The notes beneath the pieces are model-generated. The model was not told where the DNA came from, did no database searches, and worked only from the letters and a program-made list of their open reading frames with translations. 64,000 nucleotides of DNA from an uncultured delta proteobacterium. Its GTDB lineage: Bacteria; Desulfobacterota; Desulfomonilia; UBA1062. The position numbers and the translations under genes were made by a program. Each line of letters begins with the position of its first letter. The first letter of the stretch is position 1. The stretch is from positions 32,001 through 96,000 of the forward strand of contig CAWCTR010000020.1 in the NCBI GenBank assembly GCA_963798485.1, written 5' to 3'. Positions 1-64,000 of this stretch are shown here, in pieces.

Positions 1-2
1 AG

Positions 3-1820
3 GTGACGAATGTCAAGATCTCAGGGCAGACCCCGTATGTGAACGCCCAGTGCATGGCAGTTCGAAAAGACTGGGCGATCCTGGCCGGGATCCTTGACAA
101 GGCCCTGGATTCGATTTCCGTAACGGAACGCAATGCCATTTACAGGAAATGGCTGCCCACCAGCTATGAACACGGGTTCAACTACACCCTGCTCTGGGAG
201 GCTTTTGCCGTCTTCGCCGTGATCCTCCTGGGATTGATATTATGGATCAGGAGGCTTGCCAGTGAAATCAGGCATCGCAAAGAAGCGGAAGCGGCCTCAA
301 GCGAGAATGCTCGGCGATTCCGCCGGTTCTTCGACGTCGCTGCGGTGCCCTTGTGCCTCATCGATAAGGACGGCGTCTTCAAGGACTTCAACGACCATTT
401 CGTGAAGGCCTTCGGTTACACCAAGGATGACGCGCCGACCCTTGCCGGGTTGTTGCGGCTCGCCTATCCCGACCATGACTATCGGCGCTGGGTGGTCAAG
501 ACCTGGGAAGCCGCAGTACACCGTGCGCAGGAAAACAATACCGACATCGAACCCATGGAATACCGGGTGACCTGCAAGAACGGAGAGATACGCACCCTGG
601 TGATCACTGGGACCTACCTTGACGACGATCTCCTTGCCGCTTTCTTCGATATAACCGAGCGCAAGCAGGCAGAGGAGGCACGGGAGAACGCGTTACGCGA
701 CTGGGAATACATTTTCTGTGCAATCGGACAACCGACATTGATACTCGATCCCCACTTCAGGATACTGGAGGCGAATAGTTCTGCATTTAGTGCAACCGGG
801 CACTCAAGGCCGGAAATTATCGGCAAGATATGTTATGAGGTTTTCCATGGCACTGACCACCCACCCGATGATTGCCCTTTAAAAAGACTGACTGTCTCCG
901 GCGTTTTTGAGACAACGGAAATGGAGGTGGAGGCGTTGGGTGGTGTATACCTTGTCTCATGCACGCCTGTATTCGATAATGCAGCTCACCTGGTAAAGGT
1001 TATCCATATCGCCATGGATATCACAGGACGCAAAAAGGCAGAGGAAGAGATCAGCAGGCTCAATGCCGAGCTGGAGCAGCGTGTCATAGAGCGCACCGCC
1101 CAGCTTGAGGCAGCCAACAAAGATCTGGATGCCTTCTCCTATTCTGTGTCCCACGACCTGCGGGCGCCGCTACGGACCGTGGACGGCTATACGCGTATAC
1201 TGATGGAGGGTTTCGGCCCTTCTCTTACAGCCGAGGGACAGCGCCTCTGCACCGCCATCAGCGACAGCGCCCATGCCATGGGAAAGCTCATCGACAACCT
1301 GCTGGCCTTTTCCCGTTTCGGCCGGGCCGCCATGAAACCTTCGCCCGTGGACATGGCGGCCCTGGCGAATTCCATCTTCCTTGAGTTGACAAGCCCCGGA
1401 CAGCGGGAGCGGATCGATTTCATTGTGGGCCCGATGCCCCGGATACAGGGAGACCCCATGCTGCTCCGCCAGGTCTGGATGAACCTGCTTGGCAACGCAG
1501 TCAAGTTTTCTTCAAAGAAAGAGCGGTCCGTCATCGCAGTGAGCGCCGGGCCACAGGGGAATGAGTTCGTCTATTCCATAAGGGACAACGGCGTGGGCTT
1601 CGACATGCGCTACGCGGACAAACTCTTCGGCGTATTCCGGTGCCTGCACAGCTCGAAAGAGTTCGAGGGCACAGGCGTGGGCCTGGCCATTGTCAGGCGC
1701 ATCATAGAACGCCACGGGGGCCGGGTATGGGCGGAAGGGGAGCCGGGTAAAAGGGCGGTGTTTTATTTTACCATTAACCCCATCCCCACTCCAACCCTCC
1801 CCTTGAAGGGGAGGGAGTAA
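3..1820 (+). CDS. PAS-domain sensor histidine kinase (5' partial; periplasmic binding domain tail, TM, 2 PAS, HisKA, HATPase)
   Basis: H-box FSYSVSHDLRAPL, N-box NLLGNAVKF, G-boxes DNGVGF and GTGVGL; PAS C-terminal motifs DITERK/DITGRK; runs off the window start. Confidence 0.93.
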   Translation: MTNVKISGQTPYVNAQCMAVRKDWAILAGILDKALDSISVTERNAIYRKWLPTSYEHGFNYTLLWEAFAVFAVILLGLILWIRRLASEIRHRKEAEAASSENARRFRRFFDVAAVPLCLIDKDGVFKDFNDHFVKAFGYTKDDAPTLAGLLRLAYPDHDYRRWVVKTWEAAVHRAQENNTDIEPMEYRVTCKNGEIRTLVITGTYLDDDLLAAFFDITERKQAEEARENALRDWEYIFCAIGQPTLILDPHFRILEANSSAFSATGHSRPEIIGKICYEVFHGTDHPPDDCPLKRLTVSGVFETTEMEVEALGGVYLVSCTPVFDNAAHLVKVIHIAMDITGRKKAEEEISRLNAELEQRVIERTAQLEAANKDLDAFSYSVSHDLRAPLRTVDGYTRILMEGFGPSLTAEGQRLCTAISDSAHAMGKLIDNLLAFSRFGRAAMKPSPVDMAALANSIFLELTSPGQRERIDFIVGPMPRIQGDPMLLRQVWMNLLGNAVKFSSKKERSVIAVSAGPQGNEFVYSIRDNGVGFDMRYADKLFGVFRCLHSSKEFEGTGVGLAIVRRIIERHGGRVWAEGEPGKRAVFYFTINPIPTPTLPLKGRE

Positions 1821-1949
1821 ATAGCATGGTTTCCCCATGAAAGGTAGAGAGAAAAGGTCACGATCTCCCCTTGAAAGAGAGTAAACTATGTTCGATCTTT
1901 ACAATGTTTTCTTCCTCCCCCTTCAAGGGGGAGGTTAGGAGGGGGATGG
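1778..1949. repeat. Cluster of REP-like palindromic repeats (CCCTCCCCTTGAAGGGGAGGG type)
   Basis: Full copy at 1778-1817, degenerate copies near 1831-1850 and 1865-1882, inverted copy CTCCCCCTTCAAGGGGGAGGTTAGGAGGGGGATGG near 1915-1949. Confidence 0.8.
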
Positions 1950-2140
1950 AGTAAGGGTAAAGGCGCTATGTTTTTTTCAATAGTAGCGTGAATCGTAAGA
2001 AAAGGATTCCGTATTTCACCCCTTACCAGATACGAGATACGCTTCACGCCTAAAAGACGCCTAATAAATATCCCCCCATTATGCCGATATGGATAGAGAC
2101 AAGTCTCGTAGACTGCGCACAGGAGGAAGAGCAACTACGC

Positions 2141-4522
2141 ATGGCCAAAGATAAGACACAAGGTCTTTCACGGAAACCGCCCGTGATACATGAAAAAGAC
2201 ACGGCCCATGCTTTAGCACGGCAACTGAACCATGCCCAGGCCCTGGCGAAGTTTTCTCACATCCTCCTGATGGATGAGAACCCTGCAGCGACCCTGGATA
2301 GGGCCCTTGAAGAACTCCTTGAGTCAAGTAGCGCCGATCGTATCTATATATTCCAGAATTTCATCGATCCGAATAAAGATCTCTGCACATGCATGACCCA
2401 TGAGGTGTGCGCCCCGGGTATCCACTCCGAGAGAGAAAACACCAGGCTGCAGCATGTGTCTTATGCGCTCAGCCATCCACGATGGGTGAAGATTCTTGGC
2501 GAAGGTTCACCCGTCAAGGGCCTGGTGCGTGACTTCCCCCCTGAGGAACAGAGACTGTTCGCCACGCAGAATATCGTATCCGTCCTGATACTGCCTTTGT
2601 ATATCCAGTGGCATTGGGACGGCTTCATCGGTTTTGACGATACACGTAACGAAAGAGAATGGGACGAAGAGGATGTCGCCTTACTGAAAACCGCCGCAGA
2701 TATGATCGGTTCTTACCTGATCAAAAAAGTGGCCCTTGAACAGTCCCAGAGATACCAGACCAGGTTGAATGCACAGCTGCCGGTGTCACATGCGGTCCTC
2801 CAGATGCCCACCTTCGAGGACGCGGTGAGTGATATCCTGAAACAGGTCCGGAAACTGACCGGTGCATATTCATGCATGCTCATCATGGAAGGGGAGACTC
2901 CCTCCAGCGATATAATGGTTATCGAGATACCCATATCGGACAGCACAATCGGGCGATCTTTTGGTCAGGACCTCTCACGGCTCAGGGATGAGTATGCCAA
3001 GAATTCCTCCCCTGTCTTCATATCGAGACTCGATCTGATACCGGCATCCGGGATGGGGCTTGAGGATGATGCCACCCTGGCCGCACCCATTATCATAAAC
3101 GGATATACCTCAGGGTTTCTGATCATTTCAGAAGGGCCCGAGGGGTTCTCGAATGAAGATGTGCAGACACTCGCCGCCTTTGCCGAGTTCGTCACTATAG
3201 CCCGGATGAACAGCCGGATGCTCAAATCATTAGATGCAAGCGAGAAAAAGTTTCGAATGGTCGCACAATCGGCGAATGACGCCATCATATCCACAGACAC
3301 CCAGGGACGGATAATCTTCTGGAACTCTATGGCCGAAGGGACCTTCGGATTTAAAGAGGGTGAAGCGCGGGATCTGAACATCGCGGCCATCATCCCTGAC
3401 CGGTTCCTGCAGGCCTTCCGCAACGAGATGAACAAGATCCTCCGGCAGGCACAAAAAGGCATTCTCCCCGAGTCTGATCATGTGGGGTTCACCGCAGATA
3501 TCATCGGCAGGAGAAAGATAGGCAGCGAGTTCCCCATGGAGGTATCCATCTCCACATGGGAATCGGAAGGCGAACAATATTTCACCTATATCATCCACGA
3601 TATAACCGAGAGGAAGCGGCTTGAAAATTCGCTCAAACAGGAAACCGAAGAACTGAAGGAAACTAAAGAAAAACTCACGGCCAAAAACCGCGAGCTGGAG
3701 AATGCGAATCTGGAGATCAAGACCACCCAGGCCCACATCCTTCAACAAGAGAAGATGGCCTCCATCGGGCAGCTTGCCGCGGGTGTAGCCCATGAGATCA
3801 ACAACCCCATGGGCTTTATCTCGAGCAATCTCGGCTCGCTCGATAAGTATGTTGACAAGATAAACGACTTCCTGGCGTTCCAGGACGATATCCTGAAGGA
3901 TATATGCACGGACGAACACATGACCCTGATGGGGGAGAAGAAGAAGACCCTCAAGGTTGACTATATCTTACAGGACATCAAAGACCTGGTGAGGGAATCT
4001 CAGGAGGGGGCACAAAGGGTTAAGAAGATCGTGGCCGACCTCAAGGGATTCTCCCGCGCAGACCAGTCCGAATTTAAACATGCCGATATCAACGAGTGCA
4101 TGGAAAGCACCATCAATCTCGTATGGAACGAGCTCAAGTACAAGACCCAGGTGATCCGCGACTATGGCACATTGCCCTTTACAAAATGCTATCCCCAGCA
4201 GCTCAACCAGGTCTTCATGAACCTGCTGGTAAATGCAGCCCATGCCATAGAGAAGCAGGGGATTATAACCGTAAGTTCAACCAGAAACGACGAATGCATC
4301 AGGGTCTCGGTGTCTGATACCGGATCGGGCATCCCCGAAGAGATACGCCGGCGGATCTTCGAGCCTTTCTTCACCACAAAAGAGGTGGGCAAAGGGACAG
4401 GGCTCGGGTTGAGCATAACCTACGACATAGTGAAAAAACATGGCGGTGATATCAGGGTGGAGAGCGAAGTCGGAAAAGGGACCACGTTCACCGTAAGCAT
4501 CCCAATCGTGGAGGAACGTTAA
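2141..4522 (+). CDS. GAF-GAF-PAS sensor histidine kinase (NtrB-like)
   Basis: [22 protein letters not shown]-box, [31 protein letters not shown]; start 2141 (MAKDK) or 2081. Confidence 0.93.
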
Positions 4523-4523
4523 T

Positions 4524-5333
4524 ATGGATGATCATATCCGGATCTTGTGTGTCGATGATGAGGCATCGATCCTGAAGGCCCTGGCTAGGATGTTCATGGA
4601 CTCGTCATACGAGATCCTGACCGCAGACACCGCAGAAGAAGGGTTGAGAGTGCTTGAGAAGACTTATCCCATACAGGTCGTTGTGTCCGACTACCGGATG
4701 CCGGGCATGAACGGGGTTGATTTCCTGCGGGAGGTCTGCAAACAATGGCCCGATACCGTACGGATAGTGCTCTCGGGCTATGCCGATACGGCCAGCGTGG
4801 TGGCGGCAATCAATGAAGGCGAGATCTACAAGTTCATCCCCAAGCCATGGAACGACGACGAGCTCAAGGTAACCATTTCAAACGCTGTCGAACGGTATAT
4901 GCTCCACCAGAGCAACAAGGAGCTTACCAAAAGGCTCTCCGATGCGAATGAAGAACTAAGCCTGATCAACAATAACCTGGAGATGATCGTCAAGGAACGC
5001 ACCGATGAACTCCTGTTCCAGAACTCGGCGCTGCGCAGGTCCCAGAATATCCTCAACTTCCTGCCTTTTGCCGTCATGGGGCTTGACCTTGACGGGACCA
5101 TGGTACTGACCAATAAGAAAAGCAGGGAACTGTTCAGTGAAGCCACCCTCGGGAACGGATTGTCGCATGTATTCCACGACCGGGCAGAGGGCCTTTTGGC
5201 CGATGTGGTCCGGAATGGAGCCATGACCGCACCCTTGACATATAACGGCGCCACGTTGAGGGTCAACGGCATCATGATGTCCGAAGATGAAGGCCAGCAA
5301 GGTATTGTCATGGTTTTCCAAGAGGAGAAATGA
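4524..5333 (+). CDS. Response regulator with coiled coil and C-terminal PAS-like domain
   Basis: ILCVDDE, VVSDYRMPGMNG, FIPKPW receiver motifs. Confidence 0.9.
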   Translation: MDDHIRILCVDDEASILKALARMFMDSSYEILTADTAEEGLRVLEKTYPIQVVVSDYRMPGMNGVDFLREVCKQWPDTVRIVLSGYADTASVVAAINEGEIYKFIPKPWNDDELKVTISNAVERYMLHQSNKELTKRLSDANEELSLINNNLEMIVKERTDELLFQNSALRRSQNILNFLPFAVMGLDLDGTMVLTNKKSRELFSEATLGNGLSHVFHDRAEGLLADVVRNGAMTAPLTYNGATLRVNGIMMSEDEGQQGIVMVFQEEK

Positions 5334-5334
5334 T

Positions 5335-6309
5335 ATGCGCTCCCTCCTTTTTGTAGATGACGAGCAACATATCCTTTCTTCCCTGGAGAGATTATTCTCG
5401 TGCCTGGATTACACGGCTTTTTATTGCAACAATCCGCGCGATGCCCTCGACCTGCTGAGGCATGAAGAGGTTTCCGTCATGGTCTCGGACAATTGCATGC
5501 CCGGCATGACGGGCATCGAGCTGATGTCCAAGGCCCGGTCGGTCTCGCCGGATACGGTGAAAATTCTCATGACCGCTCATGCCGATATGGAAACCGCCAT
5601 CGAGGCCATTAACCTCTGCGAGGTATTCCGTTTCGTTACCAAGCCCTGGGATAACGATGAACTGGTTTCCGTGGTGGAACAAGGCGTCAACAGGTACAAC
5701 ATCATCCAGTCCATGAGAAGTCCGGAGGAGGCGAACCTCCTCTCGCTTGCCCAGACCATTGAACTCAAAGATCCCTACACCAAGGGCCATTGCGACAGGG
5801 TGGCCGGATATGCCTTGATCATAGCAGACTCTCTGGGGCTATCTGCCCGGCAAAAAAGCGATATCCGTCACGGCAGTTGGCTGCACGATTGCGGAAAAAT
5901 CGGGATACCCGAGTCGACCCTAAATAAGCCCGGGAAACTAACCGATGAAGAGATGGCCATCATCCGGAAACACCCTGACTGGGGCGCCGAGGTGGCGCGC
6001 CTTGCCAACAGATCACCGGCCATTGTCAACATCATACGTTACCACCACGAGGCATATGACGGCACCGGCTACCCGACAGGGATTCATGGAGACGATATCC
6101 CCCTGGAGGCCCGCATAGTAACCGTGGCCGATGTGTTTGACGCGCTGACCAGCACCAGGCCCTACCGCAAAGCCTACGGCCTCGAAGAGGCGCTGAACGT
6201 TATGGAAGGTATGCGCGGAAAGGTCCTTGACCCCGGTCTCTTCGACCTCTTCCTGAAAAGTCCGGCGGCAATGCCTGCTGCTGATACGGCCATAAGGATG
6301 GCTAAATGA
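5335..6309 (+). CDS. Response regulator with HD-GYP c-di-GMP phosphodiesterase domain
   Basis: Receiver (LFVDDE, SDNCMPG, KPW); LHDCGK and HHEAYDGTGYP; start at ATG 5335 just after the upstream stop. Confidence 0.92.
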   Translation: MRSLLFVDDEQHILSSLERLFSCLDYTAFYCNNPRDALDLLRHEEVSVMVSDNCMPGMTGIELMSKARSVSPDTVKILMTAHADMETAIEAINLCEVFRFVTKPWDNDELVSVVEQGVNRYNIIQSMRSPEEANLLSLAQTIELKDPYTKGHCDRVAGYALIIADSLGLSARQKSDIRHGSWLHDCGKIGIPESTLNKPGKLTDEEMAIIRKHPDWGAEVARLANRSPAIVNIIRYHHEAYDGTGYPTGIHGDDIPLEARIVTVADVFDALTSTRPYRKAYGLEEALNVMEGMRGKVLDPGLFDLFLKSPAAMPAADTAIRMAK

Positions 6310-6318
6310 TCGCGTACG

Positions 6319-7197
6319 ATGACAGGGAAGACAAGAATGGAGGAAAGATTGGAGCTCGATGAGCTGCTGAAAAAACTCGACAAAATATCGGGCATACCCA
6401 CCCTGCCCTCTGTCGCCCTCCATGTAAACGAGCTGCTGAGCGACCCTAAGGCACCTGTCCAGAAGCTTGGCGAGATCATCATCAAAGACCAGGCAATGAC
6501 CTCGAACATTCTCAGACTTGTAAACTCTGCCTTCTACGGGTTTCAGGGCAAGATAGAGAGCATACAGCGCGCCATCATGGTCCTTGGAGTCGAGACGGTC
6601 AGGAACTCGGTGCTTGCCGTATCGGTGATCCAGAGTTTTCCCAAGGGATCGAATCTTGAATGGTTCGACATGCCTGCACTGTGGAGGCATTCCATCGCCG
6701 TTGCCGTCACCTGCCGTCACCTTTCCAAGAGAGTGCCTCTGGAGCAGCCTGACAACTGCTTCTTAGGCGGGCTTGTGCACGACCTGGGCAAGGTGATCAT
6801 AGTCCAGCATCTGGCAAAAGAGTATGCCGAGGCCCTCGACCTTATCAAAACCGGCGTGACCTTCCACGATGCCGAAGTAATAACCGCCCGGCCCGGCCAC
6901 GACGCCATCGGGGGAGCCCTGGCACAGAAGTGGCGGTTCCCTCCCCGGATCATTGAGGCCATCAAATATCATCATGAGCCGAACAAGAATCAACAACAGG
7001 ACGGACTCAGCCTCATGGTTCATGGCGCCGACACCATAGTGAACGCCTTGATGGCAATAACCCCCACTACACCCACGATAACCGCAAGCCCCCATGATTA
7101 CCTCGACGCCTGGCTTGAAGCCATTGCAGACGCCCCGAAATGGTTTAAAGAGATACTGCCCGAGATCGAGGCAGCCTGGACGTTTTATAATATCTGA
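6319..7197 (+). CDS. HDOD domain protein
   Basis: IPTLP, ILRLVNSAFY, LWRHSIAVA, GLVHDLGK, WRFP..I.YHH. Confidence 0.92.
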   Translation: MTGKTRMEERLELDELLKKLDKISGIPTLPSVALHVNELLSDPKAPVQKLGEIIIKDQAMTSNILRLVNSAFYGFQGKIESIQRAIMVLGVETVRNSVLAVSVIQSFPKGSNLEWFDMPALWRHSIAVAVTCRHLSKRVPLEQPDNCFLGGLVHDLGKVIIVQHLAKEYAEALDLIKTGVTFHDAEVITARPGHDAIGGALAQKWRFPPRIIEAIKYHHEPNKNQQQDGLSLMVHGADTIVNALMAITPTTPTITASPHDYLDAWLEAIADAPKWFKEILPEIEAAWTFYNI

Positions 7198-7253
7198 ACA
7201 CGGGTGACATCTCGGGTATCTAAACGAGATGAAGGGTAAGACACCACTTATAA

Positions 7254-7775
7254 TCACCGATCCATCCGGTGAACCCCTCCTTTAACCCCCATCCTCTTTG
7301 GACCCTTCTCTTCCGTAGGTTTCCAATCCTTCAGGAGTTTCTTCGCCTCTGCAACCTGCTGCGTGGTCATCTTCTTAGTTACCGTCGTCATGAGCGCAGG
7401 GGCCTGTTTGCTCCCCTGCCTCTTTGCCAGTTCAAACCACATATAGGCCAGGACATAGTTCTGCGGTACACCCCTGCCGAGACGATACATGTTGCCGAGC
7501 TGAGTCTGTGCAACAGGATTGCCCTGCCGTGCCGCCCTGCCGTACCATTCAGCCGCCTTGGTAAAATTCCGGTTCACACCCTGACCGGTCTCATAGAGGT
7601 ATGCAACGAATACCTGTGCCTTGGCATCTCCTTGTTCGGCGGGTAATAGATTTTCACGGAATTCCGTGCTGGATGAACCATCATCAGAGGAGTAAGCACG
7701 CAACGGCAATGAATGAAAAACAAGACAAGTGCTGTGGAGGACCACAAGCAGTCCTATAACGAAAATCCTCCGCAT
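7254..7775 (-). CDS. Secreted Sel1-repeat protein
   Basis: Signal peptide; AEQGDAKAQ..G.GV and AARQGNPVAQTQLGNMY..GRGVPQ Sel1 repeats. Confidence 0.88.
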   Translation of the reverse strand: MRRIFVIGLLVVLHSTCLVFHSLPLRAYSSDDGSSSTEFRENLLPAEQGDAKAQVFVAYLYETGQGVNRNFTKAAEWYGRAARQGNPVAQTQLGNMYRLGRGVPQNYVLAYMWFELAKRQGSKQAPALMTTVTKKMTTQQVAEAKKLLKDWKPTEEKGPKRMGVKGGVHRMDR

Positions 7776-8011
7776 TCATTCCCCTTAAAAGATAAGTCAA
7801 CAAATAACATTCTTGAAATCCTGCACTCACATTAAGGTCATTTCACCGGCAAGTCAACTCTCTGAATGTCGATCATGGCAAGTCAAAGTCCTCTGAGAAA
7901 AAAGCGGCAATTTTCCGCATTGCCCTTACACTGCAAAACGGTTATGTTATACAATATCAATTCATAGATTGTATTCATGAAAATTCGAATTGCATTATAA
8001 GGGGGGAAGAG

Positions 8012-9499
8012 ATGAGAATTTTGCGGGCCTTCTCTATTGTAATGTTGTGTCTTTTTACACAGGCAGGTTTATGTCTGGGCCTTGAGATCAAGAAGGTGAT
8101 TCTATTCAACGATCAGGCATTGGTGAGCTTTGAACACGAGATAGGCGGTCATCTCTTCATCGATGCCCCCCCTGAGATTGTGCCGGACTCACTGGCGCTT
8201 ACACCCCTTGCGGGCGGATCGGTCCGCTCGGTAAGTGTCGAGCCTTCAAGGACCATGTCCGGAAAGGTTAAGGTCATCAAGGATACCCTTTCCAAAAGAC
8301 AGGCCGCCCTTGCAATACTCAAAAGGGACCAGGCCATGTTGGAAAAACAGATAGATATCATCTATGATGCAGCCGGGTCAAAGGGCAAGGCGACAGCCTT
8401 TGAAAAGACACGCCTCGCTGATGCTTTAGGGTTTATTGAGAGCAGGGTTACTACACTGAATAATCGCATTGTTGAACTCGCTGGAAAGACTGAGATGATC
8501 GAGGTCGATATCAAAGATTTGCAGAACCAGCTGAACAAGGTCAGCCGGAACCCCGGATATAAGATCGACATCGCAGGGAACGGCCAGGTGGAGATATCCT
8601 ATATCATCAGGGCGGCATCCTGGAGACCCGAGTACCATGTATATGCATCTCCCGGTTCATCAGAGCTCATTATCGAATCATTCGCGCGTGCACAACAGAC
8701 CAGCGGCATGGATTGGGATATCGATGAAATGCTCGTATCCACTGGCAGACCGAGTTCGGGAATCGTCGCGCCCGAACTCCAACCGTGGTACCTCTACAAG
8801 ACAAAAAGACGCAACGCCAAACTCAGTGCGGAATCGTATGATATGGCACCAATGGCAAGCGCTTCGCCGGCGGATGAAGCAGGGGCATCCGTCGAGGTCA
8901 CGACCACGTCATATCTCATCGGGGCGGCAAAGAATATACATCTGTCCGGCGACGGCACCCCTGCAACTATCAAGGTCGCCAAGCAGTCTCTTAAGGCCGA
9001 TTTCTCCCTGGTAAGCATCCCCAAGTACAGCCAGTCCGCCTATCTCCGGGCTGACTTTACCCTTCAAGGCGATTCACCCCTGGTGCCGGGATCATATTCT
9101 TCCTTTGTAGATGGTGTATTTTCCGGCCATGGAGAGATGAAGCGATCCGAGCCGGGCCAGAAGACATATCTGGACCTGGGTGTGGATGAGGGGATCAAGA
9201 TCGATAGGAAAGAGACCCAGGCCTTCCATGATAAAACCATTGGCGGCAAAGAACGGGTAACATATTCCTATGAGACCACTATTGAGAACACCCGGAAACT
9301 CAAGGCCTCGGTCACCGTCAAAGACCAGATACCCATCTCACGCGATAAGACCATCGAGGTTGACCTCATCAAGACAGACCCGGAGGTGAACCCGGATCAG
9401 GACGGTATCCTCACCTGGGTCATCGACATGGAGCCGAAGCAGAAAAAGAAGGCTGTTTTCACGTTCTCCATCATCGGGAATGCCCATGACATAAAGTGA
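8012..9499 (+). CDS. DUF4139/DUF4140 (MuiA-like) exported protein
   Basis: Signal peptide, coiled coil, ASWRPEY, QQTSGMDW..STGRP, VKDQIPIS motifs. Confidence 0.8.
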   Translation: MRILRAFSIVMLCLFTQAGLCLGLEIKKVILFNDQALVSFEHEIGGHLFIDAPPEIVPDSLALTPLAGGSVRSVSVEPSRTMSGKVKVIKDTLSKRQAALAILKRDQAMLEKQIDIIYDAAGSKGKATAFEKTRLADALGFIESRVTTLNNRIVELAGKTEMIEVDIKDLQNQLNKVSRNPGYKIDIAGNGQVEISYIIRAASWRPEYHVYASPGSSELIIESFARAQQTSGMDWDIDEMLVSTGRPSSGIVAPELQPWYLYKTKRRNAKLSAESYDMAPMASASPADEAGASVEVTTTSYLIGAAKNIHLSGDGTPATIKVAKQSLKADFSLVSIPKYSQSAYLRADFTLQGDSPLVPGSYSSFVDGVFSGHGEMKRSEPGQKTYLDLGVDEGIKIDRKETQAFHDKTIGGKERVTYSYETTIENTRKLKASVTVKDQIPISRDKTIEVDLIKTDPEVNPDQDGILTWVIDMEPKQKKKAVFTFSIIGNAHDIK

Positions 9500-9554
9500 T
9501 TTGAGGGATATGAATGAACCGTAAACGTTGGGACTAGGCCTTATACGGAGGCGG

Positions 9555-10202
9555 TTAGAAATCGCATATCAACTTATCCGCCTTTCCCTTAAGTATTTGC
9601 GCCTCTGCCTTCTGTCCTATGCGATCCAGCAAGTCGGTGGTTCGCAGGGAGGGAATTTCATATTCCGGATGGAGTCGGGCGGCGAGCTCGAAGGTTTGTA
9701 TTGCTTCCATCACCTTTCCCCTTTTCACATACTGTTCCCCGAGCATAATCCAAGCCTTCAGGGAATCGGGCTTGAGCTGCAATGCCTTCTGCAGCCGGGA
9801 TATCAGATCGGTCGCAATCGTAGCGCTGAAAAGATACGGCAGGTAATTCCCCGGCTCAAGCCCTGCCGCCTCTTCAAAGTACCGGTTGGCTTGAACCGGA
9901 TCATTCCGGACTTGCATAAGGACCAAACCGTCATGGAGTAAAAGCTCGAAGCGAGATGATCGGAGCTGAAGATGTCGATCGAGAACATCTGCTCCTTCTG
10001 CTCTCGACCATTTTTCAAAAAAGTCGTGGCCCGATCCGGCTGCAGAGTCCGGAAACGGATCGCAACCATAGAACTCCAGACGCTCCCGGACATGGTCTTT
10101 CTGCATACGGTTCTGCCGGACATACGAACGTGCAATCCGCGCAAGCTTTCTATCTGAGCAATAAGAGCAGGTTTCGTCATCAGTTGGGATTGATTTTCTC
10201 AT
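9555..10202 (-). CDS. TPR-containing hypothetical protein
   Basis: Helical TPR-like units (LQKALQLKPDSLKAWIMLG..), N-terminal CxxC. Confidence 0.65.
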   Translation of the reverse strand: MRKSIPTDDETCSYCSDRKLARIARSYVRQNRMQKDHVRERLEFYGCDPFPDSAAGSGHDFFEKWSRAEGADVLDRHLQLRSSRFELLLHDGLVLMQVRNDPVQANRYFEEAAGLEPGNYLPYLFSATIATDLISRLQKALQLKPDSLKAWIMLGEQYVKRGKVMEAIQTFELAARLHPEYEIPSLRTTDLLDRIGQKAEAQILKGKADKLICDF

Positions 10203-10227
10203 GTACTGATTTGAGAGAGTAAATATT

Positions 10228-10304
10228 TGGTCGGGACGAGAGGATTTGAACCTCCGACCCCCTGAACCCCATTCAGGTGCGCTACCGGACTGCGCTACGT
10301 CCCG
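10228..10304 (-). tRNA. tRNA-Pro(GGG)
   Basis: 77-nt cloverleaf CGGGACG..CGTCCCG-ACCA; anticodon arm CCTGA-ATGGGGT-TCAGG; T loop GGTTCAAATCC. Confidence 0.97.
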
Positions 10305-10419
10305 AAACCGCCATTCTTGCTAGCACAGCCATCTTTGGGGTGTCAAGGACAAGGCGATTTATTTGGCTTGCAGCTTACGGTGCCGGGCAGAGGGCAAAGA
10401 CCTCGAACCCTTATGAGCC

Positions 10420-11643
10420 CTATGTCTTTGGCTTTGCGCCCCGCTTGGTTGTTTGAGCGACATCCAGCTGCCTGGAGAAGTAGTATCTCATGACCTGCCG
10501 GGAGAGTGTGTCTGCCTCAATCCAGAAATATCCGTTGCGAATGAGCAGGCATCCGATGGTGATGGCCTCGTTGTTGGTGCGGTTCTGTGCATACCCGACA
10601 AACCAGTTTCTCCGACCCTGTGGCTCGTTTCCATCAATACTGCCGCTCTTGGCGCCGATGGTGAGATCTCTCAGGACCCTGTCCGATCCGATATGTCTGA
10701 AGGCCTTGGCAACCGTACCGCACCTGGCCGTTCGTTCCATCATGAAGGCAAGGTTACGAGCTGCTCCCTCACTCATGGCCTGTATACGCTCCTCATCCTC
10801 GGACCTGACGAGCCGGGGGGTGACCATAGAGCCTTTATTCACTGCCGAGCTCACCATCTGTGCAGCATGAACCGGCGATATTTTTGTCTGTCTGTTGAAT
10901 CCGCAAGCAAGCTCAGCAAGGTTGTATTCACTCTGGGGGAAAAAAATGGTACTCGGTATGCACTCGATCTCTTTAAGTGGTGACTTCCAAAAACCAAGTT
11001 TCATGGCTGTCAGGTAGATAGGGGCCTCTCCGAGATGGAGCATGCCGATCTTGGCAAAGACCACATTATTGGAGTGTGCAAATGCATCAGCCAGGGTAAT
11101 ATCGGCGGTCCACCGGTCTTTCCTGTCCTTGAGCTGGTTCTTGTAGAGGGTATGGGCATTGCCTGTATATGAAAAAACGCTATTGCTGTTATAACCTCCC
11201 TGATCCATTGCAGCCACAGCAGTTACCAGCTTGAAGATGCTCGCCGCATGATTCGTATCCAGGCAGATGCTGCAATCCTGTCCGGAGGGTTTCTTGCCAT
11301 ACATGGCAAGGATGTCCCCGGTACGGGCGTCCATGACCACGATTGCACCGTAATAGACTTTGTACTTGACAGCTTCCTCGGCGATAAACTGCTGGAGGCC
11401 CCAATTGATAGTCAGATTCTGCCTTTTGATGACGTCCTGATCAATATAGGCGAGATCCTTTTTAGAAAGCGCGGCCTTCTTTTCCTTCACCGGAACCATC
11501 TCCGCCCCCCCTTTGTTGCCGGGCATGAAAAAGAGAGATCCGATGATCAACAGGAAGGGCAACAGGAGATAGCGAAGGCGTAGGTACCTCCGTTTTTCCC
11601 TCTTCGGCAGAGGATATTCGTCCATTGGAAATTGTCTTATCAT
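10420..11643 (-). CDS. Membrane-anchored penicillin-binding transpeptidase domain protein
   Basis: SxxK (ASIFK), SxN (SNN), KSG motifs and one N-terminal TM; true start likely 11643 or 11625, not 12069. Confidence 0.87.
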   Translation of the reverse strand: MIRQFPMDEYPLPKREKRRYLRLRYLLLPFLLIIGSLFFMPGNKGGAEMVPVKEKKAALSKKDLAYIDQDVIKRQNLTINWGLQQFIAEEAVKYKVYYGAIVVMDARTGDILAMYGKKPSGQDCSICLDTNHAASIFKLVTAVAAMDQGGYNSNSVFSYTGNAHTLYKNQLKDRKDRWTADITLADAFAHSNNVVFAKIGMLHLGEAPIYLTAMKLGFWKSPLKEIECIPSTIFFPQSEYNLAELACGFNRQTKISPVHAAQMVSSAVNKGSMVTPRLVRSEDEERIQAMSEGAARNLAFMMERTARCGTVAKAFRHIGSDRVLRDLTIGAKSGSIDGNEPQGRRNWFVGYAQNRTNNEAITIGCLLIRNGYFWIEADTLSRQVMRYYFSRQLDVAQTTKRGAKPKT

Positions 11644-11851
11644 TATATATCTTATTTCGGCATATTGCACAGAGATATGATAGATGTCAATATTCACGGC
11701 ATCACCACAAGACTCTCCCTTGATAAACCTTGTACCTTCTGATAGTCTTTTGGGCTCATCTGCATATGAATCGTATGTGAAAATAGGAAAGTGTGCGATG
11801 TATTGTACGGATTCCCCAGGTAGGGCCATGAATGAGGCGTAAGAAATATCT

Positions 11852-12928
11852 ATGAAGAATGAAATAGAAGATATCAGGGCCAAAATCGACGCCATTGACG
11901 ACAAGATCCTCAAACTCCTCCAGGGCCGATCTATGCTGTCCGTGGAGATGGGAAAGATCAAGCGTGCGGAGAATAAAGTCATTTTTGATCCATCGAGAGA
12001 AGAAGAGATAATCAGCCGCATTGATGGGAAATGTGAAGCACCACTGACCAGGCCTATGGTAGAGGGCATCTTTCGCGAGATATTCAGCGCCTCCCGATCT
12101 CTCCAACTGCGACAGAAGGTGGCCTATCTTGGTCCGGAAGGAAGCTTCTCGCACCAGGCGGCCTTCAGCGTATTTTCACTTGACGGTGACCTCATACCAT
12201 TCAAGGACATAGAAAAGGTCATCCAGTCTGTTGCCTCATCGAGGGTGGATATCGGCGTAGTGCCTGTGGAAAATTCCACAGAGGGTATGATCAACCGCAC
12301 TTTGGATATGATGGCAACTACCCGGCTTTGTGTAATCCAGGAGTTCATGCTTCCCATTCGGAACTGTCTGCTCGCCAATATTCCCAAAGAAAATATTCGC
12401 AAGGTGTTCTCACATCCCCAGCCGCTTGCCCAGTGCAGGGTGTGGCTCTCATCAAACCTGCCCCAGGCGGAGATCATCGAGACCACGAGCACCTCGGAGG
12501 CTGCAATGGCTGCACGGTCTCACGAGGATGGGGCTGCTGTTGCTTCGTCAATGGCCGCAGAGCTGTATGGGCTTTCCATCTTTGCCGAGAATATCAATGA
12601 TTTCCGAGAGAACATTACACGGTTCTGGGTAGTCGCCCGTACGGCCGCACCGATATCCGGCAATGCAAAGACATCCATTATCGTCACCCTCGATAACCGA
12701 CCCGGCGCCTTATATAACGCGCTGGGCGTGTTCGCGCGAAAGGGGATCAACCTCACCAAGATCGAGTCGCGGCCTTCAATGAAGAGCCCATGGGAATACC
12801 TGTTCTTCATCGACTTCCAAGGGAATCTCATGGATGAAAATGTAAAGACGACTATTGAAGCGATTAAAGAATTCACCAGGGATGTGATCATCCTGGGTTC
12901 CTATCCTGAAGGGAGAACGCTTCCATGA
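11852..12928 (+). CDS. pheA: Chorismate mutase / prephenate dehydratase
   Basis: AroQ N-terminus, VAYLGPEGSFSH, PVENSTEG, NITRF, INLTKIESRP ACT domain. Confidence 0.96.
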   Translation: MKNEIEDIRAKIDAIDDKILKLLQGRSMLSVEMGKIKRAENKVIFDPSREEEIISRIDGKCEAPLTRPMVEGIFREIFSASRSLQLRQKVAYLGPEGSFSHQAAFSVFSLDGDLIPFKDIEKVIQSVASSRVDIGVVPVENSTEGMINRTLDMMATTRLCVIQEFMLPIRNCLLANIPKENIRKVFSHPQPLAQCRVWLSSNLPQAEIIETTSTSEAAMAARSHEDGAAVASSMAAELYGLSIFAENINDFRENITRFWVVARTAAPISGNAKTSIIVTLDNRPGALYNALGVFARKGINLTKIESRPSMKSPWEYLFFIDFQGNLMDENVKTTIEAIKEFTRDVIILGSYPEGRTLP

Positions 12929-14013
12929 AGACTGTGGAGCCCAATGAGTGGGTCTTCACCATCCCTGAATATGTTCCCGGCAGGTCAAAGGAAGAGATCA
13001 CCAGACAGTACGGCGCTGCAAATCCCATTAAACTTGCATCCAACGAAAACCCGTTGGGTGCAAGCCCCAAGGCCCTTGACGCCATCAGAGAGGCCATGGC
13101 GGCCTCCCACCTTTACCCGGACCCTGATTCAAGAAATCTTCGAACAGCAGCGGCGCGATTCTTTGGCTGCACGCTCGAAGACATCGTAGCCGGGAATGGC
13201 TCGGATGAAATAATCGACCTCATCTGCCGGGCATATCTGAAGCCGGGGGATGAGGTGATTATCCCATCGTGCACCTTCAGTTATTATCGCATCGCCTCTT
13301 TGGCATGCGGCGCTCACGTAGTCGCCTCCACCATGAAGGATCATTGTATAGATATAACCGCCATTGAGGCTGCCTTAAGCCCCAAGACCAAGGTCATCTT
13401 TATTGCAAACCCCAACAATCCCACAGGTACGTATCTCAAGGGAGTTGAGCTCGTGAGCCTTGTCAATGCCATACCGGAAAATGTCCTTTTAGTCATTGAT
13501 GAGGCTTATGGGGCCTTTGCAAGGGCAAATGATTACCTGAGCGCCATATCTCTCACAAAAAGCACATCAAACCTTATTACTATCCATACCCTTTCAAAAT
13601 CCCATGGACTTGCAGGTCTCAGGGTGGGATTCGGTATTGCATCAAAGGCAATCCTTAACGCTATGCTCCGCATCAAGCCTCCGTTCAATGTGAACATCCT
13701 TGCTCAAAAGGCGGGAAAGGCGGCACTGAACGACGATGCCTTCTTCAAGAAGACCCTTTCTCATACCTGGGACAGCCTGGATACTTTTTATGCTGCTTTC
13801 GAAAGACTCGGCTTATCATATATCAGGTCGCAGACAAACTTCGTCCTGGTGCATATCGGCAAGGATTCACCCAGGGTCTATGAGGATCTTTTAAAAAGGG
13901 GCATCATTACCCGCTACATTGCAAACATCGGGCTTGACGAGTATCTCCGGGTAAGCATCGGGTTGCCCGGGGAAAACAATGCATTCATTGAAGCCCTTGA
14001 AGAGGTCTTATGA
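12925..14013 (+). CDS. hisC: Histidinol-phosphate aminotransferase
   Basis: KLASNENP, GNGSDE, NPNNPTG, DEAY, TLSKSHGLAGLRVG. Confidence 0.95.
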   Translation: MKTVEPNEWVFTIPEYVPGRSKEEITRQYGAANPIKLASNENPLGASPKALDAIREAMAASHLYPDPDSRNLRTAAARFFGCTLEDIVAGNGSDEIIDLICRAYLKPGDEVIIPSCTFSYYRIASLACGAHVVASTMKDHCIDITAIEAALSPKTKVIFIANPNNPTGTYLKGVELVSLVNAIPENVLLVIDEAYGAFARANDYLSAISLTKSTSNLITIHTLSKSHGLAGLRVGFGIASKAILNAMLRIKPPFNVNILAQKAGKAALNDDAFFKKTLSHTWDSLDTFYAAFERLGLSYIRSQTNFVLVHIGKDSPRVYEDLLKRGIITRYIANIGLDEYLRVSIGLPGENNAFIEALEEVL

Positions 14014-14837
14014 AGGTAACGATCATAGGCCTCGGGCTCATTGGTGCATCCATCGCGAAGGTCCTTCAAGGCACCACCCATATCACAGGCATCGACATGA
14101 GCAGCCGGGTTATACGGCAGGCACTTGAAGAGGGCGTGATATCAGATGGCGGTACCGACATGGCTATAGCCTCGGGGAGCGACCTGGTGATTATCGCCGT
14201 GCCGGTAGGAAGCATAGTGGATGAAGCATTAAGGGTGATCAGATATATCGACGAGAATACTGTCCTGACCGATACAGGTTCCACAAAGGCCACCATCGTC
14301 TGTCGCATTGACAAGGTCTTCCCCTCGTTCGTGGGATCCCATCCCATAGCAGGCAAGGAAAATCCGGGTTATACCTATAGCCAGGCTGACCTGTTCAAGG
14401 ATGCTATGACCATTATCACCCCGTCGGCATCAACACGTCAGGGGTGCATCGCTAAGGTTAAGCAACTGTGGGAGACATGCAACTCCAGAACCCATATCAT
14501 GGACCCTGTGAAACACGACCAGCTCATGGCCATCATCAGCCATATGCCCCACCTTTTGAGCTATGCATCCATGAGCATGGCAGGCGATCTTCATATACAC
14601 AAACAACTCTTGGGCGCCGGTTTCCGGGACTTCACCCGCATTGCCGCCTCAGACCCCCTCATGTGGAGGGATATCTTCCTGGAAAATAAGGATAATATCC
14701 TGCCCCTGATAGATAAATACTTAGAAGAGCTGAAGTTCATCAGGACCCTCATTGAAGAGGGAAAGACCAAAGACCTGGAAAAAGCATTATCATCTTACGC
14801 ACAGATCAAGAGAGGTTTGTATGTCAATTCACGGTGA
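14010..14837 (+). CDS. tyrA: Prephenate/arogenate dehydrogenase
   Basis: GLGLIG, TDTGSTK, HPIAG, HD..ISHMPH, GFRDFTRIA. Confidence 0.94.
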   Translation: MKVTIIGLGLIGASIAKVLQGTTHITGIDMSSRVIRQALEEGVISDGGTDMAIASGSDLVIIAVPVGSIVDEALRVIRYIDENTVLTDTGSTKATIVCRIDKVFPSFVGSHPIAGKENPGYTYSQADLFKDAMTIITPSASTRQGCIAKVKQLWETCNSRTHIMDPVKHDQLMAIISHMPHLLSYASMSMAGDLHIHKQLLGAGFRDFTRIAASDPLMWRDIFLENKDNILPLIDKYLEELKFIRTLIEEGKTKDLEKALSSYAQIKRGLYVNSR

Positions 14838-16065
14838 GATCACCCCTCCCCCGGACAAATCCATTTCTCACAGGGCCTTCATGCTTGGAGCCCTGGCTGA
14901 CGGTACTACTACCATAAGGAATTCCCTGAATTCAGAAGATATCAAGAGTACACGATCCGCCCTTGCTGCACTTGGTGTTGATATTCAAAAGGATGGAGAC
15001 ATATACCGGGTAAAAGGATCACAGATCAAGGAACCGATCCAGGTCATTGATGCCGGCAATTCCGGGACCACAGCCAGGCTCATATGCGGCATCCTTGCCG
15101 GGCTGGACGGCATAATCACCCTCACAGGGGACAGCTCGCTTGTCCAGCGTCCCATGGCCCGTGTTATCAAGCCGTTAGAGCTTATGGGAGCGCGTTTTAT
15201 GGCCCGCAAGGGCGGGTATCTGCCCCTGTCTATTAAGGGCGGCAGTCTAAGGGGGATCTTCCATCCCATGGAGATATCTTCCGCCCAGGTGAAGTCCGCC
15301 CTGCTTCTCGCCGGATTAAAGGCCGACGGACAGACCACCGTGAACGAGCCGTCACCAAGCCGTGATCACACTGAACGCATGCTTGGATACTTCGGGGCGA
15401 CCTTGAGCCTCAGCCAGAAATCCGTGACTATAAAGGGCGGCCAGAAACTTGAGGCGCGTGACATCATTGTCCCTGGAGATCCATCATCCGCTGCCTTCCC
15501 GATAGTATGGGCAGCCGCCGTGCCCGGCTCGGAGATTATTGTACGTGATGTATGTTTAAATACAACCCGAACAGGATTTCTTGCAGTACTTGAGCGGATG
15601 GGTGCTCAGATCGAGAGGGGCAACGTACAGGTCAGGGCCGGAGAGCCGGTGGGTGATCTCATAATACGTGGCTCCGAGCTCAAGGGCACTACTATAGCCG
15701 GTGATGAAATCCCCTCCCTGATCGACGAGATCCCCATCCTGGTAGCGGCTGCCGCACTGGCCTCAGGCACCACGGTCATCACTGATGCCAAGGAACTGCG
15801 GGTGAAGGAAACAGACCGCATTACCGCCATGGCGCAGGGCTTGTCACGGCTCGGCGCACATGTTGAGGAACTCGACGACGGTCTCATTGTCAAGGGACTC
15901 TCACAACTGTCCGCAGGCAACATCTCAACATTCTCCGATCATCGGATCGCCATGTCGTTCTTCATCCTTTCCAGGGCTTCGGGAATTGACATCCGCCTCG
16001 ATAACTCTGAGTGCGTGAATATCTCATATCCCACATTCTTCACGGACATGGAGAGGCTGAAATGA
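14821..16065 (+). CDS. aroA: 3-phosphoshikimate 1-carboxyvinyltransferase (EPSP synthase)
   Basis: DKSISHR, GNSGTT, SSAQVKSA, RDHTERML, RVKETDR, DHRIAM. Confidence 0.96.
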   Translation: MSIHGEITPPPDKSISHRAFMLGALADGTTTIRNSLNSEDIKSTRSALAALGVDIQKDGDIYRVKGSQIKEPIQVIDAGNSGTTARLICGILAGLDGIITLTGDSSLVQRPMARVIKPLELMGARFMARKGGYLPLSIKGGSLRGIFHPMEISSAQVKSALLLAGLKADGQTTVNEPSPSRDHTERMLGYFGATLSLSQKSVTIKGGQKLEARDIIVPGDPSSAAFPIVWAAAVPGSEIIVRDVCLNTTRTGFLAVLERMGAQIERGNVQVRAGEPVGDLIIRGSELKGTTIAGDEIPSLIDEIPILVAAAALASGTTVITDAKELRVKETDRITAMAQGLSRLGAHVEELDDGLIVKGLSQLSAGNISTFSDHRIAMSFFILSRASGIDIRLDNSECVNISYPTFFTDMERLK

Positions 16066-16724
16066 CTTACCGCACCATTACCATAGACGGACCTGCAGGG
16101 AGCGGAAAATCAAGTGTTGCAAAAGAAATAGCGAGAAGACTCAAATACACGTTTCTTGATACAGGCGCCATATACCGCGCCGCTGCTGTCGTCGTTGAAA
16201 CGGCAGGCTGTGATATTCACGATGACAAAGAATGCGCCTCTGTCCTTGCAAAAGCTGACCTCAGGATAACAGCAGGGAAGACCTTTGCAAACGGTAGAGA
16301 GGTGACTGATGAGATCCGGTCTCACCATATCAGTGAGTTGGCCTCGGCAATTGCAGCTTATCCTTCCGTACGAGAGGAATTGCTTGGTATACAAAGGGCC
16401 TTCAAGGGAAACACCTCTCTGGTAGCAGAGGGAAGAGATACGGGAACAGCGGTATTCCCCGATGCCGACATTAAATTCTATCTGGATGCCACACCCGAGG
16501 AACGGGCCAGGCGCAGACACGCTGAATCTGCAAGCAAGGGCATTGATATACCAATAGGGCAGGTCCTGCTTGATTTAAAACGGCGCGATAAACGCGACTG
16601 CACGAGGACGGCCTCACCATTGACTATACCTGAGAACTCATTTGTGGTCGATACGACACACCTAAATTTTGAAGAGGTAGTTGAGAAGATCCTCTTAATT
16701 ATTAATGAGAGGTTAACCGATTAG
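16062..16724 (+). CDS. cmk: Cytidylate kinase
   Basis: IDGPAGSGKS, DTGAIYR, EGRDTGT.VFPDA. Confidence 0.96.
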   Translation: MTYRTITIDGPAGSGKSSVAKEIARRLKYTFLDTGAIYRAAAVVVETAGCDIHDDKECASVLAKADLRITAGKTFANGREVTDEIRSHHISELASAIAAYPSVREELLGIQRAFKGNTSLVAEGRDTGTAVFPDADIKFYLDATPEERARRRHAESASKGIDIPIGQVLLDLKRRDKRDCTRTASPLTIPENSFVVDTTHLNFEEVVEKILLIINERLTD

Positions 16725-16943
16725 GAGTCGGTCCTGCTTGCCTGAATCCTCCAAAGTGGCATCTTTACGCATCTCTAACGCCATATGGTCAAGAATCTCT
16801 CTTGAAAAATTTATAACATCCTTGTTTGTGAAACCATTACGGATGAGTTCCTTGTAAAGGCTCTTAGCAAGGATCTTAGTAGCCCTCGTCGTATCCATAT
16901 TTTTCAAAATAATATCAAGATTACCCTTTGAGTTCATATTCAA
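16713..16943 (-). CDS. Small hypothetical protein (76 aa)
   Basis: Amphipathic helical ORF with AGAGG RBS and an upstream sigma54-type promoter. Confidence 0.7.
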   Translation of the reverse strand: MNMNSKGNLDIILKNMDTTRATKILAKSLYKELIRNGFTNKDVINFSREILDHMALEMRKDATLEDSGKQDRLLIG

Positions 16944-16968
16944 TCCTCTCTCACTTGACCCATATTAA

Positions 16969-16985
16969 TGCATCCACCATGCCAA
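16969..16985 (-). promoter_or_regulatory. Sigma54 (-24/-12) promoter candidate
   Basis: Minus strand TTGGCATGGTGGATGCA = GG-N10-GC, about 25 nt upstream of ORF 16943. Confidence 0.65.
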
Positions 16986-17161
16986 GTATGATAATTGTTA
17001 ATTTAACGTTAATATATCAATGGTTGCTTGTTCAATTGCTTAAGCTTCCTTAACTTTGCTGTGGAAATTTTGCAATAGGTGAATAGCTGTTCATACTGTG
17101 CATATCCTCCCCAGGCCGATCTAGAGAGACTTCACTTCTGCTGATGAAAAACCACACAACC

Positions 17162-18448
17162 CTAAAAGATCTCACTGGTCAGAGTCAACTGATCGCTGTT
17201 GGCTTTGGTCTTGGGCCTGCGGTACCTCCTGCGCCTCTTTTTCTGGATCTTTCCCATGCCATTGCTGAAAGGGAATTTCTCATTAAAGACAGCGGCAAAG
17301 GCACTCCCATCATGAACGATCCGACCCAGCGTAATAAGGGCAAACATCTCGTCCGCGTCTTTATAACTGGCCTTCTTCGCCAGGGACCATCTCATCCTTC
17401 CTGTCTGCATCGCAGACATCATCTGCTCCAGAATCTCCAGGGCATGGACCATATTCGACCTCAATGCCTTTGGAATGACCACGAGCACCTGTGAGCCGGC
17501 ATACTCCTCGGTAAGCAGGTTCATCTTGTCTCTATAATTATGTCCTTTTTTATGAATAATCCGGCAAGCCCAGGGCCAAAAGAACAAACCATATGACACA
17601 ACCTGTGATGGAGGCTCTCCTCTCCTGAGCGCCCCATCGAGAATGTCCAGCAGTCTCAGAAACTCTTCCCTTACCTCTTGGGATTCTTCGACAATTTTTC
17701 CCACCTTACCCAGGATGATGGAAAGCAAGGAGCAGGCTGCCATCTTGCGAATAAAATCTCCGGCAAAACCGGAGGTAAGATCCTTGTTCAACTCTTCGTA
17801 CAACCTGGAGCCGGAGCTCGCGGCCAGGAGATGCCGGTTCGTTTCAATGGCTTTGGCTGTTTCATGTTCAATAGTAAAACCTTGGCGAGAGGCATATCTG
17901 AGAACCCTCCACATCCTCACCGGGTCTTCAGAATATCGCACAGCCGGGTCACCTATGATGCAGACCCTCTTCTGCTTGATATCTTCAAGACCGCCTACAT
18001 AATCGATGATCGAGAAGGTATTGATGTCATAGAACAAGGCATTGATGGTAATATCTCTCCGGAAGGCGTCTTCCTGAGGTGTGCCGAATGTGTTATTGTG
18101 ATCAGACTCGGCCTCCTGGGTTGCCTCCGGCTCTTTCCTGAAGGTGGCTACCTCGATTATCTTGTTACCCTTGAACCGGATGTGAGCCAAGCGGAAGCGT
18201 CTGCCAATGAGAAAGCAGTTGGCAAAAAGCTTTTTTATCTGGCCTGGCCTGGCATCGGTAGCAATATCGAAGTCCTTGGGCTTTTTGCCAAGGAGAAGAT
18301 CACGGACTGCACCGCCTACCATAAATGCCTTGAATCCGTTGCGTGAAAGCCTGTAAAGCACCTTCAATGCATCAGGATCGATCTCTCTGCGGGATATTTG
18401 GTGATAGGCCCTGGGTAGGGTGAACGGCTCTTTACTCTGTCTCTTCAT
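17162..18448 (-). CDS. pcnB: Poly(A) polymerase I
   Basis: VGGAVRD..PKDFD, PAP signature LIGRRFRLAHIRF, RRDITINAL, basic C-terminal tail. Confidence 0.93.
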   Translation of the reverse strand: MKRQSKEPFTLPRAYHQISRREIDPDALKVLYRLSRNGFKAFMVGGAVRDLLLGKKPKDFDIATDARPGQIKKLFANCFLIGRRFRLAHIRFKGNKIIEVATFRKEPEATQEAESDHNNTFGTPQEDAFRRDITINALFYDINTFSIIDYVGGLEDIKQKRVCIIGDPAVRYSEDPVRMWRVLRYASRQGFTIEHETAKAIETNRHLLAASSGSRLYEELNKDLTSGFAGDFIRKMAACSLLSIILGKVGKIVEESQEVREEFLRLLDILDGALRRGEPPSQVVSYGLFFWPWACRIIHKKGHNYRDKMNLLTEEYAGSQVLVVIPKALRSNMVHALEILEQMMSAMQTGRMRWSLAKKASYKDADEMFALITLGRIVHDGSAFAAVFNEKFPFSNGMGKIQKKRRRRYRRPKTKANSDQLTLTSEIF

Positions 18449-18659
18449 TCTGGTTGTCTTCGTCCGGCCTTCCCTCTATGCGGTATGATTCACTTGCCCA
18501 GCCGATAAGGTCAAGGCCCTTACAGACCCTAGAACAAAACGGCCTGTAAGGGTTCCCATCAAAGGGTACTTCCTGTTTACAGGCAGGGCATCTGACCATC
18601 CTTTTCACAAGCTTATACTCATTCTCTTTTACCACATAGGGCTCATACTTTATTTTCAT
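18432..18659 (-). CDS. yacG: DNA gyrase inhibitor YacG
   Basis: CPAC..YRPFCSRVCKGLDLIGWASESYRI; true start may be downstream (MVRCP). Confidence 0.9.
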   Translation of the reverse strand: MKIKYEPYVVKENEYKLVKRMVRCPACKQEVPFDGNPYRPFCSRVCKGLDLIGWASESYRIEGRPDEDNQNEETE

Positions 18660-18811
18660 ATTTAAAGTAAATTGTTTTGATTATTATATTTTACTCTTGA
18701 GTTCCCTACCCATTGTGTGAATTATCGGCAGGATTTTCTTTTAATAATTCCTATTGACTAAAACAATAAAAGAATGATTTGGTAATTACAAGTAAAACAA
18801 CAGAAGATGCA

Positions 18812-19459
18812 ATGCTAAAAAAGATTAGAAGAAAACGCCAGATTTTACGCAACAGAACCGTCATCCTACGGTCTGCCCGAGAGCTCTTCCATAAAAAGGG
18901 TTTCTATGGAACCACCATGGAAGACATCGCCCAGCACTCGGGATTTGACAGAAGGACCATTTATAATCACTTTAAAAACAAGGAAGATGTCTTTGCTGCA
19001 TTGATATCCAGCATCCTGACGGATATTGATGCCGTCTTTAATGACGTATCCGCCGAGATCGGCTCTCCGCTGGATAAACTCAGGGGGCTTGTCTTAAGCC
19101 TTCTGGATCTGTACATCGATAATTCCCAGCTATTAAACATCTTCATGTCTGAATACGAGACGAACGAGATCAAGAAGAGACAACACCTCTCTGTGTACAC
19201 CCTCAAGAATATCAGCGCCTATAAAAAGATCGAGGCACGTCTCGTTGCTATGATTAAAGACGCCCAGGAAGTAAACCTAGTGGTAAATGTCCATCCGTAT
19301 ATACTCGCGGGTATGCTTAATGAGCTGATATTAAGGAGCGTCATTGTCCTGCACAACCAGAAAAACGCCATACGCAAGAAAGATATCATCCACGATATCT
19401 TTGAGCTCCTTGGCAAGAACGTCATGAAGGCGCCTATTATATCCCCTGACAATGAATAG
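18812..19459 (+). CDS. TetR/AcrR family transcriptional regulator
   Basis: ARELFHKKGFYGTTMEDIA..RTIYNHFKNKE HTH. Confidence 0.92.
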   Translation: MLKKIRRKRQILRNRTVILRSARELFHKKGFYGTTMEDIAQHSGFDRRTIYNHFKNKEDVFAALISSILTDIDAVFNDVSAEIGSPLDKLRGLVLSLLDLYIDNSQLLNIFMSEYETNEIKKRQHLSVYTLKNISAYKKIEARLVAMIKDAQEVNLVVNVHPYILAGMLNELILRSVIVLHNQKNAIRKKDIIHDIFELLGKNVMKAPIISPDNE

Positions 19460-19515
19460 ACCTTCTTCTTAATCCCCAATCCGAATACCTAAGTCATCAT
19501 CCCTTGAACATAAAG

Positions 19516-19544
19516 AGAGGGGTGAGTTAAACCCTCACCCCTCT
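19516..19544. terminator. Hairpin terminator between convergent tetR and groEL
   Basis: AGAGGGGTGAG-N7-CTCACCCCTCT perfect 11-bp stem. Confidence 0.7.
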
Positions 19545-19572
19545 TCGAGTTTGCTACGTACAAGCCTTTTTG

Positions 19573-21225
19573 TTACATCATGCCGCCCATACCACCCATG
19601 CCGCCCATGCCGCCCATATCGGGCATGCCGGGTGCACCTGATCCCTTTTCATCAGGGATCTCGGCAATCATGACCTCGGTGGTGAGCAACAACCCTGCAA
19701 CTGAAGCTGCATTCTGCAGGGCCGAGCGTGCAACCTTGGTGGGGTCGATGATACCGGCCTTCACCATGTCTTCATATTCCTCGGACTCGGCATTGAATCC
19801 GACATTGCCTTTGAGGCCCTTCACCTTTTCCACCACAATGCCGCCTTCCATGCCTGCGTTCACTGCGATCTGACGAAGAGGCTCTTCCAGGGCCTTCTGA
19901 ATGATCTTTACGCCGAACTGCTGTTCGCCGGGCAGATCAAGCTTGCCCAGCTTCTCGATGCAGCGCAGCAGCGCCACGCCGCCGCCCGCGATAAAACCCT
20001 CTTCCACGGCTGCACGGGTGGCATGGAGTGCGTCTTCTACACGGGCCTTCTTCTCTTTCATCTCAGGCTCGGTAGCGGCTCCCACCTTGATTACTGCGAC
20101 ACCGCCGGCAAGCTTGGCAAGCCTCTCTTGAAGTTTCTCGCGGTCATAATCAGATGACGTTTCTTCGATCTGGGCCTTGATCTGGCTGATCCTTGCCTGG
20201 ATCTGTGCCTTTTTGCCTGCACCCTCAACGATGGTGGAGTTATCTTTGTCGATAATGATCTTCTTGGCAGTTCCCAGGTCGTTCATGGTCACTGACTCGA
20301 GCTTTCTGCCGAGATCTTCCGACACAACCTCGCCGCCGGTAAGAATAGCTATGTCTTCCAGCATGGCCTTACGCCTGTCTCCGAAGCCCGGAGCCTTGAC
20401 AGCGGCGCACTTGAGCGTACCCCTGAGCTTGTTAACCACAAGTGTTGCGAGCGCCTCGCCTTCGATGTCCTCAGAAATGATAAGCAGCGGCTTACCCTTC
20501 TTCGCGATCTGCTCCAGCACAGGGATAATATCCCTCATATTGCTGATCTTCTTATCGTAGATAAGGATCACCGGTGCCTCGAGCACCACTTCCATACGCT
20601 CTGCATCGGTAACGAAGTAGGGTGAGAGGTAACCCCTGTCGAACTGCATGCCTTCCACCAGGTCAAGGGTGGTGTCCATGCTCTTGGCCTCTTCCACGGT
20701 GATGACGCCTTCTTTGCCGACCTTGTCCATTGCATCGGCAATCAGGGCGCCCACTTCATTGTCGCCATTGGCCGAGATGGTTCCGACCTGCTCGATCTCC
20801 TTCTTGTCCTCAACCTTTCTGCTCATCTTCTTGAGTTCTTCAACAATCGCTGAGGTAGCCTTATCGATGCCGCGCTTAAGATCCATGGCGTTCATGCCGC
20901 CTGCCAGATACTTCAGGCCTTCCGTATAGATGGCCTGGGCCAGGACGGTAGCCGTAGTGGTTCCATCTCCTGCTATATCGGAGGTCTTGGAGGCCACTTC
21001 CTTGACCATCTGGGCACCCATATTCTCAAACTTGTCCTTAAGTTCGATCTCCTTGGCCACACTCACGCCGTCTTTTGTGACAAGCGGTGCCCCAAAGGCC
21101 TTATCAAGGATTGCATTGCGGCCCTTGGGGCCGAGAGTAGCCTTGACTGCATTGGCGAGCTTGTTCACGCCGCTTACAATTTTATTCCGTGCTTCCTGAT
21201 TATAGATTATCTCTTTGCCTGCCAT
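19573..21225 (-). CDS. groL: Chaperonin GroEL
   Basis: [30 protein letters not shown]-rich tail. Confidence 0.99.
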
Positions 21226-21242
21226 TTCATCTTCCTCCTTGC

Positions 21243-21530
21243 CTACTGGATAATCCCGAGGATGTCTTCCTCTCTCATGATGAGCAGTTCCTCACCCTCG
21301 ATCTTGATCTCGTTCCCTGCATACTTAGAGAAGAGCACCCTGTCACCCTTTTTCACATCGAGGGGGATGACTTTCCCATCCTCGGTCTTCTTGCCGCCAC
21401 CAGCGGAGATGACCTCTCCCATCTGGGGTTTTTCTTTTGCCGTATCAGGGATGATAATTCCCCCTTTGGTCTTCTGTTCCTCTTCGATCCTCTTGACGAG
21501 AACTCTGTCGTGCAATGGCTTAATCTTCAT
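21243..21530 (-). CDS. groS: Co-chaperonin GroES
   Basis: [23 protein letters not shown]; start ATG at 21530 with RBS. Confidence 0.98.
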
Positions 21531-21553
21531 TCCTTTCCTCCAGACTCTGATTG

Positions 21554-21580
21554 TTAGCACTCACTATAAATGAGTGCTAA
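21554..21580. promoter_or_regulatory. CIRCE element (HrcA operator)
   Basis: Perfect TTAGCACTC-N9-GAGTGCTAA directly upstream of groES. Confidence 0.97.
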
Positions 21581-21829
21581 TCTCGTAGCAAGGATTATAG
21601 GTAAGTTCAAGGCTCAAAATTACTTTGTTCCATGAACCATTCATGATTTACAGATACTATACGGTTAAATAATCCATATCCTAAAGATATCAGTAAATTG
21701 CTGCTTCTTTCCCTTAATTACTTACTCAATGATCTTAGACATAAACTCCGGCAAAGGCCGATTTGACAAATAAGCACCCTGTGTGCAAGATGACCGGGTC
21801 CATTAATCAAGAAAAGGGGAATATCAAAG

Positions 21830-22570
21830 ATGAGCCTGCTATCGAAAAAGCTGTTGTTCGGCATGTCTCTGATTATCTTGTCTGTCCTTTTTTATATCCT
21901 GGACTACCTCTTATTCAGTGATGCCCGGGATCTCATCTTTTATACCATCATGGACATTGCATTCCTGTTCATCCAGGTATTGCTCGTTACCATCATTATC
22001 CAGGAACTCCTTGATATAAGAGAAAAACAGGAGCGGATGCAAAAACTCAACACCGTCATTGGGGTCTTTTTCAGCGAGTTCGGGACCGATCTCCTTTCCT
22101 ATTTTTCCGATCTCGACCGCAACCTTGGCACCATCAGAAATGATTTGCTTGTCTCTGTACAGTGGACTGATGAACAATATTCCAACGCCATGAAGCGACT
22201 CGGCAGTTATATATATAAAGTGGAACCCGAAAAGCTCGACCTTGAAAGACTCAAGCAATACCTCCTCGGGAAAAGGGATTTCCTGCTTATCATGATGGAA
22301 AACCCCAATCTCATGGAACATGAGCGCTTCACCGAGCTCCTGCTGTCGGTCTTTCACCTTGTGGAGGAACTCAAGCTGAGAAAAACCATAGAGGAACTCC
22401 CCTGCGAAGACTGCGACCATATAGCAGTCGACATTAACCGTGCATATCAGATGCTTGTCAGGGAATGGATATCCTACATGAAACATCTCAAGGACAACTT
22501 CCCTTACCTTTTCTCACTGGCCATGCGCACAAACCCCTTTGACCAGGATGCATCGGTTATTGTGAGCTGA
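21830..22570 (+). CDS. Hypothetical membrane protein (2 N-terminal TM plus soluble helical domain)
   Basis: 246-aa ORF with RBS and hydrophobic N-terminus. Confidence 0.75.
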   Translation: MSLLSKKLLFGMSLIILSVLFYILDYLLFSDARDLIFYTIMDIAFLFIQVLLVTIIIQELLDIREKQERMQKLNTVIGVFFSEFGTDLLSYFSDLDRNLGTIRNDLLVSVQWTDEQYSNAMKRLGSYIYKVEPEKLDLERLKQYLLGKRDFLLIMMENPNLMEHERFTELLLSVFHLVEELKLRKTIEELPCEDCDHIAVDINRAYQMLVREWISYMKHLKDNFPYLFSLAMRTNPFDQDASVIVS

Positions 22571-22665
22571 ACTTCAGATGGGGAACCATTGATCATATGA
22601 ATCATATGTGTTATTCCCCCCAAAAGGTATTGAAATGAAGTAGCCGTTTCTTAAGGAATACGGAG

Positions 22666-25600
22666 GTGAACGTGAGCTTTCTTGGTATTGATGTGGGGAG
22701 CTCCTACATTAAACTTTGGTACGAAGATGTCAGCGGTTCTGTCATTACTGCTCGAAACATCCACCACAGGGGATCACCCCAGAGTACTGTAATCAACGAG
22801 TTGTCCTGCCTGAACCCTGAGCCTATGTTTCTCAGTTTCTCAGGCAACCTGGCCGGGCAGGATATTATGGGATGGCACCATGAAGGGCTCCTGTCAGAGA
22901 TTGATTACCTGAGGAAGATGTATCCCAGCAGACAACTGCTCATCTTTGGTGCGGAGAAGATTGAACTCGTTAATTTTGACGAGAGCGGGCACATCCTTTT
23001 TTATCAGACAAACCCTTCATGCGCCGCAGGAACAGGCTCATTCCTTGACGAGCAGATGCTCAGGCTTGGTCTCGACTTCTCTGATCTGCCTCATATCGCT
23101 ATTGACGAAAGTGCCCCCCTTGTGGCCACGAGGTGTGCCGTTTTTGCAAAAACCGACATTATCCATCTTCAGCAGGATGGGCATACTGCATACTCCATAT
23201 ACAACGGGCTGTGTAAAGGCCTGGTGCTGAGCAGCCTTAAAAGCGTGTTCGGCGGCAATCTTCCCAATGGCTCCGGCATCATTGCCACCGGGGGCTTGCT
23301 TGAAAATCTCCATATCCGTCATTATCTCAAGCAGGTCTTCCCCATGATACAGATCGCCCAGGACCCGGCGTTCACCAGGGCGCGCGGCTTAAGCCTTGCT
23401 GCACGGCTTCATGGACAAAACTTCACCGGCTTCATGACTATCCTTAAGGAGCACACCCCGGGCAAGGCCCGTTCTTCAGCCCTTCGGCCACTGAAACTCA
23501 AAAAGAGCGCCTTCCCGGCTACAGAGATGACCCGCCGTACGGATAACTACGGAAATGAGATCTGGCATGACCTGTGTGAAAACGAATCTTTAGAGGTCTT
23601 CCTCGGGGTGGACATAGGGTCCACCTCAACAAAGGCAGTGCTCACTGATACCAAAGGTACTATCAGGTTGGATATCTATACCAAGACTTCAGGCAACCCT
23701 ATCGAGGCAACAAAAAGGATTTTTCAGGGGATATTATCGGTTCAGAAAGACCTTCCGTGCTCCATTGCCATCCATGGTTGCGCAACCACCGGCTCAGGGA
23801 GGAAGCTCATAGGCACCATCATCGGTGCGGACCTCATTGTCAATGAGATCAGCGCCCATGCCAAGGGAGCCCTCACCCTTGATGAAAACGTCAGTACCAT
23901 CTTCGAAATCGGCGGCCAAGACGCAAAATTTATCCGTATTGAGAACGGCCGCATTGTTGATGTAAACATGAACTATGTATGCGCTGCAGGCACCGGATCT
24001 TTCGTGGAGGAACAGGCCAGGACCCTGGACATGAGCCTCGATGAGATCAGCGCCAAGGTAATGGGGGTGATCCCCCTGCCCAATTCCGACCGCTGCACGG
24101 TATTCATGAACCAGGAGATCACCAGACAAATCTCATCAGGATACCCCAAGGACCAGATCATGGCAGGCGTGCTGATGGCAGTGTTCAAGAACTATGTCAG
24201 CAAGGTCGTAGGCAACCGCAACTATAATAAAGATAAAATCGTCTTCCAAGGTGCGACAGCCCGCAACAAGGGACTGGTAGCGGCACTGGAACAAATCACC
24301 AATGCACAAGTCATGGTCTCAGAGTTCTGCCATGTCATGGGTGCTTACGGTGCAGCGCTTCTCACCAAGGGGAAAGGCCTTGGAAAGACATCCTTCAGGG
24401 GTCTTGTTATCCCTGATGTCTCTATTAAGGAGAAGGCGTGCAAGGGGTGTGAGAATACCTGCAGGATCACTTTTGTCAAGGCCGGCACTGAAAAGACGAG
24501 CTGGGGATATATGTGCGGCAGGGAACCTGGTGCACAAAGCGAAGAAAGGAAGATCAACCAGAGCGTTAAAATCAGGGATGACCTCCTCAAGGGCTATAAA
24601 ACCGCACTGCAAAAAGGAACGCACGCCTTTAAAATGCCTGCCCTTGGTTTGTACGAGGAATTCCTTCCCCTGCTCACAGAGGTAGCATCCGCCTGTGACT
24701 TAAGCATTGAGGTGTGCTATCCCGGGAAAAATGAAATCCAAAAAGAGCTTTCTGCAATCGGCTCAGGGGATTTCTGCTATCCCATCAAGGTCGCCATGGC
24801 CTGCGTCAATGTCCTTCTCAAGGAAGATCCTTCGAGCAGGATATTGCTTCCATTCCTCATACAGGACATCAAGGATGATTCTATCCACCCGCGCAGCTAC
24901 TACTGCCCGTTCATCACTACCGTGCCGAGCTTTTTCAAGGACAAAACCCTTTCCTCACGGGTATTCACCCCTGAGATCGACTTAAGCAGAAGCATTCCCT
25001 GGCAGGCACGGCAGATATGGGACTTCCTTAAACGCTCCGGAATTGATGGGATAAACCCGTTCAAGATCATAACCGGGATCAGACGGGGGATGGAGAAACT
25101 GGAACAGCATCGCAGGGAACTGACATCAAAGGCAACCTCGATCCTTGATGATGTCGGGGATGAAAAGGCAATCGTGCTCCTCGGCAGGCCCTATAACCTC
25201 TACCACAGGATACTCAATCTTGGCATACCTGAACTCATCGAGTCTTTAGGGTACCGGGTGATCACCATGGATGCCATCCCGGATGACATCACAAACAAGG
25301 ATATCACAGGCTTATACCCGGATATGTACTGGTATCAGGGACAGAGGTTGCTGAAGAAGGCACTGAGTATCCGCAACATGCCGAATCTCTTCCCGCTCAT
25401 GATATCCAACTTCTCGTGCGGACCTGACTCGTTTATCCTCACCTATTTCGAAGAGATCTGCAGCGATAAGCCATACCTCATCCTCGAACTGGATGAGCAC
25501 GGCTCGGCAACAGGCTACCAGACGCGGATCGAGGCCTTCATCGATATGATCGAGCAGCATAGCGGCTGCAGTATTCAAGCCCCGCATATCTCAAAGTCCG

Positions 25601-26907
25601 CAAGGATACGTTACAGTATTGAAGATATCAGGCACAACACCAAGGTCTGGATACCCCAGATCCACCCGTACATACCCCAACTGTGGTCTGCCATGTTGAA
25701 CCACTACGGCTACGAAACAAACGCCATGGGCGAGGAGACTGCCGCCGAATGCACGGCAGGCAGGGCATTATGCCGCGGGAGCGAGTGCCTGCCGGCAGCG
25801 GTTACTACCGGTAAGTTTCTCTCGGTAATCAAAGACGGCCCGGCAAACTGCCACCAAACCCTGTTCATGCCCCGGGCAGAAGGCCCTTGCAGGTTTGGTC
25901 AGTATGCAACACTCCAGTCCATGATCTTTGACCGGGCAGGGTATAAAAATATCAGCATATTCTCTCCCACTTCAGAGGACGGATATACCTTTCTTACGCC
26001 CAGGATGGAGATGGATATCTGGAAGGCTATCTGCCTGGGTGATGCCTTGTTCAAGCTGCGGTGCCGGGTATTGCCCTATCATAAACACCCGATCATGGCA
26101 GAGGCCCTCATCAAGGAAGTCCTTGATGAAATCTGCGGCCTGATCCGCACAGGCAAAGACTGGAAGGTGGCCCTGTCATCGCTGACAAACACACTCAGCA
26201 TCGATTCGGGACTCGATCAACCGTTAAAACCGCTTGTGGGTATTGTGGGCGAGATCTTTGTTCGGCTCAACAGCTTTTCCAACCAGCACATCGTGGAGAC
26301 CGTGGAGGCCAATGGCGGCGAGGTCTGGTTATCACCCTTTTCGGAATGGATTCATTATGTCCGGGACATCCTTGCCATGAGATCAGGGCCCGTTAAGAAG
26401 CTTGGCACGCGCATTAAGAACCATATCCTCCATAGGGTTGAGAGGGACATCATATCCCTCTTCTCACCGGTGCTCGACCATAGACATGAGCCTTCCATAG
26501 CAGCGGTCATAAGCAAGGCCAAGAGATTCATCCCGCCGACCTTCGAGGGAGAGGCTATCCTCACGATTGGAAGGGCCAAATTGTTTGCTGAACAGGGGGC
26601 AAGCCTTGTGGTGAACTGCTCGCCCTTCAGTTGTATGCCTGGAAGGGTAACTTCGCACCTGTTCCAGACCTACCGGGATTATTTCCAGGTACCGGTGGTG
26701 AACCTGTTCTTCGATGGCACAGGCGATATTTCGAACCAGGTGGGGATCTATCTGAAATCCATAACCCAGGCCTATACAGAAAAGCGCCCTATGCCCTCCA
26801 CAATCTTCCAAAAACCAGGGAAGAAGCCTGCAGCCACTCCGTGGGCAAAGGTTATGGGTGACTCCCTGCAGGAAGATATCTTTGATGATGAATACAGGAG
26901 CAAGTAG
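22666..26907 (+). CDS. Acyl-CoA dehydratase activase (two ASKHA BadF/BadG/BcrA/BcrD domains plus DUF2229-like domains)
   Basis: GIDVGSS / GVDIGSTSTK, CAAGTGSF twice, EIGGQDAK, NFSCGPD, GPCRFGQY. Confidence 0.9.
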   Translation: MNVSFLGIDVGSSYIKLWYEDVSGSVITARNIHHRGSPQSTVINELSCLNPEPMFLSFSGNLAGQDIMGWHHEGLLSEIDYLRKMYPSRQLLIFGAEKIELVNFDESGHILFYQTNPSCAAGTGSFLDEQMLRLGLDFSDLPHIAIDESAPLVATRCAVFAKTDIIHLQQDGHTAYSIYNGLCKGLVLSSLKSVFGGNLPNGSGIIATGGLLENLHIRHYLKQVFPMIQIAQDPAFTRARGLSLAARLHGQNFTGFMTILKEHTPGKARSSALRPLKLKKSAFPATEMTRRTDNYGNEIWHDLCENESLEVFLGVDIGSTSTKAVLTDTKGTIRLDIYTKTSGNPIEATKRIFQGILSVQKDLPCSIAIHGCATTGSGRKLIGTIIGADLIVNEISAHAKGALTLDENVSTIFEIGGQDAKFIRIENGRIVDVNMNYVCAAGTGSFVEEQARTLDMSLDEISAKVMGVIPLPNSDRCTVFMNQEITRQISSGYPKDQIMAGVLMAVFKNYVSKVVGNRNYNKDKIVFQGATARNKGLVAALEQITNAQVMVSEFCHVMGAYGAALLTKGKGLGKTSFRGLVIPDVSIKEKACKGCENTCRITFVKAGTEKTSWGYMCGREPGAQSEERKINQSVKIRDDLLKGYKTALQKGTHAFKMPALGLYEEFLPLLTEVASACDLSIEVCYPGKNEIQKELSAIGSGDFCYPIKVAMACVNVLLKEDPSSRILLPFLIQDIKDDSIHPRSYYCPFITTVPSFFKDKTLSSRVFTPEIDLSRSIPWQARQIWDFLKRSGIDGINPFKIITGIRRGMEKLEQHRRELTSKATSILDDVGDEKAIVLLGRPYNLYHRILNLGIPELIESLGYRVITMDAIPDDITNKDITGLYPDMYWYQGQRLLKKALSIRNMPNLFPLMISNFSCGPDSFILTYFEEICSDKPYLILELDEHGSATGYQTRIEAFIDMIEQHSGCSIQAPHISKSARIRYSIEDIRHNTKVWIPQIHPYIPQLWSAMLNHYGYETNAMGEETAAECTAGRALCRGSECLPAAVTTGKFLSVIKDGPANCHQTLFMPRAEGPCRFGQYATLQSMIFDRAGYKNISIFSPTSEDGYTFLTPRMEMDIWKAICLGDALFKLRCRVLPYHKHPIMAEALIKEVLDEICGLIRTGKDWKVALSSLTNTLSIDSGLDQPLKPLVGIVGEIFVRLNSFSNQHIVETVEANGGEVWLSPFSEWIHYVRDILAMRSGPVKKLGTRIKNHILHRVERDIISLFSPVLDHRHEPSIAAVISKAKRFIPPTFEGEAILTIGRAKLFAEQGASLVVNCSPFSCMPGRVTSHLFQTYRDYFQVPVVNLFFDGTGDISNQVGIYLKSITQAYTEKRPMPSTIFQKPGKKPAATPWAKVMGDSLQEDIFDDEYRSK

Positions 26908-27050
26908 AAGATACAAATAGAAGATAATAATGACCACTACAAAATGGAAAGCGATTATGAAGGCGCAATAAGCAGTTCGCTAACAACACCACCCATACCA
27001 TATCAATAAACAAGGTCCGCCTTATAATTCCTATATCTTTATTAATCTAA

Positions 27051-27073
27051 TGGTCGGGCAGTGGGGATTTGAA
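27051..27073 (-). repeat. Degenerate tRNA-Pro 3'-end repeat (distal att core)
   Basis: TGGTCGGGCAGTGGGGATTTGAA vs tRNA TGGTCGGGAAGCGGGGATTTGAA (21/23). Confidence 0.85.
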
Positions 27074-27238
27074 ACACGAAACCGTATTGTATCTAAGCCA
27101 CTCCACAGGCCGCTGCGTGAGAATCACGTGAAAGTTGAAAATTAGTTGGCTGAGAAAATTCTTGAATACCCCCTCCCCTGACAATAATATGCTGATACAA
27201 TAAATACGTTATTATTGAGATTGACTCTTTCTCCGATA

Positions 27239-27256
27239 TGATATACGTGTATAGCA
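27239..27256. promoter_or_regulatory. Palindromic operator upstream of relBE
   Basis: TGATATAC-GT-GTATAGCA (7/8 arms), downstream of TTGACT at 27221. Confidence 0.55.
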
Positions 27257-27271
27257 TAAGGGAGAGAACCT

Positions 27272-27496
27272 ATGCTTGCTATCCGACTTCCCGCAGAAAT
27301 TGAAGACCGACTTGAAGCCCTGGCAAAAGCCACCGGACGGACTAAGACCTATTATGCCAGAGAGGCAATTCTTGAGTATATTGACGACCTGGAAGATGTC
27401 TACCTTGCCGAGAAACGGCTGGAAGATATCCGAGCAGGCCGAACAAAGACCGTTCCGCTCGAAAAGATCATGAAACGCCATGGCATGGAAGGTTGA
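27272..27496 (+). CDS. Type II antitoxin, ribbon-helix-helix (RelB/CopG-like)
   Basis: MLAIRLP.EIE.RLEALAKATGRTKTYYAREAI..DLED.YLA. Confidence 0.9.
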   Translation: MLAIRLPAEIEDRLEALAKATGRTKTYYAREAILEYIDDLEDVYLAEKRLEDIRAGRTKTVPLEKIMKRHGMEG

Positions 27497-27752
27497 GCTT
27501 GACCCCGCAACAGTGCGGGATTTAGACCGCCTTGATAAGCAAGTTGCCCGACGCATCCTCAGTTTCTTATATGAAAGGGTTGCTCAACTGGACGATCCAC
27601 GCAGCATCGGCCAAGCGTTGCAGGGTTCCAAATTTGGAGAGTTCTGGAAGTATCGCGTGGGTGACTGGCGAATAATCTGTAAGATAGAAGATAAACGAAT
27701 AATTGTGTTAGTTCTCCGTATTAGACATAGAAGTAAGGTATACAGGCCCTAG
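27480..27752 (+). CDS. Type II toxin, RelE/StbE family
   Basis: DDPRSIGQAL..WKYRVGDWRII..IRHR; overlaps the antitoxin end. Confidence 0.92.
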   Translation: MAWKVELDPATVRDLDRLDKQVARRILSFLYERVAQLDDPRSIGQALQGSKFGEFWKYRVGDWRIICKIEDKRIIVLVLRIRHRSKVYRP

Positions 27753-27785
27753 AAAATCCAGGTCACCATGGAATCGATAGTAAAC

Positions 27786-27889
27786 TGGCCGGGAAGCGGG
27801 GATTTGAAGACTATTCCCTTGATTATAAACCGTCATCAGGCCTAATTCTACAGACTCGTACAGGATTTATGTCCGAGACTTGTCCGAGT
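27786..27889 (-). repeat. att-like repeat copy 2 (tRNA-Pro 3' end plus ~80-bp arm)
   Basis: Ungapped match to 29331-29434 with 17 mismatches in 104 nt by hand count. Confidence 0.9.
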
Positions 27890-28043
27890 CAAAATCATGA
27901 GATATTAAGTTCATTATTGAGAGTAAATTAATAATGATCCGTCATGACTCCTTATCGAATATCATGGTGACTTCATAAGTGCCGTAGCTTGATGTCATGC
28001 ATGTTGTTTATAGTTGTAGTGATTCGAATAAATTAGATTTATC

Positions 28044-28086
28044 TTGCATCCTTGCAATTTGGAAGGTAGTATTCCAATATGCAAGG
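28044..28086 (+). promoter_or_regulatory. Sigma70 promoter with overlapping inverted repeat; likely leaderless mRNA
   Basis: TTGCAT(28044)-N17-TAGTAT(28067), ATG at 28079; CCTTGCAATTTGGAA..TTCCAATATGCAAGG inverted repeat. Confidence 0.55.
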
Positions 28087-29245
28087 TATTTACATTCCCA
28101 GATCTCTAGAAAACGATGTACGTCGTGGACTTGAGGAATTCCCGGCTGTGGCAGTCTTGGGTCCGAGGCAGTGTGGTAAGTCAACCCTGGCAAAGCATGT
28201 TATTGAGAGCTTCCCGCAGAGTATCTATCTCGATCTCGAACGTCCGTCCGATGGGCGCAAGCTTACCGATCCCGAACTGTTCTTTGATCACTATAAGGAC
28301 AGGCTCATCTGCCTGGATGAGATCCAACGTCTCCCAGAAATCTTCACCATATTAAGAAGCATGATCGATGAAAGAAGGAGGCCTGGTCAATTTCTCATTC
28401 TTGGATCAGCTTCTGGTGATCTGCTCCGGCAAAGCTCGGAGAGTCTCGCAGGTCGTATTGCCTACCTGGAATTGGCACCTTTCAGTATTAATGAAATATC
28501 TGATCGACCTGTGAGTACTCTCTGGTTACGCGGAGGGTTCCCCTCAGGCTTGCTTTCTAATGATGATCAGTCAAGCTTCCGCTGGCGACAGAATTTTGTT
28601 CGCACGTTTCTGGAACGTGACATATCCCAGCTTGGAATCCGGATATCTTCAGCCTCAATCGAGCGTCTCTGGCGCTTATGCGCACATTATCATAGTCAGC
28701 TGCTCAATCTCTCGGCCATTGGGAGTTCTCTGGGGATAACCCATCATACCGCCCGTTCCTATATCGATCTTCTCAGCAAGACCTTTATGCTCAGGGTACT
28801 TCCCCCGTTTGAGGCAAATGCAAAGAAAAGGCTTGTGAAGTCGCCGAAAATTTATATCCGGGACAGCGGACTGTTGCATACATTACTGGGAATTCGGGAA
28901 TATGAAGATCTGTTGGCACACCCTGTATTCGGGGGATCTTGGGAAGGTTTTGTTATTGAAAACATACTGACTTGTTTGCCTGACTGGAATCCGAGTTTTT
29001 ATCGTACCTCTGCTGGCGCGGAAATAGATCTTGTGCTTGAGAGAGGCAAACATAGGATTGCCATCGAATGTAAGGCATCATCTTCACCGTCAGTCACGAA
29101 GGGATTCTGGTATGCCCTCGATGATATTCAACCCGATGAAGTCTTGATTGTGGCTCCGGTCAAGAAAACGTACCCCATCAAAGAAGGAGTGATGGTTATT
29201 CCTTTGCAAGAGCTTGTGCAACACCTGATGAAAAAATCCCCATGA
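28079..29245 (+). CDS. AAA ATPase with wHTH and DUF4143 PD-(D/E)xK-like C-terminus
   Basis: GPRQCGKST Walker A, LDEIQ Walker B, SESLAGR, KSPKIYIRDSG, EIDLV..IECK. Confidence 0.92.
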   Translation: MQGIYIPRSLENDVRRGLEEFPAVAVLGPRQCGKSTLAKHVIESFPQSIYLDLERPSDGRKLTDPELFFDHYKDRLICLDEIQRLPEIFTILRSMIDERRRPGQFLILGSASGDLLRQSSESLAGRIAYLELAPFSINEISDRPVSTLWLRGGFPSGLLSNDDQSSFRWRQNFVRTFLERDISQLGIRISSASIERLWRLCAHYHSQLLNLSAIGSSLGITHHTARSYIDLLSKTFMLRVLPPFEANAKKRLVKSPKIYIRDSGLLHTLLGIREYEDLLAHPVFGGSWEGFVIENILTCLPDWNPSFYRTSAGAEIDLVLERGKHRIAIECKASSSPSVTKGFWYALDDIQPDEVLIVAPVKKTYPIKEGVMVIPLQELVQHLMKKSP

Positions 29246-29352
29246 AGGATTTAAGAAAATTATTTGAAATGTATCAGGCTCTTCTCATCGAGAATGGAGC
29301 CCTGAAGAAAGAAAATCAATTATTGAAAGATGGTCGGGAAGCGGGGATTTGA
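29242..29352 (+). pseudogene. 5' stub of a second primase-helicase gene, truncated at the att core
   Basis: Translates MKDLRKLFEMYQALLIENGALKKENQLLK, 21/29 aa identical to the N-terminus of 30585..33440. Confidence 0.85.
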
Positions 29353-29434
29353 AGACGGTACCCTTCGCTGCAAACTTTCATCAGCCCTGCTTCTACAGAC
29401 TCGTACAGGGTTTCTGTCCGAGACTTGTACGAGT
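29331..29434 (-). repeat. att-like repeat copy 3 (perfect 23-nt tRNA-Pro 3' end plus arm)
   Basis: TGGTCGGGAAGCGGGGATTTGAA identical to 35975-35997. Confidence 0.92.
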
Positions 29435-29453
29435 TCAATTGAATAGTTTATTA

Positions 29454-29504
29454 TACCGGAGAGTCGACTTGAATCCCCACATCCACAAGGGACTTCGGAT
29501 TTTG
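29454..29504 (-). repeat. Degenerate tRNA-Leu 3'-half fragment (att remnant)
   Basis: Aligns with 35700-35749: GACT.GAA..CCCACA....CAAGG..CTTCGGATTTTG. Confidence 0.7.
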
Positions 29505-29689
29505 GTTTCGTTAAAGCAAAATATCAAACCCCTTGATCTTAGGTCTTATTTTCCGTAATACCTTAAATTTAGGTCAATTTATGATTTCAATCTATTCCCT
29601 TACAGTCTATCAGTTCTCACATTTTTCCTTGGATTCTAGCACAATTTTAGCACAGTTATGGCGTATGTTAAGTAGCAGATATTATATCT

Positions 29690-30339
29690 AATCACCATAA
29701 ATCATAAGAAGACAGACAGGATATACCGGGAAGAAGGGTTATCGTTGAGGAGAAAGAAGAGGAAGAAGCTCCTAGGAATAAGGGTTGCCCCTGAATTAGC
29801 TACGAGAGTGAATGAGGTATGGTCCATGGATTTCGTGTCAGATGCACTTGCATGCGGCAGGAGATTCCGAGTGCTGACGGTTGTGGACGATTATTCCCGA
29901 TTGTCACCTGGACTTGAAGTAGCCTCATCGCTTCCTGGGCAGAGGGTAACAAGATTTCTTGACCACGTGAGCTTGAACCATGGATATCCAGAGCGTATCC
30001 GTGTGGATAATGGGCCGGAGTTTCTTTCCACGAATTTTACCGCCTGGGCTTTGAAGAAAAGGATACGGATTGAATATATCAGGCCGGGCAAGCCTTCAGA
30101 TAACTGCTACATTGAGAGCTTCAACGGTAAGTTCAGGGACGAATGTCTCAACGAGAACTGGTTTCTGAGTATCAAGGAGGCCAAAGAGATCATTGAAGGA
30201 TGGAGGGCCGAATATAACGAGATCCGCCCGCACAGTTCCCTAGGGAACTGTACTCCTTGAGTTTTACAGGGAACACCAGGCCGTGCTAAAAAGAAAAAAT
30301 ACTTGCCTTGGAAGTGGCCTAGTCAACGGGGTAAGGTCA
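29690..30339 (+). mobile_element. IS3-family (IS407-like) transposase remnant: OrfB integrase core and right end
   Basis: [47 protein letters not shown]; right end GGGGTAAGGTCA at 30339; orfA and left end absent. Confidence 0.88.
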
Positions 30340-30584
30340 AATATACCGATATGGGAGAAATCAAGGCACGCGGTCGCAAACGTCTTGCCGTAAAACAGAA
30401 AAAGCCAAAGTCCTAATGCCGCTGATGTTCACGATAGTGTTGTGTTCACAATTAATGAACGATGATGGATCGTGAACTACATCAATTAACCAAAATTGAT
30501 GCAGCCCATATTTAATCAATTTGCACTATTTCATGTAACTAAGGCTCAGCATCCATTGTCTCTGGTTTGGATCTCATAGTTTAG

Positions 30585-33440
30585 TCAATGATTCAGGGAT
30601 TCACTCGATAGCGACAAGCTTTTCATCAGCTCATGGGCAATGTTTGGGCTTTCGAGCCGCATAATGCTTTCTTCAGCACTCCCAAAGCTCAAAAGATTGA
30701 TACTCCCATACCAGATGATTCTTTGGTCCAATGCAGAAAATTTCTGGTGGATATTGGATTTGAACACCAATTGGACACCGGCTTTTTTCAACAAATCCAG
30801 GACTTCCTCCAGAGCTGTTCTGTTCTTGTCCTTAAAATCGGAGGCCGGTCTTGTCACAACTACCACCTTAACGCCTTTCTCCAGCGCAGCACCTAAGTGT
30901 TGCAGCATCTGAAGAGCACGTCTCTTCGTAACAAATGGGCTTACGATCAGGACCTCTCTTGAAGCATTCATCAAATCATTACTGTATACGGGAAGAAAAT
31001 TGCTTTTATCGAAAATGATGTTCACGGATTCATCGCCAAGGCTTTCCGCCTTCGCGGAATAGCCTATGGACGCATATCCGGCAAGTCTTTTACCATACAT
31101 TTTTTCCAGCATCCTTACATGGATATCGACGTAGTCGTAAATCCGGACCTCCTTTTTGTCTTCAAACAAACGATGCAGCCTGCCTGCGTATTGCTGCAAT
31201 GTCCCTTTCCATGATATGGGCATGGCTAGAAATAAAGTGTCCAGGCGAGGCTCGTCAAAACCTTCGCCTATGTATTTGCCGGTTGCAACCAGAGTTAAAT
31301 GCTTATCAGCAGGCACATTGGTTATCCTAGCAAGCACCTCTCTCGTTTCTTTAACTCCGCGCCCGCCCGTTAGAGTCATCACGTCCGGTATCTTTTCACT
31401 CAACATCTTTGCCAGCAATTCGACATGGGCGGTTCTTTCAGTCAAAACGAGTGAATATCTTCTTTCAGAAAAGTTTTTAATCACATCATCGATAATGAAT
31501 TGGTTCCTGAATTCATCTTTGGTTATCTCGGTATATAGTTCCTGGATCGAAAGGCCCTTTTCATCCTGTTCAAACGGTATCCTGAAGCCGGTGAATCTGG
31601 GAATTATGTAATGTGCGAAAGGTCTTTTTTCCGCCTGAGATCTGGCGTCAACCCTGTACCTGACCGGCCCGCAATGCATAAAGATAATAGGATGGTGTCC
31701 ATCCTGCCTTGTAGGGGTAGCCGTCAATCCATACACATATTTCGCCTGAACGGCTTTAAGTATCTGCTCAAAGCTGAATGCCGGGACGTGATGGCATTCG
31801 TCCACGATCACCATACCATAATTCCTGACAAGATCTTTTACTTCACCGCTGTTGTTCAGGGACTGCATAATCGCAATATCGATGATGCCACTCGGATTAT
31901 CCTTTCCTGCTCCTATCTGGCCGATCAGGCTTTGCTTTTTCTTTCGTCCCCGTCTTTTCTCCAATACCGGGAGTTTCTCTTTAATGTTCAAGAACTCGGA
32001 CATCCTTGATGTCCACTGAGAAAGCAGCTGTTGCCTGTGTACTAATATCAGAGTGTTTGTCTTTCGTTCTGCAATCAATTTGGCTGCTATAACTGTTTTT
32101 CCAAATGCTGTTGTTGCAGAGAGAACGCCATGATCATGCTTCATCATCTCATCCAACGAAAGCTTCTGTTCTTGTCGAAGTTCACCTTTGAATGAGACAT
32201 CAATGTATTTCCCGGAATTTGTATGATCAGATAAGACCACTTCAGCAGCCGCCTCAGCGAGTAGGCTTGTAACATCGGCTTCACATCCTCTCGGCAGGCA
32301 CAGGTATTCCGGTGTCTCATCTGAGCACGAAATGACCCTCGGTTTGTTATAGGTTGGCATTCGCATAGCCTGGGCTTTGTAAAAATCCGGATTCTTAAAG
32401 GCAGCAAGCCTTTTTAAAGCGTTCAATGCCTTCTGTGAAATACCTAATTTCTTGATGTAGAACATGTTCGCTCTTACGAGCTCGACCTTTTTGGGAAAAT
32501 CATCCTTTGACCATTTGATCCGACTCGGCTCCCATGGTTTCACCTCTTCTTCATCATCTTTCTTCAGAACCCCAAGCTCACTCCCATGGCAAAGCTTTGA
32601 TATCAGCATGCCAACATCTGATTCAGACAGTTTCCTTATTCTGTTCAAGAATCCCCATTGGTCTTCGTAGGGATGGAAGCCATCATCAATGAAAACGCTG
32701 TTCCCTTTCTCCCGTGCTTTCTTCTGCAGCGGGAGCGCAATGAGGTTGCCGAAGCCGCCCTTCGGCATTGTATCCTGGTTGGGGAAAAATCGGTCATAGG
32801 ATTTGAATGTGATTTCGTGACGTCTGCCCATCGAATAAGTCAACAGAGCCGTGCCGAACTTTCGTGCAACGCTCGCGGATATGGGGTCTGTGAAGAAAAA
32901 CCATGCATGGGCACCATTACCAGAACGAGAACGCTCAACGACCTCGGGGATATCGAATTCCTTACAGACATCCCTGAGCGTGGAAACATCTTTTTGCCAG
33001 CCGTCGTCGTCAAAGTCGATCACCAGAAAACTACACATTTCATCTTGTCGCAAAGGATAAATCCCCACAACAATGTTCCCCCTCAAATGACCCTCAATAA
33101 CTTTCTCGCTCAAGGCAACGTATGATTTATTCGGGCATTCTGAACATTTTACAGCAGGCTTCCTGCAGGTGCCTGATCTCCATTCATTCAAACACACCGG
33201 CGTATATCCGGATCTGCCTTCTCTATTTTCCCATCTCCTGGCATAAATATCGTCTCTCCCTTTGAACAGGGACATAAACAATCTGATTTTTTCTAAGGGA
33301 TTAGGGTCAACATGACTTTCTGCCTGCACCGGTTCAGTGATGCCCAACCTGACCTTCAATAACTCATTCTCTTTCTTCAGGGCTTCATTTTCGACGAGAA
33401 GAGCCTGATACTTCTCAAGCAATTCTCTATAACCCTTCAT
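30585..33440 (-). CDS. AEP primase-like (TOTE-type) + SF2 DEAD/DEAH helicase + PLD-like nuclease fusion
   Basis: Cys cluster, IDFDD, ERSRSGNGAH.W, DRFFPNQD..GNLIALP; ATTAFGKT, DECHH, TATP; C-terminal HQK..D..YGSIN. Confidence 0.88.
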   Translation of the reverse strand: MKGYRELLEKYQALLVENEALKKENELLKVRLGITEPVQAESHVDPNPLEKIRLFMSLFKGRDDIYARRWENREGRSGYTPVCLNEWRSGTCRKPAVKCSECPNKSYVALSEKVIEGHLRGNIVVGIYPLRQDEMCSFLVIDFDDDGWQKDVSTLRDVCKEFDIPEVVERSRSGNGAHAWFFFTDPISASVARKFGTALLTYSMGRRHEITFKSYDRFFPNQDTMPKGGFGNLIALPLQKKAREKGNSVFIDDGFHPYEDQWGFLNRIRKLSESDVGMLISKLCHGSELGVLKKDDEEEVKPWEPSRIKWSKDDFPKKVELVRANMFYIKKLGISQKALNALKRLAAFKNPDFYKAQAMRMPTYNKPRVISCSDETPEYLCLPRGCEADVTSLLAEAAAEVVLSDHTNSGKYIDVSFKGELRQEQKLSLDEMMKHDHGVLSATTAFGKTVIAAKLIAERKTNTLILVHRQQLLSQWTSRMSEFLNIKEKLPVLEKRRGRKKKQSLIGQIGAGKDNPSGIIDIAIMQSLNNSGEVKDLVRNYGMVIVDECHHVPAFSFEQILKAVQAKYVYGLTATPTRQDGHHPIIFMHCGPVRYRVDARSQAEKRPFAHYIIPRFTGFRIPFEQDEKGLSIQELYTEITKDEFRNQFIIDDVIKNFSERRYSLVLTERTAHVELLAKMLSEKIPDVMTLTGGRGVKETREVLARITNVPADKHLTLVATGKYIGEGFDEPRLDTLFLAMPISWKGTLQQYAGRLHRLFEDKKEVRIYDYVDIHVRMLEKMYGKRLAGYASIGYSAKAESLGDESVNIIFDKSNFLPVYSNDLMNASREVLIVSPFVTKRRALQMLQHLGAALEKGVKVVVVTRPASDFKDKNRTALEEVLDLLKKAGVQLVFKSNIHQKFSALDQRIIWYGSINLLSFGSAEESIMRLESPNIAHELMKSLSLSSESLNH

Positions 33441-33444
33441 ATAT

Positions 33445-33921
33445 TCATCGCTCCTGTAACCACTTCTTTCTTTCCGTCTTTAGTTCTTGTGTCATGGATT
33501 TGATCATATTCGGACCAATCAATACTTTCCTGTCAGCTATGAGCCCATCGCAAACAAGAAAGCCTTCATATGGTAATATCGCTGTGTCAATGACAATCCA
33601 ATCCGGAATTAGCTCTTCCAATGGAGTTGTCAGAGCCTTGACACATAACCAAGTGTTATCCAAACGCCTGAATGCATAGCCTTGCTTATACTTCTTAGCA
33701 TAGATGAACATACCGTAGATTGAGCTTCTTACAGCAAGAACAAAAGACTCGTTGTATGAAGAATCGAATGCATAACACTTGTTGAACTCTTTCTTATAGA
33801 GCTTGTTGCGAGCCTCAATATAGTCGTTGATGTCCTCCATTGGTTTGGCTGCAATAGTGACAAGAAGGCGTTTGTATTGCATAAGAAAAGTACTGGCGTG
33901 TGAAGGATCAATTAGAGCCAT
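33445..33921 (-). CDS. Hypothetical protein in the AbiE-helicase operon
   Basis: 158-aa ORF co-oriented and tightly spaced between abiEii and the helicase. Confidence 0.75.
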   Translation of the reverse strand: MALIDPSHASTFLMQYKRLLVTIAAKPMEDINDYIEARNKLYKKEFNKCYAFDSSYNESFVLAVRSSIYGMFIYAKKYKQGYAFRRLDNTWLCVKALTTPLEELIPDWIVIDTAILPYEGFLVCDGLIADRKVLIGPNMIKSMTQELKTERKKWLQER

Positions 33922-33965
33922 ATTTCATACCGCTTACAGTTTTTCTTCCTTCTGTTTATTCATTA

Positions 33966-34880
33966 TTATGTCCATGGTCCCCCAGCTTCCCAGAACTGTT
34001 TGAATGGCTTGTTCTGAGATGCAGCACTAAGCGGCGGAATAAGAAACTCTTGGAGTCTCTTAACAACTTCAGACAGGACAATTGTTTGTTTCCATCCGAT
34101 TCGAGAGAGGAAAACATTCCATTGTTTGTTTCTATCTTCATCTCGTGCAAATTCCTCGCTGAGGCCGATAGGAAATTGTTGGGGAATTGACGTCTTCCTT
34201 CTTTCAAAGGTAGCTTTCATTGCCTGCACAAGACTTGCGCCTTTGAAAGAGAAACTCCGGGATAATACCCACATATCGAAATAATCTTTCATCCGAGAAT
34301 TTTGCATACCCAAGGATACTATCGTCTGAGTTTTTTCTGAGATGACGCTTTCCATTGGATATGCCCTGATCCTTGGTGCAGGGAGGTTGAGAATGGTTGG
34401 ATAGTCTACTTCTTCCGGTGGTGGTGCTACTGCATCACCAAACCCTACATCAACCTGTATTCTTATCCGCGCACCTGCCAAGTATGCAAAGAAGAGCATT
34501 CTTTTACCGGTATACTCCTGATCTTCTCTGATATCCGTCACACTGAAACTATCCTGGTCAAAGGTCAATCCATCCGGTTCGACTTCTGTTGTGCAGATTT
34601 CCTGAAAAAGATTGATTATCTGTTTATCAGAGAGATCTCCATAACCGAGAAGATCAAGGTCGCGAGTAGGTCGGTGAACACCACCACCCCAGATTTCAAG
34701 CAGAAGAGCACCTTTGAGAATAAATCTATCGACGAAGGGTGAAACCCCAATACGGTATAGAAGGCGCTCAAGCGCATAGCGAGTAAGCACCAGGTCAAAA
34801 GGATCACCAGCCTTCCTTGAGACATTCAAAAGCCTCTCCCTAACCGATGCGGCAATATTAGTAGGAGATATCTTGCTCAT
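33966..34880 (-). CDS. Type IV TA toxin AbiEii-family nucleotidyltransferase
   Basis: ERLLYR, FILKGALLL, RPTRDLDL, EK, NSRMKDYFD. Confidence 0.93.
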   Translation of the reverse strand: MSKISPTNIAASVRERLLNVSRKAGDPFDLVLTRYALERLLYRIGVSPFVDRFILKGALLLEIWGGGVHRPTRDLDLLGYGDLSDKQIINLFQEICTTEVEPDGLTFDQDSFSVTDIREDQEYTGKRMLFFAYLAGARIRIQVDVGFGDAVAPPPEEVDYPTILNLPAPRIRAYPMESVISEKTQTIVSLGMQNSRMKDYFDMWVLSRSFSFKGASLVQAMKATFERRKTSIPQQFPIGLSEEFARDEDRNKQWNVFLSRIGWKQTIVLSEVVKRLQEFLIPPLSAASQNKPFKQFWEAGGPWT

Positions 34881-35485
34881 AGGAGGGCCTGAATGTAAGG
34901 CTTCATTACCTTTTCTACCCTACAGATCCGGCTGTACTTCCAGATCTCATCCATCGTGCATTTACGTTGAGACCAGCAATCTTTCAGTGCCTCGAGGGCA
35001 ACATCGGTACCGATCTTGTTTCGATATTTAAAACAGTCTGCAACCGTTTTAGGCGCATCATAAACCTTTACCTGAACACCATCTATAACATGCTCCTCAA
35101 TCCCCTCAGTAAGAGCCTGGGCAGAGAAGCGGACAAATCTGATGGATGGATAATCCACTTTGGGGAGCCTGGATTTACGATCAATGACCATCCACACCTC
35201 AAATGGAGCCTGTGATGTCAGACCATGGAAACTCAGAGCTGACAGTAGGCATAGAATTCCGTTAGGGACACGCTTAGCAGCTTCAGCGAATGTATGATGC
35301 TCGGTAACATGGATACCAGGGAGGGTATAAAGCCCTCTTCCTATCTTTATTATCAATCCTCTCTGATAAAGGCGCTGAAGGTACGTTCTTGGTATGGATC
35401 GAACATCCAGATCGCGGGGACGGAGCACGCCTTTTCGTTTGATGAGTTTCAGGACTTCTTCCGACTGGCTCTTTTTCATTCCCAT
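34877..35485 (-). CDS. Type IV TA antitoxin AbiEi family
   Basis: N-terminal wHTH with IGRGLY, CLLSALSFHGLT, KTVADCFKYRNKIG. Confidence 0.93.
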   Translation of the reverse strand: MGMKKSQSEEVLKLIKRKGVLRPRDLDVRSIPRTYLQRLYQRGLIIKIGRGLYTLPGIHVTEHHTFAEAAKRVPNGILCLLSALSFHGLTSQAPFEVWMVIDRKSRLPKVDYPSIRFVRFSAQALTEGIEEHVIDGVQVKVYDAPKTVADCFKYRNKIGTDVALEALKDCWSQRKCTMDEIWKYSRICRVEKVMKPYIQALL

Positions 35486-35489
35486 ATAT

Positions 35490-35537
35490 TGTTACATTAT
35501 GTTGGCACTTGTCAATATATGCCTACACTATGTAACA
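35490..35537. promoter_or_regulatory. Inverted repeat upstream of abiEi (putative auto-repression operator)
   Basis: TGTTACATTATGTTGGCA-N12-TGCCTACACTATGTAACA, about 15/18 arm match. Confidence 0.65.
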
Positions 35538-35696
35538 TTAATTGGCTTAACCAAGCTTATTAAATGAAGGTTTATCTACAAAGAGTCTTCGGTTATCGAT
35601 TGAAGTAATGGATGGGATTAAGAAGCCGTTTAGCACAATTTTATAATAATCCGAAGTGCCTTTTGGTAACTGCTGACTCGTAACTTATGGAATTCA

Positions 35697-35751
35697 TGGT
35701 GCCTGAGGGGGGACTCGAACCCCACACTCGCAAGGAGCTTCGGATTTTGAG
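35697..35751 (-). repeat. tRNA-Leu(CAA) 3'-half fragment (att site)
   Basis: Minus strand CTCAAAA-TCCG, long variable arm, GGGGTTCGAGTCCCC, CTCAGGCACCA; 5' half absent. Confidence 0.85.
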
Positions 35752-35974
35752 ACCAAAAAATAAATATTTGCGAGACTGATCACCAATTAAGGCCAACAAA
35801 AAACATATTTCAGCCGATACTAGTCGGACTCCTTAGTGAAACAGACATGTTAATGAAAGGTTATTATAGTTACAAAGGGAAGGTAAATTAACATTAAATT
35901 AGTTAGTTGCAGCAGGTAGCGGGGATTTATTTAACTCATTCCTATATAACTAATTGATATTATTATAGTTATGA

Positions 35975-36051
35975 TGGTCGGGAAGCGGGGATTTGAACCC
36001 CGGACCCCAGCGTCCCGAACGCTGTGCTCTACCAGGCTGAGCCACTTCCCG
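35975..36051 (-). tRNA. tRNA-Pro(CGG)
   Basis: 77-nt cloverleaf CGGGAAG..CTTCCCG-ACCA; anticodon arm CAGCG-TTCGGGA-CGCTG. Confidence 0.97.
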
Positions 36052-36107
36052 AAACCAAGGTCTATCTATAGAAAAGAATCACTTTCTAAGTCAAGCACGT
36101 TTGCTCT

Positions 36108-36878
36108 TTATCGTTTTTTGTTTTCAAAGGTGATAAAATCCTCGCGCATCACACGATGATCCATCTGGCTCTTTACATCCAGGGGATACTCTCCATAGTT
36201 GAATGCCCATAGATCCTTGCCTAGCCTCTGCAACGGTATGGCAAACTCCAGCTTGAAGAAGAGCTCACTCCTGTCTCGGCCGGCCTGCAGTGTATCATTC
36301 CTACCGCCGGCACTGATAAACAGGGACTTTATAGGCTGTAACTGGATCATCATGGACATCCCGGTCATGTCCTCCCTGTCCTTGCCTGCAAAATAATAAA
36401 ACCCAGGCCATACAGAGACAAAGGGGGCATTCGGGACAGGAATACCGAAGGTAAGGTCAATCCCCTGCAGTGCCTCTTCGCCATTATTTTCATTCGAAAC
36501 AGGCAGGTAGAGGTTCATGTGTCCGGAAAAGTTTGCATGGTACACCTCAAGGCCGGTACCGAATCTCTTAAGGTAATCGTTCGAGGTATAATCATAGAAA
36601 AGGTTCCAACCCCCGACCACCAATCCGCTCAACATCGGCTGCCTTCCTCCAACCCCGAGATCAAGGCCGGGTTTTCCACCATTTAATGTAAGCATGGGCT
36701 GTGAGAACAAGGACATGGAATCGAGCTGCGCGAGCCACACAAAGGCATCAGCGTAATAACAGGGGTTCGACTCGTTGGATACCTTCAAGCCCCCCCCGGT
36801 CCAAATAAGATCAGGCGCGCCCGCATAAAGCATGGACCCGGCCAGGCAGAATATGATAGCAAAAATCAATTTCTTCAT
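36108..36878 (-). CDS. Inverse autotransporter (intimin/invasin-like) beta-barrel protein without passenger
   Basis: Signal peptide; DLGVGGR, GWNLFYDY, RFGTGLE, NLYLP, GIDL, RVMREDFI pattern. Confidence 0.7.
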   Translation of the reverse strand: MKKLIFAIIFCLAGSMLYAGAPDLIWTGGGLKVSNESNPCYYADAFVWLAQLDSMSLFSQPMLTLNGGKPGLDLGVGGRQPMLSGLVVGGWNLFYDYTSNDYLKRFGTGLEVYHANFSGHMNLYLPVSNENNGEEALQGIDLTFGIPVPNAPFVSVWPGFYYFAGKDREDMTGMSMMIQLQPIKSLFISAGGRNDTLQAGRDRSELFFKLEFAIPLQRLGKDLWAFNYGEYPLDVKSQMDHRVMREDFITFENKKR

Positions 36879-36935
36879 CTCAACACCCCCTCATTCAATT
36901 CTTGATCGCTCAAAAAGCTTCATACACATTATACA

Positions 36936-37952
36936 TCAACTATCCCACATTGGTATGATACCGGCACAAATATCCTCCGGTTTCAAAATGGTCAAGGTCT
37001 CACTGTGGAGCATGCCCATATAATTGATCTGACTCGTATCGAATGGCGGTATACTTACCCTCGGGCATATCCTGATATGAGGCGTGAACAGGTTATTGTC
37101 CTTGAGAAAGTATATGGACATGTTCAGGCTGCTCATGTTGAGAGAATCGATATACCTCATGACATTCAAGATACCGCTCACCAGATCTTGCAGGAGCTCT
37201 CCATGGATTTCTTCCGGTGATCTTAAGCCGCCTAGAACCCCGATAATATCAAAGACCCCCATGGGCGCAAAGGCCACAATCCATGAGATATCTTTTGTAA
37301 AGGCAATCATCCGCTCCCCCCTCTTCCTTTCCTCCTCAACGAAATCGGGCCAATAATTGCGCCCATGCATTTCCTGATACTGGGAAAGGCCGTAAACCGC
37401 GGAGGTATAATAGTTGGTGGGCGAACTCGTTGCAGCAATCTGGAGGTGTGGATGTATGATGGAGCCGCCGGCCAAAGGCATATAATTCCAGTTCACTGAC
37501 TGGTAGATCATATCGGGCTGCCTGACGTTTACATCTAAGAGATACTGGAAACAGCACTCGAACGCATCTGTCATGATCTTGGATGTAAATCCATTCAACC
37601 CCATATAATGTTCCCTGGTCATTATGGTGACCGCACCGTTCTCGTCATAAGGGAAGGCGTTGGGAACGCATAATGCATTTCCACGTGAATACCTTTCCCT
37701 GCTTGCCAGGTCGGGGTGGAATTTTGGTGTTACCTGCTCCTTAACCTCCGGGCAGAACGGGCAAAACTGCCTGGATCTCGCAATAAGGACTGAGAGGTCA
37801 GACTTTTTGATTTCCCTGATGGGAAAATCCAGGATGCGGCTTGAATGGCCGGTAAGCGGATCGTACCTTACTTCGAAATGTCGTTCGACCTCCGCATATC
37901 CCTGAGTGGGGTCTAAAAAACGTGATGTTTTTAATACCTTAACAAATTCCAT
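36936..37952 (-). CDS. GalT-like nucleotidyltransferase (HIT superfamily)
   Basis: EVRYDPLTG, CPFCP, PNAFPY, AGGSIIHPHLQ (HxHxQ). Confidence 0.85.
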   Translation of the reverse strand: MEFVKVLKTSRFLDPTQGYAEVERHFEVRYDPLTGHSSRILDFPIREIKKSDLSVLIARSRQFCPFCPEVKEQVTPKFHPDLASRERYSRGNALCVPNAFPYDENGAVTIMTREHYMGLNGFTSKIMTDAFECCFQYLLDVNVRQPDMIYQSVNWNYMPLAGGSIIHPHLQIAATSSPTNYYTSAVYGLSQYQEMHGRNYWPDFVEEERKRGERMIAFTKDISWIVAFAPMGVFDIIGVLGGLRSPEEIHGELLQDLVSGILNVMRYIDSLNMSSLNMSIYFLKDNNLFTPHIRICPRVSIPPFDTSQINYMGMLHSETLTILKPEDICAGIIPMWDS

Positions 37953-38081
37953 TAGATATACCTTTACACTATGGCAGGCTGAGGGTCAAGGGCATTAGCC
38001 CAGTGAACTTTAGGTGTTTCCTCAGCTAAAAGGTTATGTTTCCTTGATCAATACGCCTTGTCCCGGTATAATTTCGTCCAG

Positions 38082-38726
38082 ATGAAAGATACCCTGATTG
38101 CAAGAAAGAATATGGTTGACGAACAGCTTGTAAGACGCGGTGTAAAGAATCAAAGGGTGCTGAATGCCTTTCTGGAGGTACCGCGGCATAAGTTCGTGGA
38201 GGAATATCTCAAATACAAGGCATATGATGACTATCCGCTGTCCATCGGCTACGGCCAGACCATATCCCAGCCCTACATGGTTGCACTCATGACCGAGGCT
38301 ATCAATCCTCAACCTGCAGAAAGGATCCTTGAGATCGGCACTGGGTCAGGGTACCAGGCTGCAATTCTCTCTCGCCTCTGCTCTGCGGTTTATACCATCG
38401 AGCGCATAAGCGCACTGGCGTCCCGTGCCAGAAAGGCCTTGGATGATCTGGGTTACTTCAATGTCCATATCCGTCTTGGCGACGGCACCATGGGACTGCC
38501 CCAGGATGCACCCTATGACGGGATCATTGTCACAGCAGGTGCCCCACGAGTACCTGAGTCCCTGATAGGACAGCTCAGAGAAGATGGCAGGCTCATCATT
38601 CCGGTTGGCGATGAGGGCATCCAGGACTTGAGACGCATCATCAGGACCAAGGATGGCGTTATGGAGGAATCGCTTGGCGGCTGCAGGTTTGTAAGGTTGA
38701 TCGGGAAGAACGGATGGCAGGGATGA
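38082..38726 (+). CDS. pcm: Protein-L-isoaspartate O-methyltransferase
   Basis: VPRHKFV, GQTISQPYMVA, LEIGTGSGYQAA, APYDGIIVTA. Confidence 0.96.
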   Translation: MKDTLIARKNMVDEQLVRRGVKNQRVLNAFLEVPRHKFVEEYLKYKAYDDYPLSIGYGQTISQPYMVALMTEAINPQPAERILEIGTGSGYQAAILSRLCSAVYTIERISALASRARKALDDLGYFNVHIRLGDGTMGLPQDAPYDGIIVTAGAPRVPESLIGQLREDGRLIIPVGDEGIQDLRRIIRTKDGVMEESLGGCRFVRLIGKNGWQG

Positions 38727-38757
38727 AAAGACGGTATCCAGAACTCCTGAATATCGC

Positions 38758-39369
38758 TTAACCCCTCCCATCCCATCTGCTGAAATTATCAAGGATCTTG
38801 AGCCCAGGACTTCCGCTTTTTTCCGGGTGGAACTGCGTGGCAAAGACATTCCCTTGTGAAACAGCAGAAGCAAACGTGATCCCGTAGGACGTCCGGGCAA
38901 CCACGTCCTGCATGTTGTCAGGATCCGGATAATAGGAATGCACAAAGTAAAACCATGCGTCACTGTCTATTCCATAAAAGAGGGGATGGTCTCTGGTCTT
39001 GACGATGGTGTTCCATCCCATGTGTGGTATCTTCTCACCCATATCAGGGAATTTTCTGACTGTGCCTGATATGATGCCGAGGCAGAATGCAGAGTCCTCC
39101 TCACTGGAATCAAAGATAATCTGGGTTCCGAGGCAAATGCCCAGGAAAGGAGTGCCGCGCGCAATCACCTCATTTATAACTTTGTCGATCTTGAGTTCGC
39201 GTATTGTCTCCATGGCCTTGCCGGCCGCCCCAACCCCTGGGAAGATTACCCTCTCGGCATTCATGATCTCACTGGGGCCGGCAGTGATGGCACAGGAAAT
39301 TCCCAAGTGGTTGAGCGCCCTTTCAACGGATCTCAGGTTACCGGCTTTATAGTCTATAATGGCGATCAT
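38758..39369 (-). CDS. hisH: Imidazole glycerol phosphate synthase glutaminase subunit
   Basis: GNLRSV, FPGVG, LGICLG, PHMGWN, YFVHSY, QFHPEKS. Confidence 0.96.
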   Translation of the reverse strand: MIAIIDYKAGNLRSVERALNHLGISCAITAGPSEIMNAERVIFPGVGAAGKAMETIRELKIDKVINEVIARGTPFLGICLGTQIIFDSSEEDSAFCLGIISGTVRKFPDMGEKIPHMGWNTIVKTRDHPLFYGIDSDAWFYFVHSYYPDPDNMQDVVARTSYGITFASAVSQGNVFATQFHPEKSGSPGLKILDNFSRWDGRG

Positions 39370-39379
39370 GAAAGGTTCA

Positions 39380-39862
39380 TTATAATGCTATCCAGGCCCC
39401 GATATAAGCTATCACGAGCCCTACAAGCAGTGCAATAGAGCCGACCTTCGTCCTGGTTTCTGCGTCCGTGAGCAGACCCAGATAGCCTGTGAATTTTTCC
39501 TGCTTTTCCTGCGAGGAATTCAGCATGGGTGCAATCATGCGGATGGTGTCGAGGATCTTTGCAAAGGTGGTTTCTTTCACCAGCAACACAATGCAGCTTG
39601 CAATTATTACTATGTACCCGTTCAACATCATAAAGGTGCCCAGGATAAACCCGGAAACCCCTATCCTATGCTGGAGATCATGCGTGGGCATCTCAAGATG
39701 AATGGGCGCAACTACCTCTTCGTGATGACCCTCACCACACCCGAATATCATCATGGAACCGACCAACAAGACCATGAGAAGACCGGTTTTAATCATCTTC
39801 ACAAAAAGGCCTCCGAATTCAATTTGATACGCACTATACCTGTAGCTTTTATTTTGTGTCAA
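39380..39862 (-). CDS. Hypothetical membrane protein (possible lipoprotein signal)
   Basis: Hydrophobic segments, MIFG-C then a His/Glu stretch; start uncertain. Confidence 0.55.
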   Translation of the reverse strand: MTQNKSYRYSAYQIEFGGLFVKMIKTGLLMVLLVGSMMIFGCGEGHHEEVVAPIHLEMPTHDLQHRIGVSGFILGTFMMLNGYIVIIASCIVLLVKETTFAKILDTIRMIAPMLNSSQEKQEKFTGYLGLLTDAETRTKVGSIALLVGLVIAYIGAWIAL

Positions 39863-39924
39863 CTCTCTTTAAAGTCAAAGAGCCCTTTATACCGAACAAG
39901 TAATAAGACCATACCTACAGGAGG

Positions 39925-41307
39925 GTGACCCGCGTGGGTGAATTTGACGATCTTATAAAGGAATTTGTAACCGAATCTAAAGAACATATCGCTGACATTG
40001 AGGACGATCTCATAAAGATCGAGGCCGACATGGAACAGGTGGACCCCGAGGTCATTAACCGGGTGTTCAGGGCGGCCCATTCCATCAAGGGCAGCTCGAA
40101 ATTTCTGGACCTCAACAATATCGGCGATCTCGCACACAAGATGGAGGACGTACTCAACCTCATCCGCTCAGGAAAGCTGGTACCAACCAGCGATGTGGCC
40201 GGGCCCCTGCTTATAGCTGCTGACATGTTGAAAAATATGCTGGAAGATGTGACCTCCAGCAATGATATGGATATCTCAGAGCATCTCATATTGCTCCAGA
40301 ATATCCTTACCACAGATGCCGCATTTCAGAAGAAATCTCAGAAGCCGGGAAACGCCGTCCGTTCGGACGATACTCTTTCAATCTTCGACATCAACATGGA
40401 TATCATCAAGACTAAACTCGACTCGTTTCAAGTCTTTATCCTGACCATAGATACAGCCCAAGGCGATATAGACCATATCATGTCCGAACTCAAGAATTTG
40501 GGCGAGGTCATTGCCCAGAAGACTACGGCGGACAATAAACTTGTAATGCTTTTTGCCACCATAATGGAGTCCGACATGGTCCAGCTCTCCTTGGGTCTCG
40601 ACAAGGATTCGTTCACCCAGGTGACGGAAGGAATGCTCAACCCAAAGGCCAGGCAGACACCTCAACCTAAGTCTGAAGCCCAGGATAACCCGGCACCAAA
40701 ACCGGTCCCGAAGGCCGCCAAACCAGCGAGCACGAAACCGATTGTCGTGAAAGAGACACAAGATGATGCGCGTGAATACAGATCTATATCGTATGATGAG
40801 TCTGTGGCCAAGCAGATGATCGACTCTCTCAAGAAGGATGTGCAGGCTGCCAAGGAGGAAGAAAATACCTCGTTTATCACCTTCACGCTCGACAGCGAAC
40901 TCTATGCCGTACCTATCCAGACTATCGAGGAGATAATCGGCCTACAGGAGATGAGCCTGCTGCCCAATGTCGCGAATTTCATCAAGGGTGTCATTAATCT
41001 TCGTGGTGAGATTGTCCCCATCATGGACCTCAGACTCAAGTTCGGCCTCGAAGCCAAAGAATATACCCCCTTCACCGTTTTCCTCATCGTGAGGGTAGAC
41101 GAACGGCTCATGGGTATGGTTGTAGACAATGTGGCCGATGTGCTCGTCATCGAGCCGACCAAGGTCCAGAAAAAACCGGCATTCTCAGCCAAGATCTCTA
41201 CTGATTTTATAAACGGTGTCTATAAGGACACCCAGGAAGACCTGGTGATACTGGTGGATGTTCCTTCCCTCATCAAACCTGAGGAGTGGGATTTGGCATA
41301 TATCTGA
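39925..41307 (+). CDS. Hpt + P2-like + CheW fusion lacking a kinase domain
   Basis: FRAAHSIKG Hpt motif; Pro/Lys linker; CheW GVINLRGEIVPIMDLR. Confidence 0.85.
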   Translation: MTRVGEFDDLIKEFVTESKEHIADIEDDLIKIEADMEQVDPEVINRVFRAAHSIKGSSKFLDLNNIGDLAHKMEDVLNLIRSGKLVPTSDVAGPLLIAADMLKNMLEDVTSSNDMDISEHLILLQNILTTDAAFQKKSQKPGNAVRSDDTLSIFDINMDIIKTKLDSFQVFILTIDTAQGDIDHIMSELKNLGEVIAQKTTADNKLVMLFATIMESDMVQLSLGLDKDSFTQVTEGMLNPKARQTPQPKSEAQDNPAPKPVPKAAKPASTKPIVVKETQDDAREYRSISYDESVAKQMIDSLKKDVQAAKEEENTSFITFTLDSELYAVPIQTIEEIIGLQEMSLLPNVANFIKGVINLRGEIVPIMDLRLKFGLEAKEYTPFTVFLIVRVDERLMGMVVDNVADVLVIEPTKVQKKPAFSAKISTDFINGVYKDTQEDLVILVDVPSLIKPEEWDLAYI

Positions 41308-41319
41308 TCTTATATCAGA

Positions 41320-41808
41320 TCAATGTTTTTTAGGCATAATGAATGAGTAGATAAGTAGGCCCACCATACCACTTGAGATCCAGGTGTCTGCCATATTGAA
41401 GGTGGGCCACTGAAACCGCCCAATGTGAAAGAGTAAGAAATCCACTACCTCACCCCACAGGAGCCTGTCTGTAAGGTTTCCCAGGGCACCGGCGATGATC
41501 AGGCTGAATATGGCCTTGAGCATCCATGAATCCTCACTCATCCTCCAGAAAAGAATGAACATTGCACTGCATGCAATTATAGTGATGACTGCAAAAAACA
41601 GGGTCCGGTAGGACATTGGAAGTCCTTGCAGCATGCCGAAGGCTGCACCGGTGTTCCTGGCGTGGATAATGTTGAAGAACCTGGGGATCACGATAAAACT
41701 CGAGCCGATCTCCATGCGGGTGTAGATTAACCATTTGGTCCACTGGTCTATAAGATAACAGGGAAGAGCCAGGAACCCTATCCACACTGCCATGGTCTTT
41801 ATCTTCAT
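41320..41808 (-). CDS. lspA: Lipoprotein signal peptidase II
   Basis: DQWTK, NTGAAFG, GALGNLTDR, VVDF, FNMAD. Confidence 0.96.
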   Translation of the reverse strand: MKIKTMAVWIGFLALPCYLIDQWTKWLIYTRMEIGSSFIVIPRFFNIIHARNTGAAFGMLQGLPMSYRTLFFAVITIIACSAMFILFWRMSEDSWMLKAIFSLIIAGALGNLTDRLLWGEVVDFLLFHIGRFQWPTFNMADTWISSGMVGLLIYSFIMPKKH

Positions 41809-42053
41809 TTCATTTCCTATTCCTGTTCTTTTCTTGCTTAAGATAGTAAGATAGATTGTTCAATACAGTCATCACAAAGCACAAACAACCGTGGCACGCA
41901 AGATCAAAGAACTTTATCAAAAGGCTTAAGCCTGATTCTTATGATTCAAATTTGTAACCTGCCTTGAGATATGCCTGTTTCATCCGACAAAGTCTTAAGA
42001 GCCCTTATCACGCTATCTTGTAAGAGCGACAGCATCTGAAGGAGGTAAGTTTC

Positions 42054-42902
42054 ATGAAGGTCATAAAAACATCTTTTGTTCGTATTTTTTTCCTCATTCT
42101 GATGTGCTTTTTCATGAGCAGCATGGCCTTTGCAGAAAAAACTCTGGTAGTTGCTGTCAATGCAAACTGCCCACCCATGCAGATAAAAGACGGGAAAGGG
42201 AACGTGAGCGGTTACGAGATTGATCTCTTGAAGGCCCTTGCTGCCGAGGCCGGTTTTAAGGTCAAGCTGGTGAATGTTCCATGGAGAAACATCTTTAATG
42301 AACTGGGTGCAGGCAAATACGATGCAATTATGGCCTCTGTAAGCATTACGGATGGGAGAAAGGAGAAGTATGCCTTTTCCGATCCCTATTTTACGGCCGA
42401 GCAGATCCTCCTTGTACCCAAGGCAAAGGCAAGTGATAAACTTCAGGGTAAGACAATGGCTGTCTTCAAATTAACAACAGGCGCTGAAGCGGTCAGAAGC
42501 ACCCAGGGCTGCAACATTACATACTATACGGTTGATGAGACCGAACAAGCATTCAAGGACTTGTCAAAGGGCTTTGTTGACGGCATTCTCTGTGACTCGC
42601 CGGTGGCCTATAATTATGCCGCCAAGTACAATGGCAAGTTCGCCCTTAAGGGTGACGCATGTGCGTTGGCAAAAAAATCAGCGAACGAGGATTATGGGAT
42701 AGTAGTCAAGAAAGGCGACACTGAAACCCTCGACCTCATTAACAAAGGCCTCAAGGCGGTTAAAGAAAAGGGCATTGAAGCAAAAATCAAAGACAAGTGG
42801 TTCAAGGATATCCTCCTTGCCTCCGGAGTAAAGACTCAAGACTCTATCCTGGCTTCCGAGATAATGACAGGTCCCCAGAATTCACCGGCGTCTGGTAAAT
42901 AG
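42054..42902 (+). CDS. Amino-acid ABC transporter substrate-binding protein (family 3), orphan
   Basis: Signal peptide, PPM..GYEIDL, SITDGRKEKYAFSDPY, EDYGIVVKK. Confidence 0.9.
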   Translation: MKVIKTSFVRIFFLILMCFFMSSMAFAEKTLVVAVNANCPPMQIKDGKGNVSGYEIDLLKALAAEAGFKVKLVNVPWRNIFNELGAGKYDAIMASVSITDGRKEKYAFSDPYFTAEQILLVPKAKASDKLQGKTMAVFKLTTGAEAVRSTQGCNITYYTVDETEQAFKDLSKGFVDGILCDSPVAYNYAAKYNGKFALKGDACALAKKSANEDYGIVVKKGDTETLDLINKGLKAVKEKGIEAKIKDKWFKDILLASGVKTQDSILASEIMTGPQNSPASGK

Positions 42903-42931
42903 CATCATGGTTTAAGCGCGTATTCAGCATC

Positions 42932-42975
42932 AAGGGCCTTCTCCGGCTGCTCCGGCCGGAGAAGGCCCTTTTCTC
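42932..42975 (+). terminator. Intrinsic terminator
   Basis: AAGGGCCTTCTCCGGC-N7-GCCGGAGAAGGCCCTT followed by a T-rich tail. Confidence 0.88.
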
Positions 42976-43044
42976 TATTTACTCTAAAAAAATACTGCCA
43001 TCCAAAATTAATAAATTCTGGTAAAAGGATCGATAAGAAGTCTT

Positions 43045-44724
43045 ATGAGAATTATATATCTGACAGATATCCATGGCGATTTTGAACGGGTGAAGAACCT
43101 GCTCTCAGAGACGGTTGCACAGCTCTATATCCTATCCGGTGACATCCTAGACATCCCTTTTTACAATATGGAGACCTCCATTAGGTATTACGAACTCCAG
43201 TCATATTTCCACGGTCTGAGAATGAGCATGAAAGAGGAAGACAAGCTGCTGGAGGACTTTGTAGATCAACTCCTGGAGAGCCCCGATGTCACTGAAGAGA
43301 TCGAGGAAAAGGGGACCAAGTACGAGCAATACACCATCCGGGCCCGCAGGGTGATGCAGCAGAAATATAAGGTTCTGAAGAACATCATATCCATGAAGAA
43401 AAAATCGCGCGTATTGTGCCTGCCCGGGAACTATGACATGGACCTCAAATACACGGCACTGCATGACAATGATCTGCATCTGCACTGGTACAAGCTGGAT
43501 GACTTACGCATATGCGGCTACGGCGGCGCCGAGGTCTGGACACCGGGTATCCCCGAACGATACATTGTAAGGTACCAGGCAGGCATGAACACATACGGGA
43601 AAAGAAATGGGAAGAAAAACGAGATGTACCCCTTTTTCCGGGTGGTAAAACCAGATATCATAGTGGCCCACCAACCGGCTTACGGGGTGAATGACAACAC
43701 AACGGCGGGCGGGGCCTTTGGTTCGCCTGTATTGCGCAGCTACTGCGACGATAACCCGGTCATGCTCTGCCTCACCGGTCATGCCCATGATTCCTGGGGT
43801 GTGGCCTTTCATGAAAACACCTTGTATCTCAACCCCTCCAACTTCGGGGAGGTAACCGGACCTACGGGGGAGGTAGCTGAAGGAGGGTTCTTTTACCAGA
43901 TCGAGACCGAACATCTCAAGGTGAAGGGTATCATCTTTAAAAAATTCTACGATGGCAGGATATTCGACATAGCCGATTACTATCCCGAAGGGAAAAAATG
44001 GGTAGAGAAGATTATCGACCACGACCGCTACGAGGCACTGAAGAACAGAAAGAACTATGATATGAAGGATATCAAGTACTCACATATCCCCCAGATACAG
44101 CTCTTCAAGGAGATCAAACAGTTCTTCAGGATGTTCCAGACCCCTGAGACCGAAGCGCGCGTCGACAAGCTTGAGGAGGTGGCACAGCTGCTGGAAGACA
44201 AGATACCGGGCGACATCGCCATGGATGTCATGGGCTCGGTGAACATGGGAACCTCACAGGCCGGATCCGATATCGACCTGGTTTTATATCTGAGGTGCGG
44301 CCCTTCCTGCACCAAGGGCCATGATGAATGCGAGTTCTCTCAGAATGCGCAATCCATGATCAAGGAATACTTGGGCCATGAGTACGAGCCCCATTTTCTG
44401 GATTGCATCGATTTGGGCCAGGTGGAAAAGAGCATCATGGAAAAGAACTATGAAAGTGAAACCCTCCAGCGCTTCGTCGCCTACCGCTCCATCTGCCGCC
44501 CCATTAATTATCGTGTCATTGCTCCTATCGAGGACATGCTCAATCAGGACATGATATTTAAGAAAGAGATTGAAGGGAGCATCCAGTCTTATATACAAAT
44601 CTTCGCCAATACATCCGAGCACGTAAGGTCGCTCAAGAAATATGAATCCCGGCTGAACGAACTCGGGATAAAGGTGCCCGAATCAGTCAAACGAACGATT
44701 AAGCAATATTTGAACGAAAGCTGA
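43045..44724 (+). CDS. Calcineurin-like metallophosphoesterase fused to a Pol beta-type nucleotidyltransferase domain
   Basis: TDIHGD, SGD, GNYD, AHQP, GHAH; C-terminal VMGSVNMG....SDIDL and a later LDCID. Confidence 0.8.
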   Translation: MRIIYLTDIHGDFERVKNLLSETVAQLYILSGDILDIPFYNMETSIRYYELQSYFHGLRMSMKEEDKLLEDFVDQLLESPDVTEEIEEKGTKYEQYTIRARRVMQQKYKVLKNIISMKKKSRVLCLPGNYDMDLKYTALHDNDLHLHWYKLDDLRICGYGGAEVWTPGIPERYIVRYQAGMNTYGKRNGKKNEMYPFFRVVKPDIIVAHQPAYGVNDNTTAGGAFGSPVLRSYCDDNPVMLCLTGHAHDSWGVAFHENTLYLNPSNFGEVTGPTGEVAEGGFFYQIETEHLKVKGIIFKKFYDGRIFDIADYYPEGKKWVEKIIDHDRYEALKNRKNYDMKDIKYSHIPQIQLFKEIKQFFRMFQTPETEARVDKLEEVAQLLEDKIPGDIAMDVMGSVNMGTSQAGSDIDLVLYLRCGPSCTKGHDECEFSQNAQSMIKEYLGHEYEPHFLDCIDLGQVEKSIMEKNYESETLQRFVAYRSICRPINYRVIAPIEDMLNQDMIFKKEIEGSIQSYIQIFANTSEHVRSLKKYESRLNELGIKVPESVKRTIKQYLNES

Positions 44725-44823
44725 CCAGAGGATTTACTTTTTCTCATAATGGAGCTATAGGGATCTAATGCTCACTTCTTATGACTGCCAAAACCAACGA
44801 GAACGCATCCTAGGACATATACG

Positions 44824-45543
44824 ATGAAAAACTATCTTTATAAGCTCGTCATATATAACGTAACAGACCTGTGCTATAATAACTGCCTGAATTACTTCCC
44901 TTCAGGGTCCCGAATTCTGGACGTAGGTATCGGCAATGGGATGATGCTTCGTAATTACCATGGACTGATTAAATCCAAGAACTTCTCAATCGTAGGCATC
45001 GACATCAACAAAGACTATCTCAGCCACTGCAGCAGTCTTATCAGAAATTGCCGGCTTGAAGACCATATCCGGATTTTTCACGAACCCGTAGAAGGCTATG
45101 AACCTCCTGAGGAGGCTTATTTCGATTACATCCTCTTCAGCATGAGCTTCATGCTTTTTAACGATCAGGAACTCGTGCTCGACCGCGTAAGGAGATGGCT
45201 GAAACCGGGAGGAAAAATACTCTTTTTCCAGACCATGTTCCACAATCGTTCACTGTTCATGGAGTTTATCAAGCCAAAGCTCAAGTATGTCACCACCGTA
45301 GACTTCGGTCGGGTGACTTATGATGACGGTTTCTTCGACCTGCTCAGAAAAAAGAAGTTGAACATCGACGAAGACAGACTCATCAAAAGAGAATGGTTCA
45401 AGGGCGAGTACCGGCTCATTATATCAAGCCCTGGAAACGGCAAGGCTGTGGAAGGTGTGCTGAAGAGTGCGCCCGGAATCAGGCCTACTTTTCTGAATCC
45501 TGTTCCGCAGAGAAAAGCGGAAAGGAAATCAAAAATAATCTGA
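44824..45543 (+). CDS. Class I SAM-dependent methyltransferase
   Basis: ILDVGIGNG, GIDIN, FDYILFS, WLKPGG. Confidence 0.88.
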   Translation: MKNYLYKLVIYNVTDLCYNNCLNYFPSGSRILDVGIGNGMMLRNYHGLIKSKNFSIVGIDINKDYLSHCSSLIRNCRLEDHIRIFHEPVEGYEPPEEAYFDYILFSMSFMLFNDQELVLDRVRRWLKPGGKILFFQTMFHNRSLFMEFIKPKLKYVTTVDFGRVTYDDGFFDLLRKKKLNIDEDRLIKREWFKGEYRLIISSPGNGKAVEGVLKSAPGIRPTFLNPVPQRKAERKSKII

Positions 45544-45566
45544 AGTTAAGAACCTTGGTAAAGATA

Positions 45567-46037
45567 ATGACCCAGGGATTCTTTAAGAAATATGTCATCT
45601 CACCCATTATTTCTCTATTGAAGCAGGGTCTTACGCCCCAGATACTGGCGATGAGCATGACAAGCGGCATCATCATTGGAACCTTCCCCCTTGTTGGCAC
45701 CACCACTGCAATCTGTACTATGGCGGCAATCTTGTTTCGCATGAACCTCCTTGTGATTCAGCTTGGCAACTGGCTGGTATACCCCATCCAGCTCTTGCTT
45801 ATCGTGCCCTTTATCGTACTGGGCGAGCACCTTTTCGGGTCGCCATCCACCCTTGACCCAACTCACATAGTAACCTTGCTTCATACCGATCTCTGGACAA
45901 CCCTTAGACTCTTCTCAAAAATGATCCTGCACGCGGCCATTGCATGGATGATCTGTGCGCCCTTTGCATTTGCAGCCATTTATATAGTACTCAAAAGCCT
46001 CTTCAAGTTTCTCCATACCCGTATGGTACAGGGCTGA
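45567..46037 (+). CDS. DUF2062-like membrane protein
   Basis: LLKQGLTP..GTFPLVGTTT..FRMN..NWLVYP. Confidence 0.75.
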   Translation: MTQGFFKKYVISPIISLLKQGLTPQILAMSMTSGIIIGTFPLVGTTTAICTMAAILFRMNLLVIQLGNWLVYPIQLLLIVPFIVLGEHLFGSPSTLDPTHIVTLLHTDLWTTLRLFSKMILHAAIAWMICAPFAFAAIYIVLKSLFKFLHTRMVQG

Positions 46038-46039
46038 GT

Positions 46040-46597
46040 ATGAAGCAAACGGACCGCATTCTTCTCCATGTGTGCTGCGCACCCTGCTCTACCGCTGTAG
46101 TGGAGAGGCTTCAGGAACAAGGCTATGATATTATTTTGTTCTTCAGCAACTCCAACATCCACCCGAAAGATGAGTATGACAAACGCCTGGCTGAGGCCGG
46201 AAAAATCGCTTCAATTCAAGGACTGGAGCTTATTATAGACGAGTATGACCACCAATCATGGCTGGACCACATACACGGCCTTGAAAACGAGCCCGAGCGT
46301 GGAAAGCGTTGCATCAAGTGCTTTGAGTACAACCTGAACAGGACTGCTATTATGGCGCAGCAGCTCGGCATCCCAGGCTTTACCACTACACTCACGGTAA
46401 GCCGACACAAGTCATCCAGAGACATCTTTTCCATTGGAAGCACCCTTAAGGGTTTCCTGGCCATGGACTTTAAGAAGCAAGACGGCTATTCCCGCAGCAT
46501 TGTTCTTACCAAACAGTTTGAGCTCTATCGCCAGGGGTATTGCGGGTGTGAGTTCAGTAAAAGCAAAATGAATCCGGTAGAACTTGATATCGTCTAA
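46040..46597 (+). CDS. queH: Epoxyqueuosine reductase QueH
   Basis: LLHVCCAPCS, NIHP, EPERGKRCIKCF, FTTTL, LYRQGYCGCEFS. Confidence 0.92.
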   Translation: MKQTDRILLHVCCAPCSTAVVERLQEQGYDIILFFSNSNIHPKDEYDKRLAEAGKIASIQGLELIIDEYDHQSWLDHIHGLENEPERGKRCIKCFEYNLNRTAIMAQQLGIPGFTTTLTVSRHKSSRDIFSIGSTLKGFLAMDFKKQDGYSRSIVLTKQFELYRQGYCGCEFSKSKMNPVELDIV

Positions 46598-46677
46598 AAA
46601 AGCTGGGGGTTCAAGAATCTGATTCTTCATAGTAAATGCATTTGACAGGTGTAAAAAAATTCTAGGAGGCATCTCCA

Positions 46678-46902
46678 ATGGCCGGAAAAATATTCTATAG
46701 AGAGCGGACAAAGGCAAAGGAAGGCGAGAAGAAGCCCAGGTTCTATCTGGTTGCCGTGGCTGGACTCGATCTGAGATTCCATGCTAAGCATGTGCGCAAG
46801 GCTGAACTTGACCGGATTGCAAAAGAACTCGGGGCAGAGCTGATCCTCCTTGAGCGTGATGAGGAAGGAAAGTACGGCACTGAAGATGTGGAGATAAAAT
46901 AG
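46678..46902 (+). CDS. Small hypothetical protein upstream of the Mo storage gene
   Basis: AGGAGG RBS, 74 aa, co-oriented with 46946..47779. Confidence 0.7.
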   Translation: MAGKIFYRERTKAKEGEKKPRFYLVAVAGLDLRFHAKHVRKAELDRIAKELGAELILLERDEEGKYGTEDVEIK

Positions 46903-46945
46903 CCTGTTAAATCTTTTCGAATTACCACTACTGAAAGGTGATTGC

Positions 46946-47779
46946 ATGTCCCTGGTAAGAGAAAGAGATGGTAAGCGCCTGCATATAAAGAGCAGGCTCA
47001 TGGGCGAGAGCCTGGTGAGGAAATCGCTGTATGATGATATGGACATACCTCCGCAGCTCCGGTTATTTCCTGACGTGAATGTGGTGAAGATCGGCGGCCA
47101 GTCCATATGTGACCGTGGGATTAAAGCCCTACCTGCCATCATCAAGGAAATCGCCTCTGTGAAGAAAAAGCACAAAATCCTGCTCACTACAGGCGGCGGT
47201 ACGAGGAGCAGGCATATCTACACCATCGGCATAGAGTTGGGCATGCCCACAGGTATCATTGCCAAATTCGCCAGCACAATATCCGAGCAGAACGCCCTGC
47301 TGGTTGCTACGCTTCTGGCCCCGTGGGACGGCATCCGCATTCATCAGGACGACATCCTGAAACTGCCTACATATTTTTCACAGGGGTGTATACCGGTCAC
47401 CCACGGCATGCCGCCTTATGACTATTTCGCGCTCCCCCCGGAACACGGGAGGCTGCCGATGCACCGGACCGATGCAGGAACGCTGCTCATGGCCAATCTC
47501 ATCGGCGCCAGAAGCTGCATACTGGTCAAGGATGAAGATGGCCTCTACACAGACAACCCCAAGACCAATCCAAAGGCAGACTTTATCCCCGAGATCGGGG
47601 CCAAAAAGCTCATGAAGATGGATCTCGAAGACCTGGTCATCGAGCGATCATGCCTGGAGATCCTCCAGAACAGCGAGGCTCTGGACAAGATCCAGATCAT
47701 CAACGGGCTCAAGAAGGGGAACATAACCAAGGCGCTTCAGGGCAGGCACGTCGGTACCATTATCTTCAAAGAAAAATAA
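46946..47779 (+). CDS. Molybdenum storage protein-like (amino acid kinase fold, MosB/MosA-like)
   Basis: VKIGGQS..DRG, TGGGTRSRH, GMPPY, HRTDAG, VKDEDGLYT.NPKT, GRHVGTII match recalled Azotobacter MoSto motifs. Confidence 0.82.
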   Translation: MSLVRERDGKRLHIKSRLMGESLVRKSLYDDMDIPPQLRLFPDVNVVKIGGQSICDRGIKALPAIIKEIASVKKKHKILLTTGGGTRSRHIYTIGIELGMPTGIIAKFASTISEQNALLVATLLAPWDGIRIHQDDILKLPTYFSQGCIPVTHGMPPYDYFALPPEHGRLPMHRTDAGTLLMANLIGARSCILVKDEDGLYTDNPKTNPKADFIPEIGAKKLMKMDLEDLVIERSCLEILQNSEALDKIQIINGLKKGNITKALQGRHVGTIIFKEK

Positions 47780-47978
47780 TCATACCTATAGGAATCATAT
47801 GGAAATCTTTCTATCCTGTTCTGGTTGTATTATCTTACTGGAGGTATGCCGTTGTTGGGTCTTGCTCTAGATATTTAAGAGGCAGGAGGGGCGGCATATT
47901 TGAAACCGAGTTAGGTGATTGTTTTGTGAAGATGTATGGGAGAAAGCGGAAGATTTTTAGAGGAGAAACGGGATATTT

Positions 47979-49427
47979 TTACATTTCCCCGAATGCTGCC
48001 ATATCCTGCAGGAAAAACTTCGCAGGCTGGATTCCAAGCACTGAGGAGGGTATGCTCTTCACGATGTTCCTTCGAGGTAAACTTTTATTCATGCCTTGAG
48101 CTGCAAGATTGACCATTTCACCCTCGGTCATGCCGCCTTTACCATCATCCACGAGAAGCACAAGCAGGGGGAGGGCCTTTTCGGATTCGTCCGGGTAATC
48201 CATGACCAGACCGATTTCGCCGCTGTCCAGTTCTACGACTGAACCGATAGGGTATATGCCGATCATGAATATGAAGTTCTTCAATAAGATCGTATCGAAA
48301 TTTTTCTCCCTCTCGCTCCACATGCGCCTCAAGGCTTCATTATGGGTGAATGCCCTGGGACGGTATCTTCGATCCGAGGTTAGTGCCTCATATACATCCA
48401 CGATATGCAAGATATTCCCAAAAAGACTCATTTTCTTCATAAAATGGGTTTTGGGATATCCGGAAAGATCGGGGTTCAGATGATGCTCGAGAGGCCCGAG
48501 AATTATCTTCGATTTCAGGGAATGAGGTGCTTGTAATTTGAGAATTTTCCTCACACCTATAAGTGGATGTTTTCTCATTATATCCCACTCCTCATTATTC
48601 AGCTCACCGGGTTTGAGAAGGATATCTTTCGATATTTCCACCTTCCCCAAGTCATGAAATAGTCCGCAGACGACAAGGTGTTCAAGCAAGACCTGAGACA
48701 AACCCAAATGTCTTCCCAGGGATGTGGCAAGCAAGGCGACATTTACAGAGTGGGTATAGGTGTAATCATCGTAGTCTCTGATCGTAGACAGCCCCAGCAT
48801 GAGGGTGCTATCCTCCTCGACCAGATCCACAATGGTCTGGGCAAGACGTCTCGCCTTACGAACACCAGCAATGCCCTTTGAGGCTTTCTCAGCTATTTCT
48901 TTCACTGATTCCAGAGCATGATAGTATGCATACCAGGCCTTCTCTTTTCCCTGCATACCAAGATCCTTCGGGCCTCCCTCCTGTTTCCTGAAGATCTCCA
49001 CCCATGAGAAATCATTTCCTTCCAGTTGTTGATCGAGCCAACCAGCAGGGTCTTCGTGTGCAACCGATGCGTTGAGGATACGTGTAAATGCAACGAGATC
49101 CTCGGGTAAAACGCTTCCAAAAGATGAAAGAAAACTTAGACCTCTGAGTCCGCGCTCAGAGAAATATTCCAACATCTCATTGATGATGTGGAGGTTCTCC
49201 CTTTGAAAAAGAATTTTTTCGTCTTGTATATGGAATCTTCCCCGCCAGATCTGGATGGTTACGGCCTCTTCTCGAGACAAATCAGAAATGGCGTTATTGA
49301 ATTGTGTAACACAGTCCTTGATTAATTGATTGTTATCCTGGTGAATCCTTACGGTATTGATGATATGATACAAGGCCGTTATCAGCCTTCCTTCCAAAAG
49401 TCCAGGTTGTGTCTTTTGATCCGACAT
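47979..49427 (-). CDS. HD-GYP domain protein
   Basis: DDYTYTHSVNV, FHDLGK, EHH...DLSGYP; start ATG 49427 (MSDQK). Confidence 0.9.
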   Translation of the reverse strand: MSDQKTQPGLLEGRLITALYHIINTVRIHQDNNQLIKDCVTQFNNAISDLSREEAVTIQIWRGRFHIQDEKILFQRENLHIINEMLEYFSERGLRGLSFLSSFGSVLPEDLVAFTRILNASVAHEDPAGWLDQQLEGNDFSWVEIFRKQEGGPKDLGMQGKEKAWYAYYHALESVKEIAEKASKGIAGVRKARRLAQTIVDLVEEDSTLMLGLSTIRDYDDYTYTHSVNVALLATSLGRHLGLSQVLLEHLVVCGLFHDLGKVEISKDILLKPGELNNEEWDIMRKHPLIGVRKILKLQAPHSLKSKIILGPLEHHLNPDLSGYPKTHFMKKMSLFGNILHIVDVYEALTSDRRYRPRAFTHNEALRRMWSEREKNFDTILLKNFIFMIGIYPIGSVVELDSGEIGLVMDYPDESEKALPLLVLLVDDGKGGMTEGEMVNLAAQGMNKSLPRRNIVKSIPSSVLGIQPAKFFLQDMAAFGEM

Positions 49428-49432
49428 GTTTT

Positions 49433-51226
49433 TTATGCCGCCTTTAATTTTGTCAGGTCTTTTTTGATTTTCCGTACTATACGACGCACACTTGGATAAA
49501 GACATCGGCCGGCGTCTTCCAATACCTGCCGCGCCTCTTTCATCCCCAGTATGCTCAGTGCCATTGCAGCGCCATTTCGATGAGCTGCCCTCCAGAAGGT
49601 GGGCATCCATCCCCAACCGAGCAGGGTTCGACGAAGAAAAGGTATGGATCGTGATGAACCACATTGCCCCAGCGTTATAAAGCAAGCAATGACGTGCTCG
49701 TTATCGGTACTCTTGAATTTTCGGTGTTCAAGGTAATCGAGAAGGAGCCCCTCGGTAATACGGTCCCGCGACTGGCCTATTTGTCTCAGGATCAGACGAC
49801 GGATAGTCTCGTCTTTATCATCGATGAGCTTAAAGATATCCTGAATACGGGCAGGACCTCGCTGCAGTAGTCCCTTTACCGCCTCTAGGCGAACATATTC
49901 CGACTTATGGTGAACCAGTTTCAGCAAGACCTTTGTAGATCGTTCTCCCTTCAGATTAACCAACACATGGACAAGCATTTGGACAAGCTTCTCATCCGGG
50001 CTTTTGAGCAGAGATTCCAAGATACGAGGATCTCGTGACGCCAGTGAGCTCATCACATCCAAAAGCACGTGCCGATGCTGTGAGGAATGATTCTGCAGCA
50101 GAATGATGCTGAGTGTATCGATCGCATCTGGTTTTAAGAGCTTGAGAATCTGCTCGATCTTTTTTACTTGGACTGGTCCCATATCCTCCCATATGGCCTG
50201 TAAAGGGCTCAGAGCCTGAGAACTGGAGACGGCAAGAAAAAAGTCTTCGATTAATGGTGAGGCCCAGGGTATCTCCGCAGTACATGTATCATGGACGTAC
50301 TGTAAGCTTTGCAGGATCTTGAGCGTAATATCGAAGTCTCTTCGAGTCAGTGAGGCTTTAAACTCTTCCTCCATCACATCAAGAACAATCTTGAAATTCT
50401 CTTGTTCCTTATTCTCAAGGAGGCTATCCAAGAGTGCATCCAGATACTCAGTCGGGGCCGCCTGTTCCTCACGACGTATCATTTCTTGAACCTTTACCTT
50501 CTCTTCCGGGGTAGGTAAAAGTGAGGCCTGATCAATGGCGGGGTCGGTAAGAGTCTCCCAATCCACTAATTTGTTTTCTCTAAGCGATACCGAAACCTTC
50601 TCTCCCTTATCAGTTAAAATCGTAAGGTCCACTTCTCGTTCACCTGATTTATTTCCTCTCAGCGATGTCGAACCGTTATCCCAGTCATCAAAGGAAGGTG
50701 TATAGTTTGTGTCTTGTCCTGATCCCCATGAGTAATTTGCGACTTCGTATCTGATATGAGAAAATTTAGATTCCCAAAAAGCTGTTACGATATCGCCTTC
50801 TGGGTCATTGGATAATATTCTGTACTCGTGGACAATCCTTAAGAATTCTTTTAGTTCCCCGGGGTCTATTCCACCTGTGAATTCCAGCCATCGGATACCA
50901 TCGCGAAAGAGGGTAAAAGGTAACGCACCCTCCTCACGAGGTTCTGAATGAATTATTTCACCTTGGTAAACAACCCGGTCACTTTCTATTTCGAGTCGCA
51001 GATCTCCGTATTTATGCAGATATGTCTCAAGTTGTGAGTGGAGCTGTTTAATGGCGTTCATACAAATGGTGTGGTTTTCGGGATATAAAGAGTATTTCTT
51101 CCTGGCGAGAAGAAGGGTTGCGAGCACTTTATTGGCCGCCTCAGACTCCTCTTGCTTAGGGCATAAACTCACAGCCTTTGATCGTTCATCTTCAGAATCC
51201 ATCTTCAACACATCCTCCAATAGCAT
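49433..51226 (-). CDS. HEAT-repeat protein
   Basis: C-terminal HEAT units (VRLEAVKGL, IRRLIL..IG); N-terminal YPENH region; operonic with HD-GYP. Confidence 0.8.
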   Translation of the reverse strand: MLLEDVLKMDSEDERSKAVSLCPKQEESEAANKVLATLLLARKKYSLYPENHTICMNAIKQLHSQLETYLHKYGDLRLEIESDRVVYQGEIIHSEPREEGALPFTLFRDGIRWLEFTGGIDPGELKEFLRIVHEYRILSNDPEGDIVTAFWESKFSHIRYEVANYSWGSGQDTNYTPSFDDWDNGSTSLRGNKSGEREVDLTILTDKGEKVSVSLRENKLVDWETLTDPAIDQASLLPTPEEKVKVQEMIRREEQAAPTEYLDALLDSLLENKEQENFKIVLDVMEEEFKASLTRRDFDITLKILQSLQYVHDTCTAEIPWASPLIEDFFLAVSSSQALSPLQAIWEDMGPVQVKKIEQILKLLKPDAIDTLSIILLQNHSSQHRHVLLDVMSSLASRDPRILESLLKSPDEKLVQMLVHVLVNLKGERSTKVLLKLVHHKSEYVRLEAVKGLLQRGPARIQDIFKLIDDKDETIRRLILRQIGQSRDRITEGLLLDYLEHRKFKSTDNEHVIACFITLGQCGSSRSIPFLRRTLLGWGWMPTFWRAAHRNGAAMALSILGMKEARQVLEDAGRCLYPSVRRIVRKIKKDLTKLKAA

Positions 51227-51314
51227 GCTGCCTTGAAACTTTTGCCCTCGTTCTATATTTTCGGATTAAAACTTTAAAAACTGTAATTTTTTTTATTACA
51301 GAATCGTATCGGTA

Positions 51315-51530
51315 TTGTTTTTACTGTGGGCAGGGCTAGCCCTGATGCCAGGTGGAATGGGGATGCTTTTTTCAATGGGCGTGGTAGGGAAGCTGTTCGA
51401 GAAGAGCAATCTCAGGCTGATAGTGGGTGCGGGCTTCTGCGTGATTGCCTATTTTATGCACATGTTGACGGGATTCAATCTCTTTGTTGATTATGGAACC
51501 GTCGCCTGGACAAGGTTTGTTATGGACCCT
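51315..51530 (+). pseudogene. Internal fragment of a DHA2/EmrB-family MFS transporter
   Basis: LWAGLALMPGGMGML..M..VGKL..FNL.VDY..VAWTR resembles mid-protein EmrB helices; no full gene. Confidence 0.6.
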
Positions 51531-51557
51531 ATTCAAAGATGTAGAGTATCCGATTTT

Positions 51558-52667
51558 TCAACTTAACGCAGATGAAATATGGGGGCTTTTAATGACATGT
51601 ACGGCAGTGGCCTTGAAGGAAACAACAGCCTGCTTTTCGGGCTCCAAACGGAGGTCTTCTATTGCCTGTTGAGTCACATGGGCGCAGAGCATGAAGCCGC
51701 AGTCGATCTGGACCCTGAAGAACAGCCCAAGGGGCTGGACCTTCATGACCCTGCCATGAAAGACATTACGGGCGCTTGATTCCGATTCATAGCTGTCAGG
51801 AAAGACTGTCACATGTTCGGGGCGAATAAAACACATGACCTTTTCTCCCGGAACAAATGCGCCGGTGACAAAGATATTCTTACCATTGATACTCACATCA
51901 AGCATGCCCCCGTAAGACTTGGTCACTTCTCCCTTGAGTATGGTTTCCATCCCTACGAATGCTGCGACAGCTTCATTGACCGGATGGCGCATCACCTCAG
52001 CCGGAGGGCCTGACTGGACGATCTTTCCACCATCCATCACTGCGATACGAGCTGAAAGCCTTAAGGCATCCATACGGTCATGGGTGGCCATGATCGCAGT
52101 GGTATGCTTGATGCGCATGGCATGCCCCAGGTCCTCGATGATGGACTCCTTGGTGGGTGGATCAAGCGAGGCAAAGGGCTCGTCTAATAAGATCATTCCC
52201 GGATCTGTGGCAAAAGCCCTGGCAAGGCTTGTGCGTTGCGCCTCGCCGCCTGAGATCTTGCGCGCCGACCTGGATGCGAGATGGGCGATGCCGAAGAGCT
52301 CCAGGTTTTCCTCTACCACCGGGCGGATTCGGGCCTTCTCCATTCCACGGATCTTCAACCCCGAAGCCACATTGTCATACACCGTAGCATCGAAGAGCAA
52401 CGGATCTTGGAACACCATTGCCAGGCACCTGCGAAAAGCAAGGAGCTCAGCGCGGTTTTTCACCTTCTTCCCATAGAAGAGGAGCTCGCCGGAGTCGTAC
52501 CTCATAAGACCGGCCAGGCTCAACAACAGAGTGGACTTGCCTGTCCCGTTGGCGCCGATGATGGAGAGGAATTCTCCGGCCTCAACAGAAAGTTCGTGAA
52601 CATCCAGCACAGGGACACCGCCGCGGCTGACCTTCAAACCGCACACCTCGAGGATTTTCCCGCTCAT
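51558..52667 (-). CDS. tupC: Tungstate ABC transporter ATPase with TOBE domains
   Basis: GANGTGKST, ISGGEAQR, LLDEP, SSARN..FKATAV TOBE. Confidence 0.88.
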   Translation of the reverse strand: MSGKILEVCGLKVSRGGVPVLDVHELSVEAGEFLSIIGANGTGKSTLLLSLAGLMRYDSGELLFYGKKVKNRAELLAFRRCLAMVFQDPLLFDATVYDNVASGLKIRGMEKARIRPVVEENLELFGIAHLASRSARKISGGEAQRTSLARAFATDPGMILLDEPFASLDPPTKESIIEDLGHAMRIKHTTAIMATHDRMDALRLSARIAVMDGGKIVQSGPPAEVMRHPVNEAVAAFVGMETILKGEVTKSYGGMLDVSINGKNIFVTGAFVPGEKVMCFIRPEHVTVFPDSYESESSARNVFHGRVMKVQPLGLFFRVQIDCGFMLCAHVTQQAIEDLRLEPEKQAVVSFKATAVHVIKSPHISSALS

Positions 52668-53362
52668 CTCGGCCGCTCCCTTTGCTGGACACTCGTAAGG
52701 ATTGCGTTGATGATAAAAGTGAAGATGAGCAATATCACCCCTAAGGCTATGGCGATGTCAAAATTGCCCCGACCGGTCTCCATGACCGTGGCCGTCGTCA
52801 ACACCCGCGTATAGCCCTTGATGTTGCCGCCCACCATGATGGATGCACCGACTTCGGAAATGACTCCTCCGAATCCGGCCATCACCGCTGCCAGAAGCGG
52901 CAACCTTGCCTCCTTTATGAGCATCCAGATCATCTGAAGTCTGGTTGCACCAAGGGCCAGAATCTGGAGCCTCAGGCTTTCGGGGAGCTTCTGAATGGAG
53001 GCCAGCGTAATCCCGGCCACGATGGGTGTCGCGATAACGGCCTGGGCGATTATGATGGCCGTGGGGGTGTAGAGCAACTCCAGCATTCCGAGCGGGCCAT
53101 TGCGCCACAACAGGATCGAGACGAACAGACCCACCACGACAGGAGGCAGGCCCATGCCGGTATTGATAAGGCTCACTATGAACCTGCGTCCCGGAAAACG
53201 GGTAAGTGCTACAAATGTGCCGGAGGATATGCCGATGAAAACGCTTATGAACGTGGCCATCCCCGATACTTCAAGCGAAAGCCACGTTATCCCGAGCACC
53301 TCATGGTCGAATGTGACAAGGAGCCAGATAGCCTTCCTGATTCCTTCAAGGATCAAATCCAT
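52664..53362 (-). CDS. tupB: Tungstate ABC transporter permease
   Basis: GLPPVVVGL, ISEVGA.IMVGGNIKGYTRVLTT. Confidence 0.92.
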   Translation of the reverse strand: MDLILEGIRKAIWLLVTFDHEVLGITWLSLEVSGMATFISVFIGISSGTFVALTRFPGRRFIVSLINTGMGLPPVVVGLFVSILLWRNGPLGMLELLYTPTAIIIAQAVIATPIVAGITLASIQKLPESLRLQILALGATRLQMIWMLIKEARLPLLAAVMAGFGGVISEVGASIMVGGNIKGYTRVLTTATVMETGRGNFDIAIALGVILLIFTFIINAILTSVQQRERPR

Positions 53363-53466
53363 GCATCTATCCTCCGTAGCCCCGCAGAAAATATCCTATA
53401 CCCGTGATGCATGGGTGGGGAAATTTCAGTCAGGGTACGCCCTGCCTGAAATGGATGACCGCGGGT

Positions 53467-54318
53467 TTAATCGAATTCGGGTTTGCCGGCATCAGGGAAG
53501 AAAAGCGGGCTACCGTACTTGTCCACACCAAACTTGCCGATGATCTCCTGAACCTCTTTTGTGACCATGAATTCATCGAATGCCTTGGCGGCATGCGTGT
53601 TGACCTTGGGGAACTTGGCCGGGTTGACCTCGATGACGTGGTAGATATTCAGGAGGACCTTGTCTCCTTCCACAAAGATGTCCATGCCGAGATTTTTCTT
53701 GAGTGACAGGTAGGTCCCGCGGTCGGCCAGGGTATAGGTCTTCTTCTCAGCCGATACATTCAGGGTCTGGCCCATGCCGAGCCCGGTCTGCTGGTACCAT
53801 TTCTGTCCTTCAGGGTTGATCCCGGCTGCCTTCCAGATATCTTTCTCCTTGGCATTCGTGCCTGAGTTATCCCCACGCGACATGAAGATAGCACCCTTGG
53901 CGGCGATCTGCTTGAAGGCCTCGGCCGCCGATTTCATTCCCTTGATCCCGGCCGGGTCGGATGGCGGTCCGACTATGATAAAATCATTATGCATGACAAG
54001 CCTGCGGTTGACGCCGTTTCTTTCACTCATAAACTTCTTCTCAGCAGCTGGTGAGTGCACCAGCAGGACATCAGCCTCGCCCTTTTCGCCCATTGCCATG
54101 GCCTGGCCTGACCCTACTGCAATGGTCTTTACGAAGAAACCGGTCTTCTTCTCAAAGATCGGATTGAGCACATCCAGCAGGCCCGTGTCCTGGGTGCTGG
54201 TAGTGGTGGCCAGGATGAGATTCTTCTGATCTGAGGCAGCAACATCAGTGGTCCCTGCAAACACAACTGCCAGACATAACGACAATAGCCATACATACAA
54301 AAGGTTACGCATTTTCAT
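53467..54318 (-). CDS. tupA: Tungstate ABC transporter substrate-binding protein
   Basis: ATTTSTQDTGLL signature, SRGDNSGT, GMGQTL, DRGTY. Confidence 0.93.
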   Translation of the reverse strand: MKMRNLLYVWLLSLCLAVVFAGTTDVAASDQKNLILATTTSTQDTGLLDVLNPIFEKKTGFFVKTIAVGSGQAMAMGEKGEADVLLVHSPAAEKKFMSERNGVNRRLVMHNDFIIVGPPSDPAGIKGMKSAAEAFKQIAAKGAIFMSRGDNSGTNAKEKDIWKAAGINPEGQKWYQQTGLGMGQTLNVSAEKKTYTLADRGTYLSLKKNLGMDIFVEGDKVLLNIYHVIEVNPAKFPKVNTHAAKAFDEFMVTKEVQEIIGKFGVDKYGSPLFFPDAGKPEFD

Positions 54319-54336
54319 GATTGACTCCTCTAAAAT

Positions 54337-54480
54337 TTATTTCGGATAAACAACCTTCCCTGTCTCTCTGTCGCTGTATCCCTTCATCATCTCAAGCAGA
54401 TCACTGAAATGATCCGACCTTATGAATTCTACAAATGCCTGTACATGGCGATCAAAGAAGGTCTCCTCGAAAATAATTAC
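54337..54480 (-). pseudogene. C-terminal remnant of an HTH/PBP-domain (molybdate/tungstate-binding) regulator
   Basis: Translates VIIFEETFFDRHVQAFVEFIRSDHFSDLLEMMKGYSDRETGKVVYPK*, preceded by an in-frame stop and ending 18 nt before tupA. Confidence 0.6.
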
Positions 54481-54723
54481 TTATCATTACCATAAATCAT
54501 AGATATGCACCAAGACCCTGTTCATCTTTATTCTTTGTAAGACCTCATGGTATTCGGGGATAACTTTGTACTTAGACAACAACCAGGTAAGACTCTCCTG
54601 AACGATTATGAAATAAGTATTAAATGGCTGGTTTATTATATTGGCCCGTCCTGTACGGTTAGGGAGTTCCTATCCGAAACAGGACCTGGCCGGGCATGGG
54701 AAAATGCCGCAATAAGAATAAGA

Positions 54724-55221
54724 TTATGACTCGGCGCCGTCGGGTTGAGGTTCTGCCTTGACTGCCTCAGGCTCGGCCTTGGGTTCTTTTGCCTTGGTTT
54801 TCTTTTCGGCCTTGGGTTCCTTCTCTGGCTTGGGTTCCTTCTCTGGCTTAGGCTCTTTTTCGGGCTTAGGTTCTTTTTCGACCTTAGGTTCTTTCGGGGC
54901 CTTTTCAGACTTGGCCTTCTTTTCCTTCTTGGGGGCCGGGGCCTCTACAACCGCCTTTTTACCCTTTCCCTTCGCGACCGGGGCGGCCTTCTTTTCTTCC
55001 TTGATCCTGGCCATTTCCTTGATCTTTTCATCCTTGGCTCGAATAGCCCTTAACCTGGATCCAGTATCCTTGATTTTTGCCTTGATCTTGCGGACCACGG
55101 TATCCTTATCAATCTTTGCTGCGCTAACACCTTCGCTCTTCAGGACCTCCAGGCGCTGGTTCAGCTTAAGTTCCCACTGCGCCTTCTGAGATTCCCTGAC
55201 ATTCTTCAACTTGGACGCCAT
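54724..55221 (-). CDS. Basic Lys/Glu/Pro-rich protein with EKEPKP repeats
   Basis: AGGAG RBS before ATG 55221; coiled-coil N-terminus and low-complexity tail. Confidence 0.75.
   Translation of the reverse strand: MASKLKNVRESQKAQWELKLNQRLEVLKSEGVSAAKIDKDTVVRKIKAKIKDTGSRLRAIRAKDEKIKEMARIKEEKKAAPVAKGKGKKAVVEAPAPKKEKKAKSEKAPKEPKVEKEPKPEKEPKPEKEPKPEKEPKAEKKTKAKEPKAEPEAVKAEPQPDGAES
54808..54895. repeat. 18-bp coding tandem repeat (about 5 units)
   Basis: GGCTTGGGTTCCTTCTCT-like units encoding EKEPKP. Confidence 0.8.
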
Positions 55222-55330
55222 TGCTACTCCTTTCACCTGATATCGTCTGCCGCCATGGCTTACAAAGCATACACAATCCAATTTTGGCAAGGGTTTCCTG
55301 TGTAGCACAGATTAAAGGCATATTCCAGAA

Positions 55331-56014
55331 CTATGAAGCTATGTCATTTGCCTTATTCCATCTTCTATAAATCACCGGGAACAAGGCAAAGATACCGAGC
55401 AAGGCAAGGGAGGTGAGCACCCTGGGGCCGGCTACCTGGCCGATATTCTCGATACTGGCCAGGCTTGCCCCAGCATTGGCATAGACAAAACTGCCAGGGA
55501 GGATGCCTATCACGGTCCCCGCCAGATAGGTCCTAATTGAAAGACCGGTTACCCCGCAGGCAAGGTTCACCAGAAAGAAGGGGAAAAGTGGAACGAGTCT
55601 GAGAAACAACAGGTAGGAAAGACCGTTCCCCGTTAAACCCCTGTCAAAGGCCTTCATCTTCTTACCGAACCGATTGATAACCCAATCCCTGAGCAGGGTG
55701 CGCGCCAGGAGAAAGGCCAGCAGAGCACCTGTGGAAGCCCCTATATTGACCCAGAGAACCCCCATGACAACCCCGAATATGGCGCCCCCTGCAAGGGTCA
55801 AGATTGCGGCCCCAGGAAGTGAAAGTGCGGTCTGCACGATATAGATCAGGATGAACCCTATGGTGAAGGCCGGTCTGTGGGCCTGATAGGCAAGTATCAG
55901 GGATTGTCTGTTCTCCTTCAGACTAGACAGGGTCAGAAATTGCTGCAGGTTAAGGAGGTAGAAGGCAGCAATGGCTCCTGTCACCAAGAGGAGGACCATA
56001 ATCCTTTTCTTCAT
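55331..56014 (-). CDS. TVP38/TMEM64 (DedA/VTT) membrane protein
   Basis: LSLPGA.ILTLAGG, LRLVPLFPFFLVN, GILPGSFVYANAG. Confidence 0.9.
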   Translation of the reverse strand: MKKRIMVLLLVTGAIAAFYLLNLQQFLTLSSLKENRQSLILAYQAHRPAFTIGFILIYIVQTALSLPGAAILTLAGGAIFGVVMGVLWVNIGASTGALLAFLLARTLLRDWVINRFGKKMKAFDRGLTGNGLSYLLFLRLVPLFPFFLVNLACGVTGLSIRTYLAGTVIGILPGSFVYANAGASLASIENIGQVAGPRVLTSLALLGIFALFPVIYRRWNKANDIAS

Positions 56015-56201
56015 ATCCAGTACCATAGACTTACTCGGGTTTCTGCACAAGCGTAAGCTTGTTTTCAGCAACTATAAGCGTTGCAAATATGGCAAACCTC
56101 CTTGAATTTTTTATTCCTGAAATAACATAATATATTCAAGTGACATGGCTTCCCACTCGATGGAATGCCGGTCATTAAATTAAGGTAAAGGAGGAAAGTT
56201 C

Positions 56202-56813
56202 ATGAAGGTGCTGGTTGTATTCTATTCCATGTACGGACATATCTACCAAATGGCCCAGGCCGTTATGAAAGGTGCGCACGAGGTCGAGGGGGCGGTGGTG
56301 GAACTGAAGCAGGTCCCGGAGACGCTGCCTGATGAGGTCCTTGATAAAATGGGGGCTCTTCAAACCCGTAAGGCATTTGCCCATATCCCTGTCTGTACGG
56401 CCGGTGAACTCGCCTCCTATGATGCCCTCATCTTCGGTGCTCCGACAAGATTCGGCAATATGTGCGGCCAGATGAGGCAGTTCCTCGATGCAACAGGCCA
56501 GCTCTGGGCTAAAAACGCGCTGGTCGGCAAGGTGGGCAGTGTATTCACGAGTTCTGCCACCCAGCACGGCGGCCAGGAATCAACTATTCTGAGCTTCCAC
56601 ACCACCCTGCTCCATCATGGGATGATCATCGTAGGCCTGCCGTATTCCTTTGGCCTGCAGATGGATATCCATGAGATAACAGGGTGTTCACCCTATGGGG
56701 CATCAACCATTGCAGGAGGTGACGGGAGCAGGCAGCCGAGTACCCATGAGCTCACCGGGGCACGCTTCCAGGGTAGGCATGTGGCGACTATTGCTGCCAA
56801 ACTATTTGGTTGA
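56202..56813 (+). CDS. wrbA: NAD(P)H:quinone oxidoreductase WrbA
   Basis: FYSMYGH, PTRFGNM, QHGGQES, SPYGA. Confidence 0.95.
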
Positions 56814-56833
56814 CCTTCTCTTTTATGAGATAA

Positions 56834-57835
56834 CTATAACCGCAGCCTCTTCTTGAGCTCCTTGATGAGTGCCAGGCAGACTTGGTTTGCATCCGCCTGA
56901 ATAGCGACATCAGCCATCTTCATCATAGTGGCGTTGGGGTTCTTGTTGACCGCGATGATAAACCCGGCATCGATGATGCCGGCCGTATGCTGGATGGCAC
57001 CGCTTATGCCGAAAGAAAGCAGGACCTTGGGCCTGATGTGTTTATCCGCCTGCCCCACAAGGGCGTCATCGTCCGCCCATTTGGAGTAGACTACCGGCCT
57101 CGTGGCCCCCACTTCACCCCCAAGAATCTTGGCCAGGTCATAGAGGTTCTTGAACTTGCTCCGACTCCCCATGCCCCTACCGCCGCACACAACAACCGCA
57201 GCCTCTTCGAGCTTCTGGCTTGCTGGCGGTTTGCGCTCGGAGTTGATAAGGCGGATACGATCCTTAGGAAGGTCTTTGGGAAGTGATATCCTTACAATCT
57301 CCCCTGTTGCCCGGTAGTTATGGGGGATCTCCTGGAAGATTCCCGGCCTCACCGTGGCCATCTGAGGCCTCTTCTCAGGGGTGACGATCTTGGTGAGCAG
57401 GTTGCCGCCAAAGGCTGGTGCTGTCTGCACAAGAAGGCCATCCTCGTTGATGTCAAGGCCTACACAGTCGGCAGTCAGCCCTGTTCCGAGCCGTTTGGCT
57501 ACCCGGGGCGCATACTCTCTGCCGAATGTTGTGGCCCCCACCAGTATAATCTCGGGCCTGCGATCTTTGGCAAGGCGCTCCATAAGGGTGACATAGAGGT
57601 CGGTAGAATAGTCTTTGATGGACTCATCCTCAATAACATAGACCTTCTGTGCCCCATGAGCGATGTATTCGCCCACCCATTCATCCACCTGGTGGCCGAA
57701 CACGGTGGTGCAGACACATGCACCCAGCTTGGATGCAAGGTCAGTGGCCCGCGAGAGGAGTTGCAGGGTTACCCGGTTCTGGAAATAATTGCGATAGTCC
57801 CCGAATACCCAAATCTCAGGTGCATGCAGTGTCAT
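56834..57835 (-). CDS. etfA: Electron transfer flavoprotein alpha subunit
   Basis: GLTADC, PQMATVRP, GGRGMG, GATRP, GISGAIQH, AVNKN. Confidence 0.93.
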   Translation of the reverse strand: MTLHAPEIWVFGDYRNYFQNRVTLQLLSRATDLASKLGACVCTTVFGHQVDEWVGEYIAHGAQKVYVIEDESIKDYSTDLYVTLMERLAKDRRPEIILVGATTFGREYAPRVAKRLGTGLTADCVGLDINEDGLLVQTAPAFGGNLLTKIVTPEKRPQMATVRPGIFQEIPHNYRATGEIVRISLPKDLPKDRIRLINSERKPPASQKLEEAAVVVCGGRGMGSRSKFKNLYDLAKILGGEVGATRPVVYSKWADDDALVGQADKHIRPKVLLSFGISGAIQHTAGIIDAGFIIAVNKNPNATMMKMADVAIQADANQVCLALIKELKKRLRL

Positions 57836-57843
57836 AGACTCCC

Positions 57844-58665
57844 CTAACCTTCCCACTTGAGATCTTTTCTGATGACGCCGCCTATCCTTGTCTCAAAGCG
57901 CTCGAAGAGTTCCTCCACGATTTTCTTTGGGGCGCCCTTGAGCACGATGTTCTCCTTTTCCGCCCTTGGCGTATACACGTCAATGATCTTGGTAGGAGAA
58001 CCCTTGATGCCGATGACAGCCGGATCAAGTCCCAGGTCTGATGCGCTCACCGCAAGGATGTTGAGATCTTCGAAGGCGTCCTGCAATCCGGACAGAGGGA
58101 TATAACGCGGCAGGAAATGCTGGGTGTTCACGCTCACCAGGCAAGGCAGGTCCATCTCGAGTGTTTCCAGGAAGTTGTCGGAAAACCGTTTGACCCTTAG
58201 GCTCCTGGAGTTCAACTCCAGATGATCCACATAGGATATTTCAGGTATGTTCAGCTCCTCGGCAAGCTGCGGTCCTACCTGGGCGGTTTCGCTGTCCGTT
58301 GTGTGGCATCCGCAAAGGATAAGATCAAAATCAGGGCAGAAGATCTCAATGGCCCGTGCCAGGGTATAGGATGTAACATGGGTATCCGCACCCGCCATGG
58401 CCGCATCGGTGAGCATGAGACACCGATCGGCCCCCATGGCGATAGCCTCTCTGAGGATCTCCTCTGCTATGGGAGGTCCCATGGTAATGGCGGTGATATG
58501 CCCTCCATGCTGCTGCTTAAGGGTAAGCGCAGCCTCAAGTGCATGCTTGCAGGCAGGGTTCATCATGCCGTCCGCAAGGTCCCTCCGCAGCGTCCCGCTC
58601 TTGGCATCCCAGGGCAGCTCGGTCGCCATGGGGACCTGTTTGATGCATACAATCATCTTAACCAT
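57844..58665 (-). CDS. etfB: Electron transfer flavoprotein beta subunit
   Basis: VCIKQVP, TMGP, AGADT, DSETAQVGP, GSPT. Confidence 0.93.
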   Translation of the reverse strand: MVKMIVCIKQVPMATELPWDAKSGTLRRDLADGMMNPACKHALEAALTLKQQHGGHITAITMGPPIAEEILREAIAMGADRCLMLTDAAMAGADTHVTSYTLARAIEIFCPDFDLILCGCHTTDSETAQVGPQLAEELNIPEISYVDHLELNSRSLRVKRFSDNFLETLEMDLPCLVSVNTQHFLPRYIPLSGLQDAFEDLNILAVSASDLGLDPAVIGIKGSPTKIIDVYTPRAEKENIVLKGAPKKIVEELFERFETRIGGVIRKDLKWEG

Positions 58666-58683
58666 TAAAGTGTTCCCCTGCCC

Positions 58684-59832
58684 TCACATCAGCTCATTCA
58701 TCACGGCCCGCGAGATGACCATTCGCTGGATCTCGCTGGTGCCTTCATAGATCTCGGTGACCTTGGCATCCCTGAAATACCGCTCCACGTCATATTCCTT
58801 GCTATAGCCATAGCCGCCATGTATTTGCACAGCCTTATTGGTTACCGTTGAGCTTACCGTAGAGCTGAAGAGTTTGGCCATGGCCGCCTCTTTGCCGAAG
58901 GGCTTGCCGGCATCCTTCAAGGCACATACCCGATAAACCAGGAGCCGTGCCGCATCAATATCGGTGGCCATGTCTGCCAGCATGTTCTGAATGGATTGAA
59001 ATGCTGCAATAGGCTTCCTGAACTGCTGGCGCTCCTTGGAATATTTAACCGAGGCCTCAAAGGCAGCCTGGGCTATGCCGAGAGCCTGGGCTGCAATACC
59101 GATTCGTCCCGTATCAAGGGTCGCCAGGGCGATCTTGATCCCGTCGCCGATCTTGCCCAAGAGGTTCTCCCGAGGAACACGGCAGTCCTCGAAAAACAGA
59201 GAAGACACAGGGTTTGCCCTCATGCCGCAGAGATCTTCGATCTCTCCCACGGAATAACCGGGCATATCTTTTTCCAGGATGAATACACTGGCGCTACGTG
59301 CCGGTTCAGCTGCATTGGTAACGGCAAAGATGAGCGGCAGCGAGCACACCCCCCCATTGGTGACGAAGATCTTGGTACCATTGATGATGTATCCGCTGCC
59401 GGATGCCACTGCATGGGTCTCAACACCCGATGCATCCGAGCCTGCATTTGCCTCGGTCAAGCAAAAGGCGCCGATGCCCTCTCCGCTTGCAAGTCTGGGG
59501 ACAAAGCGCTCCTTCTGTTCGTCCGTTCCGAAACGCAGGATGGGATATAAACCCACACTGTTATGAACAGTTACACATAGCCCCATGGCGCCGCTGACAC
59601 GGGATATCTCCTCTACGGCAATGGCGTAGCTGATACTGTCGAGGTCAGCCCCGCCGTATTTTTTCGGGGCTTGAAGTCCGAAAAAGTTCAAGGGCTGCAT
59701 CTTCTCTACAACTTCCCAGGGGAAGCGGGCATCCCTGTCTATCTCATGGGCAATAGGTCCGAGCTCCGCCTCGGAAAATTCACGGACCGCCTTGCGGACC
59801 AGCTTGTGCTTCATACAGGGATCTAATCTCAC
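58684..59832 (-). CDS. Acyl-CoA dehydrogenase (butyryl-CoA dehydrogenase-like)
   Basis: FCLTEANAGSD, NGTKIFVTNG, GRIGIAAQALG, QIHGGYGY, IYEGTSEIQR. Confidence 0.95.
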   Translation of the reverse strand: MRLDPCMKHKLVRKAVREFSEAELGPIAHEIDRDARFPWEVVEKMQPLNFFGLQAPKKYGGADLDSISYAIAVEEISRVSGAMGLCVTVHNSVGLYPILRFGTDEQKERFVPRLASGEGIGAFCLTEANAGSDASGVETHAVASGSGYIINGTKIFVTNGGVCSLPLIFAVTNAAEPARSASVFILEKDMPGYSVGEIEDLCGMRANPVSSLFFEDCRVPRENLLGKIGDGIKIALATLDTGRIGIAAQALGIAQAAFEASVKYSKERQQFRKPIAAFQSIQNMLADMATDIDAARLLVYRVCALKDAGKPFGKEAAMAKLFSSTVSSTVTNKAVQIHGGYGYSKEYDVERYFRDAKVTEIYEGTSEIQRMVISRAVMNELM

Positions 59833-59998
59833 GTTATGCTCACCTATTTATCCGATTTCTTAAGCGTTAAGCCAACGACTTGGCGCGAACCATAGCCTAA
59901 AAAAGGTCATAATTCAAGGGTTCGACAAAGTGTTTATAAAAAGAACTCTTCAAGAATAGTTCTAAGCTCATTTGGTCAATTTACAGAATTTTATACCT

Positions 59999-61357
59999 TT
60001 AACGGGCTTTTCTTATCTTCAGGGATTCCGGGCTTGGAGTTTCTTTACAACAGGACACAAAGCAGTTTCTCTTTTCTTTTGCCTTGTACATGGCGCAGTC
60101 GGCATTCTTCAGGAGGATATCCGCATCCTGTCCATCTTCAGGATAGGTGCTGGCACCTATACTTGGTGTCACAAAATCAATCTTAATACCTTGGATAGTA
60201 TAGGGTTTTGATAAAGTCTTTAGAATCCTTGCAGCAACCTTTTCAAGATTGGTCTTTATAGGACCGCCAAGAATTATGGTGAATTCATCCCCCCCCAGCC
60301 TGCTTACGTAGTCCGTATCACGAAGGATCTCAGTCAGACGTGTCGCTACCTGCATAAGCAGCTTGTCACCCACTTCATGGCCATAGACATCGTTAACCTT
60401 CTTGAAGTGGTCAAGGTCTATGAACAGGACTGACCTTACGTTCTCATAACGTTTGGCCTCACGGAGTACCTCGTCCAACTTTTCAAGAAAGGCCTTGCGG
60501 TTATGCAGTCCGGTCAGCGCATCGTGGTAAGCCAGGTATGCAAGCTCGTGTTCTGTTTTCTTGCGATCAGTGATATCCCTGACTATACCGCAGAAACCGA
60601 CAGGGTCTCCGTCCCTGTTTCGCTGGAGAGAAACTGACGCCTCGACATACATTGCTGATCCATCGTTCCTGACAAGTTCCCAGTCAAATGATTTGGTGGG
60701 AGTGCCGGAAACAAAGACATTGTGAAACGTTTCGAATACGCGCTTCGCATTGGCATCATCGACATATTTCTTATAGCTGAGCCCAACGCACTCATCGTAT
60801 GCATACCCGAGTTGTTGTGGGATGTTGTCGTTAAAGAAGGTAAAGCTTCCCCCAAGATCCACTTCAAAATATCCATCCTCAATAGAATCAAGGATTGACC
60901 GGAACCTTATCTCGCTCTCAATGAGGGCCTGTTCGGTCTCCAGCATATCAGTTACATCCCGTGCAATACCCTGGATGGTCTTGGTACCATCGGGATACTC
61001 GGCAATGTAGTTCTTGTGCTCGACAATACGCTTCCGGCCTGTCTTTGCAACCAGCTGGATGAGCCCCTCATCGCGCCCATGTTCAACTACCCTGCTTAGA
61101 TAACTATGAAACTGCTTCTGATACTTTTCCGCTAAAAGGTCTTTTACGTTATGACCAACCATTTCTTCTCTGCTGTAACCCAGAAAACCCACAAACCGGG
61201 GGCTAATACCAACAAAGACACCATTAAGATCATGTTCAAAGATGAACTCGTTTACACTGTTGTAAATTTCAGTACATATTTCCGAACTGTTACAGGACGC
61301 CCTGTTGACTTGGTCGATCTTTTGAGCGATCTCCTCATAGATAAGCTTGTCGAACAA
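59999..61357 (-). CDS. PAS-PAS diguanylate cyclase
   Basis: Two PAS domains, YHDALTGL, intact GGDEF with RxxD I-site (RDTD). Confidence 0.93.
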   Translation of the reverse strand: MFDKLIYEEIAQKIDQVNRASCNSSEICTEIYNSVNEFIFEHDLNGVFVGISPRFVGFLGYSREEMVGHNVKDLLAEKYQKQFHSYLSRVVEHGRDEGLIQLVAKTGRKRIVEHKNYIAEYPDGTKTIQGIARDVTDMLETEQALIESEIRFRSILDSIEDGYFEVDLGGSFTFFNDNIPQQLGYAYDECVGLSYKKYVDDANAKRVFETFHNVFVSGTPTKSFDWELVRNDGSAMYVEASVSLQRNRDGDPVGFCGIVRDITDRKKTEHELAYLAYHDALTGLHNRKAFLEKLDEVLREAKRYENVRSVLFIDLDHFKKVNDVYGHEVGDKLLMQVATRLTEILRDTDYVSRLGGDEFTIILGGPIKTNLEKVAARILKTLSKPYTIQGIKIDFVTPSIGASTYPEDGQDADILLKNADCAMYKAKEKRNCFVSCCKETPSPESLKIRKAR

Positions 61358-61596
61358 TTTACATCACTCCCTGGTTAGGGCATGGATTACAGTTAAATAA
61401 AAGCACACTGACCCCTAACATCCGCATAAAATGGACAATGCCTTCAGATTCATCTTAAGTCTCCTGCAATTTTATACATCGCAATCGTAATTTGTATCGG
61501 AAAAACAATATTAAAAGATTATGATTTTTCATGATATCGTTAATAAGAAGACATTGCTCCCCTTGACTTGGCACGTATGGGGCTTATCATAGAGGG

Positions 61597-61670
61597 CAAG
61601 CCTTGGGATTACATTTCAAAGGGAATATTCCCATAGACCCTCGCTTGAAATGTACCCGAGGCTTTCTTTG
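61597..61670 (+). ncRNA. Candidate small structured RNA
   Basis: TTGACT-N16-TATCAT promoter followed by a ~20-bp stem and T-rich tail; no ORF. Confidence 0.35.
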
Positions 61671-61687
61671 AAGATGGTGTTTATCTA

Positions 61688-62005
61688 TTATTTATCACGG
61701 TGGGGTTTGCGATCCATTTCGTAATGGGCATCAAGGATCTTCTTGACTGTAGATCCCTTCTTTTTAAGGACTTTGGAACCACGGGTGATCTTGCACAGAC
61801 TGATCCGGTATCGTGATGCGATGCTCCTCTGGGTCTGGCCGTCATAGAGCTCTTTAAGGAGTTGCCATCTCAAGGTAAGGTCGCGGAGTTCTTTTTGTGT
61901 AAAGATCTCCTCGAAGAGGGTAACCATCTCCTGATAATCCATGATCTCGGCAAAGACCTTTTCAAGCTCATGTGCCGGATCCTTGGTGATCTTGCCTGTT
62001 GACAT
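61688..62005 (-). CDS. trpR: Trp repressor family protein
   Basis: T.KE..DL.LRWQL..TQRSIA....SLCKITRGS. Confidence 0.8.
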   Translation of the reverse strand: MSTGKITKDPAHELEKVFAEIMDYQEMVTLFEEIFTQKELRDLTLRWQLLKELYDGQTQRSIASRYRISLCKITRGSKVLKKKGSTVKKILDAHYEMDRKPHRDK

Positions 62006-62128
62006 AACAAAAGACGTAACTGAAAGGCCATGGTGCTGTCAAAGATTTTTTACCTGCATTGATAACTAGGATGTATTATATCCATTCCCTAGTGAATAAA
62101 TACAATTCCATAACTTAAGGATATTTAT

Positions 62129-62884
62129 ATGAAACTGATCTCATGGAATGTTAACGGCCTCAGGGCAGCCCTCAAGAATAACTTCATCGAAAGTGTTAAA
62201 GACATGAAACCGGATATCCTGTGCCTTCAGGAGACCCGGGTCTCCAGGCATGAGATTAATGTTGACCTTAATGGCTATCAACAGTATTTCAACAGCGCGA
62301 AAAAAAGGGGATATTCCGGAACTGCCGTCTTCAGCACTAGCCCACCCGAATCCGTAACCTACGGATTAGGCATAGACGAGCATGACAGCGAAGGCCGTGT
62401 CATTACCCTTGAATTCAAAGACTTTCAACTGGTGAATGTCTACACCCCCAATGCCCAGCATAAGCTCTTACGCCTCGATTACCGCCAGAAATGGGACGCT
62501 GATTTCCATTCGTTTATAAAGGAACTGGATCACAAAAAGCCCGTGATCTTCTGTGGCGACCTGAACGTAGCACACAAGGAGATCGACCTTAAAAACCCCA
62601 AGTCCAACCAGCACAACCCCGGGTTCACCATCGAAGAGAGGCGTGGCCTTGACAGGTACATTGAAAGCGGCTTCATCGATACCTTCCGTGAGTTCAACCA
62701 GGAGTCAGGCAACTATACATGGTGGTCTTACCGGTTCAATGCCAGGGCTAAAAACATTGGGTGGCGCATCGACTACTTCTGCATCTCAAAGGAGCTCAGG
62801 CCGCGGCTCAAGGACGCCTTCATCCTCAAGGATGTCATGGGTTCCGACCATTGCCCTGTTGGGATTATCCTGGAAGAACCCTAG
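62129..62884 (+). CDS. xth: Exodeoxyribonuclease III
   Basis: SWNVNGLRA, LQET, GYSG, GDLNVAH, YTWWSYR, GWRIDY, SDHCP. Confidence 0.96.
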   Translation: MKLISWNVNGLRAALKNNFIESVKDMKPDILCLQETRVSRHEINVDLNGYQQYFNSAKKRGYSGTAVFSTSPPESVTYGLGIDEHDSEGRVITLEFKDFQLVNVYTPNAQHKLLRLDYRQKWDADFHSFIKELDHKKPVIFCGDLNVAHKEIDLKNPKSNQHNPGFTIEERRGLDRYIESGFIDTFREFNQESGNYTWWSYRFNARAKNIGWRIDYFCISKELRPRLKDAFILKDVMGSDHCPVGIILEEP

Positions 62885-63324
62885 AGTGTTTCCTCTGATT
62901 CAGCAACCTCACCGCACCATGAGAGGATCTTATCTCGGATGGAGTCCCTGATCTGCCTTAATTGTTCTATCTTCTCATCTTCAGTCCCTGTCAGATTTGA
63001 TGGATCAGGAAAACTCCAGTGTATCTGTTTGATGAGCCCGAGGAATACAGGACACTGCTCGGCACTAGCCTGGTCGCATACGGTGATAATGTAGGAAAAT
63101 ACCTCGCCTGTTTTATAGACATCAAAGACACTCCTGGGCTTGTTATCTGAGATGTCGATCCCTGCTTCGTGCATTACCTTTACAACCTGCGGCGTTACTT
63201 CCTTGGCCGGGGTAATGCCGGCACTCTCTGCCAGAAACCTGTCGCCACAGAGGTGGTTCAAAAAGCCTTGGGCCATCTGGCTCCTGCCACTGTTATGCAC
63301 ACATACAAAGAGAACTTTTCTCAT
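62881..63324 (-). CDS. arsC: Arsenate reductase / LMW-PTPase family
   Basis: FVCVHNSGRSQMA, ITVCD, CP, HWSFPDP. Confidence 0.88.
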   Translation of the reverse strand: MRKVLFVCVHNSGRSQMAQGFLNHLCGDRFLAESAGITPAKEVTPQVVKVMHEAGIDISDNKPRSVFDVYKTGEVFSYIITVCDQASAEQCPVFLGLIKQIHWSFPDPSNLTGTEDEKIEQLRQIRDSIRDKILSWCGEVAESEETL

Positions 63325-63353
63325 AGGTTTTACTACCTTAACTGATTATTCTT

Positions 63354-64000
63354 CTACCGGCTGAACTTCTCTCGTTCCACAGTATCAGGCGCCACACCAA
63401 GCTTCTGGAGATCATTGAGCGCAGATTCCATCATGGGCGGCGGGCCGCAAAGGTAAAAGGCTGCATCCCTGCCAACACCGTGCATCTTCAGAATATCTTC
63501 ATTTAAGCGGCCCTTTTCGTAAAAAACATTGGGGTAGAGTATATCAACATACCTGTTCACATCGTCATCACGGCTCAGGCAGTGAACAACATTAAGGCTG
63601 AGTTCCCTGGACATCTGTTTTATCTCATCCGAAGAAAAAATATCATCGCTGGTCTTGTTGGCCCAGAAGAGTATTACCTTGTTAGGCGCCTTGATATTCC
63701 TGAAGTGCCGGAGCACACTCAAGAACGGTGTTATGCCTACTCCTCCGGCGATCATGACAATGGAGGGCTTCGCATCGATATCCTTGCAGAACACCCCTAA
63801 AGGTCCCATGCACTTCACCGGTGCACCCGGCTTCAGGTCGCCGATGGCCGAAGTAAACTTGCCTTCCTTTTTGATTGTCAGGTGTAGCAAGGCATCTTCA
63901 GGAGCCCCTGAGATCGTGAACGGATGAGGCTCGCTCCAGCCTTCAGGCCTCATGATTCGAATGGAGGCATACTGTCCGGCCTTTCTGAGCATAAATCCTT
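63354..64000 (-). CDS. Ferredoxin-NADP reductase-type FAD/NAD-binding oxidoreductase (5' partial)
   Basis: HPFTIS, GPLG.F, IAGGVGITPF, YLCGPPPM; frame continues past the window end. Confidence 0.88.
   Translation of the reverse strand, partial: GFMLRKAGQYASIRIMRPEGWSEPHPFTISGAPEDALLHLTIKKEGKFTSAIGDLKPGAPVKCMGPLGVFCKDIDAKPSIVMIAGGVGITPFLSVLRHFRNIKAPNKVILFWANKTSDDIFSSDEIKQMSRELSLNVVHCLSRDDDVNRYVDILYPNVFYEKGRLNEDILKMHGVGRDAAFYLCGPPPMMESALNDLQKLGVAPDTVEREKFSR

Follow-up and report, generated by a model that had tools for sequence, protein, structure and literature searches.

Tandem toxin-antitoxin and defence units bounded by tRNA-Pro(CGG) 3'-end copies, probable CIME-like remnants, in an uncultured delta proteobacterium

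Within a window of 64,000 nucleotides from the assembly of an uncultured delta proteobacterium (G000; 32 contigs, 4,302,938 bases), we identified an array of three integrase-less units behind a tRNA-Pro(CGG) gene on contig C20. We regard these units as probably a tandem set of CIME-like remnants produced by accretion and deletion: eroded mobile islands of a type already described, as opposed to a novel cassette system. In this genus, elements with tyrosine integrases use the 3' end of tRNA-Pro(CGG) as an attachment site, and the locus offers a well-resolved natural example of defence and toxin-antitoxin (TA) genes piling up at a tRNA hotspot. Close relatives provide empty, singly and multiply filled states of the same site, and its att sites are intact enough for the order of events to be read.

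The 3'-terminal 23 nt of tRNA-Pro(CGG), TGGTCGGGAAGCGGGGATTTGAA as read on the + strand, recur in the orientation of the tRNA 3' end at three positions (att copies A, B and C), with core mismatches climbing away from the tRNA from 0 (C) through 1 (B) to 2 (A). The features of the array are, by position in the window:

27051-27073, att copy A; 2 mismatches in 23; distal edge of the array
27074-27213, left arm of unit 1; ~75 nt homologous to unit arms in G010, G011 and G013:C49
27272-27496, + strand, ribbon-helix-helix antitoxin, RelB/ParD-like, 74 aa; Pfam DUF6290, TraY, RHH_1
27480-27752, + strand, ParE/RelE-family toxin, 90 aa; PF05016, 1.5e-16, profile 1-89 of 89
27786-27808, att copy B; 1 mismatch in 23
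27809-27889, left arm of unit 2; GTCCGAG repeats at 27871 and 27882
28079-29245, + strand, AAA_14 + DUF4143 ATPase, 388 aa; Pfam; PADLOC candidate PDC-S01
29242-29327, + strand, TOTE-like gene stump, 28 codons; homology to the TOTE gene start
29331-29353, att copy C; exact over 23 nt, 25 nt identical counting the base on either side
29354-29434, left arm of unit 3; 84% identity to the unit 2 arm
29456-29504, - strand, diverged tRNA-Leu(CAA) 3' half, from the anticodon loop; left half-site of a nested element
29513-29669, 157-nt arm; recurs in G000 C7 and C13 and in G002:C1
29745-30260, + strand, IS3-family transposase remnant, 171 aa; Pfam rve/rve_3 only
30585-33440, - strand, TOTE-type protein, 951 aa, full length; AEP primase, SF2 helicase and PLD nuclease
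33445-33921, - strand, conserved 158-aa protein; 4 nt upstream of the TOTE gene
33966-34880, - strand, AbiEii nucleotidyltransferase toxin, 304 aa; PF08843; PADLOC 1.2e-114
34877-35485, - strand, AbiEi antitoxin/regulator, 202 aa; PF13338; PADLOC 2.7e-88
35696-35754, - strand, tRNA-Leu(CAA) 3' half; 88% identity to the genome's own gene; right half-site of the nested element
35755-35974, right arm of unit 3; 35879-35974 85% identical to tRNA-Pro-adjacent sequence in G013
35975-36051, - strand, tRNA-Pro(CGG), intact, the attB-bearing gene; Rfam 64.3 bits

A genome-wide search of all 32 contigs with the 25-mer, allowing at most 4 substitutions, recovered the array copies and genuine other tRNA genes and nothing more, which rules out chance as the source of the repeats. 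Sequence comparison and this search agree with the tRNA-end repeats described in an earlier, sequence-only reading of this DNA, and the spacing of the cores (735, 1545 and 6644 bp) confirms the unit sizes of about 0.73, 1.55 and 6.6 kb given there. Beyond the cores, a 104-nt repeat (27786-27889 versus 29331-29434) is 83.7% identical between units 2 and 3, and the sequence to the left of copy A is homologous to the flank adjoining the tRNA in the empty site of G007. GC content is 41-48% within the array compared with 50-53% in the left flank, which points to a foreign origin.

Unit 1 consists of a single RelBE-type TA pair. Pfam and PADLOC searches likewise matched the genes described earlier for the other units, except that unit 2 is not limited to an AAA-DUF4143 gene, as had been proposed, and also contains the TOTE-like stump. 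The stump opens with an ATG overlapping the AAA stop codon (ATGA), over its 28 codons it shares 84% identity with the start of the TOTE gene of unit 3 (33440-33355, opposite strand), and the homology breaks off 3-4 nt short of core C, such that the tRNA-side boundary of unit 2 is a broken gene fused to that core. Unit 3 has a composite history, as indicated by its nested tRNA-Leu half-sites. Copies of its 157-nt arm were located at C7:627728-627884, after a tRNA-Arg(TCG) 3' half at the edge of an IME-like element, at C13:17210-17336, and also in G002:C1; no second copy of the IS3 remnant was found in the genome. The domains of the TOTE protein (PF22548, 1.6e-103; ResIII; Helicase_C; PLDc_2) place it in the TOTE conflict-system family, with function assigned by Pfam name only, and a literature search for this family (PF22548) retrieved no paper. 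The adjacent 158-aa protein had no match in Pfam or PADLOC, while abiEi and abiEii overlap by 4 nt and constitute an AbiE type IV TA/abortive infection operon. The right arm of unit 3 includes a possible degenerate core (35909-35931). Signs of internal deletion in the array comprise the TOTE stump and the IS3 relic.

The array was previously described as free of tyrosine and serine recombinases, and every search upheld this: none of the 23 PF00589 matches in the genome lies within it, none of the five PF00239 matches lies on C20, and tblastn with the tyrosine integrase of the relative G002 returned nothing from the array. Pfam likewise detected no relaxase or coupling-protein domains there. 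The array therefore has no tyrosine integrase of its own beside att, as a self-sufficient tRNA-targeting island would. Two homologues of the G002 integrase are encoded elsewhere in G000, at tRNA-Met and tmRNA, and their arm repeats are of an ACGGGG type unlike the GTCCGAG repeats of units 2 and 3. The integrase elsewhere with the same arm that the sequence-only reading envisaged did not emerge, as neither a cognate integrase nor the arm was found outside the array.

Comparison of tRNA-Pro loci among relatives of the same genus revealed that unit number and content vary, as had been anticipated, and that empty sites join exactly at the tRNA end. Empty sites were identified in G003, G007 and G012. 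G010 carries a homologous RelBE-type unit alone and G011 a different TA-like unit behind a homologous arm, while in G002 the order is core, ParE+Phd (807 bp), core, a 16.2-kb mobilisable element and tRNA; TA-only units are hence present at tRNA-Pro in G000, G010, G011 and G002. The G002 element encodes Fic, a MobA/MobL-TraI relaxase and a coupling protein, together with a tyrosine integrase of 414 aa that stops 15 nt short of tRNA-Pro(CGG); the element uses the same exact 23-nt core. Its left arm is homologous to that of the neighbouring TA-only unit, and G002 also has a copy of core' and arm without cargo. In G005, all that remains is a core with 4 mismatches and fragments of an integrase, corresponding to aa 304-406 of the one in G002. 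These empty and differently filled sites indicate that the locus is a genuine hotspot for site-specific integration and that its content varies.

The same comparison bears on how units are gained and lost. The flank adjoining the tRNA in G003 and G007 adjoins the outermost core in G002, G011 and G000, which indicates precise insertion. The flanks of G002 (filled) and G003 (empty) are 96-98% identical on both sides, and the difference between the two corresponds to gain or loss of a whole array at the outermost cores. Given that the G002 TA unit has exact cores and G003 is empty, this unit arrived, or was lost from G003, through a site-specific event, and not by decay in place. Furthermore, the cargo of the G002 island is not homologous to that of the array, so units 1-3 did not arise from that island by simple deletion. 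Searches of the relatives, the genomes of the order, JGI contigs, plasmids and phages yielded no larger relative with an integrase for any of the three units, and their descent from full integrase-bearing elements is accordingly a step that we infer.

The array shares several features with CIMEs: direct att repeats derived from the 3' end of the target, no integrase or transfer genes, and an integrase-bearing element at the same att site (the G002 IME and the G005 relic). Signs of decay are also evident in the cut gene at the edge of unit 2, the rve-only IS3, the nested tRNA-Leu halves, the gradient of core mismatches and the one-sided arm repeats, with the GTCCGAG repeats of units 2 and 3 confined to the left side. 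In such a history, repeated site-specific integration beside the tRNA (accretion) would have been followed by deletions that took away the integrase ends, possibly where an integrase recombined at a secondary, core-like site within TOTE. The survivors would be addictive or defensive cargo, namely the RelBE/ParDE-type TA pair, AAA-DUF4143 with the cut TOTE, and the IS3/TOTE/158-aa/AbiE composite. The tRNA-proximal unit would have arrived last; this fits the earlier proposal that the newest unit lies next to the tRNA, where the repeat is exact, and unit 3's cargo is the only one for which contigs of 98-99% identity turned up in three other studies. The array would now stay in place unless an element bringing a matching integrase entered and moved it in cis or in trans. 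Loss of integrase ends, with addictive or protective cargo and att scars left behind, would help to explain why "defence islands" often occur without mobility genes.

As far as the account in PMC5704250 goes, accretion starts with an integration event; the element then decays to a CIME, which keeps attL and attR but neither integration nor transfer genes, and another element integrates beside the target gene. Within the scope of that account, the array resembles ICE-IME accretion (ICESt1/CIME, Streptococcus thermophilus) in its attL and attR from the target 3' end, missing integration and transfer genes and tandem layout. A further likeness is that relatives have, at this site, an integrative mobilisable element that looks functional, and the three-step scheme fits the array. 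The array differs in its tRNA-Pro(CGG) target in an uncultured anaerobe-type genome, and in two tiny units (0.7 and 1.5 kb) with TA or defence genes only. No ICE or IME with a matching integrase was found in G000, and mobilisation of the array is putative.

Alternatively, the units might be maintained, integrase-less "att cassettes", a reading that we consider unlikely, each comprising a tRNA-derived core, a conserved arm of ~75-150 nt with a promoter region in it, and either one TA pair or one defence operon. Shuffled in trans by co-resident or incoming IME integrases, they would be functional analogues of integron cassettes, pseudo-SCC elements or pdif modules. In line with such exchange, four units with homologous left arms of the unit 1 type, one each in G000, G010, G011 and G013:C49, carry two kinds of cargo, and a RelBE module is 81-83% identical across units at four different tRNA 3' fragments (Pro(CGG), Pro(GGG)-like, Ser-like and Ala). 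The exact-cored TA-only unit of G002 adjoins an IME with a homologous left arm where G003 is empty, further integrase-less, exactly repeat-bounded defence units occur in G000 (a SIR2-like pair at tRNA-Arg, and type III R-M with a Schlafen-like gene at tRNA-Ser), and in a 343-nt contig of run X2 the unit 1 arm (27063-27135) gives way to sequence unlike this window. However, no integrase of G000 is tied to the tRNA-Pro att, the two homologues of the G002 integrase having the different sites and arms described above. The arm of units 2 and 3 has no match among 51 other genomes of the order, and a 370-nt query running from core C, across the Leu half-site and on into the 157-nt arm, has none in plasmids or phages. 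Right ends amount to only 15-35 nt and are unconserved, a broken gene forms the edge of unit 2, and unit 1 has no copy closer than 77-83% identity in the other genomes compared. A search of JGI metagenome contigs with an exact 20-base arm pattern gave a single match, sharing 22 bases with no tRNA near, which was taken as chance. We are similarly doubtful of the broader proposal of an exchangeable att-cassette population in this lineage, perhaps widely in Syntrophales-type anaerobes, in which IME integrases insert and remove units in cis or in trans and tRNA 3' ends act as open defence arrays resembling integrons. In such a population the smallest members would be TA-only units of 0.7-1.3 kb, and were this minority reading true, the traffic in cassettes at tRNA genes would be comparable to that of integrons.

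Two further explanations dispense with mobile units. An assembly or binning artefact, with the tRNA fragments arising from mis-joined contigs of a contaminated MAG, might be suspected from the 32-contig assembly, an estimated contamination of 6.96% and repeats of 23-104 nt that can mislead assemblers. It is nevertheless highly improbable: Logan contigs from run X4, assembled independently, span copy A (26959-27348) and copy B (27510-28077, no differences) at 99-100% identity, which argues against an artefact at those two repeats, the layout of core, small unit and tRNA was assembled independently in G002, G010 and G011, and synteny with relatives holds in both flanks on single contigs. No more credence attaches to the copies being pseudo-tRNA relics of local duplication without site-specific integration. 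Duplication does yield partial tRNA copies, but all copies here stop at one T-loop position and retain the 3' part only, each is followed by a non-tRNA arm common to units, and relatives show clean empty sites and an integrase beside the same core.

Returning to the CIME-like reading, comparison with other modular systems helps to delimit it. Chromosomal integrons are known to hold TA cassettes with their own promoters, and the array resembles integrons in its small single-function units set in a row beside a fixed site. In contrast to integrons, the array has no IntI or attI and no tyrosine recombinase in or beside it, lacking the combination of IntI, attI and Pc, and its sites are direct tRNA-end repeats, not attC hairpins, with units bounded by arms typical of lambda-type att sites. 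No conserved hairpin was found at the array sites; DNA folds of the repeats gave z-scores of -0.07 to -2.27, not consistently better than shuffles, and structures differed between two copies. The suggestion that each unit has its own promoter drew no support from the count of promoter-like matches, 16 against 16.4 expected from shuffles, although two are sensibly placed, upstream of the RelB-like gene and of abiEi. What stands of the integron-like system first proposed is the tandem arrangement of integrase-free, att-bounded units at a tRNA; the missing integrase, attI-type site and hairpin, the cut gene, the composite unit 3, the left-only arm repeats and the G005 integrase relic speak against the remainder, and "integron-like" would hold as an analogy only. 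Given that an integrase in trans defines known CIMEs, the idea of one acting here is reasonable and not new.

Pseudo-SCC elements of staphylococcal composite islands and pdif modules of Acinetobacter plasmids are also recombinase-less, often carry TA or resistance genes, and are moved by a recombinase encoded elsewhere. The array is like them in its recombinase-less modules bounded by recombination sites, although recombinases, targets and site geometry all differ, pseudo-SCC relying on Ccr serine recombinases at rlmH and pdif on XerC/D at plasmid dif-like sites. Dehalococcoides ssrA islands are each known to carry their own integrase, whereas the array units have none. The two are alike, as far as the description in PMC3146451 extends, in that copies of a small-RNA-gene 3' end divide successive islands at one hotspot.

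Across G000, 11 tRNA/tmRNA genes carry downstream 3'-end repeats, and 8 of these 11 intervals contain at least one PF00589 integrase; the three without are the smallest (4.2, 7.5 and 9 kb). In G007, tRNA-Ala is the site of a 664-bp unit that holds RelBE alone and has a 47-nt repeat of its own, and in other lineages TOTE or TA-pair units, with no integrase among the scanned ORFs, were identified at tRNA-Asn, -Glu, -Lys and tmRNA. As a counterpoint to decay, att-bounded integrase-less units are commoner than casual decay might suggest, and one left arm is common to units of differing cargo.

At the tRNA-Pro(CGG) gene, on whose position ARAGORN and Rfam agree, the 23-mer 3' end (the core; TGGTCGGGAAGCGGGGATTTGAA as the plus strand reads) has further copies, all in the same orientation, at 29331 (copy C, no mismatch), 27786 (copy B, one mismatch) and 27051 (copy A, two mismatches). 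When all 32 contigs of the source genome were searched for the tRNA-Pro 3' end, allowing up to four substitutions in 25 nt, only the array copies and other genuine tRNA genes were returned. The repeats bound three units of 735, 1545 and 6644 bp, and the original observation is confirmed. The features concerned are as follows.

27051-27785: unit 1, RHH antitoxin and ParE/RelE toxin
27786-29330: unit 2, AAA_14-DUF4143 ATPase (PADLOC candidate defence gene PDC-S01) and a 28-codon stump
29331-35974: unit 3, IS3 remnant, 951-aa TOTE protein (AEP primase, SF2 helicase and PLD), conserved 158-aa protein, AbiEii/AbiEi
29456-29504 and 35696-35754: tRNA-Leu(CAA) 3' halves, direct copies, both beginning in the anticodon loop
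33445-33921: gene for the 158-aa protein, co-oriented with and 4 nt upstream of the TOTE gene
35975-36051, minus strand: tRNA-Pro(CGG)

The repeat copies end in the T-loop and are each followed by non-tRNA sequence, with copies B and C sharing an arm beyond the core (83.7% identity over 104 nt, core included). No match to PF00589 or PF00239 was found in the array. The anatomy described in the sequence-only reading was right. At 41-48%, the GC content of the array is below that of the left flank (50-53%). Another proline tRNA, Pro(GGG), is present at 10228-10304, 25.7 kb upstream and with the same orientation.

Closer inspection of the units revealed signs of rearrangement. In unit 2, the stop codon of the ATPase gene overlaps the start of the stump (ATGA), and over the opening 86 nt of the unit 3 TOTE gene, which lies on the opposite strand, the stump shows 84% identity. 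As this homology breaks off 3-4 nt before copy C, the tRNA-side edge of unit 2 appears to be a deletion junction, possibly formed at a core-like secondary site; copy C reads TGGTCGGGAAGC, and the intact TOTE gene reads AGGTTGGGCATC at the equivalent place. Unit 3 is a composite, in which two direct tRNA-Leu(CAA) 3' halves are nested within the tRNA-Pro shell. The 157-nt arm that follows the left half is also present on contig C7, where it comes after a tRNA-Arg half located at one edge of an IME-like element (IME, integrative mobilisable element), and no island occupies the genome's own tRNA-Leu(CAA) site. Of the IS3 element only the rve domain remains, with no second copy in the genome, and the AEP-helicase-PLD protein is full-length. 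The abiE promoter region (35467-35538) is 85% identical to contig C24:66865-66936, near the distal repeat of a 49-kb island at tRNA-Leu(TAA).

A 12-kb region was searched against 40 relatives, and the locus was fetched from 14 genomes of the genus, of which three (G001, G006 and G009) have it interrupted by contig ends. The site is empty in G003, G007 and G012, with a single core, the tRNA itself, adjoined by the left flank. In G002, whose flanks are 96-98% identical to those of G003 on both sides, a core is followed by a ParE and Phd unit (807 bp, including a cargo-free copy of a variant core and arm), a further core and a 16.2-kb element encoding Fic, a MobA/MobL-TraI relaxase, DUF2958, a coupling protein and a 414-aa tyrosine integrase, the stop codon of which lies 15 nt from tRNA-Pro. 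All three G002 cores are exact. We had considered arm repeats to flank this toxin-antitoxin unit on both sides, an idea that was dropped, as the right-hand repeats belong to the further cargo-free copy. G010 carries a lone 667-bp RHH-ParE unit (77% identity to unit 1), and G011 a unit of 1310 bp that encodes a nucleotidyltransferase and a 152-aa protein and has a left arm homologous to that of unit 1. Also identified were a core with four mismatches and remaining integrase fragments in G005, a TOTE gene in G013 that points at the tRNA and after which comes a right arm with 85% identity to 35879-35974, and different genes with no extra core in G008 and G014. These empty and differently filled states indicate that the tRNA-Pro site is a true site-specific hotspot of variable content.

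Integrase-free units also occur elsewhere. Eleven tRNA or tmRNA genes of the source genome have 3'-end copies downstream, and the intervals so delimited contain an integrase in all but the three smallest, namely the present array, a 4.2-kb interval at tRNA-Arg(CCT) and a 7.5-kb interval at tRNA-Ser(GCT). The tRNA-Arg(CCT) island (C4:8886-13217; SIR2-like gene and 729-aa gene) and the tRNA-Ser(GCT) island (C7:560561-568157; type III R-M and a Schlafen/AlbA_2-type gene) both have exact 22-nt repeats and no integrase. A second tandem array lies at tRNA-Met (C7:376511-396231), with exact 3'-end copies at 385818 and 396208; its first unit (9.2 kb) lacks an integrase and contains numerous unknown ORFs besides a PLD nuclease, and its second holds a resolvase, a DDE transposase and an integrase 75% identical to that at tRNA-Pro in G002. 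The hybrid att of this array (385756-385841) is annotated by ARAGORN as an 86-nt 'tRNA-Cys'. G007, G013 and G009 have RelBE modules with 81-83% identity to unit 1, next to 3' fragments of tRNAs other than tRNA-Pro(CGG); the module in G007 is a 664-bp unit at tRNA-Ala that has a 47-nt repeat and the opposite orientation. The G013 unit adjoins a fragment resembling the Pro(GGG) tRNA.

The sequence-only reading had supposed an integrase acting in trans and suggested a search for one on an element with the same arm; none came to light. Of the 23 PF00589 matches in the source genome, two show homology to the G002 integrase (75% and 67% identity), at the tRNA-Met array and the tmRNA gene, and homologues at E <= 1e-40 occur in 3 of 15 genomes of the genus. 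The homologue beside the tmRNA gene (C8:118533-119744) has one in-frame TGA and is thus a possible pseudogene. Arm repeats are of ACGGGG type in the G002 and tRNA-Met elements and of GTCCGAG type in units 2 and 3, where they occur on the left side only. By blastn the arm of units 2 and 3 matched just its own two copies within the genome, and it had no match among the 40 relatives (12-kb region as query) or, as an 86-nt query, in 51 other genomes of the order. An exact 20-base arm pattern gave one match among JGI metagenome contigs, with 22 bases in common and no tRNA nearby, which we take to be chance. A distant-mode search of plasmids and phages with the 370 nt at 29331-29700 (core C, the unit 3 arm, the Leu half-site and part of the 157-nt arm) was likewise without a match. 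Since the arm was found nowhere else and the arm repeats differ, no cognate integrase is in sight.

Taken together, the array is genuine and well documented, and of a kind already known; accretion followed by decay is probably the best fit. Integrative elements would have entered one after another at tRNA-Pro and subsequently lost their integrase ends, and addictive or defensive cargo would have stayed behind between att scars. This corresponds to the CIME scheme (att-flanked elements without integration or transfer genes) of the ICE/IME literature, as set out in PMC5704250. Alternatively, the small units might form a maintained, trans-mobilised population of cassettes, to which the common arms with differing cargo, the recurrence of integrase-less units, and the G002 toxin-antitoxin unit with exact cores beside an IME, yet an empty site in G003, would lend support; we regard this as rather unlikely. 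Both defining features of integrons were tested, and with neither IntI nor attI in the array and no attC-like fold at its sites, membership fails; the earlier description as an integron-like system is an analogy only, not needed by the data.

Four sequencing runs were compared as assembled contigs, which cannot reveal excision or circular junctions, with a share of sampled words of at most 0.32 per run. Contigs of run X4 matched 26764-28797 at ~100%, with unit 3 outside their coverage (uncovered not meaning absent); as they span copies A and B, they argue against an assembly artefact there. Contigs of X1, X2 and X5, from three other studies, matched the unit 3 cargo at 98-99% and covered little else, again not implying absence, and a recent spread of this cargo would fit such sequence matches. 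One X2 contig contains a backward joint from 35964 to 35706, with 11 extra letters, in tRNA-like sequence.

The 158-aa protein had no match in Pfam or PADLOC, none of its 71 homologues (40-85% identity) is annotated, and its gene was not found beside TOTE in 80 other TOTE loci. A full-text literature search for 'TOTE' gave no match. A tRNA or tmRNA lies within the fetched DNA of 16 of the 80 public TOTE loci, and in 5 the distance to the TOTE ORF is no more than 200 nt (raw counts with no baseline). The idea that TOTE itself places units beside tRNAs was rejected as unsupported, given so few such loci and the RelBE-only units that lack it. A simple repeat test, likewise with no baseline, indicated unit boundaries in four loci (L069, L070, L082 and L109), inside which no PF00589 match was found among the ORFs of at least 70 aa scanned. 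A Fic gene neighbours TOTE in at least four loci (L067, L069, L070 and L082). Full-length relatives of the TOTE protein (30585-33440), at 58-77% amino-acid identity, occur among loci L035-L114, with record titles including Syntrophaceae, Smithella, Bacteroidetes, Ignavibacteria, Bacillota and Actinomycetota, among others, which suggests that TOTE has spread widely by horizontal transfer. Within the TOTE gene, an X1 contig omits 627 nt (31152-31780), and the G013 copy lacks 626 nt elsewhere in the gene (31555-32180).
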